Positions 1 through 64,000 of a DNA stretch of 64,000 nucleotides are shown one piece after another; positions within the stretch are counted from its first letter, which is position 1, and each line of letters begins with the position of its first letter. The DNA is taken from the NCBI GenBank assembly GCA_904063045.1, contig CAJFCJ010000021.1, positions 62,001 through 126,000 of the forward strand, in the 5' to 3' direction. This stretch comes from Dimorphilus gyrociliatus. Taxonomy: Eukaryota > Animalia > Annelida. The translations under genes and the position numbers were made by a program. The notes under the pieces were generated by a model. That model was given only the letters and a program-made list of their open reading frames with translations. It did not search any database and was not told the DNA's origin.

Positions 1-457
1 ATACAATATCCTCCATCAGCGTGAAAACAGGTGCAATTTCATAGGTAAACCTTTAAAAGGGTTTTAAAAGTCACGCAACTAAATTATTTACATGGGATTT
101 TGCATGGATTAACATACATATTTGTATTTGCAGCAGCAGTTAACCACTCGCCAGCAAGGGCAATGAGATCTAGTCCAGTTGATAATTGGTTAAAAAACCT
201 AGGGTGTCCGGTTTTAACACAAAATTTTAAAGTTTCCTTACAATCAATAAGAATCTGTTCTAAATCTTTCGGATCATCGTCCAAATTTAGACAAGGTCCC
301 AGAGCGTTTCTAAGTGAATGGGGATGATGAAAATCAAGAACTTTATAGCTCCTATCATTATTCTTTTTAATATAATCTAGTAGAATGTCGACAACTTCCA
401 ATAAAAATTGTGATGTCTTTTTGCTACCTTGAGTGGTGGTTTCATACGGTAATAGTT
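1..457 (-). CDS. GAD1: Glutamate decarboxylase (PLP-dependent group II), partial: exons 457-118 and 50-1; runs off the window
   Basis: Translation reads [62 protein letters not shown]|FTYEIAPVF, with a GT-AG intron at 117-51. The first coding exon was not resolved. Confidence 0.9.
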
Positions 458-2968
458 CTAAAAAAGATTAAGTCTCTTAACGTTACAAGTCTATGTATAG
501 TGTAAACAACTGTACATAAAAAAAGATAGTGATGTTGAATATAACAAAGGCCCATCTTATCAGTGTAAATAGTCTCCCAGTTTTTTTTGATTGGCATAAC
601 GTCAAATTATGGTTGGTTAAAGATGGTAAATGTGATTTATACGAAAGAGAAGCTTAGATTAGTGATAAGATTTTTTGTTTACAAGGCAACTACTTCCAAA
701 GTAAAAATTATTGAGAACATGATCCTTTTCGGTTACTAATATATAGCATATACAATTATAATTGACTTAATTAGAGTCCATTGAATATAAGAAAAAACAT
801 TTTTACTTTCAGTAAAAGCTTAATAAGCGAATTCCATTAACTTAAAACTATCAAATACTTACCGTTTACGCACGATACTTTCACAACAAGGCTTAGTTTA
901 CTAGAATTTATATTTAAATTTGTACGGAAAATATTATATTCCAAGGTAAGATGACCTTGGATTCGAAAGAATTGTATCATTACATTGAATCTTACAATAT
1001 CTCTGTACTATTTAAGTAAATAATTGTAGAAGGGCTTTTTTTCAGTTCTTTTTTCCACTGTTACATATTTTTATTTCTCTTTAGACGTCCGTAAAAAAAA
1101 GAAGACGTTTCTGGTTTTGGTAAAAAAAAGTAGTCACGTTTCTTCTATTAGACGTCAATAACGTATAATCATACGGCAAGAAAAGTCGACTTGATTGTAA
1201 CTTTCACTCGCCTGTTATCTTGTTCAATGGTATTATAAACCACGAATGTTTCCTATTGGTTATCTATACGTACTAAATTTCGAATTATATCTATCGTATA
1301 TGTTAAATTAGAAGAATAGACTGCATATATACAGTATATACATATTCTTTGTTAATGCTCGATAAAGTCAAATAAAGGTTAAAACTTCTCTTTCATTCTA
1401 TTCTATGTTATCTTCATTTGCAGATTGAGTTTTATAGGAAAATCAATTAACCTTATATTTATCAGTATAATTTCTTATTGCTTTTTCAATAAAGAAAATA
1501 TAAATTCAAGTTTTTACCGTAATTGAAAACATTTTCAAACTTCTTCCAACTAGATTCAGAAGGTTGTTTATCTTCTTCTCGGAAACAAGTGTTTCTTAAA
1601 CTCTTCTCACTTTGCATAGAGTTTGTCTTATACTTGTATCAGTTTTATGTAGAAAATTCACAGACTTCTTAGTTCAATAGAGGAAAATTCATAGACCATC
1701 GTTGTATAATTTTGGTATATCATCTTGAAGTGTAAACAAACTAGTTCCAGTATAGAAAGATAGAGAAGTAAAGTTTTACCAGTATGGTTTGACGAATATT
1801 ATTAAATAAAATATATAGAAGAGACGCCACAGACGCCCTCCTACGTACGCTGTATAGAAACTATAGTAGTATTTATAAATGTAGTAATATATAAATATAT
1901 ATATTAAGTATTTTCTTTACTTGATAATGTATTATTAAATGCTAATGTTCAACAGCAAACTTACTCAAAAAACCATCCGAACGTGCATTTATATTGTCTA
2001 TGATGGACATTTTCCTCTATAGTCTTATTTTAATAATGGTCTAGTTTTTAAGATAGTTTTTAATGCAATCTCGTATTATAATTGTTTAAAATATTAACCT
2101 GAATGATGACAGACGTACACTATATCTATAAGATTTTTTCAACGGCCTTACTATTCCATAATAGACTAACTGTATAAAGGGAAAAGAAAGGAAAAATAAA
2201 GAATTTATAGGCATAAAAAATAGAGATACGATTATCAAGAGAAAAGCTAACAAAAAGAGAGATTTTTTGATGAAATATTTGTCTTTTATTTCCCAGTTTA
2301 TGGCTCTCTTTTGTGAAGAAAATCCTTCCTTAAATGGCTTACAAGTTTTTCCTCATTATTATAATATAGGGTCTTTTCTTCTACATTCCCTTTCTTTTTC
2401 AATACCTCCTTTCCCTCTTACCTAATCCTTATAACTCTTAGCTATTTATGATATTTCCTGGAATTATTAACCTTTGAAATCTTTGCTTTGTTGCACTTTC
2501 TACAGAGGCGTTAAATGAGAATACCGTTTTCCTCAGAATAATTTTAAATGCTTATCATTCAACTATAAAGAGAGAAATTTTAAATGAAAGAATTTGGACA
2601 TTAGTTGAATTATAGCTCAATAGTCTCTGTATTACATTTCAGTGGAAAGTTTTTTTATCAACCAGAGGTTATGATTTCGAGCTATTTCGATTAGAAAGAA
2701 GTATACACAAACTTCAAACAGTTTTGATAGAGAAAATTGAAAATTGAAAGAAAGAAAGCCATCACACCGAAAAGTTATCTTCTGAAAATGTTAGTTTTGC
2801 TTTTGATTACTTATGGCTCCATAACTCTGCAAAATTCCTTCAGTCAACACAAACGTGTATAGTAATTTTTTCATGTTATATCAAAAGAAAGTCAAAGAGC
2901 ACAGAATGAGACAGAATTTGAACAAGTGTAGAATGAAAACTTCTTATTTGTTGACTACAACAAGCTAA

Positions 2969-5900
2969 TTAATCTTCTTTGATTTTCGTTTTCTGATTTT
3001 CAGCACTCTCTAGGAATCTGGCTAAAATTCCCAAAAGAGCGAATATGGTGAAAAGAACGGAGAGTATGTTGGTTATTCTGTAGAGTGAGGCTAAGCCATA
3101 GATGAAAATTATATGTCCACCTATATAGAATAATCCTGAAGCAATATCAATAAATTCACCAGATAGTGGTCCTTTTAGAGATGGCAAATCAGCCCAAACT
3201 AAAAGTGAGACACTAACGCATACAGCAACACACGGTGTTCTCCAAGGATCAACTGTTCCAAATATCCCACGTACCAAATGAATCAAAGACGGGCTCGTTA
3301 ACAAGCTAATAATGACTAGCATGTATATTAATAGAATTCGGAGTTTATGACGTTTAATATCTTCTGCAACATCGCGATTTTCTCTACAAAAGATATGTCG
3401 TAATAGAAGAGATGTAACAGTTATGAGAACTCCTAAGCTTCCACAAGTAAAAGCGGCAATAGGAACACTGATAAAATGAGTTACGATTACTAAATACCAT
3501 ATGAAACTATCAATCTTATTATGTCCAATTAGTCCTGAAAATTTTCTGACAATCCATGAAAAAATTTCCAAACAATTCGAGGCAATAAAGAAAGTACATG
3601 ACAAAATCGCTGTACCTAATAAGAAATTATACATAAACAAGGCAGTAAACCACAGGCCTCTTTCATCCATGTCAAAAGAATCGGGAGGAGGAATAGATAT
3701 TTTTTGAAACAACTCCCTTGAATCTTTTGTTCCAAGCGTCCAGTTAGCCACGAATGTTATTGGTAAAATTTTAAGAAAATGAGGCCAATTGTAAGATTTC
3801 AATGGTTTTTCCTGAGAACTTGGCTGACAAAGTCTACGACATTCGTCGGCAATTAAAAATGAAAGAATGGCAATCATTGCAGAGAGGCAATTAACAGTAT
3901 AGAATCTAAAGAATTGGCCAAGTAATTCCACAAAAGCTAATTGTATACCAATGGTATATTCACATTGAGGGTTAAGATATAAGTGAACCTGAGCACTTAA
4001 ATTCCATTGGGGTGGTTTCGATACAGGTAATCTCACAGTAATAGTTGAATTTGCATCTTTTTCCAATTCGTCATAGGAATCGTCGCTTATCCAAGGTATA
4101 TGAATTTTTGAGAGAACATTTCGGTCATCTGCATTATTGCAGTTAAGAGTTGTTATATAAATTTTGTAAACGTTCATTATATGATCAATCGATGTAAGTG
4201 TTAAATTGTAGAAAATAGCATTTTTCTCTGTCTTCTCTACTAATGTTTGATAAGAAAAAAAAGTTGAAATTAACGGCACAAATGCCTTTGGTAAGCTCCA
4301 GACAACAGATCTTTTATCAGGGTTGAATGCTTCTGCATAAACATGAACGTCTCTCGAGGCTTTTGGTATAATAGTCACTATTGACGAAAATTTTGCTATT
4401 TCATCAGAATTTAGCTTTATAACTTTCAATTCATTAGACGGCACTAGTTCTGCATATGGAGATAAATTTTCTAATTTATCACAAGAACTATCCAATAGAC
4501 ATCCACCCAAATAATTTTTAGCTTTTAAATTTTGCGTAAGAATGATAAATGATGCTTTTTGAGTAATTTTCGTTGCGAAATATCTATTAACATTAACTTC
4601 TTTTCTGTTATATCTCCATGAGGATTTAGGTCGCATTTCAGTTTTAACGTTTGCTCCTAGTTCGATAAGTCTATTATAGTTTTGCCGATAAGTCTTCGAC
4701 CCAGAATTCTTATAGAAATGATGTAGAATAACTTTACGTTTAAAAACTGGATTTACAGCGAACTTCTTTGTCTTCTTATCAACCATATCAATCATTGCCC
4801 TAACTGTAGCCAAGACAATTTGTTTACACCAAACGTGGCATCTATGATCGGTGGAAACCCATCCTCTAGGTACAGATTTTGTCTGTTTTATTTCAAGAGT
4901 ATAAATTCATACTGAAGTCATATTGATTAAAGATAAAAACTTACATTAGTATCCCAGCTAGTATCAAAGGCTACAAGCTGAATAAAATATAACGTTCAGT
5001 ATAATGTACGTCTGTCTCTCTCTCCCTCTATTAGTTAAATAGTATTGTAGAAATTTAGAACTTACCCCTCTTAAGCTAACGAGATCTCTTCTTACTTGAA
5101 TATCTCTGAAACCACCAGCAGTTGAGAAAACGGACGTTTTCAATAAAGTTGAATTGCTTTTATTTGTCCAAAATTCATTTACTCTTCTATAAAATTCAGC
5201 CAATTCATAATCAAGAGCAATAACAGGCATTTGATGAGGTGTTGCCTGGGTAAAAATTGTGTGAACTTTCTCATTTTGAAAGCCTGGTATAGTAAATAGG
5301 GCTCTGGCCACCATTCCTCCCATAGAATGACCGACTAATACAACGCTTTTAGTCGAAGTGTATAACGATAATATTTTATTAATGGCCGCTTCTGTAAAAG
5401 CTGTTTGTCGTTGTAGTGCATCGCCAACAAATGCCGATAGTTCCTCGTTAAAGTCGACTGAATAGAAATCAAAATGGAATGGAAGACTCTCGTCCAGCCA
5501 TTTCCTATAAGCAACAGACCCTAGTGATCTAACTTGTTTATGACTACCATCGTTGCCAGGAATGAAAAGCACAGGAATTCCCGACATTCGGAAATTTCGG
5601 TGCTCTCTAGCGTAATCCCCTTCGCCATATAAATATAGACCATAGGTTGGGAATCGTTCCTTAATATCATCTGTCATCGGTATCGGCTGAAATAATCAAG
5701 AGTAAACAATCCATATTTAGCATGTCATTTATTTATTGCTGCTAAGCCAACTGCATTATATACCATCCCTGTCATATATTTTTACTACAGGGATAAATGA
5801 AATAAATGACACTATTCAATAATGTATGATATACTAAGTGCCTTGTAAACCATGTAGGCCTACTATACAGGTGGTGCTTACACAATTAAACAAAATTTAA

Positions 5901-6049
5901 GGTAATCTTACCAGATACTCGGGATATTCGAACATGTAAGTCATTTGACAATTATTTGATTCATAATTAAGTAAATAATCATATAGTCCGATAAATGCTA
6001 GTGATAGGATTATGATAAACGTTCCCGGTCGAAAAGCTCCTACCGCCAT
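2969..6049 (-). CDS. PGAP1: GPI inositol-deacylase; exons 6049-5912, 5686-5066, 4977-4945, 4882-2969 (~901 aa)
   Basis: N-terminal TM helix followed by NCQMTYMFEYPEY; motifs GIPVLFIPGNDGSHKQVRS, lipase VGHSMGG and WVSTDH; multi-TM C-terminus. All splice phases are compatible. Confidence 0.95.
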
Positions 6050-6154
6050 TTTGAGTGGCAGATATCACGTGACTGTGGAGAGGAATCTTAATCCAATACA
6101 CTATCTAACATAGTATAACCAACGGTAGTACTATCCAGATTTTAAAGAACGACA
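6050..6154. promoter_or_regulatory. Bidirectional promoter shared by PGAP1 and NUDCD3 (105 bp between the ATGs)
   Basis: Head-to-head ATGs at 6049 (-) and 6155 (+). TCACGTGAC E-box/CLEAR-type motif at 6065-6073. YY1-type CGCCATTTT overlaps the PGAP1 ATG. Confidence 0.7.
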
Positions 6155-7426
6155 ATGGCTTCTTCATCAGAGAAATATGACAGCGTTCTCTTAGGTATTC
6201 TACAGAGCGAAGGAAAAATCCATCACTTTTTAGAGGCAATATTTGGTTTTTTATACAGAAAGTAAGAGAATAGATGCATTTTCCTCATAAATTATTGCAT
6301 AATAGAAAAAAAACCGCGTATGGTTTTCCAATTATCGCTCATTCGAAATTTAAAATACTTCAGAACAGACTTTTATCGTTTGTTGCGAGATGGGTCTGAT
6401 AAATTGGGATTTCCTCCTGGAGTTGCGGAAAAAATAGCCTATGGATCATTTAAGAGATTTAAAGATATGGCTGATAAGGATGAAGTTGAAAGGGACAAAC
6501 TTTTACAATTAAAAGCGAAAGAAATTCAAGGTAGAAAAAGTTAACTTTCCAAAACTAACCCAAAAGTTAACTCATTTTTTAATATTCATATAGAAAAGGC
6601 TTTAAACTCCAATCCTCCTCCTGTTGTTCAAGAAGAAGAAGTCTCAACTTCAGCTTCCCAACCATCCGAAAAAAAATCCAACGATTCCGAGGTAAAAGAT
6701 CAATCAACTGAACAAAAACCATCAATAGACAAGAAAAACACCGAGACTAAAAAAATTGAAGACTCCCCTGAAGGGTAAATATATTTTGACATTTTGTAAC
6801 TAAGCTGTGCCAAGCCCTTTATATAAAAACGTTTCTCTCTAAGGGAACAAGGAGTTTATCAAGCCAAAGCTGACTGCTATAACGGTGCTGAACTTGAAAA
6901 TTACGCCTGGTCGCAAACGATAACGGATCTAGATCTGAGAGTTTACGTCTCAAAAACAACCAAAAAAGGAAAAGAGATATCTGTTAGCGTTAATAGAAAG
7001 TCGATAAAAGTCGTTCAAAAGACCCAGAATGAAGATCGAATACTAATTGATGGAAAATTTGCATGGGACGTTCGTGCTGATGAATGCGTGTGGAGTTTAG
7101 TTCCTGGAGAATATGTTCATATAAACTTAGAAAAAATTGAGGAGCGTTGGTGGGAATCTGCTTTGAAAGGTGAACCTACCATCAACGTGAGAAAAATAGA
7201 CGCTTCAAGGCCTATCACCGATCTAGACGATGAAGCTCAGGCAAAAATTGAAGAGATGATGTACAATGAGCAAATGAAACGTCTGGGAAAGCCTCAAAGT
7301 CATGAAAAAAAAGTGCATGAAATGCTGAAACAAGCTTGGGATGCTGAAGGTTCACCTTTTAAAGGGCAACCGTTTGATCCGTCTTTAGTTAATGTAGCAA
7401 ATCCAAACTCTCAACAACCTTTCTAA
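6155..7426 (+). CDS. NUDCD3: NudC domain-containing protein 3 (multi-exon)
   Basis: N-terminus YDSVLLGILQSEG..FLEAIFGFLYRK|TDFY..KLGFPPG; CS domain YNGAELENYAWSQT..WSLVPGEYVHINLEK..ERWW; C-terminus MLKQAWDAEGSPFKGQPFDPS. Confidence 0.93.
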
Positions 7427-7573
7427 AAATTTGAAACAGGACTATTTCACGCAAACGAAACTAATTTGCTCTGTTAATACAATATTTTGTTTATTTAAAT
7501 TCATACGTAATTTGTACGTAATTTACGCGAACTGGCGCAATCACTGCTAAGTCGATCATCTGTCTGTAAGGTG

Positions 7574-9111
7574 ATGGCCACTCAACCGTTTTCGGCTTTA
7601 CGCGGACCTCGTTGTTTGCCATTGTTTGGTAATGTGCTTGACTATTCTCGTTTTGGTCCGTATACGTTTGATCGCATGCATTTAGCGAAAGAAAAAAATT
7701 ATATCAAATACGGAGATATTTATAAAGAAAAATTTGGTCCAGTTGTCGTTGTGCAGCTTTTCAACCCCGATGATATATCTTCAGTATTAAAAAACGAAGG
7801 AAAATTACCAATTCGCCCACCTTTGCCATTGTTAAAAGCAGCTAATCGAAGAGATGGTATAGCTCTTGGTTTGGGATCTCTGTAAGTTTTTTGTACTGTT
7901 ACAAAATCTGAAACTTATTTTTTCTACTGCTAGAAATGGAGAAGATTGGTGGAAATTAAGGAAAACGGTGCAAAAACCATTAATGCATCATCGTGCGGGA
8001 GCTGCTTATCTACCGGCTCAGGAGAAAGTAGCCGATGAGTTTATGAACGTTTTAGATACGATAAAGGATCTTAATGGATCGGTCGCAAATTTTGAAGAGT
8101 TAATTTTACGCTATACCATGGAATGTAAGTATATCGTATACAAGATATCATATCAAACTCTTATCTAATTAGTTGATTATTAATTAATTAGCTATAGGAA
8201 CTGTTTGTTTTAATAAAAGAATAGGAGTTCTTGACGAAAACAAGAAAGAATCAAGAGAATTATTTGATTCTATTAAAAAACAGTTTGCCGCTGTTCAAAG
8301 AACATATTTCGCCTTTCCTTGGTTTGAACTATATAGGAGTGAGGCATATAGAGAGTTTCTTGCAGCCAAAACATTTTCAGATAAATTTGCAAAGGATTGT
8401 ATTATCTCCAGCCGTCGAGAACTTACGGTAGACGATACTTCTCCAAATCTATTGAAAAGTTTGATTGATGATACCTCAATTAGCGAGCGTGAGGCTGTGG
8501 GAATTATTACGGATTTGTTCATAGCGGGTATTGATTCAACTGCAAGCGCTCTATCATTTCTTCTCTATAATTTAGCCAATAACTTGAGAGAGCAAAGTAG
8601 GCTATTCGAAGAAATAATTGATGTTGTGGGAACTGGTAAAATAACAGCTGACTCATTCGACAAGATGCCTTACCTAAAAGCTTGCGTGAAAGAAAGTTTT
8701 CGTTTGTTCTTTCCAGTTCAAGGTGGAACTACAAGAGTTTTAGATAAGGACCTAGTACTTGGTGGTTATGCTATACCAAAGAAGTCCTTCGTAGCATTTA
8801 ATAACCAAACGATGTGTCTCTCCAGAGATTATTTCTCCTGTCCCCATAAGTATATTCCTGAGAGATGGTTGAAAAGAGGTTCGGCCAGTACGTCACCACC
8901 ACATCCTTACGTTATGTTGCCATTTGGATTCGGCGCAAGGATGTGCATAGGAAGAAGATTTGCTGAACAAGAAATCTATCTCGCTATAGCTAAACTCCTT
9001 CAAAAGTTTGAAATTCAGGAGAATTCATCAAAGCCAATGGGCATCATTAATCGTGTTTTCAACACACCAGATCGTCCCTTATTAATTAAGCTATATAAAA
9101 GATCCTTCTGA
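7574..9111 (+). CDS. Cytochrome P450, mitochondrial clan (CYP302/CYP44-like); exons 7574-7881, 7934-8124, 8192-9111 (472 aa)
   Basis: GPRCLPLFG, WWKLR, I-helix AGIDST, ExxR (KESFR), PERW and heme motif PFGFGARMCIGRRFAEQE. The GRRFAE motif and GPYTFDRMH resemble mitochondrial-clan P450s. Subfamily is uncertain. Confidence 0.9.
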
Positions 9112-9305
9112 CCTACGATATTCGTGAAGATTTCTCCTGCACCACTTGTAGACTAGTAAGAATTTTAGTAGTTAAAATTGAAGAAATTTTATGATGTTTA
9201 TTATTGTTTATCAAAAGATATAAATCATCAGAATTTTAGAAATTTCTTTCTTCTTTTAGAATAATTAATATATTACTTCAATATACAAAAAAAACAGTTA
9301 ATATT

Positions 9306-9551
9306 TTATAAGAACAGCGTTCTTTGATTGTCTACAGGCTCTCCGTTCTTTGGTCTCCACCAGAGAGCGCAAGCAGCAGCGACCCATACCATTGACGCAT
9401 GAACATAAAATCGTCCAAATATATTCCACATTATTATCCAGTATTTTCTCCACATCCATTTACCTATATCGAGAAGATCTATTTCGAATATGGCTGCTAA
9501 ATGCAGGTAAACTGCATACAAAACTACCAAAGTTGTCACAATTTTCCTCAT
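9306..9551 (-). CDS. Small predicted two-TM membrane protein (81 aa), unknown function
   Basis: Single ORF MRKIVTTLVVLYAVYLHLAAIFE..FYVHASMVWVAAACALWWRPK, with coding-like GC against AT-rich flanks. No family recognised. Confidence 0.5.
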   Translation of the reverse strand: MRKIVTTLVVLYAVYLHLAAIFEIDLLDIGKWMWRKYWIIMWNIFGRFYVHASMVWVAAACALWWRPKNGEPVDNQRTLFL

Positions 9552-9771
9552 TTTCCTTTTTTTTAATATTGTCGTGTTGTTAACGTGATGGCACAAGAAT
9601 AAAAATTTAGAACGATATTGGCGATAAAAAATCTAATATCTTATCAGGGAGAAAATTTACTTAGGTTTTAGCCTAAAATGCAAGATATCCTAAATCCAAA
9701 GGAGATAGTGTGTATTTATAATTATTTTAATCAGCAAACAGTGGCGATATATTAAACGAGAATGAGTTACT

Positions 9772-12357
9772 TTAATGTCTTGGTTTTTTCGTTGGGGGCG
9801 GCATATCATTAGATCTCCATCCGTTGTGTCGAATGAAAGTGAGGAGACAATTCAGGGTAACGGGATTTCTTATAGAGTTCACCACAGCTATAAAAATAAA
9901 TACGTAAGCAAAATTAAGATTGTTATAGGATTTATCTATGTATATATCTATTCACCAGTGGCAGTTTCGTAGCTATTAGGGAAGGATTTATCTTTTCTCT
10001 CTCTAAGAAATTTCCATTTACCTCCTCCACGATCTAACACTTCCCAGGTACATTCTATGATTTTGTTGTTATATTCACGAAATTCTTTCGGACACTGTAA
10101 CATAAATGACAGATAGATTTTTTACAAAAGTTTGATATTTTATCAATATTACTTTCATGCTGCAAAATGGTGGATGTAGACCTCCAACGAATAAATGAGC
10201 AGTTTTTTCAGGAGGACAACCTTCTCTCTTTTCAACAACAATTTTAAGAAGAAAATCAACAGAGTTCAATTCTGGGGGTTTCCATTTTAAGATAAGATGC
10301 GTTCGACCACCTTTATAGACCTATATAGAAAGAATAAATCTGTTTCTTATCGATGGAAACAGTCAATCTACAAACCCATTCAAAAGGCTGAAATATTAAA
10401 CCATCCGTTTCGTGTGCTACTGCTTTAGTAAATTCTTCTCTGAAGAATCTTTCGGCGTACGTAATATCATGAAATTCTTTGATTCTTATTCCGAAAGGTT
10501 CACTTTCTCGAATTATTCGTCTCTCCTCCATGGCAACCGTCCTGGGACCTATAAGTTCCCTTTGAATACAAATTTCACGCCGCCCAAAATCGCATCTTCC
10601 AACTGGTTTTGACTATTTTAGATAAAAGAAAGTTGGGTAAGACAAATAATATTAATATAAAGTACATGATACCAGTTTATGAAAGTTGCGTTAAAAACTA
10701 ATAACTAGTAGAAAAAATCATAAAACTAACCTCAAATTGCACGATGTCGTAAATGAGAAAACGTGGAATTTTCTGACCTTCATGCTGATCCACAACTAGT
10801 TCCTGATGAAAGATATATATATTTGTAAAACATATTATTATATGTTCAACGAAAAATTTCTTACACCATCCACAAGAGTATCAAATACAGAGTCTTCAGG
10901 AAATTTTCTTCTCGGAAAAGTTAAATTATTTACTTTAAAGACAGTGTTATCTCTATCGAACATAAAAATTTGTTCTTTCCCTTTTATGTACATTAAATAT
11001 CTGAAGCAGTTCATTTCAAATAAACAAATCGAATTATAAAGATATTTAAATATATGCATGTGAAATTTACCTAACTCCATCAGCTTTCCAGCTGACTTTG
11101 TATCGTTTTTCACCCAAAAGACTAATATTTTGTCTATCCATAGATACAGGCTGGGCTCCAGCAAACCCATTCCTAACGTTGAAAAAACAAACTATAATAC
11201 AATTATAATGACTTTACGCTTTTTAACCTCTCATAACTGCATATTATTTTAACCTCGTTTTGCAATCTTGATACTTGCTCATAATCTTTAAATTGTTCAA
11301 CTTGCGGAATATCTAAGCCTTCAACAAAAACAGCATTGTCTTTCCGGTTTTGTCCTCTGTTTTTTTTTCTTGAAGCAATTGGTTTTCCATCATCATCCCT
11401 ATCGTTATCATCAAATTCTATGATAAATAAAAATATTTATTTCTGTTTATCGCTGAAATTTGTTACAGAAACACAGACCAACATGCCAATCGGGAAGACT
11501 GGGAGCGTTTGGAGGTGTTTCTTCTGGATAATACCGTTTATATAACTCATTGATGTAGTCTTGCTTATATATTCCAGGACTTCTATTCTCAATGAAAAGG
11601 GACAATGCTGCTTCCAAACTTGAATAAAATTAGGAAATTTACAATAAAAGTTTATAAATACAAAATATTTAAAACATACTCCCAATCCCTTTTATCAATT
11701 AAATAACAAACAATCAAAAATCCAGTTCTGTTAAATCCGTGTGTGCAATGTACACCTGAAATTTACAATTAGAGTAAATTTTTAAAGCAATTGAAATTTT
11801 TGCGAAACAGACCAATGACTTCATTAGGTCGATTGGTTACAACTGAATCAACAGCTGTCATAAAAGCCTCCGTTTCTTCAATTGTTGGTGCTTGACCATG
11901 TCTGGCAGCAAAAAATTACTTATCTATTTGTATTTTAAAGATTTCAATTAATATACCCTCTGCATTTGATTTTAATATATCCACAGTCAAGTTCTTCTCT
12001 CACTTTTTTCGAATCATAAAATCTTGTAGTGAATGTCAAGTCTAGTAAAATTCCCATTTTCCTCTGTGATTAAATTTATTAGAAATTTTGTTAAAGTGAT
12101 AATTTGAATCATACTTTCATCTGCTTCATGGAATTAAAAATCATCCTTAAATTAAAACGATATTCTTCAGGAACCTGATCATCATATCTTTCATCCAAAG
12201 GGGTTTTCATCGGTAAGAAGAGGTCTGTAAACAATAGACTTAAAAATTCTGGTGGGTAAAATTCTTTGCAAAGTTAACCATCTATTAAGTTTCCCTTCCG
12301 GGGGCAACGTAACCATCTCGGAGGCAATGGTAATTCTGCATTAATTCCTTCAGCCAT
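9772..12357 (-). CDS. RNGTT: mRNA capping enzyme (RNA triphosphatase + guanylyltransferase), intact copy, ~12+ exons
   Basis: Start [16 protein letters not shown]; phosphatase motif [12 protein letters not shown]; GTase motif [23 protein letters not shown]; ETDGLIFQP; [14 protein letters not shown]; [16 protein letters not shown]. Confidence 0.96.
10654..10701 (+). pseudogene. PACRG: Remnant of the PACRG C-terminal coding tail inside an RNGTT intron
   Basis: Reads [15 protein letters not shown] and is identical to 14925-14972. It lies antisense within the 118-nt RNGTT intron 10730-10613. Confidence 0.92.
10654..11209 (+). repeat. Duplicated block, copy 1 (identical to 14925-15480)
   Basis: Manual alignment at offset 4271 shows no mismatch over 556 bp. 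The ORF-track translations of the two copies are also identical. Confidence 0.95.
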
Positions 12358-12889
12358 ATTTCAACAAGATATTTTATTACAATTGATAGATTTTTGAGAA
12401 CGAATTGCACGAAAAATAGAACAAGTTGAAATAAGGCGTCCAAAAAAGTTTCAACCGTTAGCTGATTATCAAAAAAAAGGATTGCATTAATCCAAATTTA
12501 AAAAGTTTTTCTTTAAGATAATATTCTGAGGATCAACATACATCTCTATGTGTACATGGAGGCTATCCCTAAACTTTTAACATGGTTATATTCTGAAATG
12601 ATAAGAGCAGAAGATGGTTGATTATCCGAGTATCACTCAGGAAAGCTTTAATTGAATTCACAGATATGTCTTACAATAAGATGATATAGTGACGCCATTT
12701 TGTTTATTCCCTATAAAAATTTTCTATCGAAAGCGAATATAGTTCGTGTATATTTCGTGGTGCGGTGTCTTTATTAAACACTTGTTTATATCAGAATTTC
12801 TTTGGATTGTATTTAAAATATAAGACTTGCTGATTGCAAAGAAAGTAAACATCAGAATTATAAAGTCTTAATACTAATTATTTATAAAG
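12358..12889. promoter_or_regulatory. Bidirectional RNGTT/DDX54 promoter, copy 1 (now serving intact RNGTT)
   Basis: Lies between the RNGTT ATG (12357, -) and the DDX54-fragment ATG (12890, +), and contains a YY1-type CGCCATTTT motif. Duplicated at about 15484-16001. Confidence 0.7.
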
Positions 12890-13238
12890 ATGGCCTCGAA
12901 TATGAGGCGGATAAAGAAGCGAAAGCGCAATAATGAGGAATCGGAGGAAAACTTTACTGTTGTAAAACAAGTTTGTATACCTTCTAATTATCAAATATAT
13001 GTTAAGAAGGAACAATATTAAAAATATTTTAAATAATTGATAATATTTATATATAATATTGATATCCACAAAGGAGAGAATTAAAAAAAGTTGATTTGTA
13101 AATTGAATTTTAAAGATTTTAATTTGCTACTCAAATAAAGATAAATAATGATTGTAAAACGTGAATATCTATAAGTGTTTCTTTTCATTTCAGGATAAAA
13201 TATTCAATTTAAACCAAAACATTACAGAAGTGGAAGAT
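12372..13238 (+). repeat. Duplicated block, copy 1 (98.7% identical to 15484-16350)
   Basis: Manual alignment at offset 3112: 11 substitutions in 867 bp. Confidence 0.95.
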
Positions 13239-13241
13239 TGA
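12890..13241 (+). pseudogene. DDX54: Truncated DDX54 5' fragment (exon 1, intron 1, start of exon 2)
   Basis: [18 protein letters not shown]|[15 protein letters not shown] ends in TGA (13239-13241) created at the rearrangement junction. Confidence 0.9.
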
Positions 13242-13535
13242 TAGTTTCATAAGGTATTTAGTAATCGTAACTCATTTTATCAGAGTTCCTATTGCCGCTT
13301 TTACTTGTGGAAGCTTAGGAGTTCTCATAACTGTTACATCTCTGCTATTACGACATATCTTTTGCAGAGAAAATCGCGATGTTGCAGAAGATATTAAACG
13401 TCGCAAACTCCGAATTCTATTAATATACATGCTAGTCATTATTAGCTTGTTAACGAGCCCGTCTTTGATTCATTTGGTACGTGGGATATTTGGAACAGTT
13501 GATCCTTGGAGAACACCGTGTGTTGCTGTATGCGT
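13234..13535 (+). pseudogene. PGAP1: Inverted 302-bp fragment of the PGAP1 last exon (source 3517-3216)
   Basis: Reverse complement of 3216-3517 with 6 substitutions. Confidence 0.95.
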
Positions 13536-13850
13536 AACGGGATTTCTTGTAGAGTTCACCACAGCTATAAAAATAAATACGTAAGCATAATTTAGATTAT
13601 TATAGGATTTATCTATGTATATATCTATTCACCAGTAGCAATTTCGTAGCTATTAGGGAAGGATTTATCTTTTCTCTCTCTTAAGAAATTTCCATTTACC
13701 TCCTCCACGATCTAACACTTCCAAGGTGCATTCTATGATTTTGTTATTATATTCACGAAATTCTTTTCCATTTGAATACAAAGTTCTCTACGCCCAAAAT
13801 CGCATCTTCCAACTGGTTTTGACTATTTTAGATAAACGAAAGTTGGGTAA
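13534..13850 (-). pseudogene. RNGTT: Degenerate RNGTT 3' fragments (copies of ~9857-10088 and ~10555-10640), with a ~468-bp internal deletion and a 1-nt insertion
   Basis: Manual alignment: about 9 substitutions plus 1 indel in ~232 bp, and 6 substitutions in ~85 bp. Confidence 0.92.
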
Positions 13851-13941
13851 AGCAAATTAGTATGTGATTGGCCTAATTGTATTTCCTAGCGATGACATCG
13901 AACGAGTGGATATTATTACAAGTACATATTTCAATGGCATA

Positions 13942-13954
13942 ATCGCTAAGCAAC
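13942..13954. promoter_or_regulatory. RFX X-box-like element upstream of PACRG
   Basis: ATCGCTAAGCAAC (reverse complement GTTGCTTAGCGAT), about 125 bp before the ATG of an axonemal gene. Confidence 0.55.
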
Positions 13955-14079
13955 TACGCACGCGGAAAGTGTGTTTATTGATTTTTCCTCTCATTCATCT
14001 AGACCTGTCGAGCGTCACCAGGTAGCATCTCCATCAATATAAGTCAGAAGAAGCATAATACCTGATCGGTTGTCCTAAA

Positions 14080-14972
14080 ATGGCATATAAGACGCCAAGA
14101 GGGCAAACAGACAGCTGTGGAACTCTAAGAAAGGAACGAATAAAAAGGAAACAGGTATATTCTCACTTCCTGTACATGCTGACGTGTTGTTAATACTGCG
14201 ATTTGTTATATAAATGAATTTCAGAATGATGGGCCATCAAGATGTGGCGCCTTTATGAGTTCTAAGTGCGAAACGCCCACAGAATTCATTAGATTTTACA
14301 AAAGAGGTGATTTGCCTTTAATTGTTGAACGAAATGACGTTAGATCAGGTGTAAAGCTTAAATGGAAGGTACAGATTGAGCAACTAGACTATCATCATTA
14401 TCTACCAATATTTTTTGACGGTTTACGTGAGACCACTGAACCATACGGATCTATTGCAGAAAGAGCAGTGCACGATATGCTTGAACATTGCCCTCACAAG
14501 ACAATCTTTTGTATTCCTCAATTAATAATTCCTTTGAAAAGTATCTATTAACTCTATCTTAATATAATGTCAACGTATGTAATGAATTCAATTGCAGAGG
14601 CATTAGAAACTCGCAAGGTTCGCATAGTTTGTAAGACTTTAAAGGCCATTCAACATTTAGTTGAGAGTGGAGAATCGATAGGAGAGTCCTTGGTTCCCTA
14701 TTATAGGCAACTTTTACCTGTTTTCAATGTCTTTAAAAATAAGAACGGTAAAGTATCGGATTGATAAGAAAATATTGGGATTTACATACAATTTTTTCAT
14801 GTGAATTGCAGTAAACACAGGAGACGCTATTGATTATGGACAACGTAAAAATGAAAATATGGGAGATTTAATTGATGAAACATTACAGCTTTTAGAGAGA
14901 ACAGGTGGTCCTGATGCTTATATAAATATAAAGTACATGATACCAGTTTATGAAAGTTGCGTTAAAAACTAA
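14080..14972 (+). CDS. PACRG: Parkin co-regulated gene protein (axonemal inner junction); exons 14080-14154, 14225-14540, 14598-14747, 14812-14972
   Basis: [91 protein letters not shown]. Splice phases are compatible. Confidence 0.95.
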
Positions 14973-15486
14973 TAACTAGTAGAAAAAATCATAAAACTAA
15001 CCTCAAATTGCACGATGTCGTAAATGAGAAAACGTGGAATTTTCTGACCTTCATGCTGATCCACAACTAGTTCCTGATGAAAGATATATATATTTGTAAA
15101 ACATATTATTATATGTTCAACGAAAAATTTCTTACACCATCCACAAGAGTATCAAATACAGAGTCTTCAGGAAATTTTCTTCTCGGAAAAGTTAAATTAT
15201 TTACTTTAAAGACAGTGTTATCTCTATCGAACATAAAAATTTGTTCTTTCCCTTTTATGTACATTAAATATCTGAAGCAGTTCATTTCAAATAAACAAAT
15301 CGAATTATAAAGATATTTAAATATATGCATGTGAAATTTACCTAACTCCATCAGCTTTCCAGCTGACTTTGTATCGTTTTTCACCCAAAAGACTAATATT
15401 TTGTCTATCCATAGATACAGGCTGGGCTCCAGCAAACCCATTCCTAACGTTGAAAAAACAAACTATAATACAATTATAATAACTTT
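14973..15486 (-). pseudogene. RNGTT: RNGTT middle exons, copy 2; exons 1-5 including the ATG are deleted (~1159 bp)
   Basis: Identical to 10702-11209, then joins directly to the RNGTT upstream region (12372 onward) through a TTT microhomology at 15484-15486. Confidence 0.92.
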
Positions 15487-16001
15487 TATTACAATTGGTA
15501 GATTTTTGAGAACGAATTGCACGAAAAATAGAACAAGTTGAAATAAGGCGTCTAAAAAAGTTTCAACCGTTAGCTGATTATCATAAAAAAGGATTGCATT
15601 AATCCAAATTTAAAAAGTTTTTCTTTAAGATAATATTCTGAGGATCAACATACATCTCTATGTGTATATGGAGGCTATCCCTAAACTTTTAACATGGTTA
15701 TATTCTGAAATGATAAGAGCAGAAGATGGTTGATTATCCGAGTATCACTCAGGAAAGCTTTAATTGAATTCACAGATATGTCTTACAATAAGATGATATA
15801 GTGACGCCATTTTGTTTATTCCCTATAAAAATTTTCTATCGAAAGCGAATATAGTTCGTGTATATTTCGTGGTGCGGTGTCTTTATCAAACACGTGTTTA
15901 TATCAGAATTTCTTTGGATTGTATTTAAAATTTAAGACTTGCTGATTGCAAAGAAAGTAAACATCAGAATTATAAAGTCCTAATACTAATTATTTATAAA
16001 G

Positions 16002-19000
16002 ATGGCCTCGAATATGAGGCGGATAAAGAAGCGAAAGCGCAATAATGAGGAATCGGAGGAAAACTTTACTGTTGTAAAACAAGTTTGTATACCTTCTAAT
16101 TATCAAATATATGTTAAGAAGGAACAATATTAAAAGTATTTTAAATAATTGATAATATTTATATATAATATTGATATCCACAAAGGAGAGAATTAAAAAA
16201 TGTTGATTTGTAAATTGAATTTTAAAGATTTTAATTTGCTACTCAAATAAAGATAAATAATGATTGTAAAACGTGAATATCTATAAGTGTTTCTTTTCAT
16301 TTCAGGATAAAATATTCAATTTAAACCAAAACATTACAGAAGAGGAAGATGAGGATGAAAGTGTTGTAACATCGGATATTCGAAAGAATATTCGAAATCA
16401 AAATCGAAAAATGAAAAAATCGGGTGGTTTCCAAGCTATGGGTATAACTTGTTTCATCTTTTTTTATTGAATCATTTTAATTGACAGACTGTTTATGGGA
16501 AATTAATTTTTTTCAAGGGCTGTCTAGGGGTGTCTTTAAAGGGTTAATTAGAAAAGGCTATAAAGTACCAACTCCAATTCAGAGAAAGGTAATTTCCTCT
16601 TATTCTCTCATTCAAAATTCAAAAAAACTATTATCACAATATTTTCCAGACAATTCCATTGATTTTGGATGGTAAAGATGTTGTAGCTATGGCTCGAACA
16701 GGATCTGGAAAAACAGCAGCTTTTCTTTTACCTATGTTTGAAAAACTAAAAGCAACATCTGCTAAAGCTGGTGCAAGAGGCTTAATTTTATCGCCCACCA
16801 GAGAATTGGCCCTACAAACTTTACAATTTACTAAAGAATTGGGAAAATTTACAGGTCTTAAAGCCGCTGTAATATTAGGTGGTGATAGTATGGAAGAACA
16901 GTTCTCCGTTATACACCAGAATCCTGATGTGTATGTTTAAAATGGAATTCATTAAATTCAGTATATTTAGTCAATTTGTTTTTTGTTATTTCTCTGATCA
17001 ATAGAATAATAGCCACGCCCGGAAGATTTATGCACGTTTGCGTTGAAATGGAATTGAAATTAAATTCTATAGAATATGTTGTGTTCGATGAGGCTGATAG
17101 ACTATTTGAAATGGGTTTCGCAGAACAATTAAAAGAAATTTTAGCTAGACTACCAGAAGATAGACAAACACTCCTTTTCTCTGCGACTTTGCCAAAAATT
17201 TTAGCCGAATTTGCTAAAGCAGGTCTACACGAGCCTACACTTGTAAGATTGGATGTTGAGACAAAATTAAGTGAAAACCTGCAAACCAGCTATTACCAAT
17301 GTCGACCTGACGATAAGGAAGCTGTTCTATTATATTTGGTTCAAGAGGTTGTTAAGCCATCAGAACAATGTGTTATATTCGTTGCTACTAGACATCACGT
17401 TGAATATCTAAATATGGTATATAAAACTATACTTAAAATCTACAAGTTCAATAAAACATTTTTCTATACAGATATTAAGAGAAGCTGGTTTAAAAGTTTC
17501 TTATACTTATTCATCACTTGACCCTGCAGCTAGAAAGATTGAGGTGGCCAAATTCAGAGCCCGTAAAACAAACTTCCTCGTAGTAACTGACTTAGCCGCT
17601 AGAGGAATAGATATCCCTACTTTAGATCATGTCATCAACTATAACTTTCCAGGGAAATCTAAACTATTTATACACAGAGTTGGTAGGGTAGCAAGAGCCG
17701 GTAGATCTGGATGGGCTCATTCGTTAGTAGCGCCAGAGGAAATGCCTTATGTACTAGATTTACATCTATTTTTGGGAAAACCCCTGAAACTTTACCAAGG
17801 CGGAAAAGAAGAAGAGAATGTTATGGGAACAGTCCCGCAAACAATCATTGATGAATGGGATCAATCAGTTAGGCGTTGGAATGAAAAGACAGATATTGTA
17901 TGTGAATAATACAAACTGCAAAATGTTCATTATAAATTGATTTTGTCTCTTCTTTTATAGGAAAATATGAAAAATGTGACGATCAATGCTTATAAACACT
18001 ATGTGAGAACTAGGCCTCAACCCTCAGGAGAGTCTATCAAAAGGATGAAGGAATTATTAGATGTTACTATTTGTCATCATCCTATATTCGGTATGATAAC
18101 GCTTTAAATTAGTTGACATATTTCTTTAAAACTTATTTCTTTCTCTTTACTAAAAGTAAATTCAACTAATAGCGAAGAAATAGAAAAGGAGAAATTAATA
18201 AAAAAAATGAAACAGTTTAAACCACCAGCAGTAAGTTAAATCAGTAGACTAGTAATGGAATTCGATTCATTTATTGTTCATTTCAAATAGACAATCTTTG
18301 AAATTCATAAGAAGAGAAATGCGTCTGTTATAGAAACCATGAAACAAAAAAGGGAAAAACACGCTGAAATAATCGAAGCAAATGCAAAGAGAAGCGAAGA
18401 AAGAAAAAATAATCAATTGAATGAATCCATTTCTTCTGATAGAGGATCTGTCCTTGATCAAGATGTTGATTTAGAAAATACATTTGGATCTATCATTGCA
18501 CCAAAACCTAAAATGAGGAGGGTTTTCAAGAAAGATGACGAAAGTTTCGTTCCTTACAAGCCAAAAGACTTTGCCAGTGAAAATGGGTCAGAACAAATAA
18601 CATTATATGAGCATATGATATATAATTACTAATAAATTATTTATCTACAAATTTAGGCTAAGCTTAAAGAGCAGTTTCGAGAAAGATGCCTCTAACGCCA
18701 TGATGGACCTAATTGGGGATGATCAGGATATAGGACGAAAACTTAATAATCATAAAAAATGGTAAAATGCTTAAAAATAACATATATATTTTTCATGTTA
18801 TACTAAGTTTAATTAAAAAATTTTAGGGATAGAAAGAAGATGAAATTTGTTGGAGAAACGAACGATAAGAAGAAAATTAAAACGGAAAGTGGTCAATGGA
18901 TATCTTCCACGTACAAATCGAAAGTATACAAAGAATGGTTAGATAAAACAAAAATGAAGTCAAGAGAGGAACACGCTGATATGGACAATGACGATCGAGT

Positions 19001-19272
19001 AAAAGCTCCTAAGAAGGCAAGGTCGGGCAGATTGCAAGTTTTAGGAGGCGAATCCAAATTTAAAAGTTTGTTTTTTTCATTCAGTTATAGCTGATTATTT
19101 AATCGTATGTCCTTGTTTTCCAGGAGGTTTTCATACAAGGCGTGAAGAAACTAAAGCCAATAAGAATAAAAGAGAATTAAAGAGGAAAGATGAAATTGTT
19201 AAAGAACGAAGGAAGAAAGCCAATCTTCAAGCTCGTATGAAACATCGTGAAAAACGAAAAAGGAAACGTTAA
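16002..19272 (+). CDS. DDX54: DEAD-box RNA helicase DDX54/Dbp10 (multi-exon)
   Basis: [84 protein letters not shown], and the Dbp10 C-terminal [18 protein letters not shown]. Confidence 0.96.
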
Positions 19273-19531
19273 AGTGCTGAATTAGCTCTTTTATCTGTTA
19301 GAAGACAATTCTACGAATAGAAATTGTTATTCAAGTACCCTATTATTGAATAAATTTTTCCATTTCAACAATGAAACTGTTTTCTGACTCATGACCATTC
19401 CTAATATAAAGGCCTAGTTACAAATATTTGTTTCAATAACTTGATAACATGTTTCAAAGGCATAGAAACTATAGTAACACCGAGACAAAAAACAATGTAG
19501 AACTACTCAGTGAACTAGAAAAACTCTCTGT

Positions 19532-19545
19532 GTTGCCATGACAAT
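19532..19545. promoter_or_regulatory. Strong RFX X-box with adjacent CCAAT box
   Basis: GTTGCCATGACAAT versus the consensus GTTGCCATGGCAAC, with GATTGG a few bases downstream. Confidence 0.6.
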
Positions 19546-19575
19546 CCCCTTGATTGGAAAAACGCCTTGATTCTT

Positions 19576-20092
19576 ATGAAACAAAAACATAGCCTAACAT
19601 TATTTAAAAGGTATGAAATGAACCTTTTCAGGTAAGGTAGCAATCACATTCCCACAGCTAATTAATATGACAAACCTATTGTCTAACTTACAGAAGCACC
19701 TAAATAGTGATTTGTTCATATCTGTTTAATAATCACAATAGACTTTGAATTGTTATTAATAAAACTTTGTCAGGAAATGCGGGAATTTTAGAGTATTTGA
19801 AAAATATCGATTGATATTTAACAAGAGGTATGCGATCTTTAATTTGTATGTATTGTGAAAGACTAACGTCAGGATATCATTTAACAAAATAAATATATAT
19901 CTTGACGGCACTCCTTCGAACAATTGCTCGTATTTTAACAAAGGAAAATGGATATATCCTGCCTATGATATACATAAATTATTCGCTTTTTTTGAATCTA
20001 TTGCGTGGTCTATTAAACCTTTAAATTACATTACTTTAATAATGCATACATTTTATAGCCTATATGGTTTAAAAGTATCTAAAAGTAACTAA
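19576..20092 (+). CDS. Candidate 3-exon small gene (109 aa), unknown function; exons 19576-19631, 19774-19827, 19873-20092
   Basis: Donors AG|GTAAGG and AG|GTATGC, acceptors TTTGTCAG and CTAACGTCAG. Phases 2-2-2 are compatible, and the gene lies 30 bp behind an X-box. Confidence 0.4.
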
Positions 20093-22149
20093 AAAATATT
20101 TATATTTCATTACTCTAAATGCTCTATTTTGGAAGATAAAGAGTAATCAGTAGACTGTTAAAAATGGTTGAATATTTATTTAAAGTGTCAATGTGTACCT
20201 CTTTAAATCTCTCTCTCTCTTTCTCCCTCTTTCACTTTGATTATTAAATAATACACTCCTTGCTTTTCTCTTGTTTGCATTTAATTTAATATTTATTTTT
20301 AACTTTTCTCCTTTCTATTTTAAAACTAGAGAGATTATTTTACATAGTTGTGCACTTTCCGGAAGTTGGTAAACCTTGATTAAGAGGGACAGTATGAAAT
20401 AAGCTTTAGATATAGGGGGAATACTAAAAAAGAGGAAGGATATAGTTATAAATAACAATGAATTTCTAAATATACTGTATATATTAATATTTGTATTTGT
20501 ATACAGCATATTGTGTACATTTATATATACTGTATATATATATATATATATATGTCTAAAATAGGTAGCGGCTAAATATTATATCTATTTTCGTTCAATC
20601 TGCAATATATTCTCTTGAACAGAGAGAATAAAAGATCTTTTTAGCACCTACCTCTTACTTATAAGTGTTTTAATCTGTTATGAAATGGCGCAAGTAATAA
20701 CCAACTCAGTTACCATTTTGTTCACGGTCAATTTCCTGTTAGAAGGTCACAGTTAAGCTGAAAGGCTTGTTTTTTTCTTAAGGGCGTAGTTTTATAGCTT
20801 TGTTATTATATAAATTTCTATTGACTTTGGTTAAATTTTTAAGTATATATATTCTCTTATAGAAAAATATAATACAAATCAATCAGCTTAACAGTATTAA
20901 TAATTAAAATATATCTTTTGAAAAAATATATGGAAGCTTAATAGAAAAAGATAAACAAAAAAGAGAAAGAAAAGGATAAAGCAGGAGAGAGAGAGAGAAA
21001 GAGAGAAAGAGGTAGAGACAAAATAATTGGGTATAAAATGATAAATTTAAGAAATAATATTAGTTATATCATCTAAAGACACTCTTTATTGCTTCTTGAT
21101 AGAATAAAATAGGAAAAACTTGAAAGGGATATGCATACTTATCCCTTACTTAATTTGTAATGTATTTATACCTTAAGGAATTTTTTAACATTCTTTATAC
21201 TAATAGAAATGATTTGTTAGTATATGTTCTTATTATTCGTCTCTTTCTTTGTCAATTTCCTACCTATCGACCATAACAGCCTAATTTTCTACACCCTTTC
21301 TTTCGTCAACAAGTAAAAGAATTAATGATTACGTTTATTTTGAAGTGATTACTGTATTATTTCCTTCAATTATAGATTTCAAGGAAATATATCAATTGAA
21401 TAACACTTTTAAAAAGTTGTCTATTATTATATCACCCGTTTATTCATATATATTACAGTTTTTCCGTTATGAAAGAGCAATTTTCTTTCTGGCACAGACA
21501 AATACATTGACAATGACATACCTAAACGAACTTATATAAAAAGAGAAATACTTGAACGTATAGGGCTATATGATCGGATGTCAAAACTAGATAGATGAGA
21601 GAGGATATATTTTATATAATTTATAAAATAATCATTTTATCAAGTTGTTTTATTGTTTGTATTAATATAATTGTATTTTTATATTTTGCGTTTGAATCTG
21701 AAGATAAAGTAGAGTGGGGCATAGCATAAAAGTATATATACACTGTATAGTTAATACAAAAGTGTATATATATTGTATATAGAGGATATTAATAGGTTAA
21801 AAACCGATAAAAATAGGCGAGAAATGGAAAAAAAAGTAAAAACAAACTTGTGGTTAAAATTATTAATGACCTTTTCGATCAACTTAAACTAAATTGATTT
21901 GAAACCTATTAGAATAAATTACAAGTACTTTGTACTTGGAAATATTTACTTGCAAATATCTGGTATATCACATCCTTTTATAAGCTTTTATTCCTTTTTA
22001 CGATAATATATCAAATATAAACTATACTATTTTTTCTATAATAGGACTAGTTTTAGCAGAAGTATCTTTTATTGGAAAAATTATTGATTAATATAGTTAC
22101 CGTATTTCTAAATGCAGAGAAAAGTAATGGAAATAAACAAACATGAACG

Positions 22150-28208
<6,059 letters not shown>

Positions 28209-29536
28209 CTAAAACTACTAAGTTTACCTGATTTATTAATTCTCTATTGCTCAGGTTGTAATTGCGTCTAATCATTTATGTTGTGTCGTTGCTACGTCAC
28301 CATATAAACTGGTTACGGAGTTTATTTCTTTACTAGTGTTCTAATCGATATTAATGAGATTATTAGGTCATTATACCATAGATGGAGCTATTGGATTATC
28401 ATAAATTTTTTAAGTGGTAAATACTGCAAAAGATATTCTAGGTAAAGTTTTCAAGATATTCTAATAATCTATACAAAGGTTGAAGTTGTCCTTAGAAGAC
28501 AAAGCAGATGTATCAAATTACACAACTCTCTTAAAGAAATAAAAGAGAAGGTATGAAAAGAGAGAAGAATAAATTTTTCTGGTTGAAAGGGTTCGTTTGT
28601 AGTTTCGAAGAAGTAGCACTTGACCTATAGACCATGTTCGTCCTAAGTATGATTTCGTATCTTATTTTTAAGTCAGACTAGGTGAAGAAACAATTTGAAA
28701 GTTCGTTCGTTATTCCATCAAATCTATTATGTTATTCTTAAGAAAAGCTTATATTCTTGAACTGATTTTTCTTCAAAGGGGCATTAGAATGAATGAAAAT
28801 AGCAAATAAATGAGAAAGAGAGAGAGAGAGAGAAGAAAGGAGAAATAGAAAGACAAAACAAAAAATTCTATTGAACCAGAGAACTTTATTCAACATTTGT
28901 ATATATTTCTTTTATATTACATTTATAAGGTTGACTCTTTCCCTTGGCCTTAACATTACTTTTTCTCTTTCTTTTTCAAATATTCCAAACCAATAATCAA
29001 TTTTATCGAATAACAGAATAACGTTTAAAGAAGAATCAAACTGAGATTAATATATGTTTTATCAAGTTGAAATAAACGATTAGCTTGGCTTTGTATACCA
29101 AGTTTGCGAATGTTCAAAATGAAAAATTGAGAATTAAGTTATTTTTTTGTCCCTTTTCCTTTCTTTGTATCTTTATATATATATATATCTATTCTTATTT
29201 ATAATAGTAGTAGTAGAGGTAGGAGGAGTCGATGTTATTTCAATTAATCAGAAGAGGGAAAATGGAAAAAAAATACGTTGAATTAGGGATAATTGATAGG
29301 CTTAATATTTTATTTATCAATTATTCAAGCCGATGAACGTTGAAATGTAAATAACTTACATATAACAAGAATACGTTACATTTATTATTTCTATTGATAT
29401 GTCCATATTGTATAAACCAATGATAGAATGTTAATAAATTAGTAAGTTCAATGAAGATAATATTTTATTTGAAAACGAGAGAAAAAAGGCAGAAACAGAC
29501 ACTATTTGTTGAAATACTCAATTAGATATTTTAGCT

Positions 29537-32441
29537 TTATCTTTCATTAGACTTTTTTGATATTAATTCATCGCAAATCCTTGCTAAGTCGTCCAAGTCT
29601 TTTTTCTGGAAAAATTAAAAAAATATATATAAATCGTTGTATTGAGAAAAGTTAAAGAAGAGTTGAAAAAAATAAATAAAACCTTCTGAATTAATTCTTT
29701 CTGCAAAGCTGATTCCTTTATTTCCATTACTTTTACTCTGTTCTTCAATAATTGAATCTGAAAAGGGAATGTAGTCTTTTATTTGCTACTCCTTAATTTG
29801 AGAAAAATAATATAATAACGAACTTGTTCACTCTTTTCAGTTTCCATCTTGTTAAAATTAGATTTATTATCAATGTCATTCTGTTCTCTCTCTTTCATTA
29901 AGTTGTTGTATTTATTAACTCTATCCTTCAGTAGGCCTTGTAACTCTTTTAGCTGAGTGTTTAACAATTGATTTTTGACAGTGGTACGATGAAATTTCGA
30001 TTTTAATTCAGAATATAAAGAAGTCGTTTCATTTAACGCTCTCTCAAAACGCTCGACGTCCTCAGCAGCTTGTAAAATTGCCTTGTCCTTTGCCTCTAAC
30101 GAACTGGTTAACTTGTCTAAGACGCCATATTGATAATCAGTAAGAACGCTACAAAAAGTAACAATTTTGGTTATTCGTTATAATTCTAAATTATAGTTAT
30201 AAATAATAAATCCCTTACTCCCATTCTTTCTCTTTTTTCCGGTATTCTTCAAGTTTCTATGTAAAGTAACGTTAATAGTGTTGAGTTAATAATTAGACTA
30301 CATATTAATTATATAGAGAAAATAAAGGCTTTACTAACGGCTTCGTATTCTTTTGCTTTAGCTAGCATTTCATTTCTCATTTGAAGCGTCACCTCCTGCC
30401 TAACTTTCTCAATATCAGCCTGATTCAGGCCATTTGGAGTGGTTACTATAGCTCCGCTGTCATTGCTTCTCGACAGGCAATCGGTGGTGTGCTAGAATTT
30501 AGGAATAAATTGTCTATATATATATATATATGTACATATACAGTATGTAGTTATATATACAATATACTAATATAATAAAATAAATATATGCAAAAAGCAC
30601 AAAATAGTAAGGCAGGGAATACGAAAAAGAGAAGGTAACAATGATTTTCTTTAGGATAGGAGAAAAATATAAAATATTATTATTATAATTACAGGGATAG
30701 AATTCTTCTTCTGCATTGGGATTCTACTTAAACACAATGTCAAAACATCCTACTAACCGCTTGAGTATTAGCAATTTCACCACTATCCAGGGAATCTCTT
30801 GAGTACATCATTTCTCTCTCATTATACTGGCTAACTGATGTTAACCACGATGTACATAGCGAATCATTCTGATTGCGCAACATAGTGATAAGAGAACACG
30901 ATATTAATTTCCTCGGATTTTCGATGAATAATTATGCATTATTCCGCTCTTATCCTTACCAATATCTATCTATCTATTTATATATAAGAGTTTATTTACC
31001 GTATTTGCCGATTGCACAGTCATATTCCTAACAAAACTTGTTTCACCAACACCATTACAGTTCGCCTGGGACGACATTTCCCTTCCGGGCTCGCCAACTT
31101 TAAAAATTAATGGACGGGTGTCGGCGTCTCTCTCTAACAGTTGGCCATCTCCTTTCTCACCTATCCCTTTTCGCTTACAGGCTTCTTCTTGCCAAGCTAC
31201 ATAGAAAAAAAATGCTAGATAAATGCACATAAATTTCGCCTTTTGGTGATTAATCGATATATTTTTACCCTATTTTCACTACTCCTCTTTATAGTCCTAT
31301 TCTATAGTAGATTTTTTTTCTTAGAGAACAAATGTATCTCTTATTTTAAGACAATAATAAACATATGTATGAAAAGCTCCATCAAAGGAATTGGAATAAG
31401 AAATCAAACCATAGAATGATGAACTAAACGTCTGTATTATTTAATTATTTATCAGTAGAAAGAGTTCAAACTAGTCCCTTTGGATAGATTATAAAACATT
31501 ATTAGACGCTCTTAATCTCTAGTAATCAGCTAATGTATTTAAAAAAATTGATAAGTTTATATATTTATATGTAGAAATAGAAAAAGAGAAATAAGATATA
31601 TTAACCGCTTTTATTCAAAAAATCTTCATAAAAAAAAAGGAACGTTACGAAAGGAAAATGAGGGAGAGAGAGAGAAAAAAAAACCGGTTCCCGTCTCTTC
31701 TATTGATTTCTAAGCTTTTCCTCCAGAATACAATATTCACGATGAAAAATACCACCAGGTGGCTTCGTTAGTTTGAGAGCGTCTTTTTTCTTTCTTTTTT
31801 AAGTTTAATTAAAGTCTTATTCTTGAAAATATTTAATAACAAAAAGAAATACTTAGATAATAGGATCTTTGTACTACATAAAACACTTCAATTAAATTGG
31901 TCTATTATTGAAAAAAAAAACTCATTACCTAAATTATGAACGATTTCGATTTCTAATTAAGGAAATTATACATTAAAGGATTGGTTTAGGAGGGAAGGCT
32001 GTTTAAAAGGTGTGTGTGTGTGCGCGCAATCCCGTTATTTTAATTAAACAAGTAAAAAACCTCTTCATTAGAGACCTAAATAAATTCTCGTCTAATTAAC
32101 AAATAAAAGATATATACAGTAATTTAAATATCTACCATATTCTTTTCGTTATTTATCGTACTTCGACAGATAAAGTATTGTAATAAAAACCAGTAAAATC
32201 TTATTTAAATACTATTTTGTGTATTAATTATTAGTTTATTACACATTTATCAATTCTTTGTTGTTTTAATTAAACAAATTATATCATATATCAAACCTTT
32301 TATTGGTCCTTTCTTTGAAGTCGTTTTCTCCGCCGAAGCTCTTCTACATCTTAATTTAAATTTATTTAAATCATCTTGCAACAGTTCAACTGATAATCTT
32401 TTTGGACAATCCCAAAATCCTTCATCATCAACTTTCAACAT
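29537..32441 (-). CDS. TACC: TACC-domain coiled-coil protein; 3' exons (29537-30811) are solid, upstream exons (~31200-30990 and 32441-~32300) are tentative
   Basis: Spliced coiled coil ending LQKELIQK|KKDLDDLARICDELISKKSNER*, which matches the TACC C-terminal signature ELTKICDELI. The exons are phase-compatible. Confidence 0.75.
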
Positions 32442-33305
32442 ATTTTCTATTTATAACAAGCTCGTTGATTTTTTGTCTTCTTTTCTTACTTTATATATTA
32501 CAGTAATATTACTATATAGCATCTATGTGTTACTACTTGTTTATCACGTGTTTATTTGAAAAGAAATCTAGTATAACTGTACTTTACTATATATATATAT
32601 GTTTATACATATAGCATATAGCAATAAAATAAAAAACGATAATCCTTTCGATCACCTACAAAAGAATAATGAAAAACGCTTCAATATTAGTTAGCTGCTA
32701 ATCTTAGGCCTAACCGAAGGAGTCAACAGTTTAGGAAAAATAATAATAAAACTGTGGAAAATTGATAAAAAAAAGAAATAGGAATGCAAGTTTAAACTGG
32801 TTTTTTTTTCTCTCTCTCTCCCTCTATGTCTCTCGGTCTCGGTTCAAAATAGAAGAGAAAGAGCTTATTATTGAAAAAGAAACAACAGTCTAAGGCTGTT
32901 TCTTTACCTTTTGCTTGAATCTATTTAATTTAATTGTTTATTATTTAAAAAAATATCAGAAGAGAAAGAATAAGTTTTCTTAATAGAATGAAATATAAAA
33001 GTATTAGAAACTATACGACAGGAAAATAGGGTGGGGAGGGGGAAGGGTATTTGAATAGTATACAAAAATCTCTAAATCCTTTAACACCTAAATCTTGTTT
33101 GAACGGTATTAATCGTCGAATTGAGCTCTGTTTTTTTATTATTTTTAAGACTCTTTTTCTCTTATCCAATCGCAAAATTTAGGTTTTATGGGTTTTTATT
33201 GCAACTTAATACTTAGTAATAGTTGATAAATAATTAAAAAATGATTTATTAGCTTGATTCTTCCTTTTCTTTAATATTTGATAAGCTTTTATACCAAAAA
33301 TATAT

Positions 33306-34001
33306 CTAAAATTCCAGCACTGTTCCTCTGATTCTTTTCTTTCTCCTTATTACAGTTCTTACTAGAGTATCTGGTGTACTGTTAATAAATGGTTTGTCTG
33401 GAGTTGTTTGTTTACTACTAGAGCTAGGATCTGTAGATCGTGGACTATTGGCCGGTGCCTTTGGGCCTTTTGTTTTACCAGAACTTCCTGCTTTAATTAA
33501 GGAATTTATCTGCCTCATAACTGATAATTGGCGCCGGCTTTCGGCGTCACTCTCTTTATACGAAGAGCTTGTATCTAGATTAAAATTAGGACCAGTTTCG
33601 TATGTAGATTCTAATTCTCCATCGCTAGAATTAGTGAAAACGGCAGTTGAACAATTTATTGAAGAAGCTTCCAATTCGGATTCAGACACGGTTCGAAGAA
33701 TTTTTCGATTTTTCGAAAGGAGAAAATTCTTTTTCTTATTAACTCTTTGTAGACGTATACTAGCTCTTTGACGCCTTAGACCACGTCTAAATTTCTCTTC
33801 TTCAGATATTGGTGTTGAATGAGCGAAACCATCGATTTTATTATCGGAAACAACATCTAAATTTTCTAATATTGTTAAAAAATCAACTTTTAACGAATAG
33901 AGTTCATTCTTTAATTCTAAATTATCTTTAATTATTTCTAGCATTCGAATTTTTGTTGACCAGAATAAATCTATAAAACTTTCTTCGTTGTTTCCTTCCA
34001 T
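33306..34001 (-). CDS. Intronless orphan ORF, 231 aa, basic and Ser-rich
   Basis: ATG-initiated 696-nt ORF in AT-rich DNA, with an N-terminal coiled-coil-like segment and an RRGLRRQRASIR basic patch. No family recognised. Confidence 0.6.
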   Translation of the reverse strand: MEGNNEESFIDLFWSTKIRMLEIIKDNLELKNELYSLKVDFLTILENLDVVSDNKIDGFAHSTPISEEEKFRRGLRRQRASIRLQRVNKKKNFLLSKNRKILRTVSESELEASSINCSTAVFTNSSDGELESTYETGPNFNLDTSSSYKESDAESRRQLSVMRQINSLIKAGSSGKTKGPKAPANSPRSTDPSSSSKQTTPDKPFINSTPDTLVRTVIRRKKRIRGTVLEF

Positions 34002-34917
34002 TTTGTATGTTGTTTACTCTTGAATATTTTTCCTTTTTTATACTTAATTAGCCTACTCAACTCTTTGTTTTTTACTATATTTTTGTTTTTTTTTTCATAG
34101 CTATACATATGAAATGGTATGTACCTATTACAGAAATAGGACTAATTAAATATTAGCCATAAATGGTTAAAATATTAAACTTGTATGGGAGAATAATAGA
34201 AATATTTTATATTCGGAATTAGGGCTCTTATCGAGTTAATTTAAACTATTAATTAATGTTATTTTAAGTTTTCAGTTTCCTTGACTCCTAATACATACTA
34301 GAACATACTTGTTCAAATATTAATTAAAAGATAGATGGCGCTTTGTTGTTTTCCTTCCCCAAAAACCTCACCCCGGACTCCCATTATATTTTATGTAATA
34401 CAGACAATGTTTGTATGTTAATAGAGAAAAACAAGTTTTTATATTAACGTATAAGCTAGGATTAACATTATTCTATTCACAAAGTTTTAAATAATATATG
34501 GAATTTATGCCTATCTGGCCCATTTAGTAAGGAAGAAGTAATAAACCCCTTGTTGTAATCTACAGCCGTCTGGTGTTAATTAATGTCCACATAGCAAAGA
34601 ACAATATAAGTAGTATCTATTTATACTTTTTGTATGAATATTGAATGTACATACAGTATATACTGCATGAATTGATAAACATATACCTGTATATAACTAT
34701 TTTTCAAGCTATTTAAAGACATTTACAATGAAACGAAGAAAGAAATATTGCATAATAAATAGCTATTTATTGTCTTTAAATGATTCATGTAATTTTTTTT
34801 TAATTACGATAATAAACTTGTTTGAAAAATTACAAATAATTTTTAATATTTAATTCTATTTCTAATTAAAAAGAAAGTATATTTTTCGCTTTTAAAGAAA
34901 GTTTATATCGAGCATAA

Positions 34918-36197
34918 ATGGATCAAGATAATGTTACGAGTTGCCAAGATAAATCTAATATAATCGGTGAGCCTGCTTTCCTTCTAACTTTCTACGTTTG
35001 TAATGGTAAGAGGGGGTTACTTTACAATTATTTACAGAAAGACCTAGATTGATTGAAGATAAACCACGACCCTCTTGGTATATTCCTTTATCATCCAAAC
35101 AACTATCAGCTTTCTACGAGGTTCTTTTACTTTCTTTTTATGTTACATTGTGCAGTAAAAAATTGGCCAATTTCCCATCTCCCCCTAACACCCATCCCCT
35201 TCTGTTCTATTTAGCTTCTTATTTATTTGGACAACGGAAATAGCGATCCAAGAGTAATTATAAGAAAATTGAGAGACGTTCCAGGACTGAAAGTTGACTA
35301 TGGAACTCTTCTGCAATCCTTGAGAAGGAGTAGAAATGAGCGTTATAAATACATCGACTTCGATAGATTACTATGGAGTATTGGCATTTTCTCCTATTAC
35401 GATTTCCCTCTAGCATTAGCGTCTAAGAGTGCTAAACTATTAGCTTCTTCGATAGCGACATTTGCCATTCGAGGTTTACTAGAAGAGAGTAGAGACAAAA
35501 ATAATAGTTCAAAATTAAATATCTCAGAAAAAGTAACCGTCAGAGACCTTCGAAGATTAGCCCTTTCAGGCAGAATAGCGTCTAAATTGCCAAATCTAGA
35601 CTGCTTTGTTGATCTTATGAAGGAAATTGCTTTGGGCAATAATCTATTTTACAGCAGTAAAAAAACAAGAAATTTAACCACATCTCTCACCGAAAATAGC
35701 TGTAATTGCAATAATCGCTTACCAATAATAGACGTTTCTAAATTATCTTTAGCCTATCGTAGTAGGCCTCCAACTTTTGCGAAATATATTCCACTAGAGA
35801 AATGTCCTGTGAAGAGATATCCTCAGCCAAAATTTATGAATTATGAATACTTTAAGGCAAAGTTGTTAAAACAGGTTTGCTTAACTTAATGAAAAAGAGA
35901 TTTTTCTTATTAAAAAGTATTTTAAAATAGATGAAAAGAAAAATAGATCGGTATTATACCGATTTAAAGAATGCAAATATAAAGATAAGACCAAAATTAT
36001 TTAAATGGATTGTAGAGAATAGAATGGGTTCGAATGCAAATTGGGATAACATCAATGAATTAGCTCATATCTTTAACATCTATTTCCCTAATAAAAAAAG
36101 TGATATGTTTGTTCAATATCCACCAGATAATCAATACGGTAGAGTTCTTCAAGCAAAACTGAAGGCTGTTAGAAGAGAAAAAAGAGTATATTTTTGA
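34918..36197 (+). CDS. Four-exon uncharacterised protein (~365 aa) with a degenerate EF-hand-pair-like N-terminal region
   Basis: ATG 34918 with phase-compatible introns gives MDQDNVTS..CN|ERPRL..LSSKQLSAFYE|LLIYLDNGNSDPR..YIDFDRLL..KLLKQ|MKRKIDRYY..VYF*. The resemblance to a calmodulin-like scaffold is weak. Confidence 0.65.
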
Positions 36198-36361
36198 AAA
36201 GACAATACAATACTATATTGTTAAAAATTCTCTGTGTTCCATCAATCAAAAGTTTAAGTTATGAATAGAGATTAAATGGCAAATGTATGCACAATACATA
36301 AGAATATGCATCATTGATAATTGAACGTCTGTGAGATATATTTCAGAATCATAGTCTTCTC

Positions 36362-38322
36362 TCAAACATTAGTTGGTTCTTTGCCCGATTCAGGTTGTTT
36401 AGACCTTCTGCTTTGGTTAATTTCGTAGAGTCTAGCAGCTCTATATACAGCAATACTTCCCATAAAACATATTATTACCATTACATAAAAAACAGCTGTC
36501 CAACCGAGAACATCAGCTATAAAGCCAATTAAAGGACCTTCGATGAACCCACCAACTGAACCAAAGCCATTAATCAAACCAGTTACGGCTGCCGCTGCGC
36601 CGTGTCTTTCCCCAAGGTCCGCTGATATTGAACCGCCTAATAGCGAATCTGGTCCACAATTTAGAGCTCCCGCTGACAGTAGGAAAACACTATTAACTAT
36701 AACTCCCCATCCACTAGTTGCTATGAATAATATTAGGCAAATGGCACTGAGAAATATCGATATGCTAACGCCAATAAGTGCTTTTCCTCCTAATAATCTG
36801 AATAAAAAAGAAACTATTGATGTACAGTATAATAAAAAACAGTAAGAATAGAAAAACCTTTACCTATCAACAACAAATCCAATAACTGCTGAACCAGCAA
36901 CACCTCCAATTTCGAACATTGTTGAAAACATACCCGCCTGAGCTTTTGAATATCGTAATACATTCAACAAGTACATTGGAAGCCACATGTACATAGTATA
37001 TCTAACTAATTTTAAACTAAACATTCCAATTGCGCATTCCTTGACACATCTATATATGAAAATTTAATATTATAAATTGTTATGTCTATAAACATTTAAT
37101 AATTACATAACTTTCCATAATTGGAGAAGAGACAACTTTTGAACATTTTGAGTTTCAATTCCAGATTCTTTTGAAGATTCTATAATTTTTTTAAATAAAC
37201 ATAAATGATTAATAAATATTAATAATAAAAGGTTATATATTCCTACCTCTTCCTGGTATATCTATTCCAATTTCGTTGCTTTCTCTAAAGAAGAAGAATA
37301 GGAGAAGACTTATAGTACCCTATAAAATTATCATAGGAATAGAAAGTATACATAACATTTTATATGGTTAATAAAAAACAAACAGTAATGAGAGACGGTA
37401 GAACAAACACATTTCTCCAGCCATATTTTGCTTGTAGAAAGACTGCTAAAGTTGTTCCCACTATTCCTCCAACAAAAGCACTAGCCCCGAATAAACCAAA
37501 AATTGAATTTCTAGATTTATCTGAGAACCATGTGCCAAGAATTTTACCGCAATTTGGCCAACAATGAGCCTTAATAACAGATGAATTAATATTTGTATAA
37601 CTGACATTTAAACAAATTAATATACAGCATACTGTATTTGCTAAACATACCTGAGCTGCCCCGTTAATGAATAATAAGGTAACTAGAATGTAAAAGCTAC
37701 TCCAATTGCCAAAAGTAATCTTGTAAATAATTGAAATATAGATAAAATTTATAATTTTAGAATAAATATCATCATCCTTTTACCATTGATAAAGCTGAAA
37801 TAAATAGTGTTATGGCAAAGGTTCTTCTTGCTCCGAATCGATCTCCAACTGCTCCTAGGAACATCTAATAAAGGATATCTTAACTTAGATATTGAAAAAG
37901 CGATCAGAATTTTTAATTAATCGGTTAATAAATTACCTGAGACATTGCATAAGGAAACAGTAAAGCTGCATCTAACCATCCTAATTGAGATTTACTAAAT
38001 AATAATTCGCTTTTTAAATCAACTTTTATCTGTAGTTTTGAAATATTTTTTAATAAGTCGCTTGAAATTTAATTGATCAATATAGAATATACTGTTGATG
38101 TAGAATAGTTCAAATAATAAATAATATGATTTTGTTGATTCTATTGCATTCCACTTTCTTGTTTTTTATTATAAAATATTCTATTTTATGATCTTGTGTT
38201 AATAAATAGCCTAATTTAAATCTTACCACTCCAAGAGGCTTTCTAAGAAAATATGTTGATGCATAAGCTACCCAGCCAAGTACAAATATAACAATTTGAC
38301 GAAACTTTAAGGAAAGTTTCAT
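36362..38322 (-). CDS. MFS sugar-phosphate exchanger (SLC37/GlpT family), multi-exon
   Basis: WVAYASTYFLRKPLGV, LGAVGDRFGARR, WPNCGKILGTWF, YLVRYTMYMWLPMYL, DLGERHGAAAAVTGLINGFGSVGGFIEGPLIG. Confidence 0.9.
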
Positions 38323-38412
38323 AATTATTTTCCTTATCGGGGAGACAATTTAGAATCAATGGAAAAATGACGTTTTAATCAAGCAATCGCTTTATCAACC
38401 AACTTAAAAATT

Positions 38413-41400
38413 ATGTCTCTTTTACTGAAAACAAGCAACAACTGGTAATAGTGAGGTTACCTAATACAACTCAATTTATGGTAAGGAACATTTGAACCAG
38501 CACACTATTCAGGACTATAGTTGAGCGGAAATAGAACCACTATATCCTCAAGATATTGGCGGTGAATATGTGTAAGAGTATCTTTCCTTCTCTTAAAATC
38601 GTATACATTGTAAATATTTAGGAGAGTTATTCTTACAATAAAACTTAACCATTTTTATTAGATTTTATTACACTTTTTAAAGAATTGTTTCAACTTATAA
38701 GGCTCATTTGTTTCACAATGTACAGATGCACCCCTTCAGAAGCCTGAAGTGAATAACTGCTTGAAACTGCTAGAACAGAATTTGATAGATATATTTACGG
38801 TAAAGTTTTAAAAAGCCGATTAATTCTATTTTAAGAATATCAATATATAACATCAGTTAAGAAAATATTTCGTAATCCAAGAAACAACTTAAGTTATATA
38901 GTATTATTGTTTTCGATAATTAGTTTAATATATTAAATTATTCGTTCAATAAATATATAAAAGATATTACTCTTTAGTTGTTTCCATGTTGTTATTTTTT
39001 TACATATACTACTCATTGAATATTCGAGGTTTTTAAAATTAATTAATGAATATTTCCAATAAAAGGACGATAATAAACTGTTGGAAAATTTCAAACATGA
39101 AAACAAAGAAGAAACAAAAGAATTCAATCAATTTAAAGACTCATTAATGTATATGTTCCAATATGGTTTAAGTGAAGATCAATTCGTATATTGGTTCTAT
39201 TGCGCTTTTACTGGATCCTATTGCTACATCTCTGATATTGAACCTTCTGTACCTAAATTAAATATTCGTTTTTTCGTTGATGTATTGAATTCTACAGATG
39301 GATTACTTGAAAGTTTCCGATGGGTTCGTTTATAGTTAAACAATTTAAATTATTTTCTGTAATTAATATACTCTCTTAAAAGCTACTTTCTGCGTTAGAT
39401 GATAAATCAGTTGTCAACTTGGGATTCGAATTCCTTCTAAACGCTCATCCAAACAAGATGCTTGAAATTATGATTAATCGTCTATTTTTGCAAGAATTGG
39501 ATACGGACGAAATAACTTTCGACAAGCTTATAGTAAATCTTATTGATTTCACGGAGAAGATGAGAAATATTACAATCGATGATAATCTAAAGTTTACAAT
39601 TAACTTAGCTATAATCAACTTAAAAAATCTGGCAAAAAGTGACACACAGAGGGTGATCCTAAAAAGGAAAAATTATAGATTTATGCCTTTCAATGTTCCT
39701 AAAACATTTGATTTTCTTCCTAAAGAAATCAATCAAATAAAAAAGGGTATAGCGGAAAGTTACGATCTTGCTGATGCTTTTGTTGAATGTAAATTAACAT
39801 CTTGTTCTTTAATGGATGATGTTAGTCTCTTAGAAATGGAAGATATGGAAAGCTATCTTAACAGCAGACCAAATATTGATGATTCAAGAATAGTTGATTG
39901 GGTTCATGCAGCAAAAATCTTGACAGTAGAAAACATTCATTTAGATTTCTCAAAAAATCTCGAATTCTTTGAAACAGACGAAAGTAAACTTTCCATTTTC
40001 AGTAGTACTGAACTGTAATTCTATTCTCTTTCTTTCAAGGTAAAATAGAGAAAGCCCTTGATCACTTGGAGACTAATTCAGAAAATATCACTATATTGTA
40101 AATTGCAATTTGCATAGTATATTTTCTTTATAAAACTTAAAAATGATTGCTTTTTCTCCTAAACAGACAGAAATTAATCAATCCCAGTGGAAAGCTACCA
40201 ATAAAATTATTAAAGAGATTTTCAAAAACTCTACATGATATATATGAAAAAGAGAACAGTTTACTTGATTATTCGGATTTGCAACAGATCTTTGTAACAA
40301 TTTTTCTAAATCTGAAATTGGATTTGGAGCAATCTATATTAGACTATATCCTCTCCTACGCTTGGAATTCATTGAAGGGATATAAATCTGAATTTTCTAT
40401 TACAACAATATGTAATTTAATTTGTGGAGCTACGGAAAAGACTCATCAGGTAGGTTTTCATTAAAAAGTGTTCCGTAAAGAAAACGTTATCTTTAGGTTC
40501 AACAAGTTAAACGGTTGGCTCTTTTGGCTCTTGTCGACTATCCTTCAGTAATCTCAAAGTTAATTCACGAAGCAGCTCAAACGTCCGCCCAAAAGGATCT
40601 TTATTACAAAGTATTAACATTTTATTTTATTGAAATATTTCTAAACTTTCTATATGCTTTTTAAATAGATTCTCTCAAGATTTCCAAGTCTATGTTTGGA
40701 AAGATGCGAAGAAATATTTCTTTCAGAAATAAATAAGAAATTCTGTAATTTAAAATCAACAGAAACCGCTTTCTTTGAATTTATACAGAAATTACTTGAG
40801 GTAATCTTGCAGTTTAATTGAGCTAAAAAGTATTGAATATAATTTCTTTCAGCCTGGACCTAAAATTGTTGATAATCGCCCTCTTTTAAGTTTGAACACT
40901 TTTGTGACGAAAATATTCCTACCTGCTTTGGATAATGAAAATAACTTTTCAGTTGCAATTGAGTGTTTTTATCATTGCAAAAGTATCCTGGATGACTCCT
41001 CTCCTGCTCAAAAACTGGATTTACTAAGAAAATTTGTAAATCTTCATAGTACTCTACTAGAGGAGCATAACCTTCGAGAAAAAGTAGATTCAGTCATTGA
41101 AAGAATTGTTGATCATATCAATACGTCACATCCGGAATATGGTAACAACAATACAAAAGTAAACTTCAAAGAATCATAACACCCTTTACTTTTTAAGCTT
41201 CAATCGATGCCCTTAAAGTTATAACTGATGATGAAAATCTCCCTTGGCAAAGTGCAATATTACTATTCCCCTTGTTAGTTAACAAAGGCGACGATCCTCA
41301 GGTTACTACAATATTGTTTCTTTCCTTATTCCTTTGCGAATAATATATAGTCTAACTTTATAGTTTCTTCCCGAACTTTGGCATAGTTATCTTAAAAATG

Positions 41401-42329
41401 AGAATTGTTATTGGAGAGAAATTGGTGAAGATATCTTTGGAGAAAACAAAGAAGGTAAAGTATTAGAATAAATTGATATTTAAACAAAACTTCTCCTTGT
41501 GTAATTTTAGATATTAGAAATCTGTTGAAACTTCTGATCAAGTTTTAAGCATAAAGTTAAAAATTTACAGAGACATTTTTTCTACAGATGCTGTTCAACT
41601 TCATGCAATTATTGAATTAAGTGCATCCCATAAAAGTATCCGTGAATATATTGCAAAATATCTATTCGATAAAATGAAGCATTATAATGTTACGGTTAAA
41701 ATAGAAGATTGGGCAATATGCTTTCAAACAGTTTAGTAACAAATATACTATGTAATTTATAAATAATCATTTCTAAAATGTTTTGTTTTTAGGTTATTTC
41801 TGGATACGCTCCTTTTGAAGTCAGTAGGGTAGTTCTTATGCTAAAAGAATATTGGATATATTGTCAAGAAGTACCACCGTTTCAATCAGATTTGGCTTTA
41901 AGTAAGATAAGAAAAAACTAGTAATTAATGCTATTTTTGAAAAATTTTCTCCAATCAGTTAACGAAAGTAATCAAACATTAGTCGGAAAAGTCTTGATTA
42001 GTATAATTGCTCTTATCAGAGATGCCGTGGAATGTATATTCAAGGGCGAATCTTCAGATGAGAAACAGGTCATAGTCGGAAAATCGTGTTGCGTAATCAT
42101 CAAAACGATTTTAGAATGGTTTGAAGAAGAGCAGAGTTCCAACACTGCAGTCCTGTGCTATATTATTGAAGCAGCTAAACAATTAGCTTCCCATTTTAAT
42201 GAGGAAACGGCCGAAGGCTTACAAGTATTAGTCAAAGAAGCAACGAGAATGTGGCTAAAGATAAACGATTCGATAAAAAAACAATATGAGTATCTCAGTG
42301 ATAAAGTGAATTTAGAAGAAAATTCCTAA
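38413..42329 (+). CDS. Large multi-exon alpha-helical protein, possibly Gemin4-like; 5' end unresolved
   Basis: Series of phase-linked exons. The segment QVKRLALLA..ILSRFPSLC..KFCNLKSTETAFFEFIQKLLEP..LLSLNTFVTKIFLPAL resembles my recollection of GEMIN4. This is from memory only. Confidence 0.55.
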
Positions 42330-45300
42330 TGCATATCTGTTTTTTTTTAATTGAAAAAGAAACCGATAAAGTATTATATTAATTCTCTTTCAATTTGTCA
42401 AGAAAAAAATCTACTTTATATTGTTTACTTCAACTTTTGTTTTTTAAGAATAGCCGCTAGGTGTCGTTTCGACGTGTGTTTTATAATGCGCTGCTATTAG
42501 GATATAAAGGATATGTACTATTTGGATATAAAGGAATGATATGAAACAATAGATAGGCACATGTGGAGTTTTGAATTCCTTTATATATATACATTTTGCC
42601 TAAACTAGTTATAAATATTTATTTCTTGGTCCAGCATTATTATTACTGAGTGGAGTTTAATTTGAGTCTTATGGATCTACACCGCGTGTACAGCCTTTGA
42701 TTCAATCAAGCTAGGGTATAAAATTACCTATTTAGGAAGAGAAGGATCTACATCTTAAAAGAAAAGAGCAGAACGTTAATATCCCATAGGTCAATCACTT
42801 GATATCTGCTAAAAGAGAGAGAGAGAGAGGGAGAGATAGAGCGAGTAAAAGTGCGAGCATGCTAATCAGTTTCAGAGATTTAAAGGATACTTTGTTTTCT
42901 TTTTGCTTTTCTGTTTACGTTATTAATATCACTACTAGGATCTTCGTAATAGAAAAAACGCATTGGGCGTATATTTAGTATATAAAATATCTACAAAACC
43001 TTGCCCAGGAGGCAAAGAAGTCTTTCAAAATTACAATTTTTAATGTTTATAGGTCTATAAAAGCTTTTAAATCTTAATTAAAACCATATAAGAGAAACAA
43101 AGATGACCACAATTCTCGTAAAGTAATAGACCAAATCTTTTAAACGGGTTCATAAGACATATCCCAAAACAGTACCTATAGTAAGCCAAAACAGTCTTAA
43201 ATGTAATAGTGATTAAGATAAACTTGACTTTAAAAAGGGTATAAACTATTCGGTTCATTTCTTCTTTTCTTTATCTATATTTGTATATTTTCAAGAAAAG
43301 GAAGATTTACGAAAGATGAAACAAGAAGAAGATATCAAAGTTTATGTAAACAAGATGGCCAATTGATAAGAATTATCAATATATATATATAAATGTATAT
43401 ATATATATATGTATATGCATATGTTTACAGTATACATTTCTTTTATAATTTGATAAAGAAAAGAGTTACTTTTTCGTAAAATGGAAGAGAAAACTATTAT
43501 TGAATTGATTAAATAACTATAAATAAATATATGTATGCAAATGCTAACCAGAAAGAGCGAGAGATGTCAACAATTCTATCGTCCGTGTAATAAGGTGTAT
43601 TTTATAAACAGTAAAAAATCGTAAGTTACATAATAGGGATTACACAACCAAATGTTTATATGTACAAGAATTTCGTATTGTTCTCTTTATTGTTGAATCT
43701 ATCCTTATCTTTTTTATATCATATAAGTTTTGTATGTCAGAAATAACTAAGTAGAATTTGATTTTTTTTTAAAAAAAAAGTACTTACTTTCAGTCTTTAT
43801 TTCCAGAAATCTTTCTTTTTTCCTTTCTCTCTCTCTCTCTCTCTTTCTCTCTCTTTTAAAGTATTGAGTTAATGGTATAAGTGCCAACGTTTCATCAATT
43901 ACGTAACACTATTTATAGAAGACCACAAGTCATCACTAAATGCACTTGAATAAATACAAAATTAACCAAGATTGCAATTACATAATGTATATAGAATTAG
44001 ATAATGACAGTGTATGCTACATTTGTGTATATTTTTATGAAAAAGTACATAGATAAATTTTGATTTATGTCACTGTTGGAATGAATTAGCAAAGGAATGT
44101 GTATTATATGGCAGTTGTAAAATGGACTAAGTACTGCAGAGCCCCCTGGCGCGTTTCAACGCCGCCTCTAATAGAAAAACAATCGTGGAGCTAAATTACA
44201 AACAAAAATAGGCTAGTCAACGTCATTCAGTCATTTCGTAAGCGTTGGCATCCTTGAAATGATGCTCCTCGATGACAAGCAAACGCCGCTGACAAACTAC
44301 AAACACCCGTTGAGAACTCATTAAATGTCAATTAACGTTCTACTGAATTACTTTTCAATTTAACGCTCCGTTCCGCTAAACATTTCAATTGATCTTTGAT
44401 ACGCATGCGCGTAAAAATTAAGCAAAAGAAACTAAATTATGAAGAACAAAACTGGGTTCTGCTGCGCGTAAAATTTTTATATAGAAAACGCGTTCGTACA
44501 GCTGCCAAACATCATAGGCTGCCGGCGGACCTTATCAAATATCTGACGACCTTTTTTTAAACGACTTATCGTCGATTCGAAACTCTTCTCTTTCCTTTTT
44601 ATCCCAACGTCGGACAAACAAACAAACAGTTCTGTGGGAAAAAAAGCCCAAACGTATATAACTACCGTATATACAGCATTTGCTACGCTCTCATCACCCT
44701 TAGGGCTCATGCCTGTTCATTAATTAGAGAATTTATCGTAATTAATGTATAACGCTTGTCGCTCCTACGACCGATAACCTATTCCGTTACGGTTTTCGGC
44801 GCTTCAAAGCCAGCTGACGATTGACGAAAGGCAAGAGATCGGATAAATTTTTGGTATGATTCCCTTAACAAAAAGAAAAATCTGCTTTCTCTCACTAGTG
44901 ATCTCCAAACTACGTAACAGGTAATTAAGTCTCCCTCCCACAAAAAAAAATCGTAAAGCACGCAGATACGCATTGCATTGCACGTTAATTTAAGACAAGC
45001 CTATTAAACCTTTTTTTTTCAGTTTTATAAAAGCTACTTACGTTTAATTTAACGACTGAAGCGTTTAAATATATTTATTATAATCGTTTATCTTCCTCTC
45101 AATCAAATATCTTTCTATAAGTTTCTTGTTTGTTTAATGTAAATTTAAGTATTAAAGAATATTTATATTTCGAAATATCAGCGTATAAAGATACATACAT
45201 ACCATATATATATATATATATACTGTATTTGTGTATACTGTATATAACCCAGAGCTTGCCGAACAAGTTGCGCACTCTGCTTCACGCTAGGCCTACGTGA

Positions 45301-45630
45301 CAAACAATGTATAAATCCAACCATATCAGATAACCAGAATTGTTTGTCAAGCACTGGTTGATGTATATACGTTCGTGTACTGCTCGTGCGGAATTTTTAT
45401 TTATTTTTAGATATGTATACCATCGATATACTTGTCATATTCTTATATAAAAAATAACTATATAGTCCTATATACATATATATATTTTAATTTATACATG
45501 CTCTCGCACATATATCTATATATATATTCGTAAATTTCATTAAATATGTAAATTTATCAGGATATATTAACTGAATATGTATAATTTTTTGTATGAATAG
45601 TATTGTAAAATGTCTATAAAGGCTCTCGGC

Positions 45631-46285
45631 TTAATCAAGAGATTCACATGCCTTCGATGGAGGAATGACGGAATTCTTTTTCGTTTGAGGTACCGTTTTC
45701 TGATCGCCATTTAACGAAAAGGGCCAAGTCTGTAAATATATTGAGACCTTTTTTAATAATTAAACTCCTTTTATTTATGCAAATTGGATAAATTAGTTAA
45801 TTTTCTCGCTAATTTATATGTAAATGTATTAATAATAAAACTTTTAATGAATTTATAGAGTAAATCTTCCATTAAAGTCACTCGATTTGTTTGATTTTGT
45901 TTTCCGGTGTTGTAAATATTAAATGATACTAGTAAATTAATTGATATAGACTTACCATTGATAATGGATTAGGCATTCTTGGCGAAGTTGCCTGGACAGG
46001 ACTCTCCGGATTTAACAAGCACCTGAGATGAGATATGTAGCAGGCAGCTAATCTTAGAGTGTCCAATTTGGATAATTTTGTATCAGCGGGTACCCATGGA
46101 AGTGTTGTTTTTAATTTTACAAATGCTTTACTTAATACTCTCATCCTTGCCCTTTCTCGGGCATTGGCTGAACTTCTCGGTGCTTTCCTTTTTCTATCCT
46201 TATTCTCACCATCATCCTCCGAGTCTGTAAAATCTTGCGATGGTGGATCCGTTTGATCTAATTTCATCCGCTTGTACTTTCCCAT
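45631..46285 (-). CDS. TCF21: bHLH transcription factor, TCF21/Musculin (MyoR) family; exons 46285-45956 and 45729-45631
   Basis: [48 protein letters not shown], with exon 2 starting TWPF as in TCF21/MSC. Confidence 0.9.
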
Positions 46286-46372
46286 GGCGCTGTGCAGTAC
46301 TAAACGAACGGCACGGCTGATAGCGGTCGGCGTCTGCAACGCCTCAAAATACTACGATAAGGAATCTAGGCT

Positions 46373-46398
46373 GCTGATTGGTCAGATAGGCTCCGCCC
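46373..46398 (-). promoter_or_regulatory. CCAAT box and GC box in the bHLH proximal promoter
   Basis: GCTGATTGGTCA at 46373-46384 and CCGCCC at 46393-46398. A similar TGGCCAATCAGC lies upstream of Fez at 63601-63612. Confidence 0.5.
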
Positions 46399-48838
46399 AA
46401 ACTTGATGATTGGGAGAATGAATAGGGAACTGCTGTTTCTTCTGTTTCGCATGCATAAAGCATCGCTTCCGGTTAAGACCAAGTAGTAAAGGATGGAAAA
46501 AGGTCAATTCTCAAGCTAATGCTATCGAATATCAGCCGATAAGAATCGTTCAATTCGTTTTTGTTTTGACGGAAAATACTGGAGGGCGTGCGCCTTTTAA
46601 AGTTTGTGTATTGCTGGAAGCGCTGTAGTTTTAAGCTTGTTTTGGCAAATAATGCTCTTGAAACATTACTGTTTTCAGGCGACAAACCGAAAACATGCCC
46701 TCGTATCTTAATTCTGTCATATGAGATAAGGTTAACATCTAGATGAATATACATTTGGTCTCTATCGACAAACCTTTTTGTTCCCTTAATTATTTCCATA
46801 CCTTGTCCGATACGCATAACCACTTAAAACACTAGATAAAAGAGGTTTTAGAATCGCATCATCTTTTCTATCATCTTTTTACACAACGTTAACCACCCGT
46901 TATTTCTTTCTTCTTCGACATATATAACCACGCGTTAACCTCTAGCTACTTAACTTATCTGAATGAGATAGAGCTTATCACTACTAATAAAGGAGGGAGT
47001 ACCCGATGAAATTTCGAAAAAATGATGGCTTTGTTCTAACATAAAATAGAATTCTAAAGAAGATCTTTGAAAGTTTAGTGACCATTGCCGGAGGATTTTG
47101 ACCTTTACGAATAGCCTAACGAGAACAATCTGACGCAAAGCAAACATAGTGTTGTTTGATGAATCAGAAAACTATATGACTGATTTATTTCATAGAATTT
47201 AGACGATCTTTCTCCCCCTTGCATTTTCATATAAAATTCAACAATAAACTTTTTATTTACCCTTGTCTAACGGTTATTCACTCAAATAGGTTTATATGTT
47301 TATACAAAAAATGCCCAGTGACAACTTGTTAAAAGAAGTATAGCAACATTTTTGATATATACAAGACGAATTGTAATTATTTTTGTTTTTTTTTTTAAAA
47401 AAAAGAGAGAACGAGAGAGAGAGAGAGATAGAGAGAAAGAGAAAGATAAGATTCTTATAATAGTCATAATTTTATACATGAAACAGAACAGTAGTAAAAG
47501 AAGCAAATAAATAAATAAAAAGTCTTTTTTATTGTTAATACAAACTGTTTTATTCTTCCCCATCTTCTCTCTCTCTCTCTCTCTCTCTCTATCTCCATCT
47601 CTCTATCTCTATTTGAGAATTATTATATTTTGATTTATTTTTTTCTTATAAAATATTTTCAATGAGAATTTCCTTAACTTATTTAAAAACAAAAGATCTA
47701 AGGGAATATAAACATTAAGAATTGATATTCCTAAATACTGTATAAATCGATTTCATCACTTTCAGTAAGGTAATTAATCAGTCAAAAAGGCGTGTGAGTT
47801 TTGTTAGATTGTAGATATATTTAACTTTATTTTTACAATTTTACAATTAAAGTATTTTCAATGTTAAAAGTTAACCTCCTTAGTTTTCAAAGGTTATTTA
47901 TTTGGCTATAGAAGAAAAAATAGCTCTCCACCCTCTTTCTGTCTTCAAGAGTGTATGTTCTTTTTGACATTATACAATTTCTATTCTTGTCATTTTCATT
48001 ACTTTTGTTTATTTCGTCTACTATAGTTAAGTATTGGATTAAAAATTTTCTCAATTCCCCCATCCTCTCTCTCTTATACATAAAACAGTCTTTAACCTAA
48101 TCTCTAGAAAAAATAGTATATTTTCATTGTACGAAATAGAGAGAAAAAGAGTTTGTGAAGAAGAGATAAGATGATTAACGATGTGATCTAATCTGTTCTT
48201 ATTCAAAAGGTTTATATCTAATTCTTTCATTGGAGGCAAGTAGAAAATTAAGTTTAAAGTTGAGTATACTAATTGATAAATATTTTTTTAAAAAAAAAAT
48301 GTTATTGAATTATGAATAGTAAGACAGAATGTAAAGGAAGAAGGATCAATTTCAACAATCTTTCGAATGACATATTGATGATCCAGGTCCTTGAAAGGAA
48401 AGTAGGTTAACTAATTGGAAACGAAATATATTTTTTTGATTGATATTTGCGATGAAAGTTCCTACTATATAAATTTTGTATTTATCAAAATTACTCAATT
48501 TTTCAGCTTACTTACAAAGTAGAGATAAGGAGAATTTATGTTCTTACAATTGCCTTTAAAACCGATAATCTAATCTAATTATATTTCATACTAAGAAATA
48601 TAATATCATCTCTCTATGTTTTAAGAAAACCAAATCTATAGATTGATAGAATAAAACCATTGAAGTTTCCACTGTTTTCTTCTTCGTTTTCTTCTCTTTT
48701 TTGTCCTTTTTCTTTTTATTTAAAAGCTCCTCAAACAATTCCTTTTTACGTATAAGATGACATTTACGACATCTTTAAACTATTGAAACCTATATAAATG
48801 TATAAAGAATGGATGTGAAATATGAACAAGGGAAAGAA

Positions 48839-48842
<4 letters not shown>

Positions 48843-48880
<38 letters not shown>
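48843..48880. repeat. (TA)n microsatellite, representative of many in the window
   Basis: Direct reading of the sequence. Confidence 0.95.
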
Positions 48881-48883
<3 letters not shown>

Positions 48884-49873
48884 TATATACTGTATATAAA
48901 ATAGTGAATGCGAAAACACGAGTTGCCATATGAAACTGAGATCTGGATAAAAAAAAATTAAAATCAAAATCAATAGACAATTAATTAAGATAATTATTTA
49001 ATTAAAAAAAAGGGACTGCTACTATTTCATTGATAATCTCTCTTTAATCTAAACTTTAATCTATTTGTTTTTTATTCTAAAGTATGTTTCTATTATCTCT
49101 CTCTTTCTCTCTCTGTTTTTTTATGTAGTCATCCCTCTCTGTAAAATGAGGCCTTGACTTGTTAACGTACAGATAATCTAACTTTCTGGTAAAGATTCAA
49201 AGACAACTGTTATTTAGTAAACAAAAGTCTAATTTTTTGCTATGTAAATAAATTATTTTCGTATTATGCGAATGGTTTGCCCTTCAGAATCAACGAAAAC
49301 CATGTAGAACCGCAAACAAAAGTTCATTTTTATATAATTCGATACTTGGACCAAACAGGGAGATAATAAACCTTTAAAAGAATAATAATCTTTTTTTTAG
49401 GTAAAACGAACGAAAACTAACCTAAATATTTCGCGTCTGTCTATATTTATATAGCATGTAATATAAATAATAATAGATGCAAACTGAACGGTAATGCCAT
49501 CTATTGCATTAATTTTTCAATTGGTGGCGCCACAAGTTAGTATTTCTCAGAGAAGAATAATCATCCTTAAAAAGAGCATTATTAAAAGAAATATCTTTAT
49601 GCTCTATAGTCCTATTCAACTAAATAGTAAAGATATAATAAAATTTACGGTACAGCTACTTCTTTGACAATGAAATAGAAATTAAAAGGTTATTTTGGTT
49701 CAATTGAAAGTATATAAATAGGATTGTTACTTTTCAAAATATATATTAAGATTTTATCCTTTGTATTGTTCTTTTAATGATTATTATTTTCATTTCGTTG
49801 AGCAAATATACAGTAGAATGTCATCTAAGTATTCTTTTTTTTCTTTTTGTCATATATAATAAAGATATACGAG

Positions 49874-49908
<35 letters not shown>

Positions 49909-49957
49909 AAGAAGTTGAATTGAAAAGCGTATACACTATATAATCAACCAATCATAT

Positions 49958-52900
49958 TTAATAAAAATTCTTTATTAATTGTTCAATTACGCATAAATGT
50001 AGATAATTCACTGTATAACGAATATGCCTATCTAATTTAACTAGTTTTTCAATCATTGATACTTTATGCTTTAATTTATTAATATGGTTTTCAAAGTTCA
50101 TCTTTTCACTGGCCTTTTTACCCTTCTTTTTAAGTGTTAAACATTTTAATGTATTATCGTCCACATCCGATTTTAATTTAATTATCTTTTCCAAGATTAT
50201 CAGTGATATGTTTCTAAAATGATGCTTTTTTCGCACTGCATAACAAATAACCTCCCAACAACTAAAGATCTTTACCTTTCTTTTTCTTATCGATCTAGTA
50301 TTTTGAACGCTATCGGCTTCCTCTTTAGGAAGTAAAGGTCTTATTTCCGAATTTTTAAGGTCTATCCCTTTTTCTCGTTTTTTTTCCTTTCAAAGATAAG
50401 CAAAAATCTCTTTGAAATAATTTATAAATTGCCTTTAACCTTTGTGAAACTTATAAATCTAATGCCAAATTAACAATAAGACCCTGAACTTCTGAATTAG
50501 CTCGCTCTCTTAATAAATTTACATTATCGACGGCAAGTCCAATTAATAGATTCATTAAAATTATTGGCATAATTATTAGACATACAATGAAAACAATGTA
50601 AGATGAAGTTGAAACAGCTGCAAAGAACATTCTAAGAAGATCTATTTCTCCAAACATCATAACAGCAGTTTTAATAAAAGACGTATATGGTTTCGCTTGA
50701 TAAGAATAAAGAACATTGTAAAGAACATATGTTAATTTTAATGTGCAATAAATATTACTTGATCTCTAAATAAAACGTGAAAAGAAAAGCTAAAAGCACA
50801 AAGGAATAGGGAAAACATTAAAACATAGTTCATAAAAGTTTTCATTATTGTTGTAACCATAGAAATATATATTCCAAACAATGGAAAACTCCTTAAAAGC
50901 ATTATTAAATTTAGCCATTCAAATAATAACATTATAGCTCCAGACTCCCATATACTATATTTCGTAACCTAATTAATTGATAATGTTTCATATCAAATAC
51001 AATAGAATATTTTTGTTTGCAAAAATATTAAAAATTACCAATTTTAGTTTTAAAAAAAGATCTATAATGACAAAAATAGATGAACCATAGATAATAAGGT
51101 CAAAGAGACAAAAGTTTATTTAAATCATCAGATTTTGAAATGTTTATCAAGTCTGAATTGTAATTAGGAGAATGCGATATTGTTGGGAATGTTGTAAATG
51201 ATATTATGTATGTTGTATGGAAGAGAACGAACATAATAAATAGAAATATAGATGATTCCCACTTTCTTTTCAAGTACTCTTTAGTAAGTCTATGTTTAAG
51301 TAATTCCTCTCTTCCGTATTCAACCTAATTTACACATTAATTCACAACAATGTTCAATTAATTTCTATTAATTAAAGGAACAAATCTGCGAAGGGTAAAT
51401 TAGGAATAATTACCATTAAAAATGATTTAACAGGAAGTTATATCTACTTTCGCCCTCTTTATCGAAGAATGTATCAGCTATAAACTCGTAATTGTATAAT
51501 CTATGACTATTGAAATCTTTGCAATAACAATAGTTAACATAATTTGTCTCTGCATTAATCTTAGCCATTACAGGGAAAAGTTTGATACTTTTGTTTTCTC
51601 CTTTCATTTTATGAGTTGGTCTGGGTGTTTTAGAACTATTTTCTTCCGTTTCCAATGTACACCACATAATCTTACCGGGTCAATGACATAGGACTCTTTG
51701 TAATACATCTATCTAAAGCCAATTTTGCCTTATCTTTTATAAAAAATCATTATTAATTAATTAAATTCCCCTTTATGTTGCAAAATTCGAGATAAATACC
51801 TGACATTTTTCTAATAAGCTTAGATAAGGGCGTTTCAATAGAAACACTTTTTATCACATTGTCCACTACCTCATCAATAATATGCCTCATTAATGAATCC
51901 CATATTTTTGATCTGAGCATTATTGCAATCATACTTCTAAAAAGCAAATTGGGTCAGTAATTAATAGTGTAGTCAAGTTTTCTTAATAACTACTTCATTC
52001 CTTTATCGATTGCGAAATGTATGCAATTTTTTGTGTCGGAATGATTTAATATTCCCGTTGAGTTTACATTAAAGTCCATTAGACTTTTCATAACATCTTG
52101 ATAATTACCGTATAAGGCGGCAAACACTGATTTGGTACCCCATTTTCCTGAAAGGTAGTTTATATATACTGTAGTTTACAGTAAAAACGTATAAAGCGTT
52201 GGGAAAAGAAAGAAAATGGAGGATAAAAGGATTTAGAATATTTATATCTTACACTTTGCAAAGTTGACATTAGCTTTTCATAATGTCTATCTTTTCTTTC
52301 TTTTTTCTCTTCCATTATATGAAAGAAATAGTCTAAAGCGTTATTTTTCCCATATGATATTGCGTTATCAATAGCCATAACTCCGCTGCTATTGACTTGT
52401 TCCAGGAATCCGGGTAGTATAATTTCGTCAACATGTTCGCATAAGTCTTTACAAATGCTAATTTATAAAGTATCAATTTTTAGTATTTTTAAATAACATA
52501 ATTATAGACACCCTATATAATATTCAAATGTCTATTAATATGCAAATTTTGACATGCTGACTTAAACTGCCACTAGATGCCGCAAAATGTAAGGGTGTAT
52601 TTAAGTTTTCACAGGAAACAAAACAGACTGCACCATACTTTAGTAACAGCTGCCAAAGGTTAATATAATAATAATTAAGATAACAAAGGAGAGGATCTTT
52701 GAAAAAGAGCAGAGAACAGGTGGTGAAGTCTTTCTTTACCTTTGTCATATCTCCGTTGCCATTCTTAGCTGTGTAATGAGGCGATGTCATATCATAAATA
52801 TCCGAATTATTTAGCTGGTGTTCAAAATCGACGAATTGACACCTCCACTTATCAGATAACAATAGCTAAAACAAATTATCAACAAGATGAAAGAAATTAC

Positions 52901-54546
52901 GTAATGAATAGCTAGACGACCTTTTCCATACCTATAGAACTCGTTCGTGATTCTTTTCGGCGGCAAGAATGAAAGGATTTTGATAATGATGGTCCACAGT
53001 TCCAATAGTCTTTGAATACTTTCTTAAATGGTTAGGGAGGATTTTACACAATATTCTCCATTCATTAAATTCCACAGCTAACAAAAGCGGACCCCTTCCT
53101 TTTGAATCGACAGTTTCTAATAAAATGTCAATATGCTCTTCCCTAGTTAGATAATTAATTAATTGATTAGTTTAGTTTAAGCCAATTAATTACTTACGTA
53201 ATATAACAATATACTTAAGATAAATTTTCTAAGAGAATCTCAATATAATTCAAATTACCATTTTGAATAGCTACCGCAATTGGTGAATAACTGGATGATT
53301 CAAGGGGGCTAGAGAGATGATGACAAATTCGAGAATCATCCTTCAAAATTGCTAATTGATTCATCAAAAGTTTCAAAGATTCTGTATTGCCTAGGGCTGC
53401 TGCTATATGAATAGATAACTCTCCAGAGCTGCTCCTACAGTCAATATCGACCCCTACATAAGTTAATCACGTTCGTTCGGATATATAGATATATATATAG
53501 AGAGAGAGAGAGAAAGAGAGAAAGAGAGAAGATACTAATGGTAATATTTGAAGTAAATAACTAACCAATTGATAAGACGTAATCTACTAGTATAGGTTGG
53601 CACATTGCGTAGTGTAAGATGGTTTTATTGTAGATATTTTGAGATTTTAATATCTTATTTATATGAAAAGAAAAGGGGAAAGTTTAAAAATCTTATTTAA
53701 ACTATTTATGCAAATTCATAAGTAAAATTAATACAAACAGTTTTGTTACTCTGATTCAAAAATGTCATTACTGCAATTATTTGCGGTAGAAATGATTTCT
53801 TCTATCTCGCTCCTGTAATAATTTAATGGTATTAGTTGTATAAATTTATTAAAATTATATATTCTAGAGTACACACGTATATCCAATCTAGAAAATTATG
53901 ACCTAATTTTTTTGACATAATTTCTAAATAGGTTATAATTATTTGGCTATGTGTTCTTGAGAGAATAGCCGTATTTAGAGGAATGTAACCATAGTGATAT
54001 TTATGTATAAGCTTTTCTTCAGTCATCTTTGATAAGATATACTCTAAAGTCACCTTTTAATAAGATGAAAGAATGATATTATTAGTTCAATTCTGTTTTG
54101 AAGAAAACAGAATTAGTCAATTAAAATTGCTGTATAGGTTTCCGAATAAGTATTCTTCGTAGGAATCTCCTCCAGAAAGAACGATTTGTAGCCGTCCTTT
54201 GATAGTTGAGAATCGTATTCGGGTGAAAAGAAGTGGTGAATAGGTAATGATTTATTTTTATCAAGCTCGTTAAAATCTAATTTAGGGAAAGGAAGAAAAA
54301 ATAAGAGAAAAGCGAGAGATTAATTAAGAAGTTTAAATGGAAAAAGTATAAATTAACCGGCGTTAAATTCTGCCATTCAATAGTCCAATCGAACGATTCT
54401 TAACGGCGTAATGTAAAAGACATATACCAAAAGTATCTCGTTCTTTTAATAAGAATGGATCAACCTCTATGCAAGAATTTAAGCGATATTTTAAGAAAAT
54501 ATCTCTAGAAGATGGATGCAATTCATTAAATTTCTTAATTATCTAG

Positions 54547-54585
<39 letters not shown>

Positions 54586-54963
54586 TATATATGAATTAGC
54601 ATATGAATGATGTATGAAAAGAGTATTTAACTAACGAAGAACATATCTTTATCTTTCATTGGTAAGTAGACTTCTTTAAAGATAACAACTTCAGCACTTG
54701 CATTAGAAAAAGTATCTGAAAATAATTTTAAAGTACTCTTTAAAAGTAGTTGTAAATATTTTAAATTGATCAAAATTGTAGGGATTAGAGCTTAAACACT
54801 ATCCAAATAAAACTTATCTTGGTATTAAATGTTATTAATTAATTTTAATTAGTACTATGATAAAAAAAATTCATTCACTCAAGATCCTAAAATGAGTTCA
54901 ACATATTTTTCAATAAAAACCTGACAGTGAAGTGGGTATACAATTAGATCCTTCAAACGACAT
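49958..54963 (-). pseudogene. TRPA-family ankyrin-repeat ion channel with several apparent lesions; 5' boundary approximate
   Basis: Ankyrin exons (TILHYA, SIHIAAALG, TPLHFAASSG), ALDRCI, YNYEF, VEYGREELLKHRL..YLKRKW, LLRSFPLFGIYISM, MMFGEID, ILMNLLIGLAV. In-frame stops or frameshifts at ~53215, ~52932 and ~51100. Confidence 0.75.
54550..54583. repeat. (AG)n microsatellite
   Basis: Direct reading of the sequence. Confidence 0.95.
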
Positions 54964-55112
54964 CGCCAATCCTTAAGTATTACAGAGTAGAATTAAAATG
55001 TATTCGGAGCAATTCTCTTGCCTGAATATCCAAGTTACGAATAGTTATTTGACTTATTTATATACTACAAAGTTTTTTTTTCATATCTACTAATGAAGAA
55101 CTCTTAATCACC

Positions 55113-55147
<35 letters not shown>

Positions 55148-56517
55148 CAAGATAAGAAGTCATATTACATTAGAATCTTGTAATCAACTTCCTCATTCTT
55201 TCAATAATACAGAGTAGAATCAAGTGTAAACCTTTTTATTAAGATTCTCATTTATTTTACCTATTTCTTTTCTTTGTTTTGTTGTTACTACTCTTCCTCT
55301 TTTTCCTTCTCTTCTATTATTTAATAAGAATTAGAATGACTTTTTAATTTTAAGGAAACGTGCAATCATTTTTACAAGATTATCCATAATATAAATATAA
55401 TAATACGTAATAGGGGTGATCAATTATATACTTTTATGTAACGTAACATATCATATTACGTAATTTCTAGAGCAGGCAATAACAGAAATTGATGTTTCTT
55501 TTATTTCTTGTCACTATCTATTAGATTTTATCCAGTATTCTTTCTCTTATTGAAGCAATTGTAACAAATTATTAGGTCAAATTCGTAAAGTATCAAATAC
55601 TGGGTAATTTTGTTACACATTATAGAAAACATAACGCAAGATGGCACCACTCATATCAGATCTATCAGAGATTTTAACGTTCGTCATACACAAAAGACAT
55701 CAAACTGGATGACAGTTAATGTAAAATATTATTTATAGTCAATTAAAAGTACAAATAGATCATTTAGATAAAGTTTATAATGTGATAGAAATAAATATAC
55801 AGTGGCGCATAAAAATGATACTTGTAAACAATTGACGGACAATAACTTGAGGAGCTATCAATGAGGGACAGATGTTAAAAAGGTAAAAAAAGAGAAAAAA
55901 CGGTAATAAAAAGGAAGAAGGAATTATAAAAAGCAAATGAAAGAGAAGTAAGAAAGGGACTGTTGATATAATATAGTACAAATATTAATAGAATGGAGAA
56001 TTTCAATTTAAAACACCCCGTACGCTTAAGTTAACAAAAGATTACTAATTTCCTTGTTGAAAAACCACTTACTCTTTACCTTTTATATATACACATTGTA
56101 TATATCTTATATTATATAAGACATAGTATATATAGAATAAAAACTATAGACACAACAGAGACAAAAGAGAAATCTCTATTTTCATAACATACAACGTACA
56201 AGTACATACTCTTAAGGATAATAAGTAACAAGTAGAAGGGAAAAAAAATTAAAAGAAAAGAAAAAGAGGAGGTATAGAGTACAAAAAGTTCTAATCCAAT
56301 ACAGCAAAAAGCGGCACAAATCGTTGACTATTAATGACCGTCCATAAACAAAAGCGTAACGAACGATTCGTAAGAAAAACTCGCAGCGTGACGCGCTTTT
56401 ATTCGGATACTTAAAGCATTTTTGCGGGTGAGCTGCAATCAAGCTACATAATGGAATATTGATCTATTGCAGGTGCGAAAATTACAGTATATATACTGTA
56501 TGTTGTATATATCCATA

Positions 56518-56550
<33 letters not shown>

Positions 56551-57051
56551 TTAGACATAGATATATAAGGGACATCAATAGATTTCTTCAAGTTATATGG
56601 AAATTTATAGATGTATAAATATTAGTAGATATATACAGCAATTGTAAACAGATATATATATATATATATACATGTTGTATTAATTTATAAGGCCCCACCC
56701 CTGTGAGAATTTTCCAAACGAGATTATAAACAAGTTGATACGATTGATTAACAAAAAGAACTGAGAAAATTCCGTGACTTGAGGCAAAAACATAGCGCCA
56801 GCTATTGTATTGTTCGATAACTAGTTCAAAGTAATACGCTAACAATAAAGCGGCTGGAATACTCCGTGACATATTAGCACTTTACAGCTTTTTTTTCCAG
56901 GCATTCAAAAGTAGGTCATGCCAAAGCCCGACTGACTTCTACAAGACTAGCTATTTCATCTGACTTGGTTCATCTAACTGCTCTAGATGGCGTTGAGAAT
57001 CAATAAGAAAAAGAAATATCGTACATAGTAGAAAGTTAAAGAGGTCTTAGA

Positions 57052-57058
<7 letters not shown>

Positions 57059-57102
<44 letters not shown>
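57059..57102. repeat. (CT)n microsatellite
   Basis: Direct reading of the sequence. Confidence 0.95.
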
Positions 57103-57104
<2 letters not shown>

Positions 57105-60100
57105 ATATATATATATAATATATGTTTATTAGCATTAAAGGAAACTTTAGTATGTTAAGTTTCACATAATTATAAACTATTTATAAATAAATTCCTCAGC
57201 GCAGTACTTTCTTAATATAGTACGTTTTTAAATGATATATAAAAGGAACGTTAAAGTTTTACCCCCCAGTAATTTCTTATTTCATATATTAAAGCTATTT
57301 AATAATAGACTGATGAGAGACTGAGAGAGACTGAGCGAGAGAGAGAGAGAGCGGAGAGAAAGTATTTTTTCTCACCTATTCCTTACAAAATGAGAGAAAA
57401 AAAACCATATTTAATAACATAAATTAGTTTTTTCATTTACAAGTTTACTTGTTCAAATTGCTTATTTTAATAGAGTTTTGTATTTTTGTTACTTTTTAAT
57501 TACAAGTATTAGGCTCTTAATTACTTTTCTGTATTAAAATGAATGTTGAAGTGAGATAATAATGAAACAGAACTGTGCGAATTTGTCTTCTTCATTTGTT
57601 TTTCTTATTTATTCTATACAATAAATCATTTAGGACCTATATTATATAAGATGCTTTTTATATACAGTATATACTGTATGTATAGTTTACACTTGTTCTT
57701 TTATATTATTCCTTCTTTTAATGTAAAGCCATTAACCTTATAGATGTTTAGGGGCTGCCTTATTAATTTGACCACATCTGAGAAACTTAAGCATCTGCTC
57801 AAGGTGACGACCACCTAGGAGCTAGATTCGTTAGACGTCGTTGCAGATAGCCGCTGGTCAATGACTAATTGGCACCGCACCTGCATTACGTAGAGCGCAA
57901 GAATTAAGTGAGGAAAGGCAAAATTGGAAAGCGAATTGAGGGGTGAAAAAGGAGAAAAAATTTGCTATTCGGGTGTAAATAGACATGGGCGAATCGAATG
58001 GGACGCTCATGGGACACAGCGTCAATAGCGTCACGAATTCTATGAGCCGTCTCTTTTTTCTAGGCGAATGGAACTAAGGTCCGGTGGGACATTCGTCGGT
58101 TTATCCATCTATATTATCTATTCGTTAAAGGGATAGAAAACGTCCCTTAATTTGTTTTCGCGCGAGCGCTTCGGAAATTTGAAAGGACGCAGCGGGAAAC
58201 AGCTTGAACGCTTCTTCAAATTGTTCATCCTTTACCCTACTGGCATGTCAACTATGTCAATTTATGAACATTCAATTTTCTCCGCTCTTTTCAAACGTTT
58301 CCTGCAGAGGTGTTGATCAATGTAATCATTATATTCAACTACAGGCCTATATTTAACCTCCCCTCCCTTATTCACCTCTCTTCTACTTATATAACGAAAT
58401 AAATGCGATTAGGATCTTCCAGGCGTCAAGCAGTGCTAAATCAGAGTAGCTTGATTCCCTATTTACTATTTGAATAATAGTTATCTGAATATTTCATCTA
58501 AATATTCAAAAAAATTAATTAATTAGGGTAATTAAATGAAATTTTGATGTTTGCCTATAAAAATTACTGTCTGTCTGGTGAACTTATTTTAAACAAAAAT
58601 CAAAGCGAAAAAGGCGTGGTTAGTGGACGGCGTTGGTCAATAGTTAAAGTGGGTGAAAAGTAGGTCACAAACTGCGCACCACAATACGGCGCTGAGCACC
58701 AGCTGACTTTTTTCCGTTCGATTTTTTGCCTTTTTTTAGGTGGTAGGTGGATTTTGTACAAAAAAAGCTTAAAAAAGAGTAGGGAAAATCGTTGATAACT
58801 ATCGGAAAAGTTTGTAGAAAAACAACACACTTGTATTGCAACCAGGTGTCGTCGACGCCCCGGAAGTATCAATCAGCGTTTGCGACGTCTACGCTTTTAA
58901 TTCATTAATCGGACGGTCCGTAATGGCTGCGATTATCTTGTGCGTTTGTTCTTTTATTATACGTATAAATTTATGTATAAATAGAACATACGCAGATTAT
59001 TCCGTTGTCTTTCTCCTATTCCTATATGTATTTATAAACAAGAGATTTATATATATATATATATATATATATTGAATATATAATAAAAGATTTGCTCTTA
59101 AACACTAAAGTTTGTAAGCAAGTGCGCCCTTTATTATGATCATGTGACCTCATTTAATTCTCTACTACATTTCTTATAGAATATTTTCGTAGGAGCATTT
59201 CTATACCTTCATACATATTGATGAGGTGTTTATTAAAATTATAACCCTGTTATAATTCTTGTTATGAAAAAAAAAAGAAAAGCTGAGATTTTTTCCATGT
59301 GCTTTGCCAATCACGAATAGCTCACCTGCATGTTATGCATGAACACTCTGTCTTTAACGAGATTTTGACAGTCACGTGATTCTTTTCAGTTCATTTCAAG
59401 TGTGACATCATCCAAGAATTATTACCTTTAATGACCAGATGGTGGAAAAGTTCTAGGATAGACCAAAATTCTTTAACTCTATACAAATAGTATATTAACG
59501 TTTTCAAAGCATTACTTTTAATCTTTGATCAATTATACATACATATCCAAGTAATTTACAGTATGCATGGCTAGTTACACATAAATACATACGGTAATGT
59601 ATGTATATTGTATATAAAAAGTGTTTTAAGCTATTGAAATATAAAGTAAATATAATTTTAATTAAATAAGTGCTCTTCTTATTTGGCGTCAATTTTTACC
59701 TTAAGTGAAAAATAGGACATTCTTCCTATATTTCTTTTATAGATTGAATATGATATCAACAAGAAAAAAGACATAATTCCAAAGAAATAAGAGTATTATG
59801 TGGTTAATTTCGTATACATAAATAGAAAACATATAAAATAGATATTGCATATTTTGTTTTTTTTGACAAGAATAGATTTTTAATTATTAAAAGAGATGTC
59901 TTTATTAAAATTAAAAGCAAAACTGTATATTTCTTGTTTTTCATATTTCACGTAAAACAATTAAATAGTGGACAAACAAAAAAAAAATAACCATTAAAGC
60001 TTGTTTTAGTATTACAAATACAATCCAAAAGAAATAAAAAAAAAGCCCTAGGTAAAGACTGATTGTATAGAGACAGAATGAGCATTCGAGCATGTAAAAA

Positions 60101-60427
60101 TTTTTCGCCTCCCCTTTTTGCGTGTCGATTGAATGGAACGTATAATCAAAAGTAGAATGAATTAATAATGGAGGACCAAAAGTATTTTTTTTTTTTTATC
60201 TTGTAACGATGGCCTTTTCGTTGGTTTTTTCGAAATGGAATTTCATTTAATAGATAGCAATCTCTTTAAAGGTCCGATTACAAAAATAATATATAAAACT
60301 TCGGTTAGTTTTGTATATTTTCGTTTTTATTATCGTACATCTTTCTCTTTTTCAGTCATTAGACGTTTTGAAGAGTTATATTTATTGTGGACAGTTTTCC
60401 TAGCAAATTTAATTTAACCGTTATCCA

Positions 60428-60458
<31 letters not shown>

Positions 60459-60626
60459 TTTCGTTCTCATTCAATCACCTTCTCCCTTTCTTCCCATTAC
60501 TTAAACATTCGTACTAAATATCTATCTATTTATATACATATATATATATATATAGTTATATTTAAATATTTTTACTGTACATATATCTTTCACCCTCAAA
60601 ATCTCTTTTTTCTCTCTCTCTCTTTC

Positions 60627-63491
60627 TCACAAAATTGGTACTTTAGTCAAATAGTTAGGATTAACAGGTGATGGTGTAAATAAAAATGGATTCATAAGTC
60701 TAGAGGATGCAGGTTGAACGAGTGGGGACGTTAAGGCGGATCTCGGCACGAAAGACGGTTGAGGAGTTTGAGGTGTTGGTATACTCTGCTGTTGTGGAGT
60801 TTGAGGTACTGTAGAGCTAGTGGTTGTCGTAGCTGAGTTAGCCGTCTTCGCTTCACTGGAAGCTGGTGGTGACGCCCCGTCATGCAACTTCCTCATATGT
60901 TTCTTCAGGTCGAAATTTCGGCAAAATCCTTTACCGCACAGATGGCACGTAAACGGTTTTTTATCGTTGTGCGTATGCATGTGGAAGGTAAGATTATAGA
61001 TCTGATGGAATGCCTTATTACATATTGTACATTTGAATTGTTTCTCTGATGAATGAGTTAATTTGTGGTTCTTGTAATTGCCCTTTTGATGGAAACCTTT
61101 TCCGCAAAATTCGCAGACCCATGGCTTGTAATTTTGATGAATTCTCATGTGAGTATTTAGCGTTGACGATCTATTAAACGCTTTTCCACAAGTCTGGCAT
61201 TTATGCGGTTTTTCCGCTGTATGAATTATCTTGTGGCGGCATAATGTCGACGCTTGTCGGAAACCTGGAAAATAATAAAAAAAACGCTTGATAATTGTCT
61301 TGTCATTGATTGAATAGATTGAAACGACCGATGAGCGTCTCTCTCCTTTCTCTTCCGAGTACTTAACAAATGCAAAGGGTAATGGGATAAAGGGGGTATA
61401 TGATTAATCTTAAACAAATATACACGATCTCTCAACCTTATCATAAACATTAACGACAAAAAGGATTAATAAATGACCCAATTATAAATAGGTCACAATA
61501 TGTTTTTTTTTTGTAAGTGTTGGCGTCGACTTGTTTTTATTTTTGGACAAATTAATGAATAATCTATTTTTAGGGAAGAGTACCATCATATAATGCTAAT
61601 AAAATCTGATCAAGATAGCTAATTACGGTACAAAAAGTCCAATAAAGAGGAGAGGAGGGTTGATGTAATACGACGTAATATAATGTTAGGCTTTTATGAA
61701 AGACATTGAAAAAAAATGTATAGGGCTAAATAAATCGTACAAACAAGTGTAAATATAAATACATATAATGTACAGAATCGGCGCTTTACTCGAAAATTAC
61801 AGAGAGTAATTGAGCAAATTGACTAATTTGAGAGTAGAAAATGGTCAACATGTAACAAAGTCGGCAAAAAATCCCCTCTATTTAATGAAACACCTGTATA
61901 CTGAACATGTGAACAACAATTGTTAATTTATCCTATTCCTTATCAATTAGACGGCAATGTAGACTAAGGAAAAAGTAAAAAACAAAACAAAACAACAAAT
62001 AACGATGTAAATATCAATTTTTTTCTCTCTCTGTTTTTCTCTCTATCTTTCTTTTATTTTTTATTAAAATAGGCGGTAAATGGTCGGATTTCGCATGGAT
62101 TGTGAGCTTATAATCCTATCATAATTGTCGTTTTGTAAATTTCAGCAGGAAAAAATGCAATTTTTCGGCCAATTTGAATTTTTATACAGAATTTAGACGT
62201 CGAATGGAAAAAACGTATAGGACGCCGTTCACTTGACCCAGTTGTTCGAAAGAGTGAAAGGAGTCCTAAGGGCATGCTTGAACGGTAGCCGCCGAACGCG
62301 AATTTGCTCCGTTCACACGTTTCATTTGTTCTGCTCGTGTTGTCACCGTTAATAATCTCATTCGACTCGCTCAAGATCTCTATAATCAAAATCTACGCTA
62401 TCGGAAACCTGCGTTCCCGAGACATTCCGATCAAATTATACAGGAAAAGGTGTAACGGCGTCGGACGAAAAAGCGAGTAATTTAAAAAGGAAAGAAAAGG
62501 AGGGAAAGAGGGAGGTATAAAAAAAAAACCCGGTGTACAAACAGATATAAATAGATATAAATCCGTGCTTGTTCATACGTATATGCACACATCATGCAAA
62601 CATACAAACACGTCAGCACACACATGTATATACACACGCACGGAGGCAGCATTTAGACAATGATGACTGACGATTGAATAAGGATGGTATAGATTTATAA
62701 AAACATTTATAAAAGATAAGATTATAGATTGTTATTGAGTGGTAACATTGTTTGATAAATTTAAATATAATAAAAAAGTGTCACCCACCTTTACCACAAA
62801 TTTTGCAGACAAATGGCCTAGCTCCGGTATGAACTGGCATATGCCTTGTTAAATTATAATGAGCGTTGAAAATTTTGCCACATTCCGGGCAGGTGAATGT
62901 TTTGGAGGTGTTCTTTTTGTCGTCTGATCCCTCGTCCTTACTCTTTTCCGATTTGGCGGGAGAAGACTGCGGGGATTCGGAATGTTTAGGAGACGAAGAA
63001 CGATTAGCCGTTGATTTAACCGAAAGGTCCTGAGCTTTCTTGACCACCCCCTGCTGTTCGGGTACTGTTGTATTGGGAACTCCGTATCTGTAGGCCTGTA
63101 CCATGGAAGGTGACACGTAAAAGGCCGGGTGTAAAAAGCTTCCCCTAGTTTGTTCTAAAATTGCCGCCCTCCTCTGACCTTCTGCCAGTAGGTTATGCAT
63201 GTGCAAGTAGGGAAATGCAGATGGAATTTGAAAGGAGGAGTTGGTAGAATTCCTCAATACTTCTCCAGGTTCAATCGTCTTCGGTCTACTAGGTTCCATG
63301 ATTCGAGCAATAGAGAAAGCTAACTTGTTCTTATTCAAATCTGATTTTCCGCTATCCTCCACGTCTATCTCTTCGTCAGACGATAAGCGGCTGTAATCGT
63401 TGCCTTCGTCCATGTTTAGGCTGCCGCTTTCGCTGCTATTACCTTTGCTGCTGTTGCTGGGTGAAGGGGCCTCGGCGAATGAGCTGTTCAT
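60627..63491 (-). CDS. FEZF: Fez family C2H2 zinc-finger transcription factor; exons 63491-62789 and 61264-60627
   Basis: Eh1 motif LAFSIARIM, then six fingers: [30 protein letters not shown]|[59 protein letters not shown]. Confidence 0.97.
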
Positions 63492-64000
63492 AATATGATC
63501 AAATAAAAACGGGAAGCGAACTGGCGCTGGCGGCTGATAGGCGAACGGCTGTTAGAAGCTCAACGCCCATTGCTCAAAAGATCAACGTAGCGCTGAAAAC
63601 TGGCCAATCAGCAAAGCTAAGTTAGCTGCGGTTCCCTGCCAGACGGCGTTAACTCCTCCCAACTCATAAACCCTTCTGTCGCTAACAGCCTTTAAGGGGG
63701 ATGCGCATTTGTTATGATAAAACGTCAACTTGCAAAAATTTCTACAATTTTGCTTCATCTTTCTCTCCCCGCTCTGTTTCTCTCTCTTTCTGTCTCTCTG
63801 CCCCTGCCTACATGTTTATATATATCCATATATTTATAAATATATCTACATATTTATACAACATATTTGATCTCTAGTGAGCAAAACACAATTCTGCTTT
63901 CTACCTCTCTTGATTACTCTATCACTCTCTCTCCTTTTGCCCTTGTCCCTTCACACCTCTCCCTCTTTCTCTCTTCCTCCCTCTTTCTTTTATTCTCTAT

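What the first reader, a model, noticed from the sequence alone, without database searches (positions are those of the whole stretch)
9857..16350. Tandem duplication with reciprocal loss has un-nested PACRG from an RNGTT intron
Seen in the sequence: two tandem copies of an RNGTT-DDX54(5') unit. Copy 1 keeps intact RNGTT, but one intron (10730-10613, 118 nt) holds only the last 48 nt of PACRG coding sequence, and its DDX54 is truncated. In copy 2 the homologous intron (15001-13823, 1179 nt) contains the complete antisense PACRG gene with its X-box promoter, DDX54 is intact, and RNGTT is destroyed by ~468-bp and ~1159-bp deletions. The offsets agree: 1179-118 = 1061 = 4271-3210. Inference: the ancestor had PACRG nested in RNGTT. 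Duplication of ~4.4 kb followed by complementary deletions separated all three genes with no net change in gene number. This would be a nuclear duplication/random-loss event that resolves a nested gene.
Basis: partly seen in the sequence, partly recalled or inferred. Interest (0 to 1): 0.9.

Follow-up and report, generated by a model that had tools for sequence, protein, structure and literature searches.

The report
Duplication un-nests PACRG from RNGTT
In the miniature annelid Dimorphilus gyrociliatus, a 4.4-kb tandem duplication followed by complementary deletions has separated the cilia gene PACRG from the intron of the mRNA-capping-enzyme gene RNGTT, where a related species still keeps it; this is a rare, fully readable record of how a nested gene pair is taken apart.

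Summary

**Structure.** Self-alignment shows two tandem copies, 9857-13238 and 13534-16350.
- Copy 1 has an intact, spliced 586-aa RNGTT. Its 118-nt intron keeps only the last 50 coding nt plus the stop of PACRG. It also carries a 42-codon DDX54 stub.
- Copy 2 has an intact, spliced 233-aa PACRG inside a 1179-nt relic intron. The RNGTT around it is dead: 468-bp and 1159-bp deletions, no ATG, a frameshift. The full DDX54 follows.

**Decisive new evidence.** A 26-kb contig from a related species (L001, about 73% nt identity, same gene order) has a single locus. There, intact PACRG sits in the homologous intron of intact RNGTT. The nested state is therefore ancestral.

- The copies are joined by a 302-bp inverted copy of a PGAP1 exon with 5- and 2-nt microhomologies, a replication template-switch signature.
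- DDX54 copy 1 and the RNGTT copy 2 tail were cut by the breakpoints themselves, so only part of the loss was a free choice.
- Copy 2's deletions may have arisen with the duplication.
- A 556-bp block without any mismatch implies gene conversion.
- The 3' RNGTT remnant is still transcribed.

**Residual doubt.** Assembly artefact remains possible (about 6%), because HaploMerger2 was used and no single long read was seen.

The parts
9857..13238 (.). Copy 1 of the duplicated unit: RNGTT minus the end of its last exon, the shared promoter, and DDX54 exon 1 to the start of exon 2.
   Evidence: Blocks A-D in self-blastn; differences listed.
9776..12357 (-). Functional RNGTT coding region: 14 coding exons, 586 aa, ATG at 12357. 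5' UTR exons reach about 12742.
   Evidence: Spliced model gives an open 586-aa ORF with phosphatase and guanylyltransferase motifs. Introns are seen as CT..AC joints in X5, X3 and X7. Pfam mRNA_cap_enzyme and mRNA_cap_C.
10613..10730 (-). 118-nt RNGTT intron, the former host intron after a 1061-bp deletion. The junction is at 10647-10649, with one unmatched base at 10648.
   Evidence: GT..AG on the - strand; junction alignment.
10649..10701 (+). Relic of PACRG: the last 50 coding nt plus the stop codon. It differs from 14920-14972 only at 10653.
   Evidence: Three-way alignment with copy 2 and with the L001 PACRG 3' end; difference list.
12890..13241 (+). DDX54 5' stub: exon 1 at 12890-12970, a 223-nt intron, then exon 2 cut at 13238 with a stop at 13239-13241. 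This makes 42 codons.
   Evidence: Sequence read directly. The 12970>13194 GT..AG joint in X5 and X3 cannot be assigned to one copy.
13234..13535 (+). Junction filler: an inverted 302-bp copy of a PGAP1 exon segment (source 3216-3517), with 6 differences. Microhomology is AAGAT at the left junction and GT at the right.
   Evidence: The source gene is PGAP1 (P0036, 100% identity). Filler-specific letters occur in RNA-type contigs of X5 and X3. An X7 contig, 13345-13559, crosses the right junction by 24 nt.
3216..3517 (-). Source of the filler, inside the long PGAP1 exon (ORF 2969-4813).
   Evidence: Loose ends of contigs match 3186-3215 and 3518-3547.
13534..16350 (.). Copy 2 of the duplicated unit.
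13534..13822 (-). RNGTT 3' remnant: 31 nt of the last exon, a 68-nt intron (13565-13632), a partial exon 14 with a +1 insertion at 13681, and 57 nt of exon 12. The 468-bp deletion junction is at 13766. It is transcribed and spliced.
   Evidence: frameshift with two premature stops; 6 of 7 exonic differences are derived in copy 2. X1 DNA contig 13693-13820 bridges the junction. Copy-2 letters at 13637, 13641, 13723 and 13728, and the 13564>13633 joint, are seen in X5 and X3.
13823..15001 (-). Relic host intron (1179 nt) that contains the whole PACRG gene. It is homologous to the 1132-nt intron 9594-10725 of L001.
13932..14031 (+). PACRG promoter block, about 93% identical to L001 against a poorly conserved background. 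It holds the X-box-like GTCACCAGGTAGC at 14014-14026.
   Evidence: Alignment A1. A motif scan finds one match, with one mismatch, at the same place in both species.
14080..14972 (+). Functional PACRG coding region, 233 aa. Exons: 14080-14154, 14225-14540, 14598-14747, 14812-14972.
   Evidence: Pfam ParcG. Spliced contigs X5:16 and X3:12 run on to 15031. The public annotation has a 233-aa ParcG product here.
15002..15486 (-). RNGTT remnant exons 11, 10 and 9 with their introns. This is part of block C and is identical to copy 1 except at 15481. PACRG mRNA overlaps it in antisense by at least 30 nt.
15484..15486 (.). Junction of the 1159-bp deletion (TTT microhomology). The deletion removed the RNGTT start codon and coding exons 1-7, which hold the whole triphosphatase domain.
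16002..19269 (+). Functional DDX54: exon 1 at 16002-16082, a 223-nt intron, exon 2 from 16306. DEAD, Helicase_C and DBP10CT pieces follow.
   Evidence: Colinear with L001 13260-16340. Not modelled exon by exon.

Best explanation
**Ancestral state.** In the ancestor, PACRG lay antisense inside the intron between coding exons 10 and 11 of RNGTT. Its 3' end ran into the neighbouring RNGTT exon. DDX54 lay head-to-head with RNGTT.

**The duplication.** In the Dimorphilus gyrociliatus lineage, a 4.44-kb segment was duplicated in tandem. It ran from inside the last RNGTT exon to the start of DDX54 exon 2. The mechanism was a replication template-switch event. The new junction holds a 302-bp inverted copy of a PGAP1 exon from 10 kb upstream and has 5-nt and 2-nt microhomologies.

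**State at birth.**
- DDX54 copy 1 was already a stub.
- RNGTT copy 2 lacked its last 27 codons.
- PACRG was present twice.

**Later changes.**
- A 1061-bp deletion removed PACRG from copy 1 but spared both splice sites. The working RNGTT now has a 118-nt intron there.
- RNGTT copy 2 lost 468 bp and 1159 bp, including the ATG and the triphosphatase domain, and then gained a frameshift. These deletions arose either in the same event or later.
- Gene conversion later homogenised the 556-bp block C. Its tract runs to within 5 nt of the two deletion junctions.

**Net result.** The locus has one RNGTT, one PACRG and one DDX54, now side by side.

**Shown:** the structure, the intactness and splicing of the working genes, the nested outgroup state, the microhomologies and the decay of copy 2.

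**Inferred:** the order of events, the template-switch mechanism and the gene conversion.
For: - **Block structure and offsets:**
- **Working genes:** intact RNGTT of 586 aa and PACRG of 233 aa, both spliced in RNA-type contigs. The public annotation lists one product of each of the three genes here.
- **Outgroup L001:** single copy, all RNGTT exons open, PACRG in the homologous intron. The same sequence occurs in several runs.
- **PACRG relic** in the copy 1 intron aligns with the PACRG 3' coding end of both copy 2 and L001.
- **Junction microhomologies** of 1-5 nt at all five junctions.
- **Filler diagnostic letters** occur in RNA contigs of X3 and of the independent 2017 run X5.
- **Right filler junction** is crossed by 24 exactly matching nt in X7. 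That contig is about 3% diverged and comes from a coral metatranscriptome.
- **DNA run X1** has contigs that bridge the 468-bp junction and both edges of the PACRG segment.
- **Decay of copy 2:** 6 of 7 exonic differences in block A are derived in copy 2, including a frameshift.
- **Uneven divergence:** A+B has 19 differences in 326 nt, C+D has 13 in 1434, Fisher p = 2.5e-7.
Against: - No single read or contig spans copy 1, the filler and copy 2. Read laying returned only Logan contigs, which break at the repeats.
- The left filler junction (13233/13234) was not shown directly.
- The X7 bridge across the right junction is 24 nt, under the tool's 31-nt rule.
- The assembly pipeline included HaploMerger2 and SSPACE-LongRead, which can create tandem artefacts.
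- In X1 the shared blocks are not at twice the depth of the unique ones. They fit two copies only after allowing for GC bias, on eight data points.
- The order of the deletions is not resolved.
- Only one outgroup lineage was found.
Confidence: 0.85

Rival explanations
1. One-step origin. Copy 2 was born defective. The same multi-switch replication event that made the duplication and the PGAP1 insertion also skipped 468 bp and 1159 bp. RNGTT copy 2 was therefore never functional. Only one later loss, the PACRG deletion in copy 1, was needed. The outcome is then not reciprocal random loss.
For: - All copy 2 junctions carry the same kind of short microhomology as the two filler junctions.
- The short segments between junctions have the highest mismatch density: B 9.7%, A 4.3%, filler 2%, against C 0.35% and D 1.3%. 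Error-prone synthesis near template switches would give this pattern.
- The duplication breakpoints already truncated RNGTT copy 2 and DDX54 copy 1.
Against: - The differences in A are spread along the segment and are mostly what a decaying pseudogene would accumulate.
- The X7 lineage (about 3% diverged) appears to share the junction. If so, the event is old enough for ordinary decay to explain A and B, and the near-identity of C needs gene conversion anyway.
- There is no direct test here.
Confidence: 0.35
2. Assembly artefact. The two 'copies' are alternative haplotypes of one locus that were concatenated during haplotype merging or long-read scaffolding.
For: - HaploMerger2 and SSPACE-LongRead were used.
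- No record spans the whole stretch, and contig depths do not show a clean twofold excess for the shared blocks.
Against: - A mis-join would not create a 302-bp inverted copy of PGAP1 with six private differences and microhomology at both ends.
- The filler version occurs in the RNA contigs of X3 and of the independent X5. X7, from another sample and lineage, crosses the filler/RNGTT junction.
- Each haplotype would lack an essential or conserved gene (RNGTT or PACRG).
- The window has no N.
Confidence: 0.06
3. PACRG was inserted secondarily into the intron of copy 2. The PACRG-like 50 nt in copy 1 then arrived by gene conversion.
For: Block C, which contains the relic, does show signs of gene conversion.
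Against: - The outgroup has PACRG in exactly this intron of a single-copy RNGTT, with a conserved promoter block.
- The 35 nt on the other side of the copy 1 junction also match the copy 2 intron.
Confidence: 0.01

Closest known systems
Duplication followed by complementary or reciprocal gene loss (duplication-degeneration; divergent resolution of duplicates)
   Same: A duplicated segment in which each copy keeps a different member of the original gene set. Gene number ends unchanged.
   Different: - The two genes were physically nested, so the losses change gene architecture rather than just location.
- The duplication is a 4.4-kb local tandem event, not a whole-genome one.
- Part of the 'loss' was imposed by the breakpoints.
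- All five junction scars are still readable.
Loss of nested gene structures in vertebrates (LRRTM/alpha-catenin; PMC3933685)
   Same: [quoted passage not shown] It proposes that lrrtm4 was once nested in a ctnna copy that became inactive.
   Different: - There the event is ancient and is inferred from presence and absence after genome duplications.
- Here both products of the duplication lie side by side, with the dead host exons, the guest relic and an outgroup that is still nested.
Tandem duplications with templated insertions at the junction (replication template switching: FoSTeS/MMBIR, microhomology-mediated repair). Named from general knowledge.
   Same: Head-to-tail duplication, 2-5 nt microhomology, and an inverted insertion copied from about 10 kb away.
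   Different: This is a fixed or high-frequency event in a wild-type animal genome, read only from sequence. No polymerase or repair pathway was tested.

Membership tests
Tandem segmental duplication by template switching | Two head-to-tail copies of one segment at one locus | tested here: met
   Blocks A-D are colinear, with offsets of 3112-4271.
Tandem segmental duplication by template switching | Microhomology and a templated insertion at the novel junction | tested here: met
   AAGAT and GT microhomologies flank a 302-bp inverted copy of 3216-3517.
Tandem segmental duplication by template switching | The junction is present in independent sequence data | tested here: inconclusive
   - The X7 contig crosses the right junction by only 24 nt.
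- The filler version is present in X3 and X5.
- The left junction was not displayed.
- No spanning long read was seen.
Ancestrally nested host-guest gene pair | An outgroup has the guest inside the homologous intron of an intact single-copy host | tested here: met
   In L001, RNGTT exons flank PACRG. The intron is 9594-10725, with all host exons open and all four PACRG exons present.
Ancestrally nested host-guest gene pair | A relic of the guest remains in the now-empty host intron | tested here: met
   10649-10701 equals the PACRG 3' coding end plus its stop.
Reciprocal (complementary) loss after duplication | Each copy keeps a working version of the gene that the other copy lost | tested here: met
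   - Copy 1: RNGTT open and spliced, PACRG deleted.
- Copy 2: PACRG open and spliced, RNGTT without ATG, with two deletions and a frameshift.
Reciprocal (complementary) loss after duplication | Both copies were functional at birth, and the losses were independent later events | not testable with these tools
   The breakpoints truncated DDX54 copy 1 and the RNGTT copy 2 tail. The copy 2 deletions may be part of the founding event. Intermediate haplotypes would be needed.
Interlocus gene conversion between the copies | A tract far more similar than the neighbouring paralogous sequence, introns included | tested here: met
   C has 2 differences in 567 nt, against 19 in 326 for A+B (p = 2.5e-7). 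The 556 nt without a mismatch span exons and introns.
PACRG (Pfam ParcG) | Full-length match to the family profile | tested here: met
   Profile positions 1-183 are covered, E 1e-28 to 8e-18.
RNGTT (bifunctional metazoan capping enzyme) | Cysteine-phosphatase P-loop plus a guanylyltransferase KxDG domain and the C-terminal OB domain | tested here: met
   [10 protein letters not shown] and KVSWKADG are present in the 586-aa model. Pfam finds mRNA_cap_enzyme and mRNA_cap_C. The annotated product also hits DSPc.
DDX54/Dbp10 | DEAD-box helicase core plus a DBP10CT domain | tested here: met
   PF00270, PF00271 and PF08147.
RFX/X-box-regulated cilia gene promoter | An X-box (GTNRCC N0-3 RGYAAC) close upstream of the start codon, bound by RFX | tested here: inconclusive
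   There is one match with one mismatch, 54 nt upstream of the ATG. It is identical in L001 and lies inside a conserved 100-nt block. Binding was not tested, and the RNA contigs start upstream of it.

The most novel reading that the evidence does not exclude
The un-nesting was favoured by selection, not drift.
- In the nested state, the PACRG 3' end ran antisense through RNGTT exons, which set up a convergent-transcription conflict.
- The duplication relieved that conflict.
- The dead RNGTT exons beside PACRG are now kept as its 3' UTR and terminator, homogenised by gene conversion, and as a divergent promoter flank.
- The remnant's transcript, which carries 302 nt antisense to PGAP1 mRNA, has acquired a regulatory role in trans.
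Probability: 0.1. Interest if true: 0.7.

Novelty: new variant of a known kind. Interest (0 to 1): 0.5.

Why it matters
Surveys of nested genes report many gains and very few documented losses of old, conserved nested pairs. The route by which such pairs come apart is mostly inferred.

Here every step is preserved at one 6.5-kb locus:
- the founding junction;
- the dead host exons;
- the guest relic;
- a relative that is still nested.

This gives a concrete, datable example of un-nesting by local duplication and complementary loss. It also gives a natural experiment: PACRG and RNGTT expression can be compared between the nested species and D. gyrociliatus to measure host-guest transcriptional interference.

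Three deletions of 0.5-1.2 kb sit in a duplicate pair only about 2-6% diverged. That shows how fast redundant DNA is removed in a genome known for compaction (PMC7854359).

It remains a single-locus case, not a new principle.

Tried and rejected
- **Placozoan origin.** I first guessed this from AT-richness and the coral-sample hit. It was rejected: the PGAP1 ORF is 100% identical to a Dimorphilus gyrociliatus protein.
- **Exact-sequence look-up of the PACRG exon-2 ORF**, to find independent assemblies of the same species, returned nothing on record.
- **Searches with the PACRG and RNGTT exon ORFs** found only one related lineage. All its contigs are 100% identical to each other. No intermediate species was found.
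- **Scan of metagenome contigs** for the 24-nt right-junction sequence gave no match.
- **Copy number from X1 contig depth** was inconclusive. Depth tracks GC content, and shared blocks look two-copy only after a rough GC correction.
- **The RNA joint 13822>15002**, the apparent splicing of the 1179-nt relic intron, cannot be assigned to copy 2. The 28-32 nt next to the junction are identical in copy 1, so it is not evidence that RNGTT copy 2 is transcribed across PACRG.
  - The depth bookkeeping suggests little or no RNA across the 1159-bp junction: 5% of RNGTT or less in X5, none needed in X3.
- **Read-through from the DDX54 stub into PACRG** is not supported. X5 and X3 have zero depth inside 13565-13632.
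- **Full-length protein queries** for PACRG, RNGTT and DDX54 were not possible. Spliced products have no reference, and I did not type them in.
- **Literature search** for PACRG together with RNGTT found nothing relevant.

Full report
**Observation**

Self-alignment of the window shows four colinear direct-repeat blocks:

| Block | Copy 1 | Copy 2 | Identity |
|---|---|---|---|
| A | 9857-10088 | 13534-13766 | 95.7% |
| B | 10556-10647 | 13766-13857 | 91% |
| C | 10649-11215 | 14920-15486 | 99.6% |
| D | 12372-13238 | 15484-16350 | 98.7% |

- The offsets (3677/8, 3210, 4271, 3112) imply that 468 bp and 1159 bp are missing from copy 2, and 1061 bp from copy 1.
- The same search shows something this finding did not mention. 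Positions 13234-13535, between the copies, are an inverted 98% copy of 3216-3517.

**Genes**

- Pfam identifies ParcG on the + strand at 14183-14969. It identifies the capping-enzyme catalytic and C-terminal domains on the - strand. On the + strand from 16593 it identifies DEAD, Helicase_C and the DDX54-specific DBP10CT domain.
- I used the intron joints seen in RNA-type contigs and GT..AG sites for the four 3' introns. With these, copy 1 gives an uninterrupted 586-aa RNGTT. It has the phosphatase P-loop [10 protein letters not shown] and the guanylyltransferase motif KVSWKADG, an ATG at 12357 and a stop near 9776.
- PACRG in copy 2 is a clean 233-aa, four-exon gene. That matches the length in the public annotation.
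- The 118-nt intron 10613-10730 of the working RNGTT keeps both splice sites. It contains 10649-10701, which equals the last 50 coding nt and the stop of PACRG.
- The DDX54 fragment in copy 1 is a 42-codon stub that stops three bases after the junction.
- RNGTT in copy 2 lacks the start codon and the whole triphosphatase half. It also lacks 355 exonic nt of the guanylyltransferase and OB region. In addition it has a +1 insertion at 13681, with two premature stops between the deletion junction and that insertion.

**Organism and assembly**

- The long PGAP1 ORF is 100% identical to a Dimorphilus gyrociliatus protein on contig CAJFCJ010000021.1 of GCA_904063045.1.
- That assembly was built from PacBio RS II reads with PBcR, Quiver and Pilon. 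It was then passed through HaploMerger2 and SSPACE-LongRead (PMC7854359). A haplotype-merging artefact therefore had to be considered.

**Is the tandem structure real?**

Read laying returned only Logan contigs, which break at the near-identical blocks. No record spans the region. Even so:

- DNA run X1 has contigs with no mismatches across the 468-bp junction (13693-13820) and across both edges of the PACRG segment (13807-14954). It also has copy-1 contigs through 10015-10610.
- The contig breaks at 13230 and 13253 are where a k=31 graph must branch if both the copy-1>filler path and the alternative paths exist. The alternative paths are DDX54 of copy 2 and the PGAP1 locus.
- RNA-type runs X3 (same study) and X5 (2017, a different organism label) carry a 283-nt contig identical to the filler version at all five diagnostic sites. 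The X1 contig there carries the PGAP1-locus version. Loose ends match the PGAP1 flanks. Both sequences therefore exist.
- X7 is a coral metatranscriptome holding a relative. Its contig here is about 3% diverged. The contig, 13345-13559, matches exactly for 74 nt up to its end, including 24 nt beyond the filler/RNGTT junction.
  - The true PGAP1 continuation is completely different.
  - This is under the tool's 31-nt rule, but it is hard to explain otherwise.
- An assembler would not invent an inverted 302-bp insertion with six private substitutions and microhomology at both ends.
- Depth is unhelpful. It follows GC content, and the paper itself mentions strong GC bias. After a rough correction the shared blocks are compatible with two copies.

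I put the artefact reading at about 6%.

**Ancestral state**

- The PACRG exon-2 ORF finds a 90%-identical ORF in Logan assemblies. Its 26-kb contig, L001, carries PGAP1, a NudC-like CS gene, a P450, RNGTT, PACRG and DDX54 in the same order. It aligns with the window at about 73% nucleotide identity.
- L001 is single-copy. Its segments align first to copy 1 (to 10618), then to copy 2 (13934-15445), then to copy 1 again (11294-12387), then to DDX54.
- All 14 RNGTT coding exons are open in L001. All four PACRG exons lie in the intron 9594-10725, which is homologous to 10613-10730 and 13823-15001.
- Identical contigs occur in three sibling runs. A fifth run shows the same gene arrangement in its gene calls, although its DNA could not be read.
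- A 100-nt block upstream of PACRG is about 93% conserved and contains the X-box-like GTCACCAGGTAGC in both species.

It excludes a secondary insertion.

**Mechanism**

All five junctions have 0-5 nt of microhomology:

| Junction | Microhomology |
|---|---|
| DDX54 > filler | AAGAT |
| Filler > RNGTT | GT |
| 468-bp deletion | T/TT |
| 1159-bp deletion | TTT |
| 1061-bp deletion (copy 1) | 0-1 nt, plus one unmatched base |

- A tandem duplication with an inverted templated insertion copied from 10 kb away is the classic signature of replication template switching. This is general knowledge and was not tested here.
- The duplicated unit ran from inside the last RNGTT exon to DDX54 exon 2, 4.44 kb in all. 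Consequently DDX54 copy 1 and the RNGTT copy 2 tail were truncated at birth. Only PACRG was duplicated whole.
- Whether the two copy 2 deletions belong to the founding event or came later cannot be decided here (rival at 0.35).

**After the duplication**

- Divergence is very uneven. A+B has 19 differences in 326 nt and C+D has 13 in 1434 (p = 2.5e-7). C has 556 nt without any mismatch, across exons and introns. Its only two differences lie within 5 nt of the flanking deletion junctions.
- This fits gene conversion after the deletions.
- Polarised with L001, 6 of 7 exonic differences in A are derived in copy 2. Copy 2 of RNGTT is therefore decaying, while copy 1 is conserved.

**Present-day expression**

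- RNGTT copy 1 and PACRG are spliced in X5, X3 and X7.
- PACRG mRNA contigs run at least 59 nt past the stop codon, into the dead RNGTT exon 11. The first poly(A)-like hexamers come about 290 nt downstream. PACRG therefore overlapped host exons in antisense, and the relic exons probably serve as its 3' UTR.
- Copy-2-specific letters at 13637, 13641, 13723 and 13728, and a - strand splice of 13565-13632, appear in X5 and X3. Their depth is about 45-180% of that of the copy-1 version at those sites. The 3' RNGTT remnant is therefore transcribed, and the filler with it.
- There is little or no signal across the 1159-bp junction. An X5 contig is continuous from 13795 into PACRG. I infer a divergent transcript starting near the PACRG promoter rather than read-through from the duplicated RNGTT promoter. 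This is not shown.
- Un-nesting is thus demonstrated for the coding genes and is likely, but unproven, for transcription.

**Comparison with what is known**

- Surveys stress that nested pairs are gained by insertion and rarely lost.
- The LRRTM/alpha-catenin study lists old nested pairs that lost the host or the guest. It proposes that lrrtm4 was once nested in a ctnna copy that died (PMC3933685).
- I found no description of PACRG nested in RNGTT. I also found no nested pair resolved by a local tandem duplication with its scars preserved. The searchable library is incomplete.

I class this as a new variant of a known kind: duplication with complementary loss, here applied to a host-guest pair.

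**Verdict**

| Item | Assessment |
|---|---|
| Observation | confirmed |
| Confidence in the main explanation | about 0.85 |
| Interest | 0.5 |

It is a clean and instructive example, and it opens a test of host-guest interference. It is a single locus and the principle is an expected one.

Noticed in passing
window 13234-13535 (- strand transcript) versus PGAP1 at 3216-3517: The filler is PGAP1-sense on the + strand, so the - strand RNGTT-remnant transcript carries 302 nt that are 98% complementary to PGAP1 mRNA. RNA-type contigs of X3 and X5 keep the filler version rather than the PGAP1 version. This suggests the filler RNA is at least as abundant as PGAP1 mRNA.
   Followed up: partly
window 9776-9887: The public annotation's RNGTT product is 550 aa and ends at about 9948 by reading into the intron after exon 14. 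The RNA-supported last exon (36 aa, ending ...PPPTKKPRH, conserved in L001) is missing from it. The duplication breakpoint at 9857 lies in this unannotated exon.
   Followed up: partly
window 14973-15031 and 15002-15073: PACRG mRNA contigs extend at least 59 nt past the stop into the relic of RNGTT exon 11. There is no AATAAA or ATTAAA before 15263. In the nested ancestor, the PACRG 3' UTR must have been antisense to RNGTT coding exons. L001 has an ATTAAA overlapping its stop codon, which the window lacks.
   Followed up: partly
run X7 (coral metatranscriptome), laid on window 10864-14987: A wild or aquarium coral sample contains transcripts of a Dimorphilus-like worm about 2-3% diverged from the reference. 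It has synonymous changes in RNGTT and a different PACRG 3' UTR after 14987. It is a possible source of a sister lineage for this locus.
   Followed up: no
window 13783-13790: Four substitutions fall within 8 nt, 17-24 nt from the 468-bp deletion junction. They may be one complex mutation linked to the junction's formation.
   Followed up: no
window 3347-3499 versus 13252-13404: Where the X7 filler contig is informative, it has the PGAP1-locus state at 13365 and 13404 and the reference-filler state at 13403. At least two of the six filler/PGAP1 differences therefore arose after that lineage split.
   Followed up: no
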